DNA of 61,510 nt, filler included. It is 14 parts of 14 records of this genome, joined end to end, with 100 filler letters (N's around TTAATTAATTAA, not from the genome) between each part and the next. Parts side by side here need not be neighbours in the genome. Positions count along the whole stretch, not along the records: positions 3,407 to 6,585 come from SRR7504441_80183; positions 6,686 to 11,101 come from SRR7504441_80794; 12 more parts are not named here. The stretch is one strand, 5' to 3'. The notes beneath the pieces are model-generated. The model searched no databases. It was not told the DNA's origin and was given only the letters and a program-made list of their open reading frames with translations. Made by a program: the position numbers and the translations under genes. This document shows, one piece after another, positions 1 to 61,510 of this stretch. Within the stretch, counting starts at the first letter, position 1. The number at the start of each line of letters is the position of its first letter.

Positions 1-118
1 ACATTTACTGGAACATTTACCAGAACATTTTGGGAAATTCACCGGGAATTGCCAAGGCTAGCGCTGTCCTCCATAGGGTGAGAAATTTAACGGACTCGAA
101 GTGCTGGGTGTGTCAACT

Positions 119-1517
119 ATGCTCAAGCAGATCGCCGGGTTGTCGGTGTCCGCGGCCGCGGGGCTCGGGGTGGTGGCGGTGGGGGGCAACATGGCGGTGG
201 AGGCCTCCCCAGTCCCGCCGTTCAAGCTGGACGGGCCCCGGTTCGACCAGGATAGCTTCCAGGGCCGGTTCCTCACCATGATTTCAAACACCGATCCCAG
301 GCGACCCGGCAGGCCAGCCCGCACGGGCCAGCTCGGGGCAGCAACCTGCTGGCGTCGGAGGCGCAGATCCGGGCGGCCGAGCAGAAGCTGGTCGACTACC
401 AGGCCGGCCGCGCTGGGAGGCTGTCCGACGCCGAGCTCTGGGCGGCTCGGAAGCTCAAGGAGTCGGCGGTGCACCCAGACACCGGGGACATCGTCCCGCA
501 GGTCGTTATAACCCTAACCCTAACAATAGCCGCGCAAACCGCCGCAAACAGCTCAAAATCGGCCGAACCAGTTCATGCCTGTCGGATGAACGGGGGCCGA
601 TTCTGAGCTGTTTTCGGCCCCGGATGCGACCGGGAAAGGCGTCGGGCCTCCAGCCTTCCTCATAGATTTGCAGGCGTTCAGGATGTCCGGGTACGTGCCG
701 TACAATGGGCCGATCTGCGTGGCCATGCTGCTCTCCTCCTCCACCCCAGCGCTGCTCTTCTGGGGATGGGTTAACGCACGACCCGTTGGCACCCCCAGCC
801 GGCCGCAGGTGAATCAGACCCAGAACGCGCTGGTCAACTACTTCAACCGGAATGCAGCCTCGCCCACCACCAACGAGGCCGCCCGCTGACCTAGAGCGCC
901 GCTCAGCGGCGGCAGCAGGTGCTTGGAATGTCCTACCTGGCTGCTGTGAGCTCGGCGCTCTCGATAGTGTTTGGCATCTCGCAGGTGCCGCCTGTGCTGT
1001 TTACAGCTGACCATCCGACCGGCAGCTGATCAAACGAACCTGCACCCCGGCCACCGCGGCGAGGATGATTGCGTTTGCCAACCTGCCTTCGTGCATGGCG
1101 GCCTCTAGCCTCAACTGCTACATGGTCCGCCGACCAGAAATCGCCCCAGGAATACCGATCACAGACAAAAACGGCAAGGTGCTAGCGGACGGGCGCAAGT
1201 CTAGCGTTGCGGCCGCCAAGGGGGTCAACTTTACGACTCTCACCAGGGTGGCGCTCCCCATACCGATCCTGGGGCTGCCGCCGTTCATCATGAATCTGCC
1301 GCCGGTGGCCACAATGGTGGCCGCCAACCCGGGGCTGGCCTTGCCGCTGTCCACGGCGCTAGTCATGGTCGGATTCGGGTTTGGGCTTCCAGCTTCTATT
1401 GCGTTATTCCCGTCCACGTTGTCAATAGAAGTGAGCGAGCTCGAGCCGGAGTTCCACGGCCTCACCGACGCCACTGGAGCCCCGATCTCCACTGTTTATC
1501 TGTACAAGGGCCTCTAA
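119..1517 (+). CDS. Sideroflexin (mitochondrial tricarboxylate/serine carrier family), 5 introns
   Basis: Spliced translation gives PRFDQDSFQGRF..TDPSNLL..ELWAARKLKESAVHPDTGDIVPQAFRMSGYVP..VNQTQNALVNYFNRNA..PASIALFP..VYLYKGL, all sideroflexin hallmarks. Introns at 301-341 (GC-AG) and 502-673, plus three more of 39-41 nt. Confidence 0.92.
541..618. repeat. 24-bp inverted repeat (22/24 matches) inside the 172-nt sideroflexin intron 2, next to a TAACCC-type repeat
   Basis: gccgcaaacagctcaaaatcggcc (541-564) versus ggccgattctgagctgttttcggc (595-618), with an inner gttcat/atgaac pair. taaccctaaccctaac lies at about 509-523. Confidence 0.85.
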
Positions 1518-1640
1518 ATCATGAGTAGCAGTGCGGATCCGTGATCGTTTGTAGATCGTAAACTTAAAACGAGCAGTGCACCGTCATAATTAGTGCGTAC
1601 GAGTAGACTACTGCGTATTTAACAACTGTATACGAGTACG

Positions 1641-1660
1641 TACCAGGTACGTACCTGGTA
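1641..1660. repeat. Perfect 20-bp palindrome in an intergenic spacer
   Basis: taccaggtacgtacctggta is its own reverse complement. Confidence 0.9.
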
Positions 1661-1764
1661 GACAACACTAGATCCGTTGATGGATGGCCGTTGACATCTC
1701 GACCACCTGACCAAGAGGCAGCGCCGTGAGTTGTGCAGGGAGGTCGCCTTCGGGAAGTTTTCGA

Positions 1765-3046
1765 ATGGCGCCTTCCAAGGGCCAGCAGCCGTCAGTTTCA
1801 ACTAAGGTGCTGCCCCGCTCGCGGCCGCCGACCGCTTCATTGCCGGGGCTGCCAGGTGCTAGTGGCGACGTTCCTTACGCTACAAGTGGCCACTATGGTG
1901 CTTGTTCTACGCTACAGCATGGTGACCACCCAGTACGTGCTCCCGACCGCGGTGCGCCCCGGCAGGCTGGGCGCGCCGAGCGCTCGGCTAGGTGCTGCTG
2001 GGGGAGGCGGTGAAGCTGCTGGTGGGGCTCGGAGGGCTGGTGGTCACCGCGGCCAACTCGGCCGACTCCGTGATCTCGCTGCGGAACGACTTTGGGCACA
2101 TTGTCGACGCGAAGGGGCTGCTCCGGATGGGTGCTCCGGCTTTGCTCTATCTGGTCCCCGCTGGGCTGACCGTGGCTCACACCGCCGGCCAGGTGCAGAA
2201 CAATCTTCTTTTCTACGCTATGTCCAACGTGGACGCGGCCACCTATCAGGCAGACAGCCGGCCGGCCGAGCTAATCTCGGGACAGGTGACGTACCAGCTC
2301 AAAACGCTGACAACTGCCGGCTTCAGTGTTCTCATGCTCGGTACGCGCCCGGCTGCCAGTCTGTTACTAGAGCGCAGGCACCCGACTCTCCAACTGGCAG
2401 TGGCTGTCGCTGATTGGACTCTCGATTGGGATCAGCCTGTGCCAGTGGAAGCCGTCAACAGGCGCGCCGCAGACTGGACACGAGGACCAGACGTCTGGAG
2501 TGCTTGCTCTGATAGCTGCTTGCTTCACCAGCAGCATCGCCGGGGTGTACACAGAGAAGATGCTCAAAGGCTCCCAGGTGCGGAACTCCGGATCGGGTTG
2601 AGCTGGCACAGGTGTCGCTCTGGGTGCGGAATGTTCAACTGGCCTTCTGGTCGATCGTGGCTGGGATGCTCACACTGTACGGCACCAACACACCGGATTC
2701 TCGGGCGGTGGCGCAGAACGGATTCCTGCAGGGCTACACCCCAATAGTGTGGTTGGTGGTACTGCTGCAGGGCGCCACGGGAATTTTGGTTGCTCTGGTG
2801 ATGAAATACGCTGACAACATCATCAAAAACTTTTCGGTCGCAATGGCCACCGTGATTGCCACCGTATGTTCAGTGCCGCTGTTTGGCACTTGGCCGACCA
2901 GCTACTTCGTGTTTGGAATGTTTATAGTGTTTGTCTCAATCTACGTGCCAATGCATTGGTACACAGCTGACACCTCCGGCAGGTGTATTCGACTTACAAA
3001 TGGATTGAAGAGCAGGACGAGCCAAGAGCGTACGCCAAGCCAGTAG
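1765..3046 (+). CDS. Nucleotide-sugar transporter, SLC35A/UDP-galactose-CMP-sialic acid transporter family, about 6 introns
   Basis: Motifs [68 protein letters not shown]. Confidence 0.9.
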
Positions 3047-3306
3047 GCACCATTTACTCATCGATGCTTGAGGCACACAAACAAGACGGGCTAGACAGCG
3101 ATGAGGTCGATCTAGAGAAGGCATCGCCAAAAATGACGTGATGTTGCAAAATTGATTACCAACACACAATACTTTTTCTACGTTAACACATGATTGTGCT
3201 GTTTGTGTAACATTACTGTTTGTGTACTGTAGATCAGGTCTTCTAGTTTTTAGTCTAGGAGAAATTATGAAGAAATTAAACAGTAGATACATTTATTGAA
3301 GGTCGA

Positions 3307-3406
3307 NNNNNNNNNNNNNNNNNNNNNNNNNNNNNNNNNNNNNNNNNNNNTTAATTAATTAANNNNNNNNNNNNNNNNNNNNNNNNNNNNNNNNNNNNNN
3401 NNNNNN
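3307..3406. other. Artificial contig linker (N44-TTAATTAATTAA-N44). The same linker occurs at 6586, 11102, 16020, 19939, 23632, 26905, 30947, 34329, 37932, 46822, 50884 and 55578
   Basis: Identical 100-nt N-padded cassette with stops in all six frames, repeated 13 times. Confidence 0.98.
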
Positions 3407-3580
3407 CACCCGCGCTGATTGAGTTAACAAAAATTCCTTCTCATGCATTCGGCCTGGCCCACTAATTAAGAGGCCGTTACGCGATGGAGGGGGCCGAGCG
3501 TTGGGATGAGGGGCTGGGCGGCGATGCGCTAGCGGAGTTCTGGTTGGACGGGGACTTGAACGCGGGCGCTTTCGGGGGGT

Positions 3581-6166
3581 TTGTGCATGGGAACGCGAGC
3601 AATCGCGACGGCCGGCGGCACAGGCGATCGCGTGGGAACGCGGGGGGGGGGGGACAAGCGGCAGAGGGATTGGGCAGAGCGTCGGTCAGATCAGCGGCAG
3701 ACTGGCGAACGCGCACAGCAGCGACGCGGTAGGGGGTCAGCGGAGAGGCGGCGGGCACGGCGAGCACAGGACGGGACGCGGGGCGTAGTCAGCAGCGGCG
3801 GCAGTGATAGCGACAGTCCGGGCGAGGACGCGGGATGGGTAGACGCGCTGAGCTGGGTATCGGCGGTCGAGGCGGGCAGTGCAGAAGTGGAGGGAGGTGC
3901 AGTGCACGAAGCTGCGCGGCAGGTGGAGGAGATCCGGCGGTGCGAGCAGGTAATTAGGCAGCTAGAGGAGACGCTGGAGCAGAGGACGAGGCTGGTATGG
4001 ATAGCGAGAGGACAGGCGCTGGGCAGGGCGATCAGGAGGAGGCAGGCTGGTGGTACGACAGGGCAGCGGACATTGGGGCAAATTGTGGCGGATTGGCGGA
4101 GGGCAGCACGCAGAGCAGCAGCGGTTAGCGTGCTTTTACAGCGGGCGGCAAGGGCGGCAGGGGTCGGGTTGGCGATGCAGATGCTGGTGTACAACTGGAG
4201 GTGGGCTGCTAGTGAGGGGACAAGGCATGGGGCCGAAACAGGGTCACTGGTGGCAAGTGTGTTGGCAGGGGTAGCGGAGGAGGATAGGCTCAGGCTGGAG
4301 CAGGAGCTGCGCAGGCGTGAGATGCTGGGGTGGAGCAGAGGGGAGCAGAGGGTGGATGAGATATACAGGGAGGAGTTCAACAGGATGGAGAGGCAGCTGG
4401 GGCAGAGTGAGACGGAGCTGAGGGAAACGCAGGACAGGCTGGATGGAGCAGAGTGGCAGTTGAGGTTAAGGGAAGAGGCAGAGCGGGTGGGCAGGGGAGA
4501 GGAGGAGTGGCAGCGGGTGCTAAGGAAGTACGCGGAGCAATGTGAGCCGGGGGAGAGCATTTCCTATACGAAGTGCACGCTCAGGCGCTACTGGGACGAG
4601 CCCAGGGTTAGGATGTCGGTGGCAGAGGGGGTGTGTCGGCAGCTGGAGGAGAGGGTGGAGGTGGGGAGGGCTGAGACGTTGGGGGAGGAGGTGCAGTGTT
4701 TGCAGGAGAGCAAGCGACGGCTGGAGCAGGAGGTGACGAAGTGGACGGAGGCAGCGGAGGATGCGGAGGCGGGTTGGATGGAGCAGCAGGAGAGGATGTT
4801 TGCAGTCGTGCAACAGCTGCAAGCTGAGAGGCAGAGTCTTGAGCAATTGAGGCAGGATCAATGGAAGGAGAGGGAGCGACAGAAGGAGGAGCATCGGAGG
4901 CAGCGGCGTCTGTTGCATGGGCAGAGGTTGGTGGAGGCAGCGGTCAGCAACGGGAGGGCTAGGATTTGGCGGATGCCGTGCCTGGGGCTGCAGGAGTTGG
5001 GGGAGCTGCGAGTTGTAGCAGGGGTGAGTGCAGGGCTCAGGCAGAAAGAGGTTGGTGGGGGGGCGGTGTTATTTAATTATAAGTCTGGGGACGAGTTGGA
5101 TGGAGTGGTGGACAAGGTGCTGGGGATCAGTGCAGAGGACAGGGTGGACAAGGTGCTGGGGAAGGGTGGGAGAGACAAAGCGTGGCTTCAAGCGCGGCGG
5201 AGGGTGGCGGAGCTCGTTCACGAATGCAGGGGAGTGGTGTTCTCAACTGATGGCAGGGTGTTGGCAAGGCCGGTACAGCGGTTCATGAGGCTGTGGGAGA
5301 TGCAGCGGCTGGCGGACCAGATTGTGCCTGAGGTGGTGACAGAGAAATTAGATGGCGAGATGATGTGTGGGATGGTGGTGGGGGGATCGGTGGAGCTATG
5401 GTCCCGAGGCGGATGGACCGAGCAGGCGGTGTCAGCAACTCGGGCAGCGAGTGAACAGCCGGGGATTTGCGAGTTGGTGTCTGAGGTGTGGGAGCTGGGG
5501 AGCAGTGTGACTTTCGAGTACATCGGCAGGCAGAGCTTGGTGAAGGTTAGGTATGAAGAGACGCAGCTGGTAGTGGTGGCAGTCAGAGTGCGGGACACAG
5601 GAGAGTGGTGGGCGTACGAACAGCTAAAGGAATTGTGTGAGCGGCACGGGGTAGCGGTGGTCCATAGGCTGAGCGATCTGGAGAGTCTGACGCTGAGGGA
5701 ATTGGGTCGTGTAGTTGAAGGCTGGGTGGGGATGGAGGGAGTTGTGGTTTGGCTGGGGGCGGGTGAAGCGTGCAAGGTCAAGACCAGATGGTGGCTGAAC
5801 AGGAGCAGCAGACAGAAGCGGAGATGGTACAGGCCACTGGCAAGAGAGCGGGCGACGGAGAGGCGGGCAAAGCGGGAACAGCATTTGGAGACGGTGCAGC
5901 AGAGGGTGACGCTTCGGGGCTGGTGCAGCAGGGTGAGCCCAGTGGAGGCAATGAAAGCCTTTGGAGCTGACAAGGTTGAGGCTTTTTATCGGAGGTCGGA
6001 CGGCAAGCAGGGAACAGTAGTGGTGAGTTTTAGGGAGGCGGACAGGGCCAGGAAGTTGAGGGGCCAACAAATTTGCGGGGACCAGGAGCTGTGGGCAGAG
6101 CAGGCATACAGCATGAGGTCAAGGAGCAACGAGTATAGAGTGGTGAGGGCATGGTGGGGTGCATAG
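3581..6166 (+). CDS. Intronless 861-aa protein: long coiled coil + T4 Rnl1-like RNA ligase domain + C-terminal RRM-like domain
   Basis: Rnl1-type LFNY and ECRGVVFSTDGRVLARPVQRF, then nucleotidyltransferase motif I EKLDG (Lys codon 5345-5347), III TFEY, IIIa VVAVR, IV EGVVV and V KVK. E/R/Q-rich heptad region upstream. C-terminal RVTLRGW..KQGTVVVSF..A..LRG resembles RNP2/RNP1. Confidence 0.82.
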   Translation: MCMGTRAIATAGGTGDRVGTRGGGDKRQRDWAERRSDQRQTGERAQQRRGRGSAERRRARRAQDGTRGVVSSGGSDSDSPGEDAGWVDALSWVSAVEAGSAEVEGGAVHEAARQVEEIRRCEQVIRQLEETLEQRTRLVWIARGQALGRAIRRRQAGGTTGQRTLGQIVADWRRAARRAAAVSVLLQRAARAAGVGLAMQMLVYNWRWAASEGTRHGAETGSLVASVLAGVAEEDRLRLEQELRRREMLGWSRGEQRVDEIYREEFNRMERQLGQSETELRETQDRLDGAEWQLRLREEAERVGRGEEEWQRVLRKYAEQCEPGESISYTKCTLRRYWDEPRVRMSVAEGVCRQLEERVEVGRAETLGEEVQCLQESKRRLEQEVTKWTEAAEDAEAGWMEQQERMFAVVQQLQAERQSLEQLRQDQWKERERQKEEHRRQRRLLHGQRLVEAAVSNGRARIWRMPCLGLQELGELRVVAGVSAGLRQKEVGGGAVLFNYKSGDELDGVVDKVLGISAEDRVDKVLGKGGRDKAWLQARRRVAELVHECRGVVFSTDGRVLARPVQRFMRLWEMQRLADQIVPEVVTEKLDGEMMCGMVVGGSVELWSRGGWTEQAVSATRAASEQPGICELVSEVWELGSSVTFEYIGRQSLVKVRYEETQLVVVAVRVRDTGEWWAYEQLKELCERHGVAVVHRLSDLESLTLRELGRVVEGWVGMEGVVVWLGAGEACKVKTRWWLNRSSRQKRRWYRPLARERATERRAKREQHLETVQQRVTLRGWCSRVSPVEAMKAFGADKVEAFYRRSDGKQGTVVVSFREADRARKLRGQQICGDQELWAEQAYSMRSRSNEYRVVRAWWGA

Positions 6167-6197
6167 ATGTGGGCACTAGGGGACAGGCAGGAGTCTG

Positions 6198-6277
6198 GGC
6201 AGCGGATTGGAGTTACAGCAGATTGGGATGGCAGCGGATTGGAGTTACAGCAGATTGGAGTTACAGCAGATTGGAGC
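6198..6277 (+). repeat. Tandem repeat of a 16-nt unit GCAGATTGGAGTTACA, including a 29-nt direct duplication
   Basis: ggcagcggattggagttacagcagattgg occurs twice, followed by agttacagcagattggagc. Confidence 0.9.
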
Positions 6278-6332
6278 AAGTAGTTAGCGGATACTTAGGA
6301 GTTACGGTTAGGAGTTAGCAGATAGGAGTGGG

Positions 6333-6441
6333 GGCGAGCGCATCTCGCGCGGAGACCCGGGTCGCTTTGTTGGCGGTTTGGGGGGTCAAACTTTGATCGT
6401 CAATAGGGTGATTTGGGTCTCTACGCGGGGGTGCGCTCGCC
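6333..6441 (+). ncRNA. Long G-U-rich stem-loop (candidate structured RNA or ssDNA element)
   Basis: Manual pairing of 6333-6378 with 6441-6395 gives 32 Watson-Crick and 13 G-U pairs, one C-A mismatch and one bulge. Confidence 0.7.
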
Positions 6442-6916
6442 GTGAGTCTCGAGGCGGTATGCCTCTACAGTGGTGTGTTGTGATAATAGCGTATGCCAAG
6501 CAAATGCTGCTGTGGCATTGGAGCAATGCATCGAATAAACGCTAGGTCTGGGCGAGGATGTCGGTGCGCCAATGCCAGTGGGTAGNNNNNNNNNNNNNNN
6601 NNNNNNNNNNNNNNNNNNNNNNNNNNNNNTTAATTAATTAANNNNNNNNNNNNNNNNNNNNNNNNNNNNNNNNNNNNNNNNNNNNATACAGACTTGAACA
6701 CGTACTAAGCCAAGCTGCCTAAATACCTAGCCGCCTTGTTCGTACACAATGCCAAACTATAGTACGACTGATCAATCATGTTTATAGTGTACATACAAAC
6801 ATAAAAATTCTTTAATTTTCAGATCTTCTCAAAACCCAGCCGACTCGGTCACTACTCGGTCACCCGAGCTGTACCCGAGCTAGAGTGGACAACGCATTAC
6901 GCAACCATTGTATATA

Positions 6917-8398
6917 TCAGACCACCTCCTCGTTGGGCGTCTTCATGATCTTGTTCTCGTCTGGGTCAGCCTTAGCGAAGCTCGGATTGGGCGAGTGGTT
7001 TGGCGTAAAGAAAGGCGAGTTCAACTCAGACTCCGGATCTAGCTTACCCCAGTTGGATAGCAGCAGCAGCGACTGCATCACCGTGAGGCCTAGAAGCACA
7101 CCCGCGCACACCCTGAGCCCACCGTGATCGAGAGTCGCCCCGGCTATGAGTGGCCCAAGCGTGCGGCCGAGACCTTGCATGGTCAGCGCCACACTGCCCG
7201 ACAGGCCTTCAAACCCCGCCCCGGACATGAGCTTAGTGAACAATGCCATTGAGGGCGCATTCTGGCAGCAGAATCCGAGCAGCACAGGCAAGCCCATCAT
7301 ATAGAACCACAGGTGGGTGGCGGAGTGTGTGGTAGGCAGCTTGAACCATATCACCACCACCACCGCAGCATAAAAGCAGGCCGACCCGAGCATGAGGCAC
7401 CGGTCCGGTATCCACTTGGATAGTATTCCTACGCAGATCATCATGGCTGCAACCACCACCGCCACCGCCCCAAAGAACAGCGATATCGCCTTGAGGTCCC
7501 ACCCGAACGAGTCTTTGAGCACAGGCGGGATGAGCGTGTCCAGAACAGAGAACCAGAGCATGGCTAGCATGGCCGAGATGGTCACGGTGAGTGCACCAGG
7601 GGTTCGCCACACCGCTGCAAATCCCCTGGCCACGCCGCAGCACAGCCCGCAGCAGCCCCCGGACTGGGCGGGCGACTTGTCCTCGGGCTTGTCCGGGAGC
7701 TCGGCGTCCGAGAAGAAGAGCACGACCATCAGCAGACACACGCCATTCAGCACAGCCAGCACAAACCCGGCGCCGGTATACTCGTTCACCCAGACTGAGC
7801 CGAACAGCCGGAAGTTGGCATCCGCGATCCCAAAGTTGAGCGCCGGCCCCACAGCCATCCCGGAGAGCCCGATCGCCTGGAGCACTGCGATCGCCTGCGA
7901 GCGCCGGTCGATCGAGGAGGTCTCGACCACGAACTTCTGGACAGCGGCCATGTTGGTCGAGCCAATCCCCGCCACCGCCCGGCCCAAGATCATGAACGCG
8001 GCCGAGTGCCCCGCGTCGGCCAGTCCGTAGCATAGGTCGCCGACGATCATCATGCTCACTGAGATCAGGAGCATGGCCCGCATCGAGGTGAGGTCTGCCA
8101 ACAGCCCGGCCAGGCTGAGCGTGGATATCCGGGCGAGCGGGTAGACAGCCAGGATGATCCCGTACACCATGTTGGGCGCGTTCAGGTGCCGGCAGTAGCC
8201 CTGGGCCGACGGCATGATCACCGAGTAGTCTACCATCCCCACGAAGTTGATGCACATCACAGTGGCGTAGCTCAACCAGTAGCGCCGCCCACGCCCAGGC
8301 GCAGGGCCGTCCGGCGACTGGTGCAGCGGCTGATACCCCTGCTTGTCCTCGCCGAGGTCCAGCCGCTCGCCATCGATCGAGCCGAACGCCCGACTCAT
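6917..8398 (-). CDS. Major facilitator superfamily transporter (MFSD8/ZIFL-like), intronless
   Basis: 493 aa with about 12 hydrophobic segments. GLLADLTSMR motif A variant, GRAVAGIGS, GRTLGPLIAG. Confidence 0.88.
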   Translation of the reverse strand: MSRAFGSIDGERLDLGEDKQGYQPLHQSPDGPAPGRGRRYWLSYATVMCINFVGMVDYSVIMPSAQGYCRHLNAPNMVYGIILAVYPLARISTLSLAGLLADLTSMRAMLLISVSMMIVGDLCYGLADAGHSAAFMILGRAVAGIGSTNMAAVQKFVVETSSIDRRSQAIAVLQAIGLSGMAVGPALNFGIADANFRLFGSVWVNEYTGAGFVLAVLNGVCLLMVVLFFSDAELPDKPEDKSPAQSGGCCGLCCGVARGFAAVWRTPGALTVTISAMLAMLWFSVLDTLIPPVLKDSFGWDLKAISLFFGAVAVVVAAMMICVGILSKWIPDRCLMLGSACFYAAVVVVIWFKLPTTHSATHLWFYMMGLPVLLGFCCQNAPSMALFTKLMSGAGFEGLSGSVALTMQGLGRTLGPLIAGATLDHGGLRVCAGVLLGLTVMQSLLLLSNWGKLDPESELNSPFFTPNHSPNPSFAKADPDENKIMKTPNEEVV

Positions 8399-8440
8399 CC
8401 TGCCCCCGCTGCTGGCAGGTCGGGGATAGAGGTAACCCTG

Positions 8441-8478
8441 TATATTATTTATTATTTTTACTATTATTATTTTTATTA
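8441..8478. repeat. (TAT)n-like AT microsatellite in a divergent spacer
   Basis: tatattatttattatttttactattattatttttatta between the MFS and polycystin-like starts. Confidence 0.75.
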
Positions 8479-8531
8479 CGCTGGTGGGAGCCCAGGCGGC
8501 ACAGCGCGGCCAGGACAGCGCGGTGCGGGTG

Positions 8532-10227
8532 ATGGCGGCCCAGAAGGAGGGCCAGCAGGAGGCGGGGGCGGTGGCGTCTGACCCAGCCCAAAAGTTCTTC
8601 GGGAATTCGAATCAAATGAACGTGGTGGAGAAGCTCTCGTTCGTGCCCACGCTGGCGGTACTGATCCTGATGCTGCTGATGGTCGGAGACAGAGGCCGGC
8701 ACCAGCCCATGATCCGGGAGCTGGAGGGCGCACTCACCAGCTCCTACACGTGGCGGGCCGAGGCCAACCAGACGGGCCGGTTTGGGGCCAAGGAGATTGA
8801 TAACTTTGAGGATTACACAGCCTGGGCCCGGCAGGTGTTTGTCCCGGCCTTGACCACTTACGCTGCCAACCCGTCTGTCACATCGGACGAATACAGCACC
8901 GAGGTGCAGGCCATCTTCGACAAGGGCAATGGTGCTGTGCGGCTCAAAAACTTTGGGGCTGTGCGCGCCGGCCCATTAGTCATTCTGCAAGAACGGCGCA
9001 AATCAGAGTCCAGCGACGAGGAGAGCTCACAGAGCTTTTCATACCATCTGAATGGCGCCAAGTATACGTACCCGTCCGCTAAGTATGAAGATGAAATTAT
9101 AGCGTTTGTCGGAGCCAGCGGGTACTTTGGCACCTATGGCTCTGCTGGTTTCTGGGCCCCAGACACTGGTCTCTGCCACGCTCTGGCAGACTGTTCTGAA
9201 TTGAATACAATTGATAATGCGCCAGAGACGTATACCAGATACTTGACGGACACTCCAGAGTTTCTAGACGCAGATGGGGCATCACAAAGCTCGGTATGTG
9301 GAAACAGATCGTACTGTCCTGGATGGCTGAACAGTTCTATCACCAGTGCTGTTGTTCACAGTTTCATCATACTCAACCCCTATGCGAGGGACGAGGTACA
9401 TAGTTCATGACCTTATGTGGCCTCGGAATTGACCCTTGGTTGTTATGCGCAGTATGCAATGATCAACAGCTGCACTGCACTCATGGAGAACCCTGTTGCA
9501 GGCCGAGTTTTTGTGCACATGGACTGTGCTAACCTGGGGGACATCCCATCTGGTTACGACCTGTGGCTATTGATTGTATTGATTATTTATGCCCTGTTCG
9601 AGGCCGCCAGCATGTCGATGCTGAAACTTGACTACTTTATGAGTCTCTGGAAATGGGTTGACATCCTGCAGATTGTCCTGCTGATAGTTTTTCTGGTGTT
9701 GAGGCTTTCAATGCATACCTATATAGATGAGCACTTTCACGACAAGGATACATTTACTGTCGGGACAGTGGTACGTATGCAGGTCGCCGTTTTGATGGAA
9801 CAGACTGTCATCATTATTTTCGGGGTTGCTTCCTTTCTAGTCGGACAGCAATACGCCAAGTCCAGGAAGTAAGCAATAGTCAGCCTTTTTGTCAAGGCCT
9901 AGCCGATGCTGATTTAAATACTTACAGATGGACGAAAAATACAAGAAGGATCGCCAGGAGCAGCAAGACCAACAAAAGCGAGACTCATTAGAATGCCAGC
10001 TGCAAACGCTGGCAGTGGAATCGCGACACCTAACAAAACTGATGGAGCACATGTCGGTGAGGTTCTCCACATTTAGCATTGTGAAGCAGCAGGCAGACAC
10101 ACTTGAAAGCGATTTCAATAATACTAACAAGGTTGTTCTGGATTGTATGCGTAAGACTGCAGAGCATTTAGAGAGGCTAGTCCGAGAAAAGGAGCAAGAG
10201 GCAAAGCTAGAGTTGCATCCTATTTGA
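8532..10227 (+). CDS. Polycystin/PKD2-like membrane protein (S1, TOP domain, S2-S4, coiled-coil tail), pore helices not seen
   Basis: EIDNFEDYTAWARQVFVPAL, GPLVILQER, GWLNSSITSAVVHSFIILNPY and DYFMSLWKWVDILQIVL resemble the polycystin TOP domain and S2-S3. Intron near 9396-9451. Confidence 0.62.
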
Positions 10228-10434
10228 AGTATGTACAGCGCGTTTAATGATATGAAAACGGACGACTTTCCGTCTTTTACATGCCCATGTAATCCATGTA
10301 TGAAGCAGTTAGCTAGCCGGGAGTTTACCGGGAGTTGATCATGAATGATGATCGTACGAGTCATACGTAAAGCTTACTTATTTATAATACCGTATTGGTA
10401 AGAGTGGTTTGAAACTCAAACTCGAACCGTGGTA

Positions 10435-11101
10435 TTAGGGCTTGCGAAACTCTAGACCCGACATGGCTGCATCACTGAATATTGACTCGTGCACCTCTCC
10501 ATTCTCCAGGCCGCACGTTTCATAGTAGCCGACTGCCCCCAGCCTAGTTGCTGCTGCCTCGCCCTCCATCTGGCTCACGCACTCGAACACTTCCGGGGCC
10601 TCGTGCGGGGTTCTGTGCCCTCTCGAACCGGGAGCGCTGGCTCCAACGGTCGGGATGGCAAGTCTGCTGTCTCTCAGGTCTTTCTTGCTCCCGACCAGCA
10701 GGATCGGCGCGCCGTCCACCTTGGGCATCACTTGGCTCCTCAGCATCTTCTCCAGTTCCAAAAGCGTCTGCCTGTCCGCCAAAGAGAATACGGCCACCAC
10801 CGCGTCCGTCCCATTGTACAGCAGCTCGCGGATGTGTCCGAACTCGCCCCGGCCTGGGTTCTCGATGGCCTCAAGCGCCACCACCTGCTCCAGCCCGTCG
10901 ATCTTCACTAGCATGTCCCGCCGGTGGGTCGTCGAGGCCGGCATCCCGCCCACATGCGACCCCGCCAGCGCGTGCGATGCCCTGGCCCGCGGTTACGAGG
11001 CCCAGCAGCTAGTCACTTGAGGTAGCGGTTCGCGTCGCGGCCGGTGAAGAACGAGTCGACCAACGCAGTCTGCCCGAGCTCAGCCCGGCAGCGCTCGGGG
11101 G
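10435..11101 (-). CDS. Atypical Rho-like small GTPase, 5' truncated by the contig end
   Basis: IRELLYNGTDAVVAVFSL, APILLVGSKKDLR (G4), GEAAATRLGAVGYYETC. G3 is degenerate (IENPGR). Confidence 0.7.
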
Positions 11102-11201
11102 NNNNNNNNNNNNNNNNNNNNNNNNNNNNNNNNNNNNNNNNNNNNTTAATTAATTAANNNNNNNNNNNNNNNNNNNNNNNNNNNNNNNNNNNNNNNNNNN
11201 N

Positions 11202-14200
11202 AGGCGCTCAAGGAGAGCGACCAGGGCCGGCTCAAGGACGGAGGCCTCCAGGCCATCGACCAGATGGCTGAAAGCATCTCACAGCTGGTGCACACAATGG
11301 CCGAGCGCGAGCTTGCAGAAGTCGACCCAGAGCGGCCGCTCCCGCCCTCGATCTGCGCCCAGGAGAACGCTGGCGAGTACCGGGACTTTGAATACTTCCA
11401 CCTGCTGCGGAACAGGGATCCGAGCAGGGGCGAGGAGATTGAGGACGACTATGCCGGGGCGGGCGGGGTGACCCAGACCCCTGAGCTGGTAGACCTGACC
11501 AAGCTCTACGCGCCGGGCTCGATCACGAGCATGATCCAAGTGATCCAGGCGCTGGCTGCAGTGGAGGAAGTTGTGGATAAACTAATGGCGAGAGCGTACG
11601 ACGACAAGGCGCAAGCCGCCTCTCACCTGATCATGCACTACCAAGTGATCAAGATCATCGGAGAATGCTTCACCGAGGTGGAAAGGGCCTGTCCGTTGCT
11701 GACTGGGTGGGGCTAGGTGATTCCGATCCCAGCAGCAGGCGATGCTCCGTGCATCTGGGCTCCAGTGACCGTGGAGATGCAGAAGGGGCTCTTGAAGAGC
11801 ATCTACCGGGCCATGTTCACCTACGGCCAGATGTGGCAGGACCTGGAGGAGCCGACCAGGATGGACGAGTGCGAGCGGGCCGTGGTGGTGGCCTGCATCT
11901 ACGCGTGCTTTGACAAAGCTGTCCGGACACCTGCTGTTGACGACATGCTGCCAGTCACAGCCCAGCTGCTGGACGATGGCGGCTACCACCTCCCAGTGTG
12001 CCTCGAGAGGCTGCGTGGTCAGCTCCCGCTGGTTCAGGGATCTGGCCGCTACGAGTTGTCGAATCCGATCTTGACAGAGGCGCGTGCTGCAGTTGTGGCC
12101 TACATGGAGTACTCGCAGCAGAACTGCCAATACGAGGTGTTCGACATGATGATCGAGCCCGGCCCGAACAAGGGCATGATCTACCTCAACAAAGACGAGC
12201 CAACCTGCACTTTTGTGCAGAATCTGGTTCTCCGTTGCGGGTACGAGCTGTCGCCCCGCGGCCAGTTCCGGCCCAAGAACGAGATGGAGGCTGTGGTCAT
12301 GTGGTTCTTCACGATCGGCGAGATCGCGCCCCCGCCGTACCACCAGCTGGGCAAGGAGCACCCAGAGTACATGTACCTGAGGGACATCTGCGCGCTGTTC
12401 AAGCACCTCTCATCAAGCATGCCACAAACGCGCGAGACGCTCACAATGGGCAAGGACCAGGACGTGAAGCAGTATGAATGGATCTTCGATCAAGGCACCA
12501 AGCGGCACCTGACGCGTCAGACCATTGGGCAGCTGTACTGGGAGGCCCTGGACCAGCCCGGCTACGACCCTTACCACACCAAGTGCCACGTGCAGGTGTT
12601 CTGGGAAGGTGGCAGGCAGCTCATCTGGGGCGAGGGCGAGACAATCAGAAGCCCTGCCGACACAGAAGTCATCTTTGGCAAGCCGTACATCACCGAAGAC
12701 GATGTGCTGCACACAGAATCTGCCCGGCTGATCGAAGTCAAGCAGATTGCTGGCACTCTGAACCCAGTCGAGGCCGAATCTGTGCTGTCCTTCCTCACTG
12801 TTCCGTATGTGCGAATCCCTCTGATCGTTGGATTCTTTGCCTCAAACGAGCGCACCTCTCTGCTGTTCCAGAAGCCGTTGCAGGAGCTGCTGCGTGCTGT
12901 GCTCTTTGAGCAGGGCCCGTGGGTGCCTGCAGAGGACAACGAGATCGAGAAGGTGCCGCTCCGGATGACAAAGCAGCAGGAGCAGGCGCACATGATGCAT
13001 GTAGCGCAGCACGCAGCAACCATGTCGCTCGAGCGCGAGTGCCTGGGTGCCCCGTCCGGGCTGCTGATGAATGAACTTCGCAGTTGCCCAGAAGGAACTC
13101 TCAAGCCGCTCATGCGCATGCTTCGGTACGTCGAGGAGGTGCAACATTCGTCAGTCCACTCCGAGGACGCCAAGTTCGTCATGTACATGATCTCGATCGC
13201 TATCAACGTGGAGAAGTACGTGATTCACGCACTAGGTGCGCCCGAACTGGTCGATCCCGCGGTGCTGGCCGACCTCCGCAAGTATCGCAACGAGCTTGCA
13301 GATTACCTGCGCGGGCTGGCCACTTCGATCCTGAAGCAGTGGCTGTTCGAGGCTTCTGCAGAGGTACCCTCGGGGTATCAGGCAAACCAGACAGCTCAGA
13401 ACATTCCGACTCTTTCGGTGGTCCATTCTTACCTGGCACTGTGCTGGGGCAACCTCGAGCCTGCCTCGGAGGACGAGGCTAATGTTGCCGCGATCTCAGT
13501 CAAGGTGGTGGGCGAGCTGCTTGGGCACATGGCGTTTGTGCGGACTTACCACAACTTTGGCCAAATCTTGGTCAACTTGGAGCTGAACGTTGATGACGCT
13601 TCGGACCCAAAGAAAGTCGAAGCCGCGTGCCTCAAGGCAATGATGCTCTTCATGCAGGTGCACGCTTTGCTTGAGACAGCAGGTCACTCAGTTGTGTGTG
13701 AATGCAGTCAAACGGTGTTCCTCCCAACAGGATCAACCGGGATGAGCTGAAAGGGTGCGCTAGAATCCAGCTTGCACTAGCATGCCTTGTCCACCTTGCA
13801 CATGATGATCTGTTTTACATCTTGAGCGCCATTACGATGCTCCCGGGGCCGCAACCTCGCTAGCGGGATGAGCTGAGATATGTACCTGATGCTTGAGTGC
13901 CCCCGCCGCTTGCTTGATGCCTGTGCTGGGCTGTGCGTGCTGAGCTGCTGCGGGCAGGTATCTCACTGGCGAGCCTCTTTGGTTCCGGTACGACAACAAA
14001 GTGGTCCGGGTGCCGCTTCCTGGGATCCAGGTGCTAGCTAGATCAATGGATTGATTTTGACTTCGATGGTGACCACAGGCTCTAAGGACTGGCAAAGCGT
14101 TCAAGCCTCCCCCTTGCGAAGTGCCCGAGTACGAGCTGTTTGGATCTCTGCAGCAGCACCGCCGCGCTCTCTTGGCATTCATTCGAGCCCAGCCGCCTCA

Positions 14201-15900
14201 GGTCGTCAATGCAATCTTCGACAATGTGCTCCACATTGCACTCGGCTCGGAGAATGACTCGGCACGGCTTGGAGGATGGAGCGAAGCCTCGCCTGGGGTT
14301 TTCCAGGCGAGCTTTTGACTGCCTGGCCGACCAGCTGAGCCGGTGGGCAGTGTGGCACAATGCGCTTTGATGTGCAGACGGCTGAGGTGCTGTCCGAGCA
14401 CGGCCAGACCTCGCCTGTGCCCGAATCAATGAGCTCCTTCCCAGACTTTGAGACCATCTTCTCCCGCGAGGCACTCCAATGCACTTGGCTCTACCAGCAC
14501 TCGCACCGCAAGTGACCGCCCAAACCAGTGCCAGGCTGCTGAATGGCTGTGGCAGGTGGGTAGAGGTCCTTGGGGCACTGGCTCGCTCAAACTCGTCGGC
14601 TATGACTTACGAGCTGCTCGAATGGGACGAGCCCGAGCCGCTTAGGCAAGGCGTTGGGTCCCCGACAATGGTACTCGACCCCACGCTGCCTCAGGACCCA
14701 ACACTGCCTTACGGAGACCCACTAGACGGCTTCTGGTACAATGGACAGCAGTACACGCGGCCATACCGGCACTATCTCACAGGAGAGCAGCAGCCGCAGC
14801 CACCGCCTCCAGCTGCCACTGAGGAATGGCTGGTCGAGATCCTCCAGCCAATCCTGGAGGTCGAATTCCCAAAGCAGCAGCCAATGAAGTGGCCGCTATT
14901 CATGCAAACAGAGACACTTGAGGAGGGCGCTGACCGGTGTCTGCTGCTCGGGATTGCTGGGTTTTCAGAGGTCGAAGAGGAGGAGCAGCGGCTCTGGGCG
15001 ACCTTCAAGGAAGTGGTGGTGCTCCGCCATCGCAAGGTCGTGCACGTGTACAACCTGGTGAGCCACGGCCGGAGGGCATACCGCACATTGGTGTGGACCT
15101 CCGACACTAGGTTCTGCCTCCGGTCGATGAAGCCAAAGTACTTTGACAACAAGAAGGTCAGGAAAGCCATAGTACACTGCTCAGGGACATTCGACCAACG
15201 GAGAGAGTATGCAGCATCACTGATCATCAAGCGGCAGAACCCAGTGATCGCAGGGCGCGAGATGTTGGTGCCACCTCGTCTGCTCGAGGGCCTGATCCCT
15301 GCAGCGCTCCTCGAATCGCACAGATTCTGGCAGGTTCACTGGCCTTAGGCTGCGCCTGACTCAAATTGTGTGTGTCAGGGAGAGGACTCTGTGCTGCGCG
15401 GGACCCCACGCGATGCGCGCGACGAGTGGTTTGACTTCAAAGTGGAGGTTGTTCTCGCCTGCAATGAGCACGGGGCATGGGTCGCCAAAATCACTCGAAA
15501 AGACCAGTCAGACTTCCACAAGATCGACTCGCCCTTCGCCTTCAAGTCGCCCCAGCTCTTCCGGCGTGCAACCAGCTCGGCGCTGACGCGCATGAACTCT
15601 CAGGCACTCTCGTCAACAGTCAAGCCGAATGTGCCAATCCTTGCACGGAATCCGTCGCTAGTGAGAACAGAGTCCACAGAGGTGCGTGTGGCACCGCTGA
15701 TCGAGCAAGGGTTTCCTCTGGAGGCCGCGGAGTACGCTCTGAACACATTCAGAAGGCCAGATGGCTCCGACAACTACGACCTGGCAGTCTCTTGGCTGTC
15801 TGACAAGCACAACCTGCCCACCATCAACCACATCGTCGCTGCCGACAAGACTGAGGCGCCTGTCAAGTTGTCACGTGCCAAGTCGCGCATGGGCGGTGTG
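11202..15900 (+). CDS. Internal fragment of a very large protist protein with a UBA-like domain near 15700-15800, multiple introns
   Basis: Chain of long + ORFs joined by short introns. ITEDDVLH..SFLTVPYVRIPLI recalls giant DUF3638/DUF3645-type protist proteins (from memory). LIEQGFPLEAAEYAL..YDLAVSWL is UBA-like. Confidence 0.6.
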
Positions 15901-15935
15901 TCTGGTGCCGGTGTGTCGTGGACCAGACCAATGGC

Positions 15936-16019
15936 GCCGCACCCCACCGACCTGGTGCTAACCCTAACCCTAACCCTAACCGCCGCACTCCACCGACCTG
16001 GTGCACCCTAACCCTAACC
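15936..16019. repeat. Composite minisatellite: 23-nt unit alternating with telomere-type (TAACCC)n
   Basis: gccgcac(c/t)ccaccgacctggtgc occurs twice, each followed by taaccc repeats, running into the contig end. Confidence 0.88.
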
Positions 16020-16119
16020 NNNNNNNNNNNNNNNNNNNNNNNNNNNNNNNNNNNNNNNNNNNNTTAATTAATTAANNNNNNNNNNNNNNNNNNNNNNNNN
16101 NNNNNNNNNNNNNNNNNNN

Positions 16120-17007
16120 GGTCAGCCGAGGACCAATGCACGCGCGGGGTCACCGGGATGTGCCGGGCGACGCTCAGAGCGTGTTCGGAGAGCATATTGG
16201 ATACATCAGGGAACTGACAACAGCGATCAGCCACATCGCACGTGGGGGGGCATGCACCATGATCTCGAAGGAGCACGCGTCAGAGATCTTGCGGGAGAAG
16301 GTGCCGGCCAGAAGATGCGCCAAGATCAGAGGAATGAACCAGAGTCGGATCAGCTGCCACGCGCTCATGAAATAGAGCATCGCTGGAACTGCAATAAGCC
16401 CAAATGCCCAGACCACGGCCACACTGGTCATCCGGCGCATGCTTGACCGGTCGGACAGCTTGAGATGTGAGAACATCCGGGCGATGAAGTGTTGGCCGCT
16501 CGCGGTGTCGGACGGTTCGAGCGGGTAAAGAAGCGGGAGAAGAGTGATCGCCCCGATGATGGTGTTGTAGTTCTCCAAGTGCCGGGGGAAGAAGCAGTTG
16601 GCGGCGCAGTTCTTGCCGACGATCAGCATCCCGGCCATCGCCATTGTGCTGATCATCAGACCGATCCCGTACCCGAGGATGCCGGAGAGCCAGAAGTGAT
16701 CGCCGTCAAAGTGCCAAATCACGGCGAGGCCGGCGGTGAGCATGAAGAAGACCTTGAACAGGACCCGGCATGCTTGGAAGATGTCCTCCTGGTCCACGAG
16801 AAGGGCCGCCAGGTCTTTCGGCAGCTCCTCCAGGGACATTGGAAGCTCCCGAGCCTTCGCTCGGAGGATGGCCACGTGCTCCTCGATCAGATCGTAGGCG
16901 TCGGTGGCCACGTTGGTGAAGCTCCTCTGGCGCTCCGTGGTACTCGGGTTGTTGGTTGGGGTGCGTCTCTCGTCCGGTGTAGCCGGAAGGGGACGATGGG
17001 TTGCCAT
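16120..17007 (-). CDS. Omega-6 (FAD6/DesA-like) fatty acid desaturase homologue lacking His boxes, 3' truncated
   Basis: LIVGKNCAANCFF..IIGAITLLPLLYPLEP aligns by eye to FAD6 VIGHDCAHKSF..IVGTLAFLPLIYPYEP. WQLIRLWFIPLILAH matches the W..VKFWLMPWL.YH segment. Confidence 0.65.
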
Positions 17008-18189
17008 TGGTGCAGTACCAAGACAAGGAAACGTGGCCTGCCCGCTTGACCTGCCAAACGGCAGGCCTCTATTGTGCGGTCAGCAGGGCTCCTCACGAGT
17101 GTTAAGCGGGGGTGGGGCTTGACTTGTTGCCTGACAATATCACTTATCAACAAGGGCAATCACCGGCTGGGGTCGCAGATTCGGCGCACACAGCACAATC
17201 GCTTCCGCAAGGTAACCCTGGGGCTGATTTGTGCATCTGTCAGCTCGTGATGTTGCTACCCTGTTACTACCCTGTGTTCTTTATTGTTGCCACTCAGTGC
17301 TGATAATTATGTAGCTCCAGTTTTGTTCACTTCAATGCTCGTTGCGTGCCTCATCGATTGCTGTTGCACAGTTGCCGGTGATATTGTTCTGAGCTGGACC
17401 CCGTCCGCGCAGGCTGGATGGCCCCAAAAAAGAATCACGGCTGGAAGAAGAGCCGTGTGGCTGGGCCGGGAGCGGATTGCGGTCCAGAGCGGATTTGCGA
17501 TGAGCGGGTTCGCGGAGTACGTCGAGGCGTGAGCTGCACAGACCCAGGGAGGGCTGCGACACTTGCTCGGTTAGTTAGAAGCCGAGGCTCTTTCCTGCCT
17601 CATTCAATTATTGAATGTGTGTGCCATTATGACGCTGCGGCATTCAGGTGTCAAAGGCCGATGGCACTAGCGAGTGCACTGTGACATCAACCCCTTGGAA
17701 GCTACGAACAGGTGTAGATGGACCTCGCCCTCCTTGGCCTGCCGATCTGCCAGGTGCGTTGGCATTGTTAACAGATAGCTGGTTTGCCACTCATTGTAAT
17801 CGCGGCAGGATGTGCAGCTTATTATAGTCGCACTTCAAGCTCATACGGTTCAAGCTCAAAGTTAGAGCTTTGAAGAACCTTTGAGACTTCAGTTTCAAAA
17901 TTGGATAAAAATTGAACGTATCATACGCAGTACATGCACAAGGCATTTACTCCGATACAAGGCTACAGCCCCTACGTACACCATTTTGCTACGGCACTAC
18001 TACAGCCCGTAGAGCAAAAATGTGTATAACTATTATTGCAATAAAGCAATAAGAATTACTGTATACTGTGCAAGTACGTCGAGTACTCGTAAATCAATCA
18101 TGATCAACACTTTATGTCATGCTTTACGTATTGCGTACTCGTACATGATTGTATTGATTTCGAGAAAATTTTAATTAGCTACAAAAGGT

Positions 18190-19729
18190 TTATAACATCT
18201 TGTTGATAAAGTCGCTCAGTCCGTGGAACGAGGCTTGGTCTAGCAGGTCGAAGTTCAGCTCGAGCTCGTCCGGGGCTGATTGATTTAGGATGATCTGATA
18301 CTTGTCTCGCACCTCTTCGACCAAGCTGCACCCCATCCATGAGCTCCTCGCTATCCGCCCGGCATGATGCACACCGAGACAGATTGACTGAACTCATCTT
18401 GTTGACCTTGGCTGCCAGCGCGTCTACCTGCTCGTTGGGCACCGCCCCGCCCGCCTGCAGGCACACAGCTCAGTGGCATTATCGGAGCCGGCCGCGCACT
18501 ATCGGCGCCGACGTGCTGATTGTCGCAAATTGGCCCTCAAAGATCTGTTCACAGGCCCTCGCCTGGTTGAAAATATACGTGCCCTCCATGTTGAACCTCA
18601 TCGCGTTGATGAACACCTAGCCCTGGTCAGGCTCGCCCGATCTCGAACCCACCTGCCGCACATCCGAGGCAAACTCCTCCGGGCTCGAGTACTCCCCCGC
18701 ATCTAGCCACTTGCGGACGGTGCCCAGGTCCATCAGGGTGCCGCCGACTTCGCGTGGGTACTGGGCCATGTCTAGCATGAACCAATCCACTGGTGCGCGC
18801 AGGTGCTCCGCGCACTCACTGGCCACAACCTTGTTCAGCACCTCGCGGCAGCTGTTGGTCCGCTCGAGGTCCATCGTGGCGTTCGACCGACGGGGCGGCG
18901 GTGCATTCGGGTATTGCCAGTCTCTGATCGCCTGATCCTTCAGCAGCTTCTGGTGCACACTGAAGTAAGCGGTCTTGAGTCTATTGGCCATCGCTGCGAT
19001 CTGATCGCCAGGCGCCTGGTTGAACAGGAGAGCGTTGGCCATGACGAGGCACACGTCCGACGCGAACTCGTCAAAATGCTTAAAGTCGTATCTGCTCAGC
19101 CGTTTCTGCCCGCGCGGCTGGCCCCCGGCCTGCAGACGGCCCACCTGTATGGTGCCGAAATCCATCGGGTGCTTGATCACCTGGGGGTAGGTCGGGACGC
19201 CCTGACCGCCGGTGAGAGCGCAGGTCTGTGTAGCCCAAGACCATTGCAATCGGATCGACCGGCATCATGAACGGCCCGGCGTCATTCTGGTGCTTGTTGA
19301 TGAACTTCTTCAGCTCCTTGGCGCAGAGGTCGTGCGCCTGGCCGGCTGCTCGAGCCTGCGGGGCCGGAAGGCGCACCTTCTGCGAGTTCACCATGTCCCA
19401 CCTGCCCCTCTGGCCGTCTGACCGGCGTGACAACCCTCCCCTCCAAGCCGATCGGGAGACGGCTGGCTCGAAGTGTCGCAGCGATTTTGCCGTTGGACGG
19501 CTACGATCCGGACAAAACTTTGCGGGCGCGGACTACGCGACTATTTTGTGTGTGTCAGCCTACAGTGCGGCGCGGATGCAGATACCTGGGGGGGGGGCTA
19601 GCCAAGTGTGCCGGCTGCGCGCGTCGGGCCCCCGAGCTCCCCGGTGGGGCCACTGCACCCCCGGTGCGGACCCCCAGTGGGGCCGCGGCACCTCCGGTAG
19701 GGCTCCGGCGGCGGTGCAGACCTGGCCAT
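18190..19729 (-). CDS. BET-family protein (two bromodomains + extra-terminal domain), start approximate
   Basis: AGPFMMPVDP..YPQVIKHPMDFGTI..VMANALLFN, a second bromodomain APVDW..MDLGTVRKWL..EFASDVR..FINAMRFN, and ET motif DELELNFDLLDQ. Confidence 0.88.
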
Positions 19730-20038
19730 GGACCTGGCTGATGCTGTTCTGACTGTACTGCTGCGATCACTCGAGTGCGCGTGGGACGTAGGGTAGGCTG
19801 TCGGGGCCTTTCGTGCACGAGAGTATCTCCGGCAACTTTTTCAATTTTATCGTATTGAAAAAGTAGATGTGCATGTATCGATACAGTGCATCAATAGATC
19901 AATAGTACAATTGAAATGTGATTTGACCCGTGTAAGCGNNNNNNNNNNNNNNNNNNNNNNNNNNNNNNNNNNNNNNNNNNNNTTAATTAATTAANNNNNN
20001 NNNNNNNNNNNNNNNNNNNNNNNNNNNNNNNNNNNNNN

Positions 20039-23000
20039 GCATGTAGCCAAAGGCCAAATTCGGACCCAGCACCAGGGAGATGATATCTCACTTCCCAATC
20101 TTGTCCCTAGTATTACAGTTTCGTTGGTTATCCACCATTGAAAATATTGCTGCTCGAACCTGACACAGTTGCTTTTCTCAAGTTCTTTGTGGTGCGGTTC
20201 TGTCCTTGACAGCACGATGGCATGCGCATTTGTTCCAGAAAACCCGAACGAGTTTATGCCTTTCGATTGGACAGGACTCTCGCTTGTTTGCTGTGTCTTC
20301 AAGAGCGTTGCAAAATTCTGGAGTGGAAGGTGCTCGTTTGGTCGTTTCAGGCTTAAGTTGGGAGGAGAAAGCCGCTTTTCCAATCCGAGCACTGCTACAA
20401 CTAATGAAGCGCACCCAGTGAAGTACTCGGCATGTCCCAGGTGGGTTTTAAGAGCCCCAATGCTAACTGGCGTATGCAGATGCCCATTTCCAAGCGCAGA
20501 ATGGAGTGCATCGATCTCGATTGGGTCGCCGAGTGGAGTGCCCGTTCCATGAGCCTCGATAGAGTGACGCAAATGATCGATCCTTGCCTGTTGCAAGGCC
20601 TTGACCAGCATCGCACGCTGAGCTGTTCCATTCGGTGCTGAAAAACTGGCGCTGCGGCCATCTTGATTAACGCAGGTAGACCTGATTACAGGCAAGTCTA
20701 GTTGTATCGACTCCAATACTACAGCAAAACAACCTTCCCCAAGACCAAAGCCATCTGCGGCTGCATCAAATGTCTTGCACTGGCCATTGAATGCGAGTGG
20801 GAGTGTAATTGAGCCCATCCATGCAGAAGCATGAACTGATAAAGAGACACCCGCAACAAGTGCAGTTTGACAGCTCCTTCTGTGCAAAGATGCCCTCGCG
20901 GTGTCCAATGCCACCAATGATGCCGAACACGCAGTGTCCACTACTAGGCACGGTCCCCTGAGCCCTAAAATGTAGGATATTCGACCTGCCGCTGCAGCCG
21001 GGGAAGCCCCAGCTGCAGTAAACACGGACTCGGCGAGGTTTTCCAGCACGCGAGACCACAAAGTCTGGCCAAAGCCTATAAACACACCAATGCCTTGCTC
21101 GAATAGCGTGGATTTCTGATGGCCAGCGCGCGAGAAGGCACCAAAAGCAACTTCGAGAAGCAGCCGATGATTAGGATCAGTCACGCTTGCTTCAATGGGG
21201 CTAAGACCAAAGAATTCCTGGTCGAAAACTTCAGCACGGTCAACAATGTGTCCACGATATACCAGTGGTTGGATTGAAGCCTTCGTCTCAACTGACTGCG
21301 AGTCGCATCGCGAGAGAGGTGGAATGCTTGTCGAGTCGTGTGCAGAGGATATCGCTGCCCAGAGGAGCTGGGTGTCAGAGCACCCATCTGGTGCTCGACA
21401 GGAGACACCTCTGCACTTCGGTAATAAGGTCGAGTCGTCCAAACACAGATCGTCATTGGCCAAGTGAAGAGCTGCCAGCGGGTCTCGATTTTGTCTGCTG
21501 CTCGCATAAAGAGCGATCGCCCGGACTGTCGGATAGCTGAAGACCAAAGTCGCCGGTAATCGCGTAGTCTGGTCCAAAATAACATCTAATGATCTTGCAA
21601 GCTCCACAGCCTGGCTTGACTTGAGCCCTGCTTCTAAGAGTGGCTGAGTGGCCACAATTGCTCGGCCCAGGACTTGACTGACATGTGCAAGGACTCTCAG
21701 CTCAACGCTCTGTTCAAATTTGCTCGCAGAGGGCTTCCCAACAAAAGAGCACGTGTTGAGTAGAGGCTCCTGGCTGCCTCTTGAATTCTGCAGGCTTATT
21801 TGTTCGTGGTGACCATGATCCAGGGGCACTGTTCGAGCAACCTTTGAGTGGCTGTTTGTCCCCGATACCTGATCTGCTGCTGCTGAACCTCTGGCCTGAT
21901 TTCTGCAGCTGGACTGCGCTCTTGTATCTCTCTGATTTATGGCCTGGTTGTATTCAAGAGCAAGGTGTACGTTGAACCCACTTCCAGATGTCCCGCTTAT
22001 CCCGATTGAGAGGATTTCTCCTTCCAGGCGAATGCTTGTATGAGATATTGGAAGGCAAATACTCTGCTGGGAATTTCTGAGCCTACTACAGAGGGTGTCG
22101 ATCCCAACTGCACCGGGAACAGCCTGATGGTGGAGTGCAAGAGTGCACACAATGGCTGCAATGACACCAGCAGCAGACATCGAATGCCCAATGTGCCCTT
22201 TGTGTGAGATTAAAACGAGTGGGCTCGATGCTGAGCGGGTGGCAGCCATCGGCATCACAACTCCATCTATTTCAGGGAGGTCCGAAGCTGGATTACCCAT
22301 GGCATGTAGGTGAACGGCTGCTTCTTGATCAAGTTTCCTCGTGGCTTTCTGGGTCACAGTCTCCATAGCATCTGGATCAGCAAAGCCTAGTGGGCACTGT
22401 GTACCATTCTGGTTGGTGGCGTGGCCTGTAAATGCAGCTAGAGAGCGTAGCTGCGAGGTGGTTCTGTGAAGAATCAAAGAACCATAGGCTTCACCGGGCA
22501 TTGTTCCATCGGCACTCTCGTCTAGTGGCTTCAAACGGCCAGAAGGCGAGAGAATGCCAGCTTTATGAAGTTTTATGAGCTCGGCTGTATGGAGCATCAG
22601 ATAAACGGCGCCAATGACCGCAAATTTGCAGCTGCCCTCCTCGATTGCGCGGATTCCTTCATCTGTTGCCAGGTACCCCGCCGAGCAGGCAGCTGTCACG
22701 TTGGCATGTGGACCGTTGATCTGAAGGGTGGATGCAACAACATGACTTATATGGAATGATCTGGTGGGCACCAAGAAGTCCAGAGGGTCAGCTCCGGTAA
22801 AAAGCCCAACCTTTTGATCCAATGCAGACAGCGTGAGATCAGCATCTTCTTCAGCTGCACGTATGATTTCCACTAAGCAGTGCACATGCATGTCGGTGTA
22901 AGGAGGTATTTGTCGGATTGCAGGTTTAGTGGCGTCATGAAGTTGGACAAACGCACCGCTGTAGATAGTGCTAGCGACGGCTGCTTGCTTGCAGGCATCC

Positions 23001-23631
23001 ACCCAGCGGGTCGGCGATGAAGAGGTGATGCAACATCTGCCCGAAATAAGCACGTCCCAAAGATGTGCAGGGTCATGAACGCCGCCGCTCGTGTGGCATG
23101 CAAACCCGCTTACACCAACACCAGATTTTTTTTCCGTTAGGTTGTGAGGCACCATTGTGAGTTCCATTACAGTGGATTTCACGACGAGACAATCGTCAAT
23201 GTATTGCGCAAGCAAAGATGCTGTAGGATGCTCGAAGAGGATTGCGCTCGGGAGTTCAACATTGATTTCCTGCTGCAGCAAATTTCGAAACTCGATTGCG
23301 GACAAAGAATCTAATCCAGAGTCTTGGAGAGAATCGTCTGCGGAAACAATTGTCCCAGTAATTGCCTTGACCTTCAAAATGATTGTGTCCAGTACCTGAC
23401 TGAGTGTCTGCAAGGCCGAATGACAAGAATGCGAATCAGACTTTACATAGGGTTTGGCCTTTGTTTGCTGCCAGCCTATATTAAGCTGCCGTAGACCAAA
23501 CTGGGGTGTACTCCAAATGGACATGCTCTGCAAGGCAGCCATTGCTCGAAGGACACAACAAACAGAGGGGACAGTTTCCTTCAACAAAGATGTGGGCGTT
23601 TGCACTGTATACAACTCAGCCCAAGCCCCCC
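20039..23631 (-). CDS. Modular type I polyketide synthase fragment: ACP-KS-ACP-KS, no AT domain, open at both ends
   Basis: ACP GLDSLSAIEFRN. KS1 TAACSAG / HLHAMG / KGHIGH. ACP EAGLKSSQAVEL. KS2 DTACSASL / EAHGTGT / KTHLGH / NSFGFSGTNAH. Confidence 0.93.
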
Positions 23632-23766
23632 NNNNNNNNNNNNNNNNNNNNNNNNNNNNNNNNNNNNNNNNNNNNTTAATTAATTAANNNNNNNNNNNNN
23701 NNNNNNNNNNNNNNNNNNNNNNNNNNNNNNNCCTTCGCTGGGCAGCCCACTGACCAAGGGGACAGG

Positions 23767-23855
23767 CGCCGTGCTGGGGCAACGGCATCTGCATCCACGG
23801 CCGGCAGCGGACCCTGTGCGATCCGTGCAAGAAGAGGCCTCAGACCGACCACTAG
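23767..23855 (+). CDS. Last exon of a Cys/His zinc-finger repeat protein (CxxxxxCxHGRxRxxCxxC)
   Basis: After a CAG acceptor the frame reads APCWGNGICIHGRQRTLCDPCKKRPQTDH-stop. Confidence 0.6.
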
Positions 23856-24089
23856 CCGAACAGTAGCCCCGACAAGCGAGGGAAGCTAGCAGATCTAAAC
23901 GTGGCCAAGCTGTCAGCGCACAAGAAGCACGACACTCGTGACCGGTCGGTGGTGGCGGGCTGCATGCCCATAGTCAACCGCATTTGCGGTATTAAGTCGG
24001 GCTGGTGAATGCCTAACTGTGATTACTGTAAGCCTATACTAAAGTCGTAAAGAACGTAATAATCCCGGTAACACTTGACACCACCCGAG

Positions 24090-26851
24090 ATGGCGAACAA
24101 GTCTGGCTTTGCGATGCTCCGATGGACCGGCCTCGTGCACGTCGGGCTGCTGCTGCTGCTAGGCCGGGCGGCGGGCCAGCCGAGCTACTACGACGCTGGG
24201 GTGTCTGCCTGCCGGGCCGGGCACGACCACTGGCCGTTCTGCAACACCTCGCTGTCGCTGGAGGCCCGGGTGGCCGATCTCGTGGCCCGGATCCCGGACG
24301 ACCTGAAGCCAAACTTGCTCACCGCCCGCGGGCACAGCTCGCACAATGGCCGCCAGGCCCTCCCCGAGCTCGGGGTGAGTTCTCGGCCGGCAGCCAGCTG
24401 ACTTGTGGACCGCAGGTCCCAAGTTACTATTGGGGCAGCAACTGTCTGCACTCGTCTATGTTCGCCAACTGCACCGCCAGCGGCCGGTTTCAGCCGCCCG
24501 ACCAGTGCAGCCGGCTGACCGGTGGATCGCAGGTGCTCGACCGCCTTCCCGAGCGGTCCCTCGTGGGCAGCGAGCTTCGACCGGCCGATGATGCGGGCAA
24601 TGGCCAGCACAGTCGGGCTGGAGACGCGGGCCGGGTTCAATCTGGGCAACTGGACCGATAACGGACTCAATGGGCTCGGTCTGGACTGCTGGGGCCCAGG
24701 TGACACTAGTATGAGTGTAGAATTAGCTGAGGCCTGCTGCAGTGATCAACATGAATCGAGACCCGCGCTGGGGGAGGAACGCGGAGGGCGGTACAGAGGA
24801 TCCTTATCTGATGGGTCAGCTGGCGATTGCCTGGACGCGCGGGCTGCAGCAAGCAGATGGGAGGGATCCTCGATACCTGGTGGTGGCTGCCACCCTGAAG
24901 CACTATGATGCCAACTCACTCGAGGGCGTTTCCGAGTCCGGGGTAGAGAATGGCCTCACCCGGCACACGGTGGATGCGAACGTGTCGCGCTACCTGCTCG
25001 CCGACTATTACTGGCCGGCCTTCCGGGCAGCGATCAAACAAGCTGATGCCAAGGGCGTCATGTGCAGCTAGTGACTGGCCTGCTGGATCCAGCTAAGCTG
25101 GTGGGCAGCAACGCTGTGAATGGCGTGCCCACGTGTGCCTCTCCTGTGATGCGTGCGGCCCGCGAGGGATGGGGGTTCACTGGCTATGTGATTGGCCTCG
25201 TCGTCTTGTGCTGAGGCCGGAGCAGGTCACGAGCGACTCAGACGCTGTAGCTGACATCTACTCGGCTCACAAGTACACGAAGACTGCCGCGGAAGCCAGC
25301 TGTGCCGCCATCAAGAATGGGCACTGCGACATCGACAGGTCCACTGCCTGACCTGCCCGGCGAGTTGGTGGCAGCGGGAACACGTACTATGACAATCTTC
25401 TGAGCGGGGTGCGCGACGGTCAGTGTTCCATCCAAGACGTGGACCGTGCGCTCAGCAACTCTCTCAGGATCAGGTGACCGCCTGGTGCGCTCAAAGGGGC
25501 AGCTGGTGCAGGTTTGAGCTTGGACTATTCGACCCTGTGGAAGGTCAGCCGCTGTGGCAGCTGGGTCAGCAAGACATTGGCACTGAGCAAGCAGCCGAGC
25601 TCAACCTCCGCGCCGCCCAGTCTTCGCTTGTGCTGCTGCAGAATCCTGGCCAGATCCTCCCGCTTCGGGCTGGCATCAAAATAGCGGTGCTTGGGCCGCA
25701 CGCCAATGCAAGCACCGCGCTCATTCAGCACGACACCGGCGTCGTCTGCCCTGGCAAACATTGGAAGCACGGTAACGAAGCAGATGACGCCTTCTTTGAC
25801 TGTGTTCAGTCGCCACTCGACGCAATTACTGCTGCCAACAAGGCTGGCCGGACTGAATACCAGATAGGCTGCGGTCTGACAGACAACAGCACCGCCGGCT
25901 TCGAAGCCGCGCTGGCTGCGCTGGACCGGGCGGATGTGGCTGTTCTTGGTTTGGGCATATTCGAGCGGAAGCCAGCGTCCGCTTCCCGGTACGATCTGAG
26001 CTTTCAAGAGACTGAGGGGCACGACCGGAGCTCGATTGACTTGCCAGAAGTGCAGAAGAGGCTGCTTGAGCAGGTGGCTGCCAAGGGCAAGCCCGTGGTG
26101 GTCTTCCTGCTGAACGGCGGAATGGTGGCGCTCGAGTCGTTCATCGGCCTTAAGAACGTGGCCGTGATTGAGGCGTTCTACCCTGGCAAGGCCGGGGCCA
26201 AGGCACTGGCGGACTCGATCTTTGGTCACGTCAACCGGTGGGGGAAGCTGCCGTACTCAATCTACCCGGCCAGCTGGGCGGATCGCAACTCGATGCTCGA
26301 CCACGACCTCACGCACAACCGGACCTACCGGTACGGAGCCAAACCAACACTCCCATTCGGATTCGGGCTCTCACTCACAAGGTTTGAGCTGAGTGGTCCG
26401 AGCGTGCCGGTCAAGCTGGCGACTGACCGAGGCTGGGCTAAGCTGGAGGTGACGGTGCATAACGCCGGGCGGATCCAAGGGGACGAAGTGGTGCAGGCCT
26501 ATCTGGCTCCTATCCAGGCAGGCATCCCGTGCCTGGGCACAGCTCGAGCCGGTGCAGGTGCCGCTGGCTGTGCACCCGGTCAAGACGCTCTGGGGTTTCG
26601 AGCGCGTCTCAGATCTGGCTGCCGGTGCCAGTCGTACCGTCCAGTTCAACCTTACAGGCAACCGCCGATCGGCTGAGCAGCTGACAGGCTGGACAGGCGC
26701 GGACCTGGCCCTGGCAAACCAAGCAGGGGACCTGGTTGTGGTGCCGGGCGATTACTCGGTGTTATTCGAGAATGGTGCCGGGCAGCAAGTGGCAGTGCCA
26801 TTGCAGATGTCCGGCGGTGTCACCACCATCGAGAAATTCCCTGCCGTTTGA
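24090..26851 (+). CDS. Secreted glycoside hydrolase family 3 (beta-xylosidase/beta-glucosidase) with Fn3-like tail, about 9 introns
   Basis: PFCNTSLSLEARVADLV, INMNRDPRWGRNAE..EDP, TLKHY, VMCSYNAVNGVPTC, VTSDSDA (nucleophile), EGHDRSSIDLP, PFGFGLS, GDEVVQAY. Confidence 0.95.
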
Positions 26852-27004
26852 CGCCGTTTGACAAAGCACGACAAAGCTGCACTAAAGCTGCACGTGCACC
26901 GGACNNNNNNNNNNNNNNNNNNNNNNNNNNNNNNNNNNNNNNNNNNNNTTAATTAATTAANNNNNNNNNNNNNNNNNNNNNNNNNNNNNNNNNNNNNNNN
27001 NNNN

Positions 27005-30000
27005 CCTGGCGGGCCGGCTGACAGAGGCGGCTGCAGAGGGGCGCCGGCATAGTGCTGCGGAAGCAGGGCAAGTTGGCGCTCTTAGGGTTTTCGGCACAAT
27101 TAGTGCGGGAAGTTTGACATTTCGAACACCCACCGCACAGGAGCCTCTCAGCATTCCTTTGAGTGCAGCCGAGTGCAAGTTTGAAGGTACAAAGCGCGAC
27201 GACGGCCATTTTGTCGCCTCTTCGTTTGTTGCTGTAGAAAAGATGTCAAGCACGTTCGATGCTAAATTGTTCCCACATCTTTTCTATTTCTTCATGACGC
27301 TGCAGACCATGCTGGCTTCGTGGCTTGAGCGGGGAGGGAATCCGGACGTCTTCTCTCCACACTTCAAGGCAGCAAACGCTGAGACAAATCCAACGCCAGT
27401 CCCACTTAAGCAGGAGGCCCGACCGTTGAGTGGAATGCTTCATATCACACGGATCGATATTGCTCTTCGAGGAATTGAAGTGGGTGCCCGGGCTGACCAC
27501 CAGCTGCTTGTGATCAAAAGTCAGGACTTCAGACTAATCTTGCGCAATGTTCTAGGAGGTCGAGGTGTGACACCGACAGCTGATGTTGACTTCGGGCATG
27601 TCCATCTCAAACTCTATGGAGAGCACCGCATTCGGAGTGACTTAGTGCCTGGCAAAATCAGCAACGAGAGCCAGAAAGTGCTTCACGCACAAACATGTGT
27701 CGAGATGGTACATCAGTTTGAGCAAAGCCCAGTGTCACCATCCACCTGGAGAATCAAAGTTGCGCTAAGTGACACGCGAATCATCGTCCATCCAACATGC
27801 CAAGAGCACATAGTCAGCTTCCTTACATACTTTATGTCTTCCTTTGCGCAATCTCGTGATGACTTTGATCTAGACTTGGAAGTTCTTGACACAGTGGTTC
27901 AGCCTCTTATGAGCGAGGGTGTTGAGCTGTTTAAGGAAAAGTCAGTTCAAAATCTGGAGAAGCTAAAAAAGAATCTGAGAGCGGGTGGCTGGACTGTATC
28001 GCTCCATTTTTTGATGAGAGATGTATCTTTATGCTGTGCATTCAGCAGTCGCAGCCATTTATTGCGAGGAGCTCCGGACTCTCGAGAGTTATCAGCATTA
28101 ATTTTGCTGTTTCCTGAAGCAGTAATGACATCAAGGATCACGGGCTTAGGCAACCAGCACTTCAAGGGGCTTGTACATACTGATGTAAAGGAATGGCAAT
28201 CTTACTTCAGATCGGGAGTGTCAATGAAGACACTTGCATCAACCTTGCAGCAGCAGCAGCAGCAGCTTTCATACGCCAACCAAATCAGATTTCCGGGTGG
28301 TCGACATGAGGCCATATTCGAAAGTGACATGTATGATGGCACTCAGAAAACGACCATCTGGCTCAATTCACTAGTGTCGCTGAAGGAAACTACAGAGATC
28401 CGGATTAATGCTGATATCTGGGAGCATGTTTTTGAGCTTGTGAAGCAATATGGCGATGATTCGACGGAGCCGTTACTGCCATCTTCTGGTCGGGAGGCAT
28501 TCACAGGTGCAGTTGTGGGTGCAGAATCCAATACATCAGACGAGCTGTCTGATTCCAGTGAGTTGTCTGATTTTCAGATGCCTCAGCACCAACTGCTTAT
28601 CCACACTATGTTACAAGCCCCTTCTGGGCAGTGCAAGGTATACTTAAAAGAGCAGGCATCGAGCACAAGTCAGTTTATTGAAACACCGGAAATTGCACCT
28701 CTCGCAGTTTTCATGCTTCCGTCGTTTCGATGCAGCATGCAATCCGTCAACTCGATGCAGCCTGGTGTGCAAGGGGAGAGCTGGACAGACATTATCTTGG
28801 GACAGAACAACCCTGTGATCCAATTTGATCCTAAAATACTGCTGTTTTTCGACCAGCTCATGACTGTATCCGAAGAATGCAGCCATTCCACGCCGTACCG
28901 GCGTAACGTGTCAAGCCGCCAAAACTCGGACAGGCCTCCGAGACCACCACAGCTGCATGGATCTCTGACCCCTAGTCCAGCAACTGGAATTTGGAGTCGG
29001 CTGAGAAGGCGTGGTAGTGCTGGGGCGGCTACCCCCAGTGACAGAGAAACTGAAGGGTCACAGCCTAATTCTGAAAGCAAGACAGAAGTCGGTTCGACTT
29101 CAGGCGAAGTCGGTTCGACTTCAGGCACCTCGCATCGTCGTGGCCGCAGTGCAGATTTGACAAGCAATCATGAGCCCAAAGAAGGCCTCGATCATAGCAA
29201 GACGAGCAGCCCTGCTTCTTCCTTTGCAAGCTTTGGGCAGGACACAGGTTTCGATGCTCAGAATCAGAATCGCAGTACGGACGAGGTGACTCAGGACAAC
29301 ATCGGCTTTGCGCCAGGGGAACAAACAGACGAGACAACAAACAAACTTGAGGATTGTGACAACAGCGCTCACGATCTGCATAAATATGTGCGAAGGCTCA
29401 CTTTTAGAATGGCGACCACCCGAGTCGATTTTGTTGAAGCTGAAATGGATGAGTACTCTGAGACAGTCAGTGCTGTATTTCACGGCATCAGTGCTGCATA
29501 TGTGTCTCACACATATACCTCTGCGGACGATGTCAATAATTCCTCCTGGGAGTTTGCTCCAATGCTGTACATCTCCTCTGATGGCTTTGGGGTCTCGGTT
29601 CTTGAGAAGGAAGATATCGATCCAGACCAGGTGAATAGGGTTCAGATCAGCGGTGTATCTGCTACATTTGGAATGATGCCTGCTGCCAAAGGGTTAAAGG
29701 AACAAATCGGAGTAATGGTCACTGTGCAAGACATTGGCGGGCTAGTTGACCTGGACAGCATTCACTGCTTCTCTAAGGTGTGGCATAACTGGTGCAGCTC
29801 CGCAAGCTTCACCCGTGCTGTAAGCCCCACCAAAAAGCCTAGGGCTGCAGATACTCCTCAACCTTCCACTCATTTTACTCCGTCTTTGTCGGAGGGGTTG
29901 ATCTTGACCTCACTGGTTGTATGTAATTCAAAATTCACTATCAAGTGGCCCTCAAAGGAAGAGATGTCTGTAGTAGAGATCTCGAAAGGCAGCTTCAAGG

Positions 30001-30946
30001 ACATCTCAGGACGGCACACATGGATCCTTGTGGTACAACAAGCGAGGCTCGAAGTGTACGGGCAGCTGATCAATGGTACAGCAAAGCATGGTTTGTTGTT
30101 GTCAGTTGGCAGCATGGAGTTGTCAGACTCTTCTGATACTAACACACTATTGGTGAATGCAAAAGTATTCGAACAGTCGGAATTCCAACAGTCTGAGGAT
30201 GCTTGTCTTATCATACATGGGTTGGAAGGCTGCAACCAAAGGAGGTTGCAGCTGATGGTAAGTCGCTATCAAATAGAGGTAAGAACGTGTGACAATTGGG
30301 ATGTGAATCATGAGTCAATTCAGCTGCTCGATGTGGCTGGGAGCAGCGGGCAGCTTACCTTGGTCAACAATTTGGTCAAACATGACAAGACAGATCATGA
30401 TTATGATGCCATCCTCTCTGTCGGACGGCTTTACGTAGCAACTGACCCGCTTCTTCTCGAACGAGCCCAAAAGTTTGTGGAGCAGGTCTACAAGCTAATG
30501 ACGCAAAGGCTCAAGTTCATGTCAGAAACTGGGGCTTATGGAGTTGCTTGTGGCGCCTTTCTTGAAGTTTTCAAAAAGAAGAGGCAACCAAGCCGAGTCT
30601 TCTCGGATTCCCATCACGACGGTGCTTCGCAGCCAATTAAGGGACCAGTTGTGGCAAAGCGCATTGAAATCACTGGAGAATTAGTCACAATAAAGCTCAT
30701 GGCAGCAGAGACGTCTGGGTATATCACGAAAGCTGACTGGGTGCAAGTCGAGATTGGCAAGACAAGTATCAACGAATCTGAACAACCTTTTCTGCTATCG
30801 TTAACTAGGTACACAAAAGCTGACGGAAATGTTGCACGGCACCTGAAAGGGCATGCTGCATTTGCTCTGTTCAATAAGAATGTTCTCGTGTTCCGTATGC
30901 CAGACTCGGTTGGTTGTGTCAACGTGCGTACAATGCAACGTGCTGG
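27005..30946 (+). CDS. Internal fragment of a very large beta-rich protein of uncertain family (possibly a bridge-like lipid transfer protein)
   Basis: Over 1280 uninterrupted codons, open at both ends, with repeated beta-strand groups followed by a helix and a Ser-rich linker. The family call is tentative. Confidence 0.55.
29085..29126. repeat. In-frame perfect 21-nt tandem duplication, each unit a mini-hairpin
   Basis: (gaagtcggttcgacttcaggc)x2 encodes EVGSTSG twice. gaagtcg/cgacttc is an inverted pair. Confidence 0.9.
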
Positions 30947-31046
30947 NNNNNNNNNNNNNNNNNNNNNNNNNNNNNNNNNNNNNNNNNNNNTTAATTAATT
31001 AANNNNNNNNNNNNNNNNNNNNNNNNNNNNNNNNNNNNNNNNNNNN

Positions 31047-31331
31047 TTTGGAGACATCAAAGGACTCGTTGGTGCACTGGCACGGGTAGCTGTTCACGCT
31101 GGCGCCCTCCCGGCTCGGCCACAGCCCGTGCAGCGTGAAGTCTTTGGTGTCCGATCCGTTGGGCCACGAGCTGGAGCCCTGGGCCGCAGGCCACTGCTGG
31201 ACCAGCAGAAGGTAGTCGAAGCTCGCGTTGTTGTAGGTGCATCCCTGGGGCGGCCCGCCCTCCAGACCGGCCAGTCCGGTGGCGGCCAACGCCCCCAGCG
31301 CAAGCCAGGCCGATGCGAGCGTTTGCGTCAT
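31047..31331 (-). CDS. Ribonuclease T2 family, N-terminal part
   Basis: Signal peptide, FDYLLLVQQWP, CAS I motif FTLHGLWP. Confidence 0.92.
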
Positions 31332-31379
31332 TGCAAGGAATGACGTGCCGTCCGTTGACCGTTACCAAGCGGAGATCAG

Positions 31380-31793
31380 ATGCTGCGCGGGCAGGACCAG
31401 ACCTCCGAGGCGCTGGAGCGCGACCTGGAGAAGATCCAGGCCTCGGCGCCCTGGAGAAGTAAATGGCTTGACGAGGAACTGGCCGCCTGGTACGTCTCCC
31501 GGCACCGCTCGTCCACGGGGAGCAGCGACAGCGAATACAAACGCTCTCTGAGCTTCACCAGCGGCAGCGTCGCTGAGCTCACATCGCACTCTCACTATCG
31601 CTCAAGCGACTCGCGGCACTTTGATTCGAGCAATCAGTCGCACCTGGCATATGCGGCATTTGGGCACCTGGACAGCTTCCATCTGAACGGAGTGGATCAT
31701 CCTGAGCTCGCGCAGTGCCTCGGGGCAAAACTGCAGGCAGGCCAGATAAGAGTGGAAGGCTTCTACTATGAGGAAGACGGCGGTGGTTGGTAA
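31380..31793 (+). CDS. Hypothetical protein (137 aa)
   Basis: ATG-initiated ORF with host-like codon use, head-to-head with RNase T2 and followed by an AT-rich spacer. Confidence 0.5.
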   Translation: MLRGQDQTSEALERDLEKIQASAPWRSKWLDEELAAWYVSRHRSSTGSSDSEYKRSLSFTSGSVAELTSHSHYRSSDSRHFDSSNQSHLAYAAFGHLDSFHLNGVDHPELAQCLGAKLQAGQIRVEGFYYEEDGGGW

Positions 31794-32355
31794 CTCGGCT
31801 CCGACTCGGCCGGTATGAGCCGGCTTCTGGCAGGTATGATGTCGAAGAGTATGTGACACTGATTGATGGAAAGCATTTGCTGTGCTCCAATTACACAAAG
31901 ATAGGTGGGTAGGCCAGCGGCTACGCCTTAGTCGGGTACGTCTATTGTGCGTGTTCTTAGCCTACACACTGCCGTCGAATTCGAGGACTCTAATTCCTCC
32001 TGGATTCCTCGCAATGATAATATCATGACACACACGTCAGTACAATACGTACTCGTATTCATACGGTACAGTACTCGTACACGGCAGTCAATCAAGCAGT
32101 TTGAACAACATTTGCATGATAACCCTGGAGCTACTCGTGTGAGGTAATAACTACAGTAACTCTAAGTGACTCGAGTTCATACATTCATGATTGTATAATC
32201 TCTAGTGAAATCTAGTGAAATCCGTTTTAATTTTTAGAATCGCCTTATTGACCAAAAGTTTGTTCATCAGTTGGGTCTAAAGCAGTCACAGCCCAAGACT
32301 CCGATCGAGACAACTGCAATCATGTAAGGACAGTTGATCATTGCATGACCATCGG

Positions 32356-34328
32356 CTATGGCAGCTGCGACCGCATCGAGTGCAACATCATGATCACCAC
32401 TGCCACCGCCACCGCGAAGGTCAGCCCTATTGCTGCATCCCACGGCCAATCTCTCCACCTCAGCGTGCCCCTCCCCACCTCAGCAGCCTCCTCTCTACGC
32501 CCATCCCTCACGCAGCCTACAGGGGCCGCTCCGTCACAAGTTGAGTCCTGCCTCGGGTTCTTCATTACAACTGCGCTCGAGGCGGCAGCGAGCGACAGCA
32601 GTGCACACACCTCCCGCTCCGCCCTGATCTCATCTAGCATCGCTGAACCGCCCGGCTCTTCGGCTGTCCCGCTGTCATCTCCCAGTGACTCCTCACTGGA
32701 CTCGAGCTCTTGGGACAGCCGCTGCACTCGGGCTCTCAGTTGCTCTAGTCGAGAATGCTTGGGGGCCTCGACCCGGGAGTCGGCCCGTGGTTCAGGACCT
32801 TCACTCTCGGCGCTAGGCGCGGAGGGCTGGCTGAGGCCACCGGCTGGCTGGGCGAACAGCTGTGTCGGCTGGATCTGGGACTCAGGGCTGGTGGACGGCT
32901 CGGCAGCGTCCCTGCTAGTCCGGGAAGACTCACAGGACATGCTGCTGTGCGCACTGCTGCCGCTGGCAGATCTGCTGGCACTCGATCTAGTGATAGGAAT
33001 CACTAGGCTCCAGCACTGCTGCAGCGCCGCCAGGAACGCCGGTTCGGGCTCGGGCAGCACATTGCTCAAGTACCCAGCCAGCCGCTGCTGCTTGCTCGCC
33101 ACCGTGCGCCCATTCTCACGCAACTGGGCCCTCAGCGCTTCAAACCCCTCGCGGTCCCCAGGGAACCTTTTATGCACCCGCGCGAGCATCACACAGGCGC
33201 AGCTGCTCCAGCCGGGACCGTTGTGGATCTGCGCCACCAGTTGCTCGAGCGCAGCCCGGCGCGAGTCCGAGCTAGCTCGCCGCTCTCTCCTGACCTCCCG
33301 TGCCACCTCGATCAATTGTCGTACCGCGTAGCCAAACTCTCTCGGGTCTGCTGGCAGCGCCCGCTCAAAGTGCCGGCAGAACTCGGCCCGGCTTATCTGT
33401 CCGTCCTCGTCCGTGTCCATCTCCCGCACCAGCCGCGCATTCTTCTCCTCAGTCCAGCTGCCCATCCTCTGACCTAAGCTGCGACGCATCCTCCCGAGCT
33501 CCAACAGTTCGTCTGCCTCTATCGCCCCGGAGCCGTCCAGATCAAACACCCCAAACACCTCCCCGAGCTTCTCTCGGCGCTCCCAGCGCTCCCTCCGAAT
33601 GTCAGCTGTCCTCTCGTCCGCCATCCCCCACACCCAAAGCGAGCCCGACTGAGAGGCTGACAAGACCAGCCCAAGCGCCCCAGAGCCCCAGCCCCGGGGC
33701 AGGAACGCCACCGCGTGGTTGCCGCCGCCGCCAGGGTCGCCGGCGGTTTGTGCAAAGCATTGCCCGGAGGCTACTCTCCAGAGCTTTAGCGAACTGTCAT
33801 CGCCACAAGATGCCAGATGCCTCCTGCGACCCACCAGATCAGCCACACTAGGCCCAACACGAGCTAATCAGCTAGTCACCCAGAAGCGGAGAACGCCACG
33901 CCTCGCACTCTGGTGCTATGAGCGTTTTCTATTACGGCCAGCACTGCACTTGTCCTCCACTGGGTTAGCCGGACTGTATTTGCTGCGTCCCCAGAGGCCA
34001 CCAGCTTGCAGCTCGGGCTGAACTTGACCGCACATACCCCGCCGGAGTGCCCTCTAATCGTGGCGCAGCACTCAGCTGTCCGAGGGTTGCGCATCCCACT
34101 CCAGACCCTTACCAAGCAGTCATCTCCACCGGATGCCACCACCCCACTCCGCGTAACGTCCAGCGTCCGCACCGCTCTTGAATGACCGGTTCTCTCGCCC
34201 AGCAGCTCGCCCTCGCCAACCGCCCAGAAACGCAGCACGCCGTCGCTGCCCGAAGAGATGAGAACGTCCTCTGAGTCCAAGAAGGCCAGCGCTAGCACAG
34301 GGCCTGCAGAGTGCCTCAAAACCGCCGC
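32356..34328 (-). CDS. WD40-repeat + EF-hand pair protein with a C-terminal transmembrane helix, 5' truncated
   Basis: SSGSDGVLRFW, GHSRAVRTL..SGGDDCLVRVW, SCGDDSSLKLW. EF loops DLDGSGAIEADE and DTDEDGQISRAE. Hydrophobic tail. Confidence 0.85.
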
Positions 34329-34543
34329 NNNNNNNNNNNNNNNNNNNNNNNNNNNNNNNNNNNNNNNNNNNNTTAATTAATTAANNNNNNNNNNNNNNNN
34401 NNNNNNNNNNNNNNNNNNNNNNNNNNNNCAGCCCGCGCAGCCTTCCAGCTCCAAACTCACTCAACATCCGGCTTGGATCAGTGTCTCTACTTATCTATCT
34501 CTTACGTATCGCACTTAGAACTCGCTTAAATCTCACTTAGATC

Positions 34544-36335
34544 TCACTCCGTGTACTCGTCATCGTCGAGGGCATTCACGTTGTCCTCATCTGGCACGTG
34601 CCTCTCATTGTTTTTGTCCCGTTCCTCCTCGAGCAGCTCCTTCAGCCGCTTGATCTCCACTCGGTCCCTGTCGTGCTGCCTCGCCCCCAGCCCGGCCAGG
34701 GTGTCCACTCCTTCCGCCTCCTCCCCCACCGGCGGCACCCATTTCTCTGGCTTGTCCCTGGACAGCCGCCCCGTCTGATAGCACTCTAGCACCGGCGGCC
34801 GCTGCCCGTCCTGCGTGCACTCGTCCCCTAGGAACCTGTGCCTCCCCGTCCACCGTCGCTGCTCTAGCGAGCGCATCACTTGCCGCCATGAGCCGTAGCA
34901 CTGCATCGGCTTGGCGTGCCTCTCGAATCGCGCGGTCCGGCTGCTTGCGATCGCCTCACACATGAAGCACTCGCGGCTCTTCGCGGGCAGCTTGGCCGGC
35001 AGTCTGATCTCCTCGGCCAGCGCCTGCTCGCTGCGCACGAGCTGGTCAGCACCGGATCTTGGGCTGCTATCAAGTACATGTATAGAGTACTAAATGATAT
35101 TAAACGCACCGGAAGCGCAGATACTCGCGATAGTCCGGCTCGCTCCGAGCGAGCGCCTTTAGGTACTCTGCCAGCTGCTTGGGCGAGCGGAAGTCGGTGG
35201 CCACTGTCCCCGGGCTCGATCGGAAGCACCACCCGGGGCCACTCACTGATCATCGACCGGCCGGTCCTGCTCGGCTCGTAGTCTTGGATCGAGGCCGGGG
35301 CCATCACCACCGGGACCGCGCCCGACAGGAACGCGTCCTCGAGCTTCTCGTCCACGTAGTCGTCGCACAGCGTGTTGGGGAGCACCAGCACGAACTTGAA
35401 CCGTGCCAGCTCGTCCAGCTTGGCGGTCGGGTCGTACCTACCCCCCTCGATCGGAAGCTCCGCCCGGGGCCACTCACTGGCCGAGCGCGTTCTCTTTGGG
35501 CAGCTGGCGGCCGCCCATGTTGTGCAGGCAGCGCCCGTACGAAGACACCTGCACGTGCTCCATCAGCTCGCGCACGAACCCATCGCGATCGCTCGGCGCT
35601 CCGCAGTTTGAGGCGAAATAGGCCACCTACAGGCTACGTGAGAACGATTGTGTTGTTGTATACAGCTTACCATCCCGGACTTGTCAACCCAGGCGCGGGG
35701 CTCGCGCAGGTTGTCGGGGCCGAGGCTCATGATGTTCCGGACAGAGACGTCCGACTGGGCGTCAAAGGTGGACGAGAAGTTGAACAGCGCCATCTTGCCG
35801 GGATGCTCCAGGATCCGGTCCCGGGTAGACGGGGGCGCCTCGTGCGCCAGTGCGAGCCACGGCTTGCGCGGCTGGCCGGTTGGGAGCTGCTCCAGGTGGC
35901 AAAGGTCAAAGATCAGCCCGTCGCTCAGCCGCTCGGCCCGGCGGTCGTCTGTGGCGATGCAGGGGACCGCGCACTCGTGGAGGTGGTAGCTCTGGCCCCA
36001 CCCGAGCAGCTCGCGCGGCGGGTGTCCGCTGTAGCTGGTGGCCCACATTAGCAGCACCGCCCCTGCCGGCCCGGCTCAGGCCCCGTCGGGGGCGGCGCAC
36101 CGGTCTGCCGCCTGGCCGCCCCGATGGCCGGGTCGAGCGGCTCGGGCTCTGTCCTGGCCGCCCAGCCCGGCAGCCTGCCGTTGAGCTCGGCCACCAGCCG
36201 CGCCTCCGGTCCCAGCGGGCCAGCCCCGGGCCAGCAGGCCCAGACCAGCACCAGCCCGACCGCCCCCAGCCCGATGTGCACCCGCCGGGCTCGTACGCCC
36301 GCAGCTATCAGCCTACGAATCCGGCCCGCAGCCAT
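34544..36335 (-). CDS. Alpha-1,3/4-fucosyltransferase (GT10), type II membrane protein, several introns
   Basis: [32 protein letters not shown] (GT10 motif), [16 protein letters not shown]-terminal TM anchor. Confidence 0.88.
35204..35477 (-). repeat. Two near-identical introns (35438-35477 and 35204-35246) in the fucosyltransferase gene
   Basis: GTGAGTGGCCCCGGGcGGaGCTTCCGATCGAG versus GTGAGTGGCCCCGGGtGGtGCTTCCGATCGAG, 30 of the first 32 nt identical. Confidence 0.92.
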
Positions 36336-36388
36336 CTCCAACGCTCTCAGCTCAGCTGGACGTCCGAGACACGACCGCTGGGTTGGTG

Positions 36389-36997
36389 ATGGAGTGTCCG
36401 GCTTGCGGCTCGCACGACACGATCTTGGAGGACGACTGCTGGATGTGCGACGCGTGCGGGAACGGTGCTCCCGGGGAGAGGCTGCTTAGGTGAGTTCGGA
36501 CAGTGTGGGAGCCTAGCGAGCAGCAGAACAGCAGCTGCCCGAGCGTCCGGCCGGTGGTGGGCAGCGTGCTCGAGGTGGAGGCCGTCCCCAAGAAGAGCAA
36601 GCTGGTCTGCCTGCAAGTGGACCTGGTCAGCTCGCCCGCCCGGCCCAGCTCAGCCGGGCCGCAGGGCGACGGGCAACCGATCCAGGTGGTCACGAACGCA
36701 TTCAAAGGCTCGCCGGAGGACGTGATGAAGTACATCGACGGACGGTGCTGCTGGGGCCGGCAGCAGTGGCCGAGCGGGCGCAGGCGGGTGGTGGTGGCAC
36801 CGGTGGGCGCGGTGCTGACAGTGGACGGCGAGGAGACCACAGTCAAGAAGGCCAACGTGGGCGGCAAGCCCTCCGAGGGAATGCTGTGCGATGCGGGCAT
36901 GCTCGGCTGGGTCGGCGGGGCCGCCGGGGCCGCAGTGCTGCTGCCTGCAGATAGCTTCGAGAACGGCTGTGAGCCACCCGACGAGAAGCCTCGGTGA
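36389..36997 (+). CDS. Zinc-ribbon + tRNA-binding OB-fold (PheRS-beta B2/EMAPII-like) small protein, 3 introns
   Basis: Spliced product MECPACGS..WMCDACGNVWE..VVGSVLEVEAVP..IQVVTNA..VVVAPVGA..VKKANVGGKPSEGMLCD. Confidence 0.8.
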
Positions 36998-37164
36998 TGC
37001 CGCCAAGCTCGTTCTCAATTCGCATTCGGATCGACCTATGCAATTCACCTTTGCATGCGTGCGCATATTGTTAACCCCTAAGGTTCGATAATTATGTCAT
37101 GAATACTCGTACGCGTGCTATTAAGTTTGGCGGTCGTGGATACACTCCAAGAGTACAAGTTTAC

Positions 37165-37785
37165 TCACGGCGGCATCCTCAGCACAAGCTGTTGCTCCTT
37201 GTCTCGCGGCAGGAAGCCACTAGCTGGGCTCTGGGCTAGCAAGCTCCGCGCGGCCTGGAGGCTCTGAGGGTCGGCCAGCTCCGCAAACACTGTGTGGTCG
37301 TGGCTCCAGTGCGTGGCCGGCCCATCGCCCAGGTATATGAAAAAGTCTGGCCCGCCCCCGCGCCCGCCGGCCCAGGCCACCATCCCGGGCTGCATCACCG
37401 GCCCGTGACACCCGCAGTCCGGATCATGCGCGAAGCACTCCCGCCCGGCGTAGATTCGGATGCCGTCCACCCCAGGCGGGCAGTTGCCCTTCCGCGCCGG
37501 CGGCCACCGGTCGGCCTGTATCCGGCCCTGGAGCAACAGCCCCGGCTCGGCCCGGTAGAGCTGCCCGACGTGCACCCCGCCGGCCAGCCCCGAGTTCCCC
37601 AGCTCTGGTCGGATCCGCAATCGGATCGTCGCCCCTGGGAGCTCGAGCAGCGCCACCGGCGTAATAACGGATTCCTCCAGTGACGCCACCGGCGGCGGTC
37701 GGGGGCTCCTGAACAGCCACAGCCCGCACAGCCCGCACAGCCCGAGCAGCACCGCCACCGCAAGCCGCCGCCGCCGCAGCTTCAT
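37165..37785 (-). CDS. Membrane-anchored cyclophilin-like domain protein
   Basis: N-terminal TM, LYRAEPGLLLQG, GMVAWAGG..GPDFFIYLGD..HWSHDHTVFAEL. Confidence 0.75.
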   Translation of the reverse strand: MKLRRRRLAVAVLLGLCGLCGLWLFRSPRPPPVASLEESVITPVALLELPGATIRLRIRPELGNSGLAGGVHVGQLYRAEPGLLLQGRIQADRWPPARKGNCPPGVDGIRIYAGRECFAHDPDCGCHGPVMQPGMVAWAGGRGGGPDFFIYLGDGPATHWSHDHTVFAELADPQSLQAARSLLAQSPASGFLPRDKEQQLVLRMPP

Positions 37786-38108
37786 CGAGTGCCCAGTGCG
37801 CCTCCCTGTAGCACTGAACTGTAGGGTGGGGTGGAGCCGCTATGCCGTTAGCAGATTACCGGCTCATGAAATGGTGATGAAACGATTCGTACAGGTAGTA
37901 TCAAGTACACAATACTTAGTACTTTTACATGNNNNNNNNNNNNNNNNNNNNNNNNNNNNNNNNNNNNNNNNNNNNTTAATTAATTAANNNNNNNNNNNNN
38001 NNNNNNNNNNNNNNNNNNNNNNNNNNNNNNNGCGGCTGTACACCAATAGACTGCTGCGGCTCCCCAGCTTCCGCAGCCGAGTAGGTCTCTGCGGCCGCGT
38101 TTAGCTCG

Positions 38109-41100
38109 ATGGATTTGCGGGCCAGCTGCAATCGGCCACCGGGGAGGGAGCTGGGGCCGCCGGAGGATCCGGGCGAGCAGCCGGACTGGGAGCGGCTGGA
38201 ACGGGCCTTCCCCGGCCCACAGCCGCTGGTCGATCCGCCGGACCTGCGGGCCTCGTCCACCGTGCCGCCCTCCCGGCTCCGATGGGCCGGCAGTAGGAAG
38301 AGCACCGACGGCAGGAAGAGCACCGAAGGCTCACCCAGCGAGGGCGACGAGGCGCTGCAGTGCAGGGACGAGCTGGGAGAGGTGACGCTCCGGTGCAATC
38401 TGATGAAGCTCCAGTCGATCGACCTGCGCCGGGAGCAGTTCACAGCCGAGCTGTTCGTCGAGCTCTCCTGGACCGACACGCGCAAAGAGCTCCAGAGACT
38501 GCTCAGGCACGGGCAGTCGATCGCGATCATGCGCGGCGTGGCTGAGCACCGGCAGCAGTTTGAGGCTCTCAGGCGGGGGTCGCCCGGGGCCGGGCTGCCC
38601 ATGCTCACAACGGACTGCTGGAGCAACGCGGTGGAGGTGGAGACCGAGGAGGAGTGGTACATTTGCGACCAGATCCCGATCCACGTGGCAATCAGGCAAG
38701 CGTACGAGCATAAACTTGGCTGGACGCCCGAGAACGAGATCAATATAGATCGGCTGGGCGAAGTGCTGAGCACCCTCGAGCTCGACGAGACGGACGAGCT
38801 AAAGGCCCAGCTGGCGGCGCTCTGCCCCAACCCAGACAAGCCGATTCAGCTCGATGCGCTATTTGTGTTGCTTGCTGAGCACCCGAAGGCCGAGAAGTTC
38901 TTTGTTGCTAGAGTGTACGAGCGGCATCGGGCCACAGTGGTGCTCGAGGCGCCGATGAACCTGCGCGACTTCCCGCAAGACTACCAACGGTTGCCGCTCA
39001 AGTTTCAGATCAAAACGCCCATTCACCAGGTGCTGTTGGTCCGGAATCGGGAGGAGGGCAGCCAGTGCAAGCTGCAGCTCGGGACTCGGTTTGGTCCGAG
39101 ACACGAGTACGTGCCGTTTCCCGTGCTTTACTCCTTTCAGCACCAGACGGATGAGTCGCTGTCCATGTCATCTTCGGTGTACCCGCAGCTGACAATTGTC
39201 ATCTCGATTCAGCGACGGGATTCTTTCTATTTGTTGAATATCGTGTTTCCACTGTACTTGCTCACCACTGGGTCGTTCTTTTCGTTTGGAAGTGACGAAC
39301 CAATTGGTGTGGCTGCGACCATGATTGTTGCGGCTATGACGTTTCAGACCTTCAGCAACGAGACCATGGGTCCTAATAATGGCATCTGGCGCGATTGGTG
39401 AGTCTGCTGGGGGCAGGTCTACCAAAGATCTCCTACCAGACTAAGCTCGATCGCTGGATAAATATTAACCTGCTGGTTCTTTTCCTGGTGCCTCGATGGA
39501 CTGCGCCTGTGTGAGTGACCGGACAGGTGCTGTTCCACGGATACATCAACAACGCAGACATGTGGAAGGACCCGGAGAACACTGTTGCATTGTTCATGAT
39601 CCTCTACACTGCAGCAACGCTCTGCTTCTGGGGACTGCGGCTTGGTCGGTGCCGGAACGCGATGCTCGGGCTTTTCTCGTGCACTTCGAGGCAAGTTCCG
39701 TCGCCCCTGGAGCTGTACTCGTTTCTTGAGAGCGAGCGCTGCTTCAACAAGCTTGGCATCAAGCTCGCACGACCCGGCGCCGTCAAACATCGGCATTTTG
39801 GGCTTGGCGGGGTGTGGTGCTCTCCAGTAGACAGCATGCCGAGCTGGATGGGCTCAGAAGGCACTGCTTGCCCCGACTTTGGGTGATTGGCGTCGGCAGG
39901 TGGGTTCAAAGGCGTGCTTGATAAGACGTTGGACTTCGACCAGGAACCGGACCTGACCAAGTTGGGTTGGGAGCTCGACCGGAACCAGGCCTGGCAACAC
40001 ATCCGGTTTGCCACGGAGGATCAGGCTTTCCGCTATGAGAGCGATCACCAGACGTGCAGCAGGCTGCGGCAAAGCTGCCATCCGCTCCGTCCGATGGACA
40101 GTTCTGCGAATTTGGCGACAACTAAGTCTGAGAGGGATTGCCCAAGGCGTCTGAGTCGAGCAGCGGCGCCCAGTTTCATGTTTGTGCCGGCTGAGGTGCT
40201 GGAACCAAGGTAGGTTGTTGTAGGCGGCAGGGCTCACTCAGATTGCCAGGTGTGCCAAGTTGGCTCGCAAGTTGGAGAGGGTGGGCAGCTCGCAGAAAGC
40301 ATGGGGCGTCGAATTTCCCAAGGTGATGCATCAGTTGATGCTGGTGCCTCCAGTGGCCCGTGTGGAGGCCGAGGCACTGATGCTGAGCCATCTGAATTGG
40401 GATCTGTGCGACCGATACCTCAGAGCATGCTTGGACATTCCAGATGGCTGCGGCCAGGCTAGGTTCATCGGCCAGCACTTGCCTCGCGAGATGGCCGCGT
40501 TCACTTTCGCTGAAGGGGTGGACCTCGATGACTTCCTAAGACAATCTTGCGACCTGTACAGGACTGTGACACTGGTCAGTGTGTTCGTGGCCAAGTGGAT
40601 CTTCACTGCAAGAGACATAGCTAACGATATTCCGAGCCAAGTAGCTTCGGCAATTGACAGCTGGCCGCACGAAGGGCTGTCTGAGCTCAGCCGAGCACTC
40701 GACAAGACTTTCGCACCAATCGAACGAACCGAGTCGCATCCGAAGCTAGTGCGGATGCCTACGCAGGCACTGTCTGCGTTGTCAGAATACCGACTTTCTC
40801 ATGGCATCCGGCCTGCAATGGACCGCTCCAAGTGGGCGTTCCAGAGCAATGATTACCGACAAACCCTGGCCTTTGTGAGTTCGAATTCGAGTGCAAGTTC
40901 ATTTTTTCAATCCAACTGTGGGCTGTACAGGCAAGCCATCGATCTCTTCGAAAAGGTAGATGGCAGCCGAGATGTTGGAATTCTGTTTAGCCTTTTTGTG
41001 CCCCGGTTGTCGTATTTGAATGCGACTTGGTGCGTCGCACTCGAGAGCGCGATGCACGAAGCAAGGCAGGTGCTTGTAGCACGACTGTCTACCAATCTTG

Positions 41101-41135
41101 AGCAAAATCTAGAGAGTAGAAGCTTGCTACAATAA
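38109..41135 (+). CDS. Cys-less (Pro-loop) pentameric ligand-gated ion channel with an extracellular-domain insertion and a long C-terminal extension
   Basis: KLQSIDLRREQFTAELFVELSWTD, MNLRDFPQDYQRL (Pro-loop), YPQLTIVISIQRRDSFYLLNIVFP (pre-M1/M1), PKISYQTKLDRW (M2-M3). Later exons are joined by ~40-nt introns. Confidence 0.8.
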
Positions 41136-41344
41136 TAATAGTGAAACCAAGGCCAACGTACGCGTGCGCGACGATAATAAAACTTCTAGTGTATACCAAC
41201 ATGCATGGCTGCGCATACATAATGTGTAAAAATCATAATTATGTAAGACAATATTTAGGTGTAACAAACCAATTTGTCAAGTAAAAGACGAATTAAAAAG
41301 GGCTGTAGGTTGAAGCCCTCTTATAGTGGTTGAATCGCGTTTGG

Positions 41345-42361
41345 TTACCAATACAACCTCCGTTGCAGCACTGAGGTACCACACTCGTTGTATTCAGTGA
41401 GCGAGACCCACTGGTTGTCGTTGAATGAATCGAGCGACCCTGCGATTGAGCCACCAATCCAAGGCGAGTACTTGCGTGTGGGCGGTGCTACCACTCGCAT
41501 GTTGCATCCCTGCCCGCCCTGAGCTAGGCACCGACCGCAGCCCACCTGAGGCAGCACTGTCGGGAGCTCCCTCTCTAGCCGCTCGGCAAACCCGCCGTTT
41601 GTGAGGGTGCAGCCGCCGGCTAGCACTACAGTGTCCCAGACTTTCTTTCGCAACTCAGCGTCGAGCTGGTAAAGACTCTCACTGATCGCCTCCTGCACCC
41701 CAGTGGCCGGCGTCGGGGTCTCCACGCCGGGCCCGACGAAGCGCTCGACCTCGCTGGGGTTGAACCAGCACTCCGAGGCCACAAGCCTCTCCTCCTGCAG
41801 TGTGATCACCCGCCCGTCTGGCAACTGGTAGCCGGCCGAGTTGGCCTCGCCGGCGGCCGGGAGCTCTTTGTTGAAGTCTAGCGCCACCTGGCAAAGCCTC
41901 TCCTTCATGTCTCGGACAGCCACCTCTGGCAGGTCCATAACCCCACGCCCAGCCAGCAGGTCCTTGAGCACTTTATCGATGTCACTCCCGCCGAGCTGGT
42001 GCCGCACCACCCCATACGGCAGCGCGAGCCCCTCCGAAATCGGCGTTACGTGGGTCACCCCGTGCCCCGCGTCCAGCACAAGCCCCTGGGTCCGGCCGCT
42101 GGCGATCATGGCGGCCACCGACTGCATCATCAAATAGCAATGTGGGGTGCTCATTTTCTCGAACAAGATGCTGGCCGTCTCCTCTCGGTCGGCAATCGTG
42201 CTCCCGGGTGCGTCCAGCAGCATCACGGCAGACTCCTCCGGTATGCAGGTCATCTCGCGGTACATGACGTGGTGCAGCAACTTCTCCAGTCCCAGCCAAT
42301 CCTTCACTTGCCCCCGCTCCACAGGGCAACGGATATCGTGCCCCCCGCCCCCCGCCATCAC
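41345..42361 (-). CDS. Actin-related protein/divergent actin, N-terminus missing
   Basis: PVERGQVKDW, SGRTQGLVLDAGHGVTHVTPISEG, RDMKERLC, VVLAGG, PPTRKYSPWIGGSI. No DNGSG phosphate-1 loop is found upstream. Confidence 0.88.
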   Translation of the reverse strand: MMAGGGGHDIRCPVERGQVKDWLGLEKLLHHVMYREMTCIPEESAVMLLDAPGSTIADREETASILFEKMSTPHCYLMMQSVAAMIASGRTQGLVLDAGHGVTHVTPISEGLALPYGVVRHQLGGSDIDKVLKDLLAGRGVMDLPEVAVRDMKERLCQVALDFNKELPAAGEANSAGYQLPDGRVITLQEERLVASECWFNPSEVERFVGPGVETPTPATGVQEAISESLYQLDAELRKKVWDTVVLAGGCTLTNGGFAERLERELPTVLPQVGCGRCLAQGGQGCNMRVVAPPTRKYSPWIGGSIAGSLDSFNDNQWVSLTEYNECGTSVLQRRLYW

Positions 42362-42899
42362 TGCACTCGATTGTCAAGCCCTGTGGAACCGAATTGTTGA
42401 GACAGTGATCAAAACGTTCTTCATGTGGCAGGAGGTGCACACTCTCCACCCGGAGCCGATGTCGTTCGAGCTATTTGGTTTCGATATTATGATCGACGCA
42501 AAGCTCCATCCGTGGTTGATAGAGGCGCGCTTGTTCGCCTCGTGCGGCTCAGCGGCGGGACAGGTCAACTCGTCCCCGTCCATGTCGGCCGAGTCCGCAG
42601 TGGACCGGCAGCTCAAATTGGACCTACTCTGCGACACCATACGGATTGTGCAGCCGCCGCCAATTCGGAGAGACAGGCTCAAGGAGTTTTTGCAGAGTCA
42701 CCAGTCTCACGGTGGCAAGCGGTGCCGTGCTGCCATTCCGCAGGCCCGGTTCCGTGAGGGGCTGGCCGGGCTAACTGAGGGGCTCGAGCCGGCGGCGGTA
42801 GACCTAAGCCAGACCCAGTTCATGCAAATCATACCGTCGACCACGCATGAGGCCATTGCAAACAAGTACGATCGAAACAAGCGCGCGTCAGCGAGGTGA
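42362..42899 (+). CDS. Tubulin-tyrosine ligase-like (TTLL polyglutamylase) C-terminal fragment
   Basis: LWNRIVETVIKT..SFELFGFDIMIDAKLHPWLIE-(intron)-VNSSPSM..DRQLKLDLLCDT. Confidence 0.85.
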
Positions 42900-43020
42900 G
42901 TCCATGCAACACCTTTTGTTCTGGACATGTAAAATACGTACAACCTAACACAGCTCATTACGTACTAATACCAATACATACATATACTTTTAAGCATTTT
43001 ATTTTAGCCCACTCAAGAGC

Positions 43021-44221
43021 TCAAGTAGCCGCGAAGCGATCCGGCACGTGAGCAAGGTTATGCCGGCCCACTCTTTTAATGTCGCGCTCGCCACAGAGCG
43101 CCATAGTCAAGTCAAGCTCCGACCGGATGATTTCAAGAGCCCTCGTGACTCCGGCCTGCCCGCCTGCACCAAGACCGTAAAGGAACGGCCTGCCGATGTA
43201 GACGCCCTTGGCGCCCAAGCAGATCGCTCGCAACACGTCCTGTCCCGAGCGGATCCCGCCGTCCATGTGCACTTCGATCTGATCGCCAACGGCAGCAACG
43301 ATCGGCGCAAGTGCCGAGATGGAAGACGGCGCACCATCGAGTTGCCTCCCCCCATGGTTCGAAACAACCAGCGCGTCCGCGCCGTAAGTCACTGCTGCCT
43401 TCGCATCGTCTACGTCCATTATGCCTTTGAGCACCAGCTTACCACCCCAGCGCTCCCGCACCCAAGCAACATCGTCCCAAGACAGCCGAGGGTCGAACTG
43501 CTGCGACGTCCACGAGGCTAGCGAGCCGAGGTCATCCACGCCCGTTGCGTGGCCGACGATGTTGCCCATGTTCCAGCGCTTTGCCGTCAGCATGCGCAAG
43601 CACCACTCGGGCCGTGTGGCAAACTGGAGGAAGGTGTTGATGCTCGGTCGCGGCGGGGCGCCAAGCTCGTTGCGAATGTCCTTGTGCCGCTGGCCCAAAA
43701 TCTGCAGGTCGACCGTCAGCATGAGCGCCGGGCATCCCACAGCCGTAGCGCGCTCGATCAGCTTCTCCATGAAGGGTCGGTCCCGCAGCATGTACAGCTG
43801 GAACCAGAATGGCTCGCTGGTGCTCTCCGCCACGTCCTCGATCGAGCAGATGCTCATCGTCGAGAGCGTGAACGGCACGCCTGCGGCCTCGGCCGCCTTG
43901 GCGGCCAGGATTTCACCGTCGGCGTGCTGCATCCCGCACATGCCGGTCGGCGCGATCGCGAGCGGCATGGTCGCATCCTGGCCTACCAGCTGGGTGGCGA
44001 GCGATCGGTTGTCCATGTCGACCAGGATGCGCTGCCGGAACTGCAGCCGGTGAATCTAGGTCGGCCTCGCAGCCGGTGACCTGAATCTGCTTGAGGTCGG
44101 TCTCGTTTAGGTCGTAAGTGGACTCTGTCCAGGAGCCGGAGTCGGCGTATTCGTAGAACATTCGCGGGACGCGGCGGCGAGCCAGGCGCTGCAGGTCAGC
44201 GATGACCAGCGCGCGTTTCAT
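43021..44221 (-). CDS. lldD: FMN-dependent alpha-hydroxy acid (L-lactate) dehydrogenase, proteobacterial type, one 40-nt intron (44041-44080)
   Basis: ARRRVPRMFYEYADSGSWTEST, PFTLSTMSICSIEDV, FWFQLY, LQILGQRHKD, SNHGGRQLDG, DGGIRSGQDV. Confidence 0.92.
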
Positions 44222-44324
44222 GGCTGCGCAGGTGTAGCCAGAGAGGTCGCTTCAGCCGGGCAGCGGGAGGAGAGGATCGGATCCAAATTGCCGTTGTTGT
44301 TGGGATGGCAGTGCCTGGGTTTTG

Positions 44325-45737
44325 ATGATGGACGGCGAGAAGGTCGACCTGCCGCCGGGTGTGGATCGTCCGGGGCGTGCCATGAGGCGCGAGTCCAGGC
44401 GAGACGGTCGGGGACTCCTCCTCGGGCCGGGCCAATCGGTGCGCCGGCTTCTTCACCGGGATAGCCGACAGCAAGCAGTTCAACCTGGGCGCTTTCGTGG
44501 CGATCGTGCGGCCCACCGCGGGCCAGCTGACCGGCTGGGGCAGATCATTGGGGCGATATCGGTCGGATTCCAGACCCACCAGCCCTGGAGCGACTCGCCG
44601 GGTAGCCCTGCCGCGAGGGCCGATCGGAGCGAGCCGGCTGCAGTGCTTAAGTCGATCGACGCTATCGTGCTCTGGCTGTTTGTACTCGAATTTCTAATCA
44701 AAGTGCTGGCGCTTGTCCCTCGCGTGGTCTGCCCGGTGGCTGGCCGGGGATGGATGGCGGGGGGCAGTGGCGGTATTGGTTTGACGGTTGGAATTTATTT
44801 GACTTTACGATTATCGTGGTGGGACTAGTGCAATTTTGCGGCGGGGCGCGGTATGGCGCGATAGCGGTGGTGGTGCGGCTAGTGCGAGTCCTCCGGATGC
44901 TTCAGCTGGTCAAGAGCTGGCCAGAGCTGCGGGTGACTCAGCAGCGGTGCGGAGTAACGTTCTGGGCAGTTGGTTTCGTGTGCACTGTTCGCAGTTCTGC
45001 CGCTGCTCTGCTGGCTGCTGCTAGTGCTGCTACTACTAGTGTACGTGTATGCGATCATCGGTGTGCTCGTGTTTCAGACGAATGACCCACGGTGCCATCA
45101 CCGGGCGCCTGTATTCACCGTGTGGTGTTGGCAGCTACTTTGGCAATTTGGGTGACGCGTTCCTCTCGCTGTTCAGGGTGAGCCCGCTCCAATCAGCTCC
45201 CATGAGGCCGTATCAGGTGGCTACAACCGACGGGTGGTCTCAAATCATGTACGTGAACATCAATGGCTGCAGTGACGAGTATGAGCCTGCCGACGCCAAA
45301 CAGTGCACCGACTCGCAGGCGCCGGCTGGATTATGGCCCATCGACTGAGCGGCCGGCCAGAGCTTTGGTGCCTTCGCGGTGATCTACTTTGTATCGTTTG
45401 TGTTTGTGGGAGGACTGCTCGTGTTCAACCTCATGATCGCCATCACCTGCTCGCAGATGGACTCGCTCTCTGAAGGTGATCCGACCGCAGCCCCCAGCGA
45501 GCCGGGCCCAGAGCTCGCTGCTGACGCCGCCGTGAAGCCTGACGATGGAGACGAGGATGATGATGAGGCGCAGACCGACCCAGCGCTTGCCCAGAGCCTG
45601 GAGCGTCACAAGGAGCTGATGATGTCGCTCCGAGAGCTGGAGGACAAGGTTTGGCGTGCTCCGGGGCGCGTTGATTGTGGTTGCAGATCGAGCAACAGAC
45701 CAGGGATATGGTCGAGCTCCAGCAAGAGCTTGGATGA
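44325..45737 (+). CDS. Single-domain 6TM voltage-gated cation channel (CatSper/EukCat/BacNav-like) with a C-terminal coiled coil
   Basis: FVLEFLIK (S2), YWFDGWNLFDF (S3), RLVRVLRMLQLVK (S4), YAIIGVLVF (S5), YFGNLGDAFLSLFR-VATTDGWS (pore), FNLMIAI (S6). Confidence 0.88.
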
Positions 45738-46031
45738 TGCTTGTTCTGTGGGTCCGGGCAGATGCCGATAGCTTAGCTAATTAGAAAGTTCTTTTCGTGA
45801 CGAATCAAATTCTTCGATTCTTTACGATCCGTCTACAGACGCTACACATAATTGTCATACTGACATACGCATTGCTCGTGCCAATGTTCAATACTTATGT
45901 ATATAAAGAAACGTGCTGTGCATGCTTGAGAAATTGCGTTTGCCGTTGCGCTTCGCCTGCGTGAGGCCTGCGCTGCTTCGCGAAAAGTCAGTGCTATGAT
46001 AACTTCATATGAACACGAACATGGCTGAGCA

Positions 46032-46457
46032 ATGATGCCGCGTTGGCGCAGAGCCCCTTGCACTGAGCAGGTCCCGGCCGCGAGCCGACTGGGAGCACAC
46101 AAGTATGAGCGAGACCTTCGGCGTCAGAGATGGACAGAGCAGGCTCGGCGGGACTGTGCGGCCCTTCTGGTAACAGCAGAGCTGGAAGGCTGGACTTCCA
46201 AGGACAAGATTGCGAAGATCAGAGACGAATACACTCCTGAGCAACAGCGCCAATACCTCATGAAGCTTAGAAAGAACACGTATGCCATGTTACGATCCTC
46301 GGATACCTTCGCTGACCTTACCGGATTGCGGCTGAGCTGTGACGAGGAACGGGAAGAAATAATCCGTGCGGTGAAGCATGTCGCCATGAAGCCTGTTCAA
46401 GAACTTTCTGCGCATGACACCTTGGATGCTGTGCGGCTTCACCGTAGGGAGATGTAG
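46032..46457 (+). CDS. Hypothetical protein (141 aa)
   Basis: ATG-initiated ORF in an otherwise AT-rich region with no recognisable motif. Confidence 0.35.
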   Translation: MMPRWRRAPCTEQVPAASRLGAHKYERDLRRQRWTEQARRDCAALLVTAELEGWTSKDKIAKIRDEYTPEQQRQYLMKLRKNTYAMLRSSDTFADLTGLRLSCDEEREEIIRAVKHVAMKPVQELSAHDTLDAVRLHRREM

Positions 46458-47749
46458 ACGTGGTGCAATCGCTCTAAATAATTAAGTAATTGCTCTGATC
46501 GTTCCAGATAACTGATTTATCTCACGCATAATGATTCCCATGTGATTCTCGTTTGCAGCAAGTAACTAAATTTAATACACTTACGTCTAAACTAGAGACC
46601 ACAATTTATGCTTAGAAATAAGTCTCGTGTATTTGTGTAATTATGTGTAATCACCCCTAAATCACCCCCACCCCCAAGTTACAATGACTGCATGCAGTTC
46701 TAAATCTACGAGTGTACAACACTCGTCAAGCGCACGTAACTCATCAATCGAGTATGTACCTAGGGTACCTTACTGCCATAAAATGGAAGTGTGCAATGAC
46801 GTGCGCGAATAAGTGCAGCACNNNNNNNNNNNNNNNNNNNNNNNNNNNNNNNNNNNNNNNNNNNNTTAATTAATTAANNNNNNNNNNNNNNNNNNNNNNN
46901 NNNNNNNNNNNNNNNNNNNNNTCTGGCTTTGGCGCAGTTTATCGCCGCTAACAGCGGGACGGCAGACTGCTTGAAGAATCAGGACGGGACACCGACTTTT
47001 TACTCACGGGTGTCGGATATGCAAAAGCACCTCCTTATTGGCGAGACAGTTCCTGAGTTGGGGGGTCTCGTGCACATTGACGTGTGCTTCGAGGCGATTG
47101 CTTTCGTGAAGGACGCATACGGAGGCAAGCTGCTCGTTGATAATTGCGCAAAGGGGCAAGTATGCACGTAGCGGAATGCGAACAGGACATTGTTATCATA
47201 ATAATCATATTACGGCAAGTCCCGGAGCGGTCCCAGGCATGAGTCGTAACATAAAATGAGGGAAACACAATTCATTCAACCGAATCTCGTCCACCACATG
47301 CGCATGCACACCCAGCCACCCGAAGGTGCCCTCAGTGACCTAAATTTATACAATGAAACGCTCCCTTAATTAATTAAGCACAAACAGAGGTGGCCTGTAG
47401 GTGGCCTGGTGTGGGCTCACACAAAATTAATCATGACCCAGTCCCTACACTAGGCAGGCCTGTATGTGCCATTGCGATGTCTAAAACGTCGATGGAAAGT
47501 GTGAAGTACACGGTCCTCGATAGTATCTGAAGATGTTGTCCGCCTCTATGCGGACAATGTTATCATTTAACAATAGATTAATATAAATCAACTCGAACAT
47601 GTTTTGGTTGAAACTAACATCAACCACACGCGCAAGCTCACTTACTTGCTTGCGTAGCATTGACTTGCCGTTTCAAAGAAGCGAATCCAGTGTGATCGTC
47701 CTGTGCGCCCAAAACTGAATAAGAGGCGTTCCCAGAATAGAATAGGCAC

Positions 47750-49391
47750 TAACGCAATGCCACCTCTTCCCCTTGGCTAGTGGCTAGAGCTTCGGCGGAT
47801 GTCTGAGACCAAACCTCCCCGATTTGGAGCAAAGTGGTGGCTTGCCTGCATCCGGGGAGAGCTCAGAGCCATTGCGGCATAACAGGCATAACAAATCAGT
47901 TGAGTAGCCAACTAATGCCAGTCAGGAGGGCGCATCTTGGTTACGACTTAAGCTAGCAATGGAACCTCTGTAGGTCGGTCTCTTTGACTTGGCCGGTGTA
48001 TACAAACTCCTTCATCGAGTCGATCATACCTGAACTGGCTCAGCACCAACTCCACCATACATACACACTAACGTTATATACTATACTGTACTATATATTA
48101 AGCTCAGACACACCGGGAGCTTCATCCATCAGAGGGCGAAGCACCAATTCCACTATCTGCACGGCCAGAGGCATCACAGCCCTGTTGGCATGGACCAAAC
48201 CTTCCGCAGCCGCTCTTCAAGCAACAACTTGCCCACCCGCCACACCGTGTCCAACCCCTTAGACATGACCTCCTTCTGCAGCTGCGCTTCCTGTAAGCTC
48301 TTGCTCTGCTTCCGCTCGCCCGGTTCGTCGGCCTGGCGCTCGAGCTGCTTTGAGACAGTCAGTACACCCACCACCTGGCCGGTCAGCTCAGACTACCACC
48401 TTGCATCTAGATCCGACCTGAGAGAGAATCCCCATCCCCTCCTTCATGTAATGCCCCCGCTCCGCCACCTCAGCCGCCCACTGCGCCGCCCTAAGACTGG
48501 CCCGGCCCGCCCAGCCCACCCCCAACGGCCCGCCCAGGAACTGCTGGGCCTCCTGCAGGTAGATGTACCCCACTATCCCTAGCAGCTCTGCCCCGCCGGG
48601 GGTTTCCACGAGCCCGAGAGCCTGCGGCCGCTCAGGCCCAGCCGGCGGGGTCCGACCTCCGCGCGGATCATATCAGCGAACATCTCCGGGTCCTTGCTGT
48701 TGCTCGAGATCTTCTTGGACAGGTATCCGGCCAGTCGCTCACAATTCTTCTGTGGCACCCAGTGACCGCCGTCACTCAGACCAAACCCACCTCCTCCTGC
48801 TGCTTCAGAAAAGCCTGCTGCTCCACCGTCCAGTTCTGCTCGCTCTCAAACGCCGACTGCGCCAGCCGGCCTGCCCGGACTAAGCCGGGCCGCGGCTGGT
48901 CGGCACCCTCGCCCTCGACCTGCTGGAGCAGCAGCTCTATCATCGGCAGCGTACACACATCCCCAAAGACTGTCTCAAACATGCCCCCCCCAAACACTGT
49001 CTTCACCACCTGCCCCGCCCGTCGCCCCTGCCGGCCGCCCGCTGCCGGCCTCCCGCAAGTCCACGGTGCCGCTCTCCAGGCCCTCCTTCCCGTGCGCGTC
49101 GTAAAGCGCGCGCTTCTCCTCGTTGGAGAGCACCTGCCGGGCGCTGGGCCGCTGCAGCCGGCGGCAGCTGCACCTCGTGCGCCTCGTTCACCCTTTTAAA
49201 TAAATCCTCAGCCTGGGCGTTCCCCCGGTTCTGCCAGCAGGGTGGGCGCGCGGCGGAGGGGGGGGCGCCTTGTCTGGGTGGTACTTTTTGGCGGTGCGGA
49301 AGTAGGCCTTCTTGATCTCGGCCTGGCTGGCCTGCCGCGATATGCCCAGCACCTCGTAGTAGTCGTAGTCGTCAGCAGAGCCGCTCTCCAT
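47750..49391 (-). CDS. DnaJ protein with a DnaJ-X domain (Djp1/Caj1/ATJ10-like), many introns, 3' end approximate
   Basis: [57 protein letters not shown], and a probable late exon [13 protein letters not shown]. Confidence 0.85.
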
Positions 49392-49467
49392 CAGCAGCCG
49401 CGGTTCGGCACTGCAGGCTGGTCGCAGTCTTCGTTTGTGGCCTCGTTTTCCTCTTTCAGCCTCACCC

Positions 49468-50677
49468 ATGGCGATGAGCCTGCGGGTGGCGGCGCTGCTG
49501 TTCCGGCTGGCAACGTTCGGCCGGAGCGACGCAGCCGCCTCGCCGGACGGGGCGACGAAAATCGGCCCTCCGACCAGTTCGCCGGCCGACGGGCTGGAGC
49601 TATCGGGACTTGCCCAATTGGAGGCACAGTGGGAGAGCGAGGGCTGGGCCTACAGGGAGCGGCGCAAGCTGTACGAAGAGGCCATTGTCAACGGGTCGGG
49701 CCATATTGTGACCGAGTGGGAGGCCCGCCATCGTCGCTCCCATGAGCCGTCCTTCGTGGCCACGCCCTGTCATATGCGCCGCCGAACCTCGGTCTATGCA
49801 ACCGGCAGTATATGTACCGGAGACGTGATAGATATGGACACTGAAGCATACCAAGCTGTGCACGGGATCGCAGTTGTAATTGAGTACCCGGGCCGCCAAT
49901 CCCTCACCGGCGTGTGCTCCAGCAAGGACGAAGACACCGGCCGAACCTGCGACGACTTGATTTACAACAAGCCGACGCACGTCACTGCAGCAGTGGACGA
50001 CAACGGCCAACCTGGTGTGCCCAGAGCCCTTAGCTAGCTCGCCCCGAACCTCAGGCGTCGGCCTGCACAACTGAGAAATCTGCCGGCTAGGTGAGTGCCG
50101 AGTGGTGATATCTGAGAAACTGACGATGGATCGGTTCAACCGGCCCCTCACCATTAAGTATGTTTACGACGGTGAGAGCTTCATCGCAAGGCGCGAACAA
50201 GTCTGCTTTGTTCGGGGGCTCCAACTGGCCACAGAGCGATCGGTGAGAGTAGAGCAGATGGATGACATGATTTGGAAGAACCTGACAATATGGAGTCACG
50301 CTTCTGCGGACAAATGGTCGTCAGGGCCGAACGCTCAGAAGCAGTACATAAAGTGCCACGAAGCCCTGGCCAAGTACCACTGTTCTAGCATGTTCCCGAA
50401 TTGCACGGCCGAATGGTTAGACCACAAACCAGCGCCACCTTGCCGAGACATTTGCGAAGACGCCAAAGTCCATTGCATGTTTGGCAAGAGGAACTTGATG
50501 GACCGTGAACTCAATTGCGAGCAGTTTCCGCTGAGAGCGTCTCCGTGGGAGAAGTGTACTGATGTTAAAGTGATGCAGTCTTATATGGACAGGGTATCGG
50601 GTGCTGGAAGAGCCACGCTTGGACTAGCTGCGGTGCTACTTGCATCAATTGCAATGCCATTCTTACATGCGGCTTAG
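49468..50677 (+). CDS. Secreted or GPI/TM-anchored protein with a Frizzled-type cysteine-rich domain
   Basis: Signal-like N-terminus, [38 protein letters not shown], small-residue linker and hydrophobic C-terminus. Confidence 0.72.
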
Positions 50678-51516
50678 CATGCATGCCGCTCTAGATTAGA
50701 CTCAGTTCTCCAAATAGGGTGGCTTATCACAATCATGTAGGTTACTAGGATTTAAGATCTGTGTCCATGTGAATAAAGAATTACATTTTAGATAACTAGA
50801 TACAGTCAGTATGACGGTATGAATACAGTAATCCCTCGAAAGTTAGATGAGCCGAAAACCGGGGTTTCGGGACCGAGACGCCTNNNNNNNNNNNNNNNNN
50901 NNNNNNNNNNNNNNNNNNNNNNNNNNNTTAATTAATTAANNNNNNNNNNNNNNNNNNNNNNNNNNNNNNNNNNNNNNNNNNNNTATATGTGGCAGCCATC
51001 CTGCTGCTCGAGCTCAGCTCCGACCCGAATCAACTTAGAATCAACTCCGGAGAGCCTCGGATGAGCAAGCGGCGATTCGATCATGACGAAGCGCCAGACC
51101 GATTACTCGTAGTACATAGAAGAAAGCCTTCTGGACACCGGCTGGTCGGGCAGTCAGGCGCTCAAGGGCAAGCAAGACGCGGCTGCCAACCCGTACAAGA
51201 GCAAGACAGCGGAGCAGAAGGCTAGGCGGCGCACTATTGAGCACGTGCACTATTGAGCGTATCATGGCGTATTGAGCACGTGCAGTCGTGCACTGCACTG
51301 ACGACGTGCACTTGCCGTAGGACGAGGCCAAGCGCACCTGAGATTGAGGGCTCCGTCGCAGCGCAGCCAATTGGCGTTTATCGTTATCACTCATCCGTGT
51401 TAACATCCGCTGCCAACCGATACGCCGATAGAATGAGGTCGTAAAGGCCAATTGCTTATCTATACCAGCTTTTAACCAGCTTTGACTGCTGAGATCAAGG
51501 CGTTAATTACTAGCCA

Positions 51517-52731
51517 CTAGGAAACGTCCACAACTATCCACCGGGAGCTGTCGTCCCAATCGTGTTGGAGCTTCTTGTTACACTGGATGGTGAGGTCAAT
51601 GTGCGGCTCGGTGTAGTAGTCGCCACCCCACTCTGCTTTGTATTTGAGTCTCAACACACCAGGGCCTTCCACCTGGCATTTGCTTGTTTCACTCTCCATC
51701 TGTCTATTGTCGAATGCACAGCGGCCGTGCGACATACTTGACTCCTTCGTTAAGCGAAGGCTATATTCGTCTCCTTTCATTAGGCCTGTCGTTTGTGTGC
51801 CATCTAACTCGGCATAGCCCTTAGCGGCCATCCTGTACGTATCCCAATTGGCACCACACAGGGACCAAGTCTTTAGACTGCACACAAAACACCCACTGGG
51901 CAGCGAAATATGCAGATCGCCACCCGCAGAGGCCCGGCCGGCTTCCCGCCACATCTGTTGCAGCTTCAGCGTCAGCGCGATGCTGGTGTCCAGAGTCTCA
52001 GGATCAAGCGACGCTTCAAACAGCTGGTGCGCGTTGCAACCATCTGGAGTTTCGAGGCGGCGACCCCATATATCATCCGCTGCGACCTCACTTTCCTGTC
52101 CACCCCATTTATCCAATAAAAATACCGGCGATTTCACGCAAGCTTGGCCTGGGATAGTGAGCTGTTGCTCAGCATACTCATACACCTGGGGCATTTGCAC
52201 GTCCATTGATGGCGATGGCGCAGCTGGCACAGCCCCCTCCGAGGGCCGCCCCTCATCAAAATCTGCGCCAGCGGGGAGACCAAATACACTAGGATCGTCA
52301 TCGATCTGCACGGCTCTAATCGTCGAATCCGGCAGCAGCCGCGGCCGTGCTCGGCACCGCTGTTCGTAGAGCGCCAAGAATCTGGCGTCGGCCACCTGGA
52401 CCGTGGCCCCGTCGCACACCCCCGTCTCGGTCCACCGGGTGCGTCTGTCTAGAGCTTGGTCAGAGAAGCCGAACTCCAGCTCGACCGCCAGCAAGTCGGC
52501 TATCGGCTCGACCAGCTCCAGGCTGGCTGCCACGATCAGATCGCGGGCGAGCCCCCGCTGGAGGACGTCCACGGGCTCGCTCAGCTGGACCGAGGCCGGG
52601 CGGGTGCCGCCCGACTCGAGCTGCAGCAGCAGGTGGACCGGCGGCGGGGCTTGCTCGCAGGCCACCCGCTCGAGGTCCTGGCTCAGCCGTGCCTGGTGGC
52701 TCTCCTCCTGGCCCGAGCTGCACGCTCCCAT
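51517..52731 (-). CDS. Hypothetical 404-aa protein with an N-myristoylation-like start and a ubiquitin-like segment
   Basis: MGACSS start. VHLLLQLESG..ELEFGFSDQAL..TGVCDGATVQV resembles a UBL fold. Confidence 0.6.
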   Translation of the reverse strand: MGACSSGQEESHQARLSQDLERVACEQAPPPVHLLLQLESGGTRPASVQLSEPVDVLQRGLARDLIVAASLELVEPIADLLAVELEFGFSDQALDRRTRWTETGVCDGATVQVADARFLALYEQRCRARPRLLPDSTIRAVQIDDDPSVFGLPAGADFDEGRPSEGAVPAAPSPSMDVQMPQVYEYAEQQLTIPGQACVKSPVFLLDKWGGQESEVAADDIWGRRLETPDGCNAHQLFEASLDPETLDTSIALTLKLQQMWREAGRASAGGDLHISLPSGCFVCSLKTWSLCGANWDTYRMAAKGYAELDGTQTTGLMKGDEYSLRLTKESSMSHGRCAFDNRQMESETSKCQVEGPGVLRLKYKAEWGGDYYTEPHIDLTIQCNKKLQHDWDDSSRWIVVDVS

Positions 52732-52776
52732 TCCGTTGTTGGCGTTTCAGTTATCTCGGCGGGCAGACACGTCGGC

Positions 52777-53705
52777 ATGATGCTCCGTGGTCTCTGGGCA
52801 GGAGGGCGAGCCGCCGCGGCGGCACTGGCGTACCATGCGGTGCCGGGCAGCGTACAGCTGTCCAGCGTGAGCGGGCTCAGCTGGCAGCAACGCGCGCAGG
52901 TCATGGAGCACGAGAGGCTAGATTTCGGGCTGCCAGCGGTCTCTAAGGCCAGGCACCCGGGAGTAGTCGGGGCCAAGCACTGCCGGCCGCACGAGACCTC
53001 GGTGGTGCGCATAGTGCTCACAGGCGGGCCGTGCGCCGGGAAGAGCTCAGCGCTGCGCAAGCTGACTGCGGCGGCCAACAGCAACGGATTCGACGTGTAC
53101 CTGGCCCCTGAGTGCGCCACGATTCTGTTCAGCAATGGGTGCAGCGCGGCCGACTTTGGGGTGCCGGGGTACTCCGAGGCGTACAACAAGAGCATCACCC
53201 AGCTTCAGCTCCAGATGGAGCGAAGTTTCACCAGAATCGCCGCCTCGACCGGCCGGCCTAGTATCCTTGTGTGTGATAGGGGGATAATGGACAACAAGGG
53301 CTACATCGCGGCAGACGGTTGGGACCAGACCCTGCAGTTTGTGGACGGCGAGGACGCCAAGGCCAGCGTGACAGAGGACTACGTTCTGGCGAGATACGAT
53401 CTCGTGATTCACATGGACACAGCAGCCAAGGGAGCCGAGAAGTATTACAAATGGGGCGAGACCACCGATGACAACGGACACACCGTGATCCGGTCGGAGT
53501 CGCCCGAGGTGGCCAGGCAGCTGGACGACAAGATGCTCGCCTGCTGGGAGCATCACCCTAACCACGTCCGCGTGAGGAATAGCGAGGCCGGGTTCCATGT
53601 GAGGGCCCCTGGCATCCGGCTGACGATGAGCTTGGGGTGCAGGTCAAGCTGGAGCAAGTGAGCGAAGCCGTGCTCAAAGCGGCCAGGGTCAAACACCCCC
53701 AATAG
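52777..53705 (+). CDS. NadR/Ttd14-like AAA_28 P-loop protein
   Basis: RIVLTGGPCAGKSS, PECATILF, LQLQME, ILVCDRGIMD, RYDLVIHM.TAA.GAE.YY, R.ESPE.AR.LD..W..HPN. One 3' intron. Confidence 0.85.
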
Positions 53706-53958
53706 ACCTCTTACTAGTGTAGACTGACCCGTAGCAATAGACCGGCACAAGCGAGCCGAAGTAGTTGTAAGCACTCTAGGTCACAACTGAATGATTGAGT
53801 ATGCATGTGGGGGCGCATCTCGTCTTTATTGAGATATTACTCCAGTAACAAGTAGAAGCAAACTGCTTGCGACATGTTTCTCGAGCTACATGATTACAAG
53901 TATACACTAGTCATGAGCCGTACGCCCGTAAACATGGCTCTCACGGCATGGAACTGCC

Positions 53959-54749
53959 TCAGATGGAGCTCAGATCGAGAACTTCGTCCTCACCGTCGCT
54001 CTCGAGCCCGAATTCGATCAGCCCGTCGTCCTGCTCCTCCTGGCCCAGTTGGTCGCCCAACTTCAAACCCTTAGGCAGCTCGTCGTACCCCTTGAGCCTC
54101 AGCACCTCGTCGCCCTGGTAAAGATGCAGCACGTCGCACTTGTCATCCTGGAAGTCGCGCAGGCCCACCAGCACAACGTCCCCGGTCCGCACTCTGTTAG
54201 CCGCCCCGCGCCGCATGCTGCCTCGGATAATTCCTACTCTCGTTGCCCCGTCTTGGCACTCAATCCGGCATCGCCGGTTCCCCAGCATTTGCAGCACCAG
54301 CCCGTACTCTTGGCCCTCGTCCCGGAAGAGCAGCTCGCGCCGGACCGCACCAGCGCCGGCGTTCCGAGTGCCCTTAGGCCGAGCCTTGCCTTTCCCGCCC
54401 GCCAGCCGCAGGGTTAGCACCACAGGCTGCCCATCGGGCTGACAGGCCGACCAGTCAGCCAGCAACCGGCCGTGCTGCCAGAGCAGCTGCTCGCCTGCTG
54501 GAACCCCGAGCGCCGCGTGGATGGCTCGCTTCACGTCTTTTGCTCGGGCTCCGGCCACCGCTAGCGATATCAGACCGGCCGGGGTGCGCACAGGGACAGT
54601 GAAGGTGTTGTTGTTCTCATTGTTCGTGTTGTTGTTTGTTGTTGAAGTGGGTAGTGTGTTCGCCCCCTCGGCCGTGATGGCCTCGGCGCTGGCGTTACCC
54701 TACACCAGCTGGGCTAGCTACGGGCCGGCCCCGCAGCAGGCCGGGCCAT
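53959..54749 (-). CDS. Ubiquitin-like domain fused to a divergent eIF1A
   Basis: VKRAIHAALGVPAGEQLL..GRLL..LTLRLAGG, then KGK..RRELLFRDEGQEYG..MLGN.R..DG.TR..IRG.MR..GDVVLVGLRDFQDDKCDV..Y..DE..LK..ELP and an acidic tail. The start is inferred as ATG 54749 plus a 47-nt GC-AG intron (54700-54746). Confidence 0.85.
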
Positions 54750-55283
54750 GATTCCGCATGACCCCTTGCGATTGCTTTGCTCGCGACCGCGGCCAGTGTC
54801 TGCTGTGCAGAGTAGCCGGCAGCCCTTCTGGCCCAGTATCGCCGGGCCAGCACCCGCGGGACAACCATGTTCTCCAATCTGGCCGACCAAGTCGGTTCGG
54901 AACCGTGAACCGTCTTCTGAGATCCACACTGACAGGTTCGGTGGAATACGGAGATCTACACCGATTACAACGAATAATCCGGGACCCTAGATCAGGCTTC
55001 AACAAAAGGACAAGGTTGGTGTACCGGTATCGTTCAAAATCAACTTACGATGAAGAGCAGAGCTCTGAATGGTATACGATAAAAAGCTTTTATAATTGAT
55101 TTGGTACACGTTCACAAAAGTACTACAAAAGTACGACGGATCCACACAGTTGCGAAATAACCAACAGATCCGTCTCGAGCAAGTCCACTACTAGTAGCCA
55201 CGGGCATACCGCACACCGTCCCATACGCCAGCCACAGCCTCAGCAGCCTCACGACTCGAGTCTCACGAAGCCGCTCACGCTCA

Positions 55284-55577
55284 CTAATCATCTCGCTTCC
55301 TCTTCTTCCCGCCTTCGTCTTCCTTCTCAATCAAACGGATCAGAGTGTCCACTCGCCGGCCGAGCTCTGCAGGCGTGCGCGACTTGATAAACCAGTCGAA
55401 CCGGAACTGCCAGGCACCTCGGATCTCGGCCTTAAGATCCTCCCAGTTGCCGTATCCGAGCTTCTGGGTCATGCAGATCATGTACCGGTCCTCTTCCTCA
55501 TTGAACGCTTTGCCCTTGTTCTGGCCGTAGCTGATCTTGAGCTGGTTGAACGCGTCCTTGGTCTGGGTCACCTTGTC
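55284..55577 (-). CDS. ISWI: ISWI/SNF2H chromatin remodeller, C-terminal SLIDE domain
   Basis: LKISYGQNKGKAFNEEEDRY..YGNWEDLKAEIR..FRFDWFIKSRTPAELGRRVDTLIRLIEKE. Confidence 0.93.
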   Translation of the reverse strand, partial: DKVTQTKDAFNQLKISYGQNKGKAFNEEEDRYMICMTQKLGYGNWEDLKAEIRGAWQFRFDWFIKSRTPAELGRRVDTLIRLIEKEDEGGKKRKRDD

Positions 55578-55715
55578 NNNNNNNNNNNNNNNNNNNNNNN
55601 NNNNNNNNNNNNNNNNNNNNNTTAATTAATTAANNNNNNNNNNNNNNNNNNNNNNNNNNNNNNNNNNNNNNNNNNNNGCCCCCCCCCCCCCGCCGCCCGC
55701 CGGCTCAACCCCAGG

Positions 55716-56948
55716 ACCAGGCTGGGCCGGCGGGTGCTCCACGACGACCGGACCGCGTTCGCAGCTGCGGTGCTGTTTTGCTTCAACCCGGGCTCTGTCT
55801 TCTGCTCGGCCGCGTGAGCACCCCGCTGGCCCGCTCACCGGGCCCCAGATACTCCGAATCGGCCTTTGCGGCCGCCTCGTTTGCGGGGCTGTATATGCTC
55901 ACGCTCAACCGGCCGTGGCGGGCGGCGGTCATGTTCGGGCTTTGCTCGGCTCTGCGGTCGAATGCGATCACCTACCTCGGGCACGATCGTCAGCCCGGGC
56001 GCCACACGAGACTCCGGCAGGTTTCTGTGGCTCCGCTGCGCATCGAAGTGCACCGAGCTGCTCCGACAGGCGCCAGCCGCTGAGCTAGCATAAGTGAGGC
56101 CCTCGGCAGCGGCAGCGGCAGACCGGACGGCGTTCGCTATTCTCTGGAAGCATGATTGCATCGCTTGTGGGGCTCTCACTGTCCACATTCTGCCAATGCA
56201 TGCTGGCAATGGTGCGGCGCTCACCGGCCAGCAGTCAGTGGGCTGCCACAGGTACCATTCGCGCTGCACCTGCGCAACGGCTACCTGCAGTACTGTGCAT
56301 CCAAGCCGAGAGATGATCAGCCTGGCTGGTCTGGCAGGTTTGGCTGTTGGGCTGAGCGTGCGCAGGTGCCAAGGCCAGATCCCCAACATTTACCAGCATT
56401 GCCAGACCGCCTACTGGAACGTGGGCTTGTTCAACTATTTTACCGTATCCCAGCTGCCCAACTTCGCACTGGCTGCTCCGATCATAGGGATCACACTCTC
56501 TGCGGCCGCCCATTTCGGCCAAGGGGACCCACTGCGTTTTGTCACCGGTGGCGCTTAGGCAGATGACTGGTTGACGGATGACTGGGCAGGAGGGCTGATG
56601 AGAAGCAGGGTCACTCCGGAGACAGGTAGGATCCGCTGGCAATCTAAGGCTGATGCCTGGGTCAGGGTTCTGTGCCACGCTTGTCACTCCGTACATGTGC
56701 CACTGGCTCGGGTTGCTATTGTTATCAGCTCCAGTGATACATATACAAGTGCTCACACGGTTGCTGCTGGCCTGCCCTGCGCTGTACTGGTATGCGCTCT
56801 TACGCGTCAGCTTGGCTCACTGTTGTTCAGGTATACAGCCGAGTTGTGCCGGCATGATGATTGGCGGCGGTCAGCAATTCTAACTTTCTTTCTAGGGTAT
56901 AACGCCTTGGGATTTCTTTTACATACCAATTTCCTTCCGTGGACATAA
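55716..56948 (+). CDS. PIGV: GPI mannosyltransferase 2 (PIG-V), 5' truncated
   Basis: LFCFNPGSVF..YSESAFA, LRSNA, YWNVGLFNYF..QLPNFALAAP, HIQVLTRL..PALYW, LHTNFLPWT. Confidence 0.92.
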
Positions 56949-57238
56949 GATTATTAGTTACGGTATAGTAATAAAATTTCAGTTACATTTAATTGTATGT
57001 AGATCACAATCCTGAAGAATGTATGTAGATCTCAGGACAGCTGCTCTCGTTTAGCTCTCGTTTAGCTCTCGTTGTACGAGAATTAAATTACCCCACAATA
57101 TGTACAATTCAAAGCTGACTGTGAACACGCGAAGGCTGCTTTGGGTGTGCTTCAACAACACAATCGCGTCTTTCCAGTGCTTCTTTGTATGTGGGTCTTC
57201 AGCATTTGAATTACGAAATGTTCCCGTTAACAATCTTG

Positions 57239-60200
57239 TCAAAGATCCAGCTGCGTGGCAACAAAGTTTTTATAAAACCAGTCGCAAAATACTTCAAAGG
57301 TCCATTCTTCACCCCCAGATACCTTTGCCAGAGCTGGCTCTAAAATCTGTGAAACATACAAGCTTAGGTCATCGCACATCAGGCACGTGACACCTCGTCA
57401 ATTAGCGAGAGTGACATTCGTACATCTAGTGCCTTGATAACATTGATTGTCAGATATTGGAGCTCGTCCCCATCATTCAATGTGCCTGACTTATCAAGGT
57501 CGTACCTAACACCAGAGCTAGTTAAAGAACTGCATCTAGATGCCAAAATATCACCTGTTGAAGTAAGTGCGCAGGGTCTGGTTGCTCTTTGCAAGCCACT
57601 CGTCGAACGGAGAAGAACCCGTGTTGTCCTCACTTACTTTCAAATCTCCAATCAACGGCTCTGCAGCCACAATCCCGTCTGCTGTCTCAAGCAACCGATC
57701 GGCGCTAGTTGGTGATTCATGGCTTGCTGAGTCTGAAGCGCTGTCCAGATCTTCTTTGTCGCCCTTGCTCCCATTGACAAGGGCATTATCTTCCTTGTGT
57801 AGCCCATTTGACTTGAACTCAAGAGGCAACTGCTCTCCTGGATCTGGCAGGACGACTCTCAAACCATCATCAGAGATGCTCTCTGCAGTGTACCCTGGGA
57901 GCAAGGGCCGGAACGGATCTCTGTACTCATTGCAGACATACAAATCGTGCTCCTGCAGCCCCATTGGGCCTTGAATTAGGAGATAAATCAATGATAAGTA
58001 TTCGACGCCCTCCAGAGTGCACTGACCATCCTTCTTAGTAAGCAGCAGCGTGGTATCAGTCTGGTTCCACCTCTCAAAGTCCTCGGTGAATACATCAGTG
58101 TTGTCTCCATTCCATACATCCTCCCCGTTGTCCTCGATTCTTTTGAATATTTCCCTTGACTCTTCAACAAGGGCAAGCCGCTCCTTGAGCTTTTCAAAGT
58201 TGGCGCGGCATTCAGTCTCCTGCTCATCTGTATCGGTCCCATTAGGGCCAGTTCCAAAGGAGCTGTAGTCGACATAGAATGGCTCGTCTTTCTGATTGAC
58301 CTCGCCAGTTAGGAACAGATTTGGAATGTTCTTCTGGGTTATTGCCAACAGGCACTGGAGGTCGTCAACGGGCATCGATGCATCGCCATCAATATCAAAC
58401 CTATCCCAGATAGACTTAAAGTGCCTCAAATGCTGAGCCGAGATGTTGAGCGACCCAGTGATCTCAGAGGGCTCCAAGGAGTAGCACCAGGTGAACGCGT
58501 TCAGGATAATAGCAACCACCAGGTTCAGCACTGCAAACGCAGTCACCGTCATGAAGAGCAAGAAGAACAGGACTGCTTTTACGTTATCACCACAATCATT
58601 GACATCATCAGTCAAGTCTGGCTGCGCATCCTTCTCTAGAATAGTACAATCAGGGATCATCACCATCATATCGTACATTGTCGAGCGCCAGTTGCCGAGT
58701 GCATTTCGCCACAGCACGTGGAATGAGTCAAGAAAGGTGGTAAAGTTTGAAATAAGGCTGACAGATGTACCATACCTTGTCTTCCCAAAGAGCTCCACGC
58801 CAATCACTGCAAAGATGAAGAATACCAGGAACAAGACCATAAACACATTACTAATTGCTGGAATGGTCCTGAATAAGGTCATCATCAGAGCACGGATTTG
58901 CGGCGCACGCTTGACGAGCCTGAAGATCCGGCAAACCCGAAGCAACCCTGCAAATGCACCCCCTTCCAGAGGGATAAAAATGATTGATGCAATCACCACA
59001 ATTCCATCAAATGCATTCAGTGGGTCACTCCAGTATCCTTTGAAGCCGAGCCCAAGATGCTTGATGGTCATTTCAATAGTAAAAATGACTGTGAAAAATA
59101 TATTCTGCACATATTGAATAGTGTCCCACGCAGTCCCCTGATTGTGGTGATACGTGCACATGAACAAGATGTTGATCATGATACAGAGAGTGATCACATT
59201 GTCGAAAACCATTCCAGACTGATACACCCATCCCTCTGGCACTTGTTGAAGGGACAGTGATTCCCATGTGAACTCATTAAACACCTCCAGATCAGCTTCC
59301 TTCCTGGCCAGGTCTGAATACATTGTTTGCAGCGCCTGGTCAATTGTTTTTAGTGTAAAATCATCATCAGTGATCGCCCGCTGCTTGAGAGTTTGCTCAA
59401 TGTTGCGCCGCAGACGTGGAATTGTCAACACATCACCCACATTTGGGATTTTATTCTTCTCCAGGTAGCTCTCAAGACCAGGCATTGGCAGAGGTCGGAC
59501 ATCTGTAAATATGAGATAGCAAGTTGAGCGAATATTGTCTGGCACGTATTCACCATCTGCAGAAGGACATGGAGGCTTGGGCTCCGGAATCAGCATTCTG
59601 TTGAACTTCATGCAATCAGCCAACATAAGTTGGTCTCCAGTCAGCAATCCAGAACCCTCCGTCACTACAAATTTGTCAATTATCACTGCAACGAATAGTT
59701 GAATCATGAAAAGCTGACCCATGAACACAAAAATCACAATGTAGATACCCCAGTAGGGTGCTCCGTCACAGGATGGAGCTTCATGCGGTTTCTCTGGCAC
59801 GTCATTTGTGGACCAGAGCATAGTCTCCCAGGAGTCACCCGTGGATATTTCAAAAAGGGTCATGTAGGCAGCTGCAATGTTGTCAAAGGAGTATGTGCCG
59901 TATGTGAGTGGCTGCCAAAAGATGGCAGGGTTGTTCCAAAGCATTGGCACGAGGTAACCTGTTGTGTCGGGCTCTTCGGAATCGTTATTGATCCTGTACA
60001 CACCAAAGCAATCTTCTTGGCCGACAAATGTATCACAGTAGGTTCCTACGCACTTATTGCAGGACCAGAATTTACCCTTGAGCATGGAGACACCAAGAAT
60101 GGCAAAGATCAACCACACGGCCACAAGAAGAATGCACACATTTCCAAGAGGTGGGACTGAAGCCATGAGTGATTCCATCACCAGCTTCATACCTTTGACA

Positions 60201-61510
60201 CGGTTTACCATCCTGAGTGGTCTGAATGCCCTGCAGAGTCGAAGGAGTTTGAGAGGTCCCTCTGCAAGTCCCAACAGTCCTATGTACCCAACAACAAGAA
60301 CAATGATATCCAGGTAGTTCCATGCATCATACATGTAAGATTGACGCCCAGTATCACCGAGACAGAGTCGCTTGACGTTATCAGGGCTTCTCAGCATCAG
60401 CTGTACATTGTCTGTGTGCATAAAGCCATGTGCAATAATCTTGAGTAAGCACTCAAAAGTAAAGATGATGACAAAGATGATGTCGTTCATTTCGAAAAAG
60501 TCCACCCATCCGGGAATATCACGAGTAGAGGGGCTGTCGAGTGCCAGCAATACTGTTGAGTAGATGATGATCAGGAGAATGAACGTGTCAAACGTCCAGT
60601 GCTCCACAACGGCAATCACAGGGCGGCGGAACCAATGGTCAGGTTTCATGACCCAGAATGTCACGTTGGTGACAGGGTATCCAAAGCGCACCAAGTCCTC
60701 TGTCACATATGATTGTTCAAAGGTCTCCGTTGCACAATCAAGGGCCATGACCTGCGCCAGACTGGTCACGTCACCTTCGCAGCCAGTGGACTCCCACTCC
60801 TTTTCACAATAATTAATAAACAGCTGTGCTTCCCGAGCCCGAAGCTGCTTCTTGTCCATATCATTGCGCATTTGAGTGGTGAATTCAAGCCGGTCCTCGT
60901 CCTCAAATGAAGACATGTTGGCAAGAATTGCACCAATAAACAGATTGAGGATAATGTAATTGGAAATGATGAAGAAGGACAGAATAATGATTGCTGCTGT
61001 TGTGTTGCGATAGGCAGGTGCTCCACAAGCATTGATACAGTCGAACAGCACCAGCTCCCATGCAGAACCTGTGAGGACTTGAAAGAGTGTGTAAAAGGCT
61101 GTTCCAAAATTGTCGAAATTGGCACGCGGCTTATTATCACACAGGACTAAGTTAGGATCGCTGTCAGGAGTATCGACAAACCTATCAAACTTGTTCCCGT
61201 AGAGTTGCATACACAGGCAGGCATAGACAATTATCACAACCATCATAAAGGTGAAGATATTAATGATGGACGTCAGAGACCCGACAGCAGCGTCAACGAT
61301 CTCCCTCACAGAGTCCACACGGCGCAGCACACGCACGACTCTCAATGCACGGAAAATACGGAGAACCTTCACCAGAGCAAAGTCGATATCAGCTGCATCA
61401 AAGACAATATTGACAATGGATGCCATGACGATACAGAAATCAAATCTGTTGGATCCAACGCGCCAGTAATTGCAGAATCCTTTCATACAAAAAAATTTGG
61501 TGAGCATCTC
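57239..61510 (-). CDS. Four-domain voltage-gated Ca/Na channel, domains II-IV plus C-terminal EF hands, 5' truncated
   Basis: Three S4 segments (LRIFRALRVVRVLRR, LRLCRAFRPLRMVNR, LRVCRIFRLVKR) with pore loops. Spliced last exons YDLDKSGTLNDGDEL..WTFEVFCDWF extend the gene beyond the ORF stop at 57551. Confidence 0.93.

Follow-up and report, generated by a model that had tools for sequence, protein, structure and literature searches.

A predicted Rnl1-type RNA ligase with a helical arm and an RRM-fold tail on a one-gene contig

We read the contig at positions 3407-6585 of the DNA analysed here as a one-gene unit encoding a predicted active RNA repair or processing ligase, which would be specific to a lineage of marine microbial eukaryotes and built to a new domain layout, and we put the probability of this reading at roughly 0.5. 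The layout leads from an Arg-rich N-terminus through about 400 aa of variable helical/coiled-coil sequence to an Rnl1 nucleotidyltransferase, a basic helix and a C-terminal RRM. RRM-tailed Rnl1 ligases are a coherent, fast-diverging and mosaic group, and the G-ending, purine-loaded codons, the 3' tandem repeats and a sense-strand hairpin are features of the transcript. A first-pass annotation of the same DNA had described this protein anatomy, a 3' repeat and long hairpins, and had suggested a mobile or RNA-based element; the anatomy, the repeat and one hairpin stand, and the mobile- or RNA-based-element reading gained no positive support.

The window, i.e., the whole stretch of DNA that was analysed (61,510 nucleotides), consists of 14 contigs joined by N44 + TTAATTAATTAA + N44 linkers. 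According to the linker positions, 3407-6585 is exactly one whole contig of 3,179 bp, and since linkers bound it on both sides, its neighbours in the window are not linked to it. As the contig holds one gene only, it offers no partner enzyme (kinase, phosphatase or nuclease) and no neighbour gene by which the protein could be placed in a pathway. That gene is a single long ORF at 3581..6166, stop included, which yields 861 aa from the TTG at 3581 or 859 aa from the ATG at 3587; like all features given below, it lies on the + strand. The ORF list thus agrees with the first-pass annotation that the contig carries one ORF without an intron. The accompanying contrast to intron-rich host genes was overstated, since ORFs of 1196 and 1313 aa run without a break on other contigs of the window.

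Judged from the sequence, the true start of the long ORF is uncertain. The 5' leader up to its first ATG (3407..3586) is without G skew, and bases 3407-3483 have a C content of 0.30 and a G content of 0.21. An upstream 82-aa ORF begins at the ATG at 3484 (3484-3732) in another frame; it includes a stretch of 12 consecutive G (3642..3653), at which the frame of this ATG and that of the long ORF overlap. Compared with the N-termini of relatives, the upstream ORF shows no significant similarity (E 0.13-1.2).

The Rnl1-type nucleotidyltransferase (ligase) domain occupies 5036..5815 (aa 486-745) and matches T4 Rnl1 in both sequence and fold. The set of ligase motifs is intact, as had been claimed at first pass, and comprises ECRG (5222-5233, aa 548-551), RP (aa 563-564), RF (aa 567-568), EKLDG (aa 588-592) with the motif I residue Lys589 (5345-5347), FE (aa 645-646), EGVVV (5735-5749, aa 719-723) and KVK (5774-5782, aa 732-734). 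Key residues are invariant in 11/11 close relatives, and K589, D591, G592, E646, G649, E719, G720, K732 and K734 are so in 41/41 relatives that share 27-54% identity. In a PDB sequence search all three matches were T4 Rnl1 (best 2c5u, E 2.9e-9, aa 548-743); the alignment begins at ECRG, at chain position 53 of 2c5u, and sets Lys589 against the T4 motif I lysine. The predicted structure of the domain (pLDDT 90.3) is likewise closest to T4 Rnl1, which provides the structural match foreseen in the first-pass annotation: T4 Rnl1 fills the top three Foldseek rows (E 2e-14 to 7e-14; 2c5u_A with E 2.2e-14 over 274 columns), and archaeal Rnl3, Naegleria Rnl5 and T4 Rnl2 rank lower by fold (E 1e-8 to 1e-5). 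Motifs and modelled fold together assign the predicted domain to the Rnl1 branch of ATP-dependent RNA ligases.

Profile searches delimit this likeness. The match to phrog_562 (E 5.8e-24) covers profile positions 52-252 of 377 only, and that to TIGR02308, the T4 RnlA equivalog, covers positions 51-249 of 373 only, at 53.4 bits versus a cut-off of 242.25. An assignment as T4 RnlA equivalog was rejected, with the score far under the TIGR02308 cut-off and the part after the nucleotidyltransferase domain unmatched. Among Pfam families, PF09414 is reached at 34.9 bits (cut-off 27). PF09511 (RNA_lig_T4_1) is not reached by the window's protein at E <= 1 and is passed by 9/10 distant relatives, at 34-71 bits versus a cut-off of 28.3.

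Within the N-terminus, good conservation is confined to an Arg-rich motif, RRGxGSxxRRxxRR (3722..3763, aa 48-61), whose residues R49, G50, R57 and R61 hardly vary in alignment A1 and which also appears in the consensus of alignments A2, A3 and A6. The variable E/R/Q-rich helical region (3833..5005, aa about 85-475) is the most divergent part among relatives, and for aa 1-330 no significant relatives were found. The long coiled coil of the first-pass annotation is suggested here by a crude 3.5-residue test of heptad periodicity, which gives z values of up to 5.4 and is clearest at aa 365-448 (4673-4924).

Between the ligase and the tail lies a basic helical linker (5816..5896, aa 746-772; model helix 273-288, i.e., aa 752-767), and the C-terminal domain follows at 5897..6163 (aa 773-861). 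Its model reaches a pLDDT of 96.2 and shows the order beta1-alpha1-beta2-beta3-alpha2-beta4. RRMs are on top of the Foldseek matches (best E 1.1e-3, TM about 0.6), and RRM entries are found throughout the 50 VIA-align matches listed (top Z 9.3, rmsd 2.3, 76 aligned). No Pfam RRM family matches the window's protein at E <= 1, and the usual aromatic RNP residues are not evident when strand 1 (RVTLRGW) and strand 3 (GTVVVSF) are read from the sequence. As modelled, the C-terminal domain is a non-canonical RRM fold, and the RRM-like tail recognised earlier is thus confirmed by model, Foldseek and VIA-align. The RRM comes directly after the ligase in the model, and no further domain lies C-terminal to it.

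The proposed mechanism is drawn from homology with T4 Rnl1, and within it the nature of the substrate ends, the part played by the RRM and a function in repair or conflict are inferred. Lys589 would accept AMP from ATP, the AMP would move to the 5'-phosphate of an RNA end, and attack by a 3'-OH end would seal the break. Since the protein has no kinase or phosphoesterase module, the ends must arrive as 5'-P and 3'-OH. The RRM, the basic linker and the Arg-rich N-terminus may select a single-stranded RNA substrate, and the helical region may oligomerise or tether the enzyme. The ligase domain is of phage or bacterial type, and the enzyme plausibly serves in RNA-damaging conflicts.

The protein belongs to a family of 1884 proteins at E <= 1e-3 and of 30 at E <= 1e-30, and of the 160 proteins examined, 65 have the RRM tail. 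A ligase-domain tree of 122 rows places the window's protein within a set of 32 rows, 31 tailed and one cut, with an SH-aLRT of 98; the tail label requires 3 changes on this tree versus a mean of 36 for shuffled labels. The RRM-tailed group derives solely from ENA, JGI and Logan assemblies, in marine assembly data, and neither an NCBI or UniRef source nor a functional name occurs among the relatives looked up (12 relatives and 10 clusters). Their contigs measure at most 4518 nt (12 relatives) and 3961 nt (10 clusters); contigs that carry short classical Rnl1 relatives extend up to 22 kb. Neither 185,579 prokaryote genomes nor IMG/VR yielded a relative, and of the 1298 phage records that match the ligase part, none covers 80% of the query. 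The RRM tail was found in no viral or prokaryotic relative from prokaryote genomes, IMG/VR or phage records. Mosaic relatives include the pair P0009/P0010, which is 80-95% identical over about the first 200 aligned columns and 35-50% identical in mid-protein, and the pair P0004/P0006, with 92% identity over the first 40 columns and 7-30% thereafter. One further relative is split into two pieces on a single contig of 3133 nt.

The extreme G/purine strand skew noted at first pass is borne out. The GC skew of the ligase contig is +0.446 versus -0.117 to +0.055 in the other 13 contigs, third codon positions of the long ORF have a G content of 0.596 and a C content of 0.135, and the resulting G3-C3 skew is 0.63, whereas 11 other ORFs in the window span -0.06 to 0.25. 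This outlier argues against an ordinary host gene, which should share host codon usage. The same codon bias is present in the relative L001, merely 42% identical to the window's protein. Near the 5' end, a block of 26 nt agrees with L001 at 22/26 positions, although L001 reads it in another frame; inside this block, at the start of the ORF, lies a 5-bp hairpin with a GNRA-type tetraloop (3594..3607), of which one pair in five is kept via a change on both sides, an anecdotal count from two sequences only.

Just past the stop codon, the 16-nt tandem repeat described earlier is present in 4.8 copies (6200-6276, score 112). Further downstream lie an array of period 13 with 2.6 copies (6295-6329) and a long RNA hairpin of 49 pairs (6331..6443). 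The hairpin folds at -81.9 kcal/mol on the + strand (z -10.3, 0/200 shuffles as good) and at -49 kcal/mol on the - strand, and because 16 of its 49 pairs are G.U, its inner half forms on the sense strand only. The earlier mention of long hairpins holds for this strong one and fails for the 3' stretches flanking it, whose structure does not exceed that of shuffles (z -0.44 and +1.67). Rfam returned one chance-level lncRNA row at E <= 1, with no ribozyme and no family for the hairpin. A candidate poly(A) signal, the AATAAA hexamer read from the sequence at 6534..6539, lies 46 nt before the contig end. The sequence of L001 stops 68 nt past its stop codon.

The aberrant codon composition across the family, the mosaic relatives and the absence from named proteins leave room for an origin that is selfish or foreign. 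We consider it unlikely that the unit is a multi-copy element, selfish or derived from a virus, that lacks a replication gene of its own; its ligase would then repair, circularise or join the ends of the element's own transcript or cDNA, with the mini-hairpin near the 5' end and the hairpin near the 3' end as cis signals. Such an element is favoured by a nucleotide bias that is kept between 42%-identical members and differs from the other ORFs of the window, by the intronless ORF, by the sense-strand-specific, G.U-rich hairpin and by the 5' block conserved in L001 despite the other frame. The relative in two pieces on one contig is also in its favour, and so are the long forms, which are all on contigs <= 4.5 kb, with none from a named proteome. 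The mosaic relatives fit a recombining multi-copy element and a conflict gene family equally; however, mosaic rows can be assembly chimeras, and short contigs are usual both in this assembly (3.2-8.8 kb for the 14 contigs) and for metagenome eukaryotes. The linked RT, recombinase or capsid genes that the first-pass annotation proposed to look for have no counterpart on the contig: no such domain, and no integrase, Rep or RdRp, is encoded on either of its strands. Stop codons occur in all three frames across 6167-6585, no second ORF begins in the 420 nt past the stop, and none enters from the contig ends. The contig is also devoid of terminal overlap, of terminal direct or inverted repeats and of any known ribozyme, which does not match a viroid-like or ribozyme-bearing circular RNA replicon, and the 61-kb window contains no further copy of the ligase gene, the long ORF being the sole tblastn match there.

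It is rather improbable that the ligase contig has another source than the organism behind the remaining 13, having been either binned or co-assembled from another eukaryote or derived from small extrachromosomal DNA. Such an origin would concern the location of the gene, not its function, and is thus compatible with any functional reading. The contig is a composition outlier among the 14, the window is made of unlinked contigs of 3-9 kb, and 4 marine metagenome runs from 4 studies contain, at low depth, pieces 99-100% identical to the ligase contig; a piece from run X4 reproduces the stretch 3555-3720, which includes the run of 12 G, without any difference or gap. In contrast, the GC content of 0.613 is inside the range of the other contigs (0.49-0.66), no terminal overlap suggests a circle, and the RRM tail is absent from viral and prokaryotic relatives. 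The runs with identical pieces carry the label 'DNA?', which is a guess of the tool.

We hold it to be very improbable that the contig represents a selfish, DNA-encoded RNA element from marine protists, i.e., a 3.2-kb unit carrying its own end-joining enzyme. In such an element the G.U-rich sense hairpin would be cut by a double-strand-specific RNase to leave 5'-P and 3'-OH ends, and the Rnl1-RRM ligase would then seal or circularise its own transcript. Extreme pyrimidine avoidance might shield the RNA from pyrimidine-specific nucleases, and the 5' GNRA mini-hairpin, found in different frames of two relatives, would be an RNA cis signal and not coding. Least credible is a LINE-like ORF1 (coiled coil plus RRM) with an inserted ligase and an RT-bearing ORF2 located past the contig end or on a partner element: the order of helical region and RRM resembles type II ORF1 proteins, 3' tandem repeats with a stem-loop are known from some stringent-type LINEs and a purine-rich sense strand from many retroelements, but the 420 nt past the stop are closed in all frames without a new ORF, AATAAA lies close to the contig end, no looked-up relative's contig could hold an ORF2 at the maximal lengths given above, longer fused forms of the protein were not found (weak evidence), and the RRM directly follows the ligase without a further C-terminal domain.

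On our preferred reading, the protein represents a large, diverse group without names in marine eukaryote-type data, in which an RRM stands in for a tRNA-specific domain and a long helical arm has been added. Such a group suggests that plankton have an activity which joins or repairs RNA. The G-ending, purine-rich codons, of which the genes are composed almost entirely and which are kept across distant members, suggest a rare constraint at the RNA or DNA level, which could mark a selfish replicating unit or an RNase-resistant message. The enzyme is a candidate single-strand RNA ligase with an inbuilt RNA-binding module, for which a practical use is possible.

Rnl1-type ligases are known chiefly from phages, in which they undo tRNA cleavage, and from the tRNA ligase of fungi and plants, whose sealing domain they form; in T4 Rnl1, tRNA is bound by the part that follows the nucleotidyltransferase domain. 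T4 RNA ligase 1 (gp63, RnlA; PDB 2c5u, 5tt6, 9do4) shares with the window's protein the nucleotidyltransferase domain, including the Rnl1-specific segment ECRG ... RPxx[KR]F before motif I as well as motifs I, III, IV and V, and its phage homologues are 25-30% identical to the window's protein. T4 Rnl1 measures about 374 aa, whereas the window's protein has about 480 aa of Arg-rich and helical sequence before the ligase domain, and its RRM replaces the T4 Rnl1 C-terminal domain, the profile being unmatched past about position 252 of 377. The Trl1 ligase domain of fungi and plants (PDB 6n67, 6n0v, 8rbj) belongs to the Rnl1 branch as a eukaryotic member and is matched by fold at E 5e-7 to 2e-5, much more weakly than T4 Rnl1. 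Trl1, as portrayed in the parts of the literature drawn upon, has end-healing kinase and cyclic phosphodiesterase domains, whereas the window's protein has neither.

LINE-1 ORF1p (type II ORF1) is composed of a coiled coil, an RRM and a C-terminal domain, and the ORF2 downstream of it encodes endonuclease and RT. The window's protein resembles it in a helical N-terminal half, a subsequent non-canonical RRM and the purine-rich sense strand, which is also known from LINE-1. LINE-1 ORF1p is without an enzyme domain, whereas in the window's protein a ligase separates the helical part from the RRM, and its gene has no ORF2 after it.

A further comparison is offered by RNA ligases of bdelloid rotifers, although the host there is an animal and the passages drawn upon describe no coiled-coil plus RRM layout (PMC11258130). 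The rotifer enzymes are likewise eukaryotic genes with phage- or bacteria-like domains, and PF13563, PF09414 and PF09511 are named in those passages (PMC11258130). According to the same passages, these horizontally acquired RNA ligases are strongly induced on fungal attack, and the authors propose that they repair ribotoxin damage (PMC11258130).

The contig at 3407-6585 carries an intact gene, in which an Rnl1-type nucleotidyltransferase with all catalytic residues is joined to an RRM fold; purifying selection acts on those residues across the large family to which the gene belongs. As claimed in the first-pass annotation, the contig holds one long open reading frame (3581-6166, plus strand; 861 aa from a TTG, first ATG at 3587). 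Pfam places RNA_ligase (PF09414, 34.9 bits) at residues 585-723, and a sequence search of the PDB yielded three matches in all, each of them T4 RNA ligase 1 (2c5u, 9do4, 5tt6; best E 2.9e-9). The alignment with the T4 enzyme spans residues 548-743, starting from ECRG, and Lys589 falls on the T4 motif I lysine. The T4 gp63 family of PHROGs (phrog_562) is matched with E 5.8e-24. PF09511 (RNA_lig_T4_1) is passed by nine of ten distant relatives, and Protein Atlas points to PF09511 clusters with a score of 0.88, which serves as a lead only.

An AlphaFold model of residues 480-861, built with 41 sequences (mean pLDDT 90.3), provided the structural match to Rnl1: T4 Rnl1 entries are the top three Foldseek matches (E 2e-14 to 7e-14, 271-274 columns), followed by archaeal Rnl3, Naegleria Rnl5, fungal Trl1 and T4 Rnl2 at E 1e-8 to 1e-5. 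The ligase motif set proposed earlier is indeed intact, and the catalytic residues never vary across the alignment of 41 sequences, which share 27-54% identity with the window's protein. Invariance is seen at K589, D591, G592, E646, G649, R669, G674, E719, G720, K732, K734 and R775; these make up the catalytic motifs, except for a single arginine located where the tail domain begins.

The tail (residues 760-861), modelled alone, reaches a pLDDT of 96.2 and adopts a beta-alpha-beta-beta-alpha-beta topology with two further strands. The top Foldseek rows are almost all RRM domains (best E 1.1e-3, TM about 0.6), and an independent search of 48,161 chains is led by musashi RBD2 (Z 9.3, rmsd 2.3, 76 aligned residues), with RRM entries filling the rows listed; a Z near 8 would on its own be middling. 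Since the structure matches listed are uniformly RRMs, the RRM-like tail of the first reading is supported by its predicted fold. No Pfam RRM is found in the window's protein, nor are the aromatic residues typical of RNP motifs evident, and the modelled tail is thus described as a non-canonical RRM fold. N-terminal to the ligase domain, conservation is confined to an Arg-rich motif at residues 48-61; the rest of this half is rich in E, R and Q and variable, and no scoring relatives were found for the N-terminal 330 residues. The long coiled coil proposed for this half is upheld to the extent of a 3.5-residue periodicity that peaks at residues 365-448 (z up to 5.4 in a simple test).

Twelve proteins of 496-837 aa span the whole ligase and RRM part with 47-51% identity. 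These close relatives come from ENA, JGI and Logan assemblies only, are annotated as "hypothetical protein" at most, and have longest contigs of 2537-4518 nt. An exhaustive search yielded 1884 proteins at E <= 1e-3, including 30 at E <= 1e-30. The tail was scored by profile in 160 proteins, namely the window's protein, the matches of the search that gave the twelve close relatives and the best 150 of the 1884, and is present in 65 of these. A tree of the ligase domain comprises 122 of the 160 rows (44 with tail, 75 without, 3 cut), the other 38 being left out as they do not span the domain. The set that includes the window's protein (32 rows; SH-aLRT 98) consists of 31 tailed rows and one that is cut. 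The tail label requires 3 changes on the tree against a shuffled mean of 36, and none of 500 shuffles is as low; therefore, the RRM-tailed forms constitute a coherent group apart from classical Rnl1. The tail-less rows measure 358-426 aa, bar one of 684 aa. The 33 listed members of ten further clusters all reside on contigs of at most 3961 nt, none with a named source, and ten classical short relatives are found on contigs of up to 22,352 nt. A distant Rnl1 relative at 5044-5430 on another metagenome contig (10,210 nt; 24% identity over residues 544-675) probably represents the classical short type.

Searches of IMG/VR with two different pattern sets and of 185,579 prokaryote species genomes yielded no relatives. 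Among phages, the ligase part is matched by 1298 records with identities of 25-30%, none of them covering 80% of the query. The literature searched, which excluded most subscription journals, describes neither a protein combining coiled coil, Rnl1 domain and RRM nor a transposon with an Rnl1 domain; in the available part of PMC3577742, RNA ligase serves only as a method. Taken as a whole, the protein adds to the Rnl1 ligases an architecture and a large family that are both new.

Four marine metagenome runs, each from a different study, contain pieces with 99-100% identity to the contig; the pieces are short, lack flanks and cover small shares of the contig, stretches with no coverage carry no information, and no RNA run was listed. 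A 190-nt metagenome contig from one of the runs (X4, record 11) joins position 3720 to 4716 with 6 other letters between. As a deletion variant this join was rejected, its far side of just 18 nt being too short to count.

The most surprising part of the finding is its nucleotide-level signature. The extreme strand skew noted at first sight is real: the contig has a GC content of 0.613 and a GC skew of +0.446, compared to -0.117 to +0.055 in the remaining 13 contigs. The skew sets in with the coding region (in the first 77 nt of the contig C exceeds G) and extends, in weaker form, into the 3' region. Third codon positions of the long ORF contain 0.596 G and 0.135 C, a skew of 0.63 versus -0.06 to 0.25 in 11 other long ORFs of the window. 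The amino acids reflect this bias: R, E, V, G and A together account for 55% of the residues, and N, H, F, P, Y, I and C each for less than 2%. The composition is alike in L001, a 3,275-nt metagenome contig encoding a relative with 42% identity over residues 306-859 (G 0.44, C 0.16; third positions G 0.56, C 0.15), where the leader is likewise C-rich and unskewed. The skew derived from amino acids is positive in most relatives, yet not discriminating, and counts of dinucleotides and G-quadruplexes revealed nothing telling. Antisense ORFs of 132-479 aa on the two contigs (up to 289 aa here, 479 aa in L001) match no Pfam family; they arise because the sense strand is poor in T and C.

Downstream of the stop codon lie the expected 16-nt tandem repeat (6200-6276; 4.8 copies, score 112) and a second one with a 13-nt unit (6295-6329; 2.6 copies). 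The whole 3' region folds better than 100 of 100 shuffles (z -7.25), an excess due to a single plus-strand RNA hairpin at 6331-6443 (-81.9 kcal/mol, z -10.3; none of 200 shuffles as good). Thus, one of the "long hairpins" reported previously stands; neither the repeat-bearing part (z +1.67) nor the final 130 nt (z -0.44) show structure beyond that of shuffles. The hairpin's 49 pairs comprise 24 G-C, 9 A-U and 16 G.U. The non-Watson-Crick pairs are all G.U and none is A.C; therefore, the structure is specific to the sense RNA, and on the opposite strand just the outer G-C part forms (-49 kcal/mol). Such a sense-strand hairpin could be due to selection on the transcript or to a strand-specific mutation bias. 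L001 ends 68 nt past its stop, short of the region where the hairpin would be compared. Across the whole window, Rfam has no family that reaches its gathering score, and at E <= 1 the contig 3407-6585 gives a single chance-level lncRNA row and no ribozyme.

At the 5' end, a second frame of 82 aa (3484-3732, plus strand) opens with an ATG at 3484, 103 nt ahead of the first ATG in the long ORF, and the two frames overlap across a run of 12 G at 3642-3653. The same run is found in a metagenome piece of run X4 (3555-3720), possibly from the same source. The second frame may represent an upstream ORF, the N-terminus displaced by a frameshift, or a site of slippage. It harbours a ten-residue motif that recalls the N-termini of L001 and of a close relative (P0002) at non-significant scores (E 0.13 to 1.2); by these scores ATG 3484, with a frameshift at the G run, is no more than a candidate for the true N-terminus. 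The long ORF's own start (MGTRAIATA) aligns with a GTRxNATA motif of several relatives.

Several relatives display abrupt shifts in identity along the protein (pairs P0004/P0006, P0009/P0010 and P0002/P0004). Compared in blocks of 40 columns, P0009 and P0010 share 80-95% identity in blocks one to five, 35-50% in blocks six to nine and 55-82% in ligase and tail, and P0004 and P0006 share 92% in the first block, then 7-30% and then 42-67%. These shifts suggest recombination among family members, or else chimeric assemblies. P0177 and P0179, encoded on a single 3133-nt contig, are 99% identical to residues 401-851 and 25-266 of P0045, and the contig either bears a disrupted copy or was wrongly assembled. 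The mosaic identity and the two-piece relative could each be produced by chimeric assembly.

Among the alternatives, a selfish or virus-derived unit fares best, though we consider it rather unlikely. The family is absent from named proteomes, its members look recombinant, and the codon usage differs from the 11 other ORFs of the window, yet is shared with a relative only 42% identical, which is not what an ordinary nuclear gene shows. Furthermore, a 26-nt block at 3586-3611 (plus strand) is identical to L001 at 22 positions and lies in different frames of the two long ORFs. It encloses a putative 5-bp stem with a GNRA-type tetraloop (3594-3607; 260-273 in L001). Of the block's four differences, two compensate each other in one stem pair (C-G to U-A), and the altered loop is still of the GNRA form; from two sequences, this conservation is only a hint. 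Against such a unit, the 420 nt after the stop codon contain stops in all frames, no ORF enters from either end, and 46 nt separate an AATAAA from the contig end. Moreover, the mobile element envisaged in the first-pass annotation found no counterpart on the contig: mobility or replication domains are absent from both strands, as are terminal repeats, terminal overlap, a second ORF and any ribozyme or other Rfam family, and longer fused forms of the protein were not found, which is weak evidence. The shortness of the contig is uninformative, since short contigs are the rule in this assembly.

Mis-binning of the contig is somewhat less probable still and compatible with any functional reading. 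The 61,510-base window consists of 14 separate contigs of 3,173-8,790 bp rather than one chromosome stretch, and the 3,179-bp contig 3407-6585 is exactly one of them. The contigs are joined by 13 identical artificial spacers (44 N, TTAATTAATTAA, 44 N), and therefore, adjacency in the window is meaningless and nothing is linked to this contig; the 12-mer TTAATTAATTAA also occurs once within a contig (47366-47377) without flanking N, as a natural occurrence and no joint. BLAST against the 61-kb window recovers the contig and its protein as self only. Among the genes on the other contigs are ordinary eukaryotic ones (actin family, polyketide synthase, MFS transporter, FMN-dependent dehydrogenase, GH3), and the dinoflagellate spliced-leader motif has no match at up to 2 mismatches, which says little. 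In two contigs (20039-23631 and 27005-30946), a single open frame spans the full length; one of these frames is polyketide-synthase-like with two ketoacyl synthase domains and a carrier domain, the other is a 1313-aa ORF without Pfam family. Finally, a LINE ORF1 proper is very improbable, as the stops in all frames, the AATAAA and the missing mobility domain and terminal repeats indicate one gene with untranslated regions and not an ORF1-ORF2 arrangement.

We favour, with a probability of about 0.5, a ligase for RNA repair or processing that is specific to a lineage of marine microbial eukaryotes and has a catalytic domain of the phage/bacterial kind. By analogy to the T4 enzyme, the protein would seal RNA in an ATP-dependent manner via a Lys589-AMP intermediate, and the substrate ends would have to be 5'-P and 3'-OH, since the protein lacks an end-healing domain. 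Substrate choice may lie with the RRM and the basic segments, and the helical arm might oligomerise or tether the enzyme. A family involved in conflicts would be consistent with how fast the non-catalytic half diverges and with its mosaicism.

Compared to known systems, the protein resembles T4 Rnl1 in its nucleotidyltransferase part, to which the match is confined (phrog_562 positions 52-252 of 377; TIGR02308 at 53 bits versus a cut-off of 242), and the remainder of the T4 enzyme is unmatched. A precedent for a phage-like catalytic domain in eukaryotes is provided by bdelloid rotifers: according to the available part of PMC11258130, their horizontally acquired, phage-like RNA ligases are strongly induced on fungal attack, and the authors suggest a role in the repair of ribotoxin damage.

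Follow-up and report, generated by a model that had tools for sequence, protein, structure and literature searches.

The window, that is, the whole 61.5-kb stretch of DNA analysed here, is made up of 14 short contigs (3.2–8.8 kb) with runs of N around a six-frame stop spacer between them. The ORFs scanned from seven of these contigs, other than the one described below, encode ordinary eukaryotic-type domains, several of them in long uninterrupted ORFs, and include a repeat-bearing Ion_trans channel of the voltage-gated type, EF-hand, MFS and GH3 domains, and the ACP and ketosynthase domains of a polyketide synthase. CCCTAA telomere repeats are found at the end of one other contig. These eukaryotic-type domains and the telomere repeats mark the window as genomic DNA that belongs to a eukaryote or was binned with one. 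No tRNA genes were found in the 61.5 kb, a search of the whole window against Rfam 15 gave no match at gathering thresholds (no rRNA or snRNA), and the dinoflagellate spliced-leader motif was matched only by chance, with three mismatches.

One contig, referred to here as the host contig, carries an unusually G-rich RNA ligase gene of a probable marine eukaryote and, in the putative 3′ UTR of that gene, a long hairpin. Its features are given below in coordinates of the window, all on the + strand.

3407..6585, + strand: host contig, 3179 nt, between two N/spacer blocks, with one long ORF
3407..3483, + strand: 5′ flank, unremarkable in composition (C 30%, G 21%), with the G skew beginning right downstream
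3581..6166, + strand: ligase ORF, 861 aa, with a basic N-terminus, about 450 aa of predicted long helices (coiled-coil-like), a T4 Rnl1-like ligase domain and a C-terminal beta-alpha-beta domain
5222..5809, + strand: Rnl1-like nucleotidyltransferase domain, residues 548–743 (Pfam, phmmer and Foldseek)
5903..6157, + strand: C-terminal domain, residues 775–859, predicted strand-helix-strand-strand-helix-strand (RRM-like order), pLDDT about 90
6200..6276, + strand: tandem repeat in the putative 3′ UTR, 16-nt unit × 4.8
6295..6329, + strand: tandem repeat directly upstream of the hairpin, 13-nt unit × 2.6
6333..6378, + strand: hairpin 5′ arm (MFE fold)
6379..6394, + strand: hairpin apex, with a U/U 1×1 loop (6379/6394), three extra pairs (6380–6382 with 6391–6393) and an 8-nt terminal loop (6383–6390)
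6395..6441, + strand: hairpin 3′ arm, with a bulged G at 6427 and A 6423 opposite G 6350
6534..6539, + strand: AATAAA, possible poly(A) signal, 92 nt past the hairpin, with 46 nt left to the contig end

The composition of the host contig (G 44.3%, C 17.0%, A 21.9%, T 16.8%; 61% G+C) is unlike that of all other contigs in the window, and the GC skew lies at 0.4–0.55 throughout the ligase ORF. The preliminary description had called this a G/T skew. Fourfold sites of the ligase ORF (G 56%, A 22%, C 11%, T 11%) correct this, and the skew is toward G, or purine. Only two G-quadruplex motifs lie on the + strand of the contig, which rules out a G4 array as the form that the G-richness takes.

An Rnl1-type ligase and its metagenomic family

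The central part of the ORF product scores 34.9 bits with Pfam PF09414, for which the cut-off is 27. A phmmer comparison of residues 548–743 with 2c5u gave an E value of 2.9e-9, the match covering chain residues 53–252 of 2c5u only, and Foldseek, run with an AlphaFold model (pLDDT about 90 in the ligase part), gave an E value of 2.3e-14 and a target TM of 0.52 against the same structure. The values for 2c5u, 9do4 and 5tt6 together are E of about 2e-14 and target TM of 0.52–0.53, and the next Foldseek matches are archaeal, Naegleria and fungal Trl1 ligase domains. The motif I lysine K589 (KLDG; KxDG), D591 and G592 are invariant in all 24 aligned family members. Judged by its predicted catalytic domain, the protein is an RNA ligase of the T4 Rnl1 type. 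Translation may in truth begin at ATG 3484, in which case the G run at about 3641–3654 would contain a frame change; the stop of the ORF coincides with the conserved C-terminus of the family.

The catalytic domain, with its invariant KxDG lysine, is what the protein has in common with T4 RNA ligase 1 (Rnl1) and with the ligase domain of the fungal tRNA ligase Trl1. In contrast to Rnl1, it carries about 540 N-terminal residues, basic and predicted to form long helices, and the all-helical C-terminal (tRNA-specificity) domain is replaced by the predicted beta-alpha-beta domain, for which residues 775–859 gave no Pfam match. It also differs from both Rnl1 and Trl1 in its extreme G-rich coding and its metagenome-only homologues, and no kinase, CPDase or other phosphoesterase domain of the end-healing kind was found in the protein.

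A word-indexed search returned 12 clusters that are 47–51% identical over the last 382 residues; ENA, Logan or JGI assemblies are the source of every one, and no cluster is named beyond “hypothetical protein”. An exhaustive profile search gave 85 representatives at E ≤ 1e-30; roughly 55 of the 150 matches listed, counted by eye, reach through the C-terminal domain, and the others grade into phage-type Rnl1. The residues enriched in family members, R, E, V, G, A and W, are those that G-rich codons specify. The longest contig is 2.5–3.5 kb in 11 of the 12 clusters and reaches 4.5 kb in the remaining one, contigs are no longer than 3.6 kb for 28 of the 29 listed members of two clusters, and family contigs are of about 2.4–3.6 kb across many independent assemblies.

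Peptide patterns searched in the viral contigs of IMG/VR returned 16 + 16 loci, all of them phage-like ligases at 22–36% identity; in a prokaryotic genome collection they returned none, then three actinobacterial ligases. A degenerate DNA pattern specific to the family had no match in either IMG/VR or the prokaryotic collection, and no earlier description of such a ligase family or of such a G-rich unit was found in open-access full text. As far as these comparisons of sequence go, the family is a sizeable and unnamed one of putative Rnl1 ligases, metagenome-only, eukaryote-like, G-rich and carried on contigs of about 3 kb. Most of the interest of the hairpin stems from the unusual ligase family that it adjoins.

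Among the matches listed in a search of metagenome contigs (at least two loci), the only true relative with DNA is L001, a 3275-nt contig at 42% identity with 44% G and 16% C, whose fourfold sites are 46% G, 25% A, 13% C and 17% T. It shares the switch to ordinary composition in the first 140 nt, so that the 5′ ends of both contigs are of ordinary composition within about 80–140 nt, and it has a similar repeat-like tail past its stop codon. L001 ends 68 nt past that stop, before any hairpin could appear. No RNA run was listed among the public runs that match the host contig. Four runs from four studies (marine or seawater metagenomes, guessed to be of DNA) each contain 5–6% of the sampled words of the host contig, and at 80% likeness their pieces on the ligase ORF are two identical 151-nt pieces in run X1, one 262-nt piece with one difference in X2 and one identical 166-nt piece in X4. 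Depth over 6269–6585 is zero in all four, and the hairpin region is thus uncovered.

Structure and strand specificity of the hairpin

The preliminary description had counted 32 Watson-Crick and 13 G-U pairs between 6333–6378 and 6395–6441, along with a mismatch and a bulge, and had placed this hairpin downstream of a ligase ORF. The minimum free energy structure of 6323–6451 (ViennaRNA, + strand) matches that count exactly. The 45 arm pairs comprise 23 G-C/C-G, 9 A-U/U-A and 13 G-U, interrupted by one G/A mismatch (6350/6423) and the bulged G at 6427. Two of the three extra apical pairs are also G-U, which brings the hairpin to 48 pairs, 15 of them G-U, and the flanks pair weakly on beyond the stem (6325–6331 with 6443–6449). 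The placement holds as well: the hairpin begins 166 nt downstream of the stop codon of the ligase ORF, on the same strand, and ends 145 nt before the contig end, the last 145 nt being unrelated sequence. On the coding strand it lies between the ligase stop codon and the possible poly(A) signal. A 4-nt direct repeat, GAGT, flanks the stem at 6326–6329 and 6444–6447; we roughly estimate the chance of an accidental flank repeat of this type at about 5%.

Folding of both strands against shuffled controls was the first check that had been proposed for the hairpin. As RNA, the + strand folds at −86.9 kcal/mol (z −10.74; none of 200 shuffles as good), compared with −49.8 kcal/mol (z −7.86) for the − strand. 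With DNA parameters the difference is −35.3 (z −6.65) versus −26.6 (z −5.66) kcal/mol. The 109-nt hairpin itself (6333–6441) has an MFE of −79.4 kcal/mol and an MFE index of 1.15, and the 110-nt segment that holds it is 6 SD below the + strand mean of the host contig (−28.1, SD 8.3, over 205 windows of 110 nt). A gapless scan of the whole 61.5-kb window for places where 36 or more of 45 positions pair found the hairpin alone when + strand G-U rules were applied, and no locus under − strand or Watson-Crick-only rules. Other inverted repeats, with 19 of 20 positions paired, occur in the window in about the number expected by chance, and none comparable to the hairpin interrupts an ORF.

The hairpin matches no Rfam family: the Rfam search, likewise proposed at the outset, gave mir-H3 as its best match, whose 21.2 bits (E 8.1) fall below the gathering score of 70. 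In a search of the window for trans targets, the 21-mers of the arms did no better than chance, with a best penalty of 2.5, which 2 of 30 shuffles equalled.

The G-U pairs are unevenly placed, with 3 among the 25 basal pairs (6333–6358) and 12 among the 23 apical pairs (6359–6382). With so few wobbles, the basal half is also an ordinary G+C-rich DNA palindrome that pairs on the − strand too, and the truly strand-specific part is the apical half only, as + strand RNA or as single-stranded DNA containing G-T pairs. The original reading, a strand-specific structure rather than an ordinary palindrome, thus stands for the hairpin overall and for its apical half, and fails for the basal half, which is a plain palindrome on both strands. 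The 23 consecutive apical pairs lie in register with the basal stem, for which arithmetic from the compositions gives a probability of about 1e-8 at about 45% chance pairing.

The base composition of the hairpin runs against local compositional pressure, its C (24%) and T (25%) being about twice the values at fourfold sites (11% each). C and T, the two enriched bases, are those needed opposite G.

It had been allowed from the start that mutational skew of the contig, acting on a neutral inverted repeat, might be the source of the wobbles. Neutral decay was simulated from a perfect 45-bp palindrome under strand-specific models until 14 non-Watson-Crick positions had accumulated, in 16 settings that took their equilibrium from the fourfold sites, the contig, the UTR flanks or the hairpin itself and a transition bias of 1–10. 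The mean number of G-U pairs among the 14 positions ranged from 2.7 to 7.3, and the probability of at least 13 was 0 to 0.00075 in all 16 settings; these models are crude and composition-matched, and selection would be mimicked if change in the stem were strictly one-way, be it A>G alone or C>T alone. The G-U pattern is not explained by contig composition acting on a neutral inverted repeat. We regard the original observation as confirmed, and our analysis supports the core of its interpretation, a strand-specific RNA structure that is neither a skew artefact nor an ordinary palindrome. The functions first proposed for it, as ligase substrate or guide, replication or packaging signal, or small-RNA precursor, stay candidates.

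Probable selection and other possible origins of the stem

The hairpin is probably an RNA stem-loop under selection, about 48 bp long and specific to one strand, in the putative 3′ UTR of the ligase mRNA. Under strong G pressure, changes from A-U to G-U would be tolerated because they keep the RNA helix, being the only G-gaining change that preserves pairing, and changes that break pairs would be removed. The apical wobbles would at the same time destroy the centre of the DNA palindrome and leave the RNA helix intact.

An explanation that we consider unlikely, and yet the best of the alternatives, is that the hairpin acts in cis as the recognition signal of a unit of about 3 kb, selfish or semi-autonomous, whose own protein would bind the 3′ stem-loop of the RNA that encodes it, so that this RNA is packaged, copied, circularised or ligated into other RNA. 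The uniform length of family contigs in many independent assemblies is consistent with such a unit, as are the extreme sense-strand bias common to the host contig and L001 (both 44% G), the return to ordinary composition close to the 5′ contig ends and a small 5′ hairpin (GNRA) that is conserved between the two. The predicted long helices and RRM-like domain also recall LINE ORF1 proteins. Short contigs (3–9 kb), however, are the rule across the window anyway, and the hairpin is not terminal, being 145 nt from the contig end. The host contig showed neither terminal repeats nor a second Pfam-matched ORF, a search for a polymerase, reverse transcriptase, integrase or nuclease on it also found none, and pairing between its 5′ and 3′ ends is not above chance (duplex −57.0 versus −57.5 ± 5.1 for shuffles, 105 of 200 shuffles being as good). 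The 5′ region overall is not more structured than shuffles, with z −0.20 in the window and −0.74 in L001.

We hold it quite unlikely that the stem is a neutral remnant of an inverted repeat, such as a foldback or MITE-like insertion or an old palindrome, whose arms diverged by one strictly directional, strand-specific process that left the G-U pattern without function. Candidates for a one-way process of this kind are A>G change from dsRNA editing of an element copied through RNA and C>T deamination of a displaced, G-rich non-template strand. The strand-specific bias is indeed very strong, purine transitions at fourfold sites favouring G over A (56% versus 22%), the basal half is a plain palindrome, and the flanking GAGT repeat could be a target-site duplication, at only 4 nt and near chance expectation. 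Against this origin, C and T are equally rare at silent sites, which argues against a dominant C>T flux. Moreover, gain of G at the cost of C or T needs transversions, so that a neutral stem would carry many G/G and G/A mismatches; a single one is present. As for the hallmarks of MITE and foldback elements, the inverted repeats are trivially there, as they make up the whole element, whereas blastn found no further copy of 6333–6441 in the 13 other contigs (58 kb) or in L001 (3.3 kb). The neutral-decay simulations also fail to give the G-U pattern.

A third origin, and a very improbable one in our judgement, is as an excisable, hairpin-type intervening sequence comparable to the non-canonical introns of Euglenozoa, in which a dsRNA nuclease would cut the stem, an RNA ligase (possibly the encoded one) would rejoin the flanks and the excised piece might circularise. 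In euglenids and hemistasiid diplonemids, non-canonical introns have paired ends and short flanking direct repeats, and a pathway of RNase III and RNA ligase has been proposed for the diplonemid ones (PMC12621601). The present element is similar in that its ends are brought together by extensive pairing, which joins 6333 to 6441 and continues weakly into the flanks, with GAGT as a possible 4-nt flanking repeat, and a ligase gene next to it would suit the proposed pathway. Long eukaryotic ORFs without interruption, of the kind seen in intron-poor protists, are present on other contigs of the window. The present element differs in that it lies in a putative UTR rather than in coding sequence, where excision would have no coding consequence, and in that the entire element, not its ends only, is stem. 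No comparable hairpin was found within any ORF of the window. The ligases of diplonemid mitochondria are RtcB, not Rnl1.

An assembly artefact, in which a palindromic k-mer would have led to a strand-switch or foldback chimera, is hardly credible: such chimeras do arise in short-contig metagenome assemblies and the hairpin is near a contig end, but they would give a perfect inverted repeat, whereas here the arms differ at 15 positions (13 wobbles, the mismatch and the bulge), the 16-nt apex is asymmetric and unrelated sequence continues downstream.

Comparable 3′ hairpins and a cut-and-ligate proposal

A selected stem-loop in a 3′ UTR has precedents among hairpins cut by dsRNA-specific enzymes. 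An MFE index of 1.15 falls in the usual range for miRNA/siRNA-type precursors, and the long, nearly uninterrupted stem-loop of UTR-borne miRNA and hpRNA precursors is found here as well (48 pairs, one mismatch, one bulge). In Chlamydomonas, Dicer-like 3 directly cuts miRNA/siRNA-type hairpins in the 3′ UTRs of coding RNAs, the mRNAs bearing these hairpins over-accumulate in dcl3 mutants, and Drosha cleavage of a hairpin in the DGCR8 mRNA is cited there (Valli et al. 2016, PMC4817775). The present hairpin resembles the Chlamydomonas ones as a long, near-perfect, sense-strand stem-loop in the putative 3′ UTR of a coding transcript of a unicellular eukaryote, with G-U pairs tolerated. It differs from them in that its 45–48-bp stem is long enough for two phased duplexes and in that it has no sequence relation to any Rfam miRNA family. 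From these comparisons, the hairpin would work most like UTR-borne hairpins of the Dicer/RNase III kind, of which it is a candidate only.

A second precedent is the “hairpin rule” of Mimiviridae, in which a viral RNase III cleaves hairpins at the 3′ ends of transcripts, which are then polyadenylated (Priet et al. 2015, PMC4402537). As with those signals, a palindromic hairpin past the ORF could set the mRNA 3′ end through dsRNA cleavage. The host contig, in contrast, is at 61% G+C, its single gene looks cellular or mobile and none of viral type is present, its hairpin is 166 nt past the stop with the possible AATAAA further downstream, and the G-U-rich apex shows conservation at the level of RNA rather than of a DNA palindrome. 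A terminator of the hairpin-rule type, which would be a palindrome at the transcript end in a giant-virus genome that has genes for the RNase III and for a poly(A) polymerase, was rejected for this locus, the ligase ORF being the only one on its contig, the ORFs scanned from other contigs bearing eukaryotic-type domains and one contig having telomere repeats at its end.

Stringent-type LINEs provide a further comparison, since the 3′ stem-loop of these elements is recognised by their own proteins. Here too a stem-loop lies beside short tandem repeats in a putative 3′ UTR, in a sense-strand-biased unit whose protein has a predicted coiled coil and RRM-like domain. The present unit is, however, without a reverse transcriptase, and its repeats are upstream rather than downstream of the stem. 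A strict LINE 3′ stem-loop was rejected, as the host contig carries no reverse transcriptase.

Returning to the hairpin as a selected RNA stem-loop, the mechanism that we prefer, as a possibility well short of the probable, is that a dsRNA-specific factor would recognise its long and featureless A-form helix and that an enzyme of the RNase III/Dicer type would cut it. Helices such as this one, 45–48 bp long and poor in landmarks, are read by proteins with dsRNA-binding domains. A cut in the stem would remove the poly(A) end and so limit the ligase mRNA, and small RNAs may also come off the hairpin, as with DCL3 at the Chlamydomonas 3′ UTR hairpins. Cuts of the RNase III/Dicer type leave 5′-phosphate and 3′-OH ends, and it is such ends that an ATP-dependent Rnl1-type ligase with no end-healing domains can seal. 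Because the expected cut ends match the substrate of an Rnl1-type ligase, it may be put forward, as a chemically coherent proposal, that the encoded ligase would reseal the hairpin once it has been cut.

It is distinctly improbable that the contig belongs to a so far undescribed class of G-rich units, each about 3 kb long, that in marine protists propagate or regulate themselves through a cut-and-ligate cycle at the RNA level. Each unit would consist of a single gene for a coiled-coil/Rnl1 ligase/RRM-like protein together with its own 5′ GNRA hairpin and 48-bp 3′ hairpin; a dsRNA nuclease would open the 3′ stem, and the encoded ligase would reseal, circularise or join RNA. If this were true, the unit would be a protein-coding counterpart of viroid-like or retrozyme circles, equipped with a ligase of its own.

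Taken alone, the hairpin is another long stem-loop of a putative UTR, with good evidence from a single sequence for selection at the RNA level, and it is the only strongly structured spot in an otherwise G-rich, pyrimidine-poor transcript. Should it be cut and resealed, or bound, by the ligase, it would be a case of an mRNA or element that carries an RNA-repair enzyme together with the substrate of that enzyme, and it would provide a first handle on what this ligase family does.

The ligase family and its G-rich coding strand

The window's ligase gene belongs to a family of 85 representatives at E <= 1e-30, together with 12 close clusters, which comes from metagenomes only and has no name. Family contigs almost always measure 2.4–3.6 kb. 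The coding strands are extremely G-rich, with 44% G overall and 56% at fourfold sites (window 3407–6585; positions 1–3275 of L001, a metagenome contig carrying a related ligase). This bias could originate from mutation, from R-loop biology, or from selection for unstructured purine-rich RNA. Three long ORFs lie opposite the ligase ORFs:

Window 3691–4560, minus strand: antisense ORF of 289 aa
Window 5218–5973, minus strand: antisense ORF of 251 aa
L001 847–2289, minus strand: antisense ORF of 480 aa

These long antisense ORFs are probably a by-product of a C-rich, stop-poor minus strand, on which stop codons occur at an estimated frequency of about 1.9% per codon. The 480-aa ORF of L001 exceeds the length expected from a simple model of such a strand.

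The 5′ end and start of the ligase ORF

Two features lie near the beginning of the ligase gene:

Window 3594–3607 and L001 252–265: 5-bp stem with a GNRA tetraloop, near the 5′ end and conserved between both DNAs
Window 3484–3732: 82-aa frame opened by an ATG at 3484, overlapping the main ligase ORF in another frame

The 25 nt around the GNRA hairpin are 84% identical between the window contig and L001, and the stem carries one compensatory change, C-G to U-A. Structure in the 5′ region overall is no stronger than in shuffles. A GTRxNATA-like peptide matching the hairpin region is found in most of 12 aligned family proteins (approximately 9 of 12, counted by eye). The window ligase ORF and the L001 ORF read this region in different frames, and it is the 82-aa frame that matches the main frame of L001 through the conserved motif. 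A run of approximately 13 G at window 3641–3654 could conceal an assembly indel or be the site of a programmed frameshift; therefore, the true start of the ligase protein may be 3484.

Tandem repeats in the 3′ UTR

Window 6200–6329: short units repeated in tandem, one of 16 nt (4.8 copies) and one of 13 nt (2.6 copies), at the beginning of the ligase 3′ UTR

The repeat units are composed of CAGCAG, TTAG and GGAG-like words, and a similar tail rich in CAGCAG/TAG directly follows the stop codon in L001 (3208–3275). These sequences may represent a common UTR feature or a protein-binding array.

Other contigs and the source organism

Window 15950–16019: telomere-type array of CCCTAA repeats at the end of contig 11202–16019, broken by a short segment of unique sequence
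Contig 20039–23631: polyketide synthase fragment, two ACP domains followed by a KS, in a single ORF across the whole 3.6-kb contig
Window 57551–61510: repeat-bearing Ion_trans (voltage-gated-type) cation channel, 1318 aa, uninterrupted

The first of these is a chromosome end from a eukaryote with TTAGGG-type telomeres. The polyketide synthase and Ion_trans ORFs suggest that the main source of the window is an intron-poor marine protist.

Follow-up and report, generated by a model that had tools for sequence, protein, structure and literature searches.

The window, by which we mean the whole stretch of 61,510 nucleotides that was analysed, carries on its minus strand an open reading frame of 246 codons (P0001), closed by a TGA stop at 53959-53961, in which a ubiquitin-like domain and the translation initiation factor eIF1A are encoded as a single polypeptide. 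In the translation of the window, LTLRLAGG at the end of the first domain continues in frame and without a gap into KGKARPKG at the beginning of the second; P0001 is a real in-frame fusion of a ubiquitin-like domain and eIF1A, with a Gly-Gly junction between them. The parts of the frame and the features around its start are collected in Table 1.

Table 1. Features of the fused gene and its surroundings (positions along the window)
Feature	Positions	Strand	Remarks
Open frame P0001	53962..54699	(-)	order: leader, ubiquitin-like domain, Gly-Gly, basic tail, eIF1A
Leader, codons 1-32, Ala-rich then Asn/Thr-rich (GNASAEAITAEGANTLPTSTTNNNTNNENNNT)	54604..54699	(-)	low complexity, without ATG; AlphaFold pLDDT <50
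Ubiquitin-like beta-grasp domain, codons 33-102, LRLAGG end	54394..54603	(-)	sequence matches, AlphaFold, Foldseek
Gly101-Gly102, presumed deubiquitinase cut site	54394..54399	(-)	Gly-Gly in 13/13 fused forms; Lys103 next (54391-54393)
Basic disordered N-terminal tail of the eIF1A part (KGKARPKGTRNAGAGAV), codons 103-119	54343..54393	(-)	pLDDT <50 for residues 101-119
eIF1A OB fold and helical subdomain, codons 120-205	54085..54342	(-)	Pfam; pLDDT 85-92; phmmer against PDB
NRVR loop, codons 168-171, clade-specific, in place of canonical V-W-I-N	54187..54198	(-)	alignments
Acidic C-terminal tail, codons 206-246 (..DDGLIEFGLESDGEDEVLDLSSI)	53962..54084	(-)	alignment to yeast eIF1A
Codon 25, candidate start	54625..54627	(-)	ACG in the window and in X2 and X4 contigs; ATG in an X1 strain variant
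Codons 8-9, ATC ACG	54673..54678	(-)	sole other in-frame near-cognates upstream of the ubiquitin-like domain
Proposed GC-AG intron	54700..54746	(-)	two in-frame TAG (54700-54702, 54718-54720); unspliced in two RNA contigs
Upstream open frame, 57 codons (MVVPRVLARRYWARR...)	54695..54868	(-)	out of frame with the gene; TAA end 54695-54697
RNA-library contig cover, four runs	53821..54872	(-)	10-base hole in X1 (54465-54474) filled by X3 and X4

The neighbouring genes encode an ISWI-type SLIDE domain, an AAA_28 NTPase, a multi-repeat Ion_trans channel and an actin-family protein, and G+C along the window ranges from 47 to 65%; this cellular company and composition place the gene in a eukaryotic nuclear genome rather than in a virus. 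The RNA runs that contain the stretch are marine or aquatic metatranscriptomes, and the best explanation of the locus is a cellular gene of a marine eukaryote that is present, as contigs, in RNA libraries. The boundary between Gly-Gly and Lys (54393/54394) is bridged by contigs of two separate studies, X1 record 2 (54231-54464) and X3 record 9 (54245-54560), each with at least 70 bases on either side, so that the fusion proposed from the letters of the DNA is also found joined in RNA libraries. Such contigs prove presence and not absence, their strand, ends and level are not readable, and carry-over of DNA into the libraries is possible; the parts that no contig of the four runs reaches (53600-53785 and 54873-55232) were not used to infer transcript ends. 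The closest fused relative, P0002, and three near-identical members of its cluster each lie whole on Logan contigs of 903-1089 bases. The dinoflagellate spliced-leader motif had no match with up to three mismatches allowed, and Rfam gave no match at gathering scores. In a protein atlas, the clusters nearest to P0001 were eIF1A clusters with giant-virus members (score 0.75-0.76), which we regard as a lead only; an FMN-dehydrogenase ORF matched bacterial clusters exclusively there and so gave no taxonomic clue.

A ubiquitin-like head and a divergent eIF1A

The head of P0001 escapes the Pfam ubiquitin model (PF00240; gathering cut-off 25.4 bits), which gave no match at E<=1 and reached just 17.7 and 17.0 bits in the closest relatives, P0002 and P0003. 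Its kinship emerges from several other comparisons. An AlphaFold model of the whole protein, computed from an alignment of 11 rows (A1), places a beta-beta-alpha-beta...beta succession at residues 32-99 (pLDDT 54-76), followed by a disordered linker (residues 101-119) and the confidently modelled OB fold. When the domain was modelled alone (codons 25-102, alignment A3 of 13 rows), mean pLDDT rose to 83.3 with a beta-beta-alpha-beta-beta-beta order, and Foldseek against the PDB returned 258 matches at E<=0.001, the best of them ubiquitin chains and NEDD8, with a TM-score of about 0.75 and identity near 30%. By BLASTP the domain aligns with the true ubiquitin of another fused protein, P0149, over 70 columns at 31% identity, in register to LRL (E 0.002); among PDB chains phmmer found the ubiquitin-like domain of sacsin (E 6.7e-5) as well as a chain in which a ubiquitin-like domain is fused to eS31 (E 0.0018), and a profile built from three fused forms matches polyubiquitins. 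AlphaFold, Foldseek, BLASTP and phmmer thus bear out, despite the silence of Pfam, the proposal of a ubiquitin-like fold ending in LTLRLAGG. Judged by these matches and models, the head is a diverged ubiquitin-like domain and not ubiquitin itself. In the BLASTP alignment the residues opposite Leu8, Ile44, Lys48 and Val70 of ubiquitin are Pro, Trp, Arg and Thr, and in view of the changes at Leu8, Ile44 and Val70 the usual enzymes that act on ubiquitin need not recognise the domain.

The remainder of the protein is a complete eIF1A, as the sequence-only reading had held. Pfam eIF-1a (PF01176) matches residues 129-192 at 54.6 bits (cut-off 30.2; E 8.4e-15), and phmmer aligns residues 107-245 with residues 9-152 of the yeast eIF1A chain 3j80_i (E 9.6e-28), an alignment well outside what chance would produce, which takes in the OB fold, the helical part and also the acidic tail; further PDB matches include human, Tetrahymena and other eIF1A chains. 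In the AlphaFold model a helix at residues 196-204 follows the barrel, as expected of the eIF1A helical subdomain. Because the alignment to eIF1A extends through the helical domain and the tail, assignment to a biogenesis factor of the EIF1AD type was dropped. With canonical eIF1A (yeast Tif11, human EIF1AX) P0001 shares about 45% identity, the OB fold, the helical subdomain, a basic N-terminal tail and an acidic C-terminal tail ending in Ile.

It departs from canonical eIF1A in two places. Where other eIF1As read RKKVWINxGD, the window has RRGAANRVRTGD: the conserved pattern R-K-K-[VIT]-W-[IV] gives way to RRGAANRV, with Arg169 opposite the canonical loop Trp in the HMMER alignment. The replacement of VWI by NRV and of Trp by Arg, noted earlier from the letters alone, thus holds in the alignments, which add to it an insert of two residues. 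The same NR[VI]R with its two-residue insert occurs in 10 of the 10 clade members printed, at the position of canonical [VT]W[IV]N. The tail retains IEFGLES and the terminal Ile, ends in DLSSI rather than DIDDI, and reads DQLGQEEQDD where yeast eIF1A has DNFGFESDED at the aligned positions, differences that presumably fall in the scanning-enhancer and eIF5B-binding elements. Bacterial IF1 of E. coli likewise has Arg at the position of the loop Trp, followed by ..TGD as in the window, but P0001 differs from IF1 in possessing the eukaryote-specific helical domain and tails, and no bacterial IF1 chain was found among its 22 PDB matches at E<=0.01 (phmmer).

The start of the reading frame

How the gene begins is less plain than how it continues. 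A TAG at 54700-54702 shuts the frame on its upstream side, and from there to Met138, a residue within the OB fold, no in-frame ATG occurs. Decoding TAG as a sense codon, which would extend the frame back to an ATG at 54759, was rejected because TAG serves as the stop of the adjacent SLIDE-domain frame, and because the window contains frames as long as 1345 codons that are open under the standard code. The window copy therefore needs a near-cognate start or a splice that escaped detection, or else is a weak or null allele. Further upstream, ATGs at 54868, 54759 and 54749 open short frames (57, 13 and 11 codons, respectively). An ATG at 54620 is out of frame with the gene. A variant in X1, with 9 differences from the window in 329 bases, carries a plus-strand G>A at 54626 that turns codon 25 into ATG, eight codons before strand 1, in one contig of depth 4.3. 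The first Met of P0002 falls opposite Val37, within strand 1 of the ubiquitin-like domain, so that the called start of this relative may be too far downstream. A search with residues 1-115 for shorter proteins gave no match.

The start had been attributed earlier to a first exon encoding Met-Gly-Asn-Ala-Ser-Ala, joined to the frame across an intron at 54700-54746 and taken as a possible site of myristoylation and membrane tethering. Such an exon could be supplied in two ways that share the acceptor AG at 54700-54701, from the ATG at 54749 through a GC-AG intron of 47 bases or from that at 54868 through a GT-AG intron of 166 bases. The frame does open exactly past AG/G, each of the two ATGs has GC or GT immediately behind it, and 13 of the first 14 codons carry G or C in third position, in keeping with the remainder of the gene (0.77). 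Nevertheless, one contig from each of two studies, X1 record 3 (54475-54803) and X2 record 5 (54604-54872), runs collinearly through the acceptor and the full 47-base stretch in unspliced form, and no splice joint was reported among the contigs of any of the four RNA runs, contigs being proof of presence and not of absence. The long uninterrupted frames of the window suggest few introns, and none of the nine fused relatives with a complete N-terminus begins with Met-Gly. We consider a spliced 5' exon rather unlikely; the intron and its first-exon Met do not find support in these contigs, and neither does the membrane tether, which needs a splice that the contigs do not show. It is quite unlikely, in turn, that the window copy is a start-less and poorly translated or untranslated allele, possibly a young pseudogene, whose functional form would be the strain variant in which codon 25 is ATG. 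The missing in-frame ATG, the upstream TAG, the short upstream frames with the out-of-frame ATG, and the X1 variant itself would all suit decay of this kind, but the 246-codon frame is intact, the same ACG recurs in contigs of two more RNA runs (X2 and X4), and the ATG variant is known from a single contig of low depth; moreover, the position of the first Met in P0002 suggests that an unusual start may be characteristic of the small clade and not a sign of decay.

A near-cognate start would open a more elaborate prospect. eIF1A is among the factors that set start-codon stringency, and eIF1, with its own AUG in poor context, is a precedent for feedback of this sort. The synthesis of an eIF1A started at a near-cognate codon would therefore report on stringency and feed back to it. 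We think it very unlikely, on present indications, that a clade of marine protists makes as a ubiquitin-like precursor an eIF1A specialised by its IF1-like Arg loop, and that in the window's lineage the mRNA lacks an AUG for the main frame and is read from ACG at codon 25 or from ATC or ACG at codons 8-9, so that synthesis of the factor would itself sense start stringency. On that reading, P0002 may start in a similar way.

Relatives and likely recurrence of the fusion

The fused layout extends well beyond the window. A word-based protein search with P0001 gave 27 matches, and a profile run against 1.84 billion representatives found 5791 at E<=0.001, at least 11 distinct fused proteins being found among the best 150 of these 5791. 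HMMs built from the stored sequences detected eIF1A in 145 of the 194 proteins collected and both domains in 16; after removal of three near-copies of P0002, the fused set comprises 13 distinct proteins, namely P0001 and 12 others, and the earlier suggestion to look for the architecture elsewhere is thus answered by 12 further public protein clusters of the same layout. The closest of them, P0002, has 213 residues and is 67% identical to P0001. Fused forms of the window's own clade (P0001, P0002, P0003, P0047 and P0048) carry the NR[VI]R loop; a second clade (P0061, P0078, P0110 and P0117) has RRAWV in its place; P0107 and P0183 each form a group of one; and P0135 and P0149 constitute a group with a bona fide ubiquitin head, scoring 106 bits with Pfam ubiquitin in P0149. 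All 13 keep Gly-Gly, preceded in 12 of them by Leu at -4 (LxGG). Upstream of the ubiquitin-like domain, a motif N-x-[LR]-P-[AT]-x-T was observed in 4 of 8 aligned forms with N-terminal extensions; it was rejected as a mark of homology, being too short and too low in complexity.

In an eIF1A tree of 90 rows (LG+C20; deduplicated at 85% from 148 rows, and leaving out P0029-31, P0032, P0060 and rows with a domain match of less than 95 residues), the window's clade comprises eight rows with an SH-aLRT support of 96: the five fused proteins together with P0004, P0005 and P0049, and no viral row. Mapping of the fused state requires 8 changes on this tree and 7 on a tree of 133 rows, where starred branches force 2, both trees resting on about 120 columns with many forks unresolved. 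These counts, and the presence of true ubiquitin in one group as against heads of about 30% identity in others, make it likely, as far as sequences can tell, that the fusion arose recurrently; a single origin of all fusions is neither shown nor excluded on either tree. A fused protein of giant viruses was also recovered, in two near-identical copies (L013 and L014, 2 of 18 IMG/VR eIF1A loci) with the junction SLSLNGG/GKG, the slash marking the presumed cut. It has the domain order and Gly-Gly junction of the window gene, but sits on a long branch far from the window's clade in the 90-row tree, whereas the window gene lies among ordinary cellular genes with its eIF1A in a separate, well-supported clade. 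The NRVR-type loop occurs in none of the 18 IMG/VR loci, and of 80 loci returned by a metagenome scan with P0001 none has a fused ubiquitin-like domain and none is of the NRVR type.

A probable precursor design with a new partner

We consider it probable that P0001 is a cleavable precursor of the ubiquitin-ribosomal-protein type, the head of which would be removed after Gly-Gly. This interpretation is preferred because Gly-Gly ends the fold in all fused forms, because the linker beyond it is predicted to be disordered, and because unfused relatives start close to the presumed cut. Thus P0005, P0006 and P0049, unfused members of the clade, begin MPGKKKPKG where fused members read GG/AKKKPKG, and two isoforms of one Trinity gene in EukProt read ..LCLCGG/AKKKPKG (P0004) and ..TM/AKKKPKG (P0032); the unfused starts, MPGKKKPKG and MAKKKPKG, fall within two residues of the cut. 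It is unlikely that the domain is instead kept as a permanent N-terminal module, docking onto the proteasome, a ubiquitin-binding protein or the ribosome. Uncleaved ubiquitin-like domains are common in eukaryotic proteins, and both the low identity of the head to ubiquitin and its altered hydrophobic patch would agree with such a role; domains of this integral kind, however, usually lack a terminal Gly-Gly, which here stands at the exact end of the domain in every fused form, nearly always as LxGG, and unfused orthologues start where the cut would fall. In 48S structures, furthermore, the N-terminal tail of eIF1A threads into the decoding centre, where a folded domain of 8 kDa would clash.

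A particular version of the precursor scheme would liken the junction to that of Sde2. According to passages of PMC9508853, Sde2 is cut at a conserved GG-K motif by deubiquitinases that release its active C-terminal part, the N-terminal Lys being required and the product short-lived via the N-end rule. Applied to P0001, cutting would expose an N-terminal Lys, with activation and rapid N-degron turnover of a short-lived regulatory eIF1A as the result. The likeness, for the window gene only, consists in a ubiquitin-like domain followed by a GG-K junction (GG/KGK), and P0110 and P0117 have GG/KK; but the residue after Gly-Gly is Lys in just 3 of the 13 fused forms (Gly in 6, Ala in 2, Gln and Val in 1 each), the unfused members of the clade, with their MPGKKK start, present no N-terminal Lys, and the partner is eIF1A without the C-terminal domain of Sde2. 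Even within the window's clade the position is variable, being Lys, Gly (or Lys after GGGG), Ala, Ala and Gln, with junctions LRLVGGGGKKGKG, PLMGG/AKKKPKG, ALNGG/AKKKPKG and PLVGG/QKKKPKG. An exposed Lys is therefore a feature of the window gene and not of the family, to which the analogy with Sde2 does not generally apply, and a switch of that type is improbable. The GG/KG junction proposed by the sequence-only reading is accordingly present in the window, and its Gly-Gly is common to all fused forms, while its Lys is shared by few of them and can hardly be the point of the design.

The cleavable precursor that we favour finds its models among the ubiquitin fusions of ribosomal proteins. Like Ub-eS31 (RPS27A/Ubi3) and Ub-eL40 (UBA52/Ubi1,2), P0001 joins an N-terminal ubiquitin fold through Gly-Gly and in frame to a small basic protein of translation. 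It differs from them in that its partner is an initiation factor and not a ribosomal protein, and in that its head, far from ubiquitin and below the Pfam threshold, is one whose removal would follow by analogy. FUBI-eS30 (FAU), which is processed by USP36 and is holozoan, resembles it in combining a diverged head, Gly-Gly and a 40S-binding partner with an unstructured basic part, and is unlike it in partner and lineage. In the ribosomal-protein precursors, as passages of PMC8354635 relate, the ubiquitin head is removed and is thought to act in cis as a chaperone of its basic unstructured partner; FUBI is there given as 36% identical to ubiquitin, and Gly-Gly mutants of FUBI-eS30 as uncut. A survey of ubiquitin fusions in Bigelowiella and Guillardia (PMC6332867) names, in its section 4, actin, NiSOD, P1/P2, S27, L40 and others, with no eIF1A among them. 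A literature search, in which papers were partly judged by title and abstract, found none on a fusion of ubiquitin or a ubiquitin-like domain with eIF1A; the claim that no such fusion had been described thus stands for the papers searched, but not for public protein sets, which already contain the layout. Considered together with these analogies, the alignments make eIF1A most likely a new partner for the known design of ubiquitin-fusion precursors, within a distinct eIF1A clade.

Were P0001 handled as its models are, a deubiquitinase would cut after Gly102, as in Ub-eL40, Ub-eS31 and FUBI-eS30, and would release a free ubiquitin-like protein together with an eIF1A that starts at Lys103, basic tail first and without an initiator Met. 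The ubiquitin-like part, probably no permanent domain, would most likely aid the synthesis and solubility of a small factor with a basic disordered tail, and would fix the exact N-terminus of the eIF1A released. The latter probably has a changed mode of binding to the small subunit, because its rebuilt loop, NR[VI]R in place of VWIN and two residues longer, lies on what we take to be the face of eIF1A that sits in the 40S A site.

Two or three ribosomal proteins are the textbook cases of ubiquitin-fusion precursors. An initiation factor built to this design would extend the idea that ubiquitin-type heads serve as a general device for small, basic, ribosome-binding proteins that need a defined N-terminus, and the design appears to recur across eIF1A lineages, in one with true ubiquitin, in several with diverged heads, and in giant viruses. 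The NR[VI]R clade, for its part, offers a natural variant of an otherwise strongly conserved eIF1A loop; and if the missing AUG should prove biologically genuine, the gene would be a naturally occurring sensor of how stringently start codons are selected.

Frames around the fusion gene

Upstream of the fusion gene, the window holds a 57-codon frame that is rich in Arg and Ala and whose first 38 residues are all non-acidic, a composition like that of an organelle presequence. Its stop codon, TAA, overlaps the point where the main frame begins. The end of the neighbouring SLIDE-domain frame lies within a segment (55233-55443) covered by RNA contigs from two library runs, X2 and X3. Elsewhere, the translation of a frame of 1230 codons resembles a type I polyketide synthase with several domains; this unbroken length, and that of a second frame (1319 codons), suggest an intron-poor genome.

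Coordinates of the features discussed (window positions, except for the viral loci)
Feature	Position	Strand	Remarks
Upstream frame, 57 codons, MVVPRVLARRYWARRAAGYSAQQTLAAVASKAIARG..	54695-54868	-	Out of frame with the fusion gene
End of SLIDE-domain (ISWI-type) frame	55284-55289	-	TAG, then immediately TGA
Frame of 1230 codons	19991-23683	-	
Frame of 1319 codons	57551-61510	-	Open at window end; three Ion_trans stretches
Viral ubiquitin-like-eIF1A fusion, 274 residues	L013/L014 5908-6759		IMG/VR giant-virus MAG contigs

Viral and multi-domain relatives

The fusion carried by the near-identical viral loci L013 and L014 (MLIKTLGNKTLFL...SLSLNGG/GKG, the slash marking the presumed cut point) has a long acidic C-terminal extension, and the remaining 16 viral eIF1A loci that were retrieved are unfused. 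Another relative, P0060 (459 aa), joins three tandem eIF1A-like OB domains in a single chain.

Leaders and the fusion junction

Several fused forms that are otherwise distant from one another have stretches rich in Asn ahead of the ubiquitin-like domain (leaders of P0001, the window's own frame, and of P0061, P0110, P0135 and P0149), and a short motif, N-x-[LR]-P-[AT]-x-T, occurs in 4 of 8 aligned leaders; these may represent a conserved leader or a low-complexity coincidence. In P0149, a fusion of true ubiquitin to eIF1A, the leader (residues 1-24) closes with ..RGRLLGGSG immediately before MQIFVKT. This ending resembles what a degenerate upstream ubiquitin repeat might leave behind, as if a polyubiquitin gene had given rise to the fusion.

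Two further relatives, P0004 and P0032, are isoforms (i12 and i16) of one Trinity gene in EukProt, identical from AKKKPKG onward and diverging exactly at the junction: one reads ..HQTM/AKKK, whereas the other, ..NLCLCGG/AKKK, has the last residues of a ubiquitin-like domain before the slash. The start of P0032 (MCIRDR..) looks adapter-derived. Because the isoforms part precisely at the junction, their sequences suggest alternative 5' exons, by which the factor would be made either fused or Met-started.
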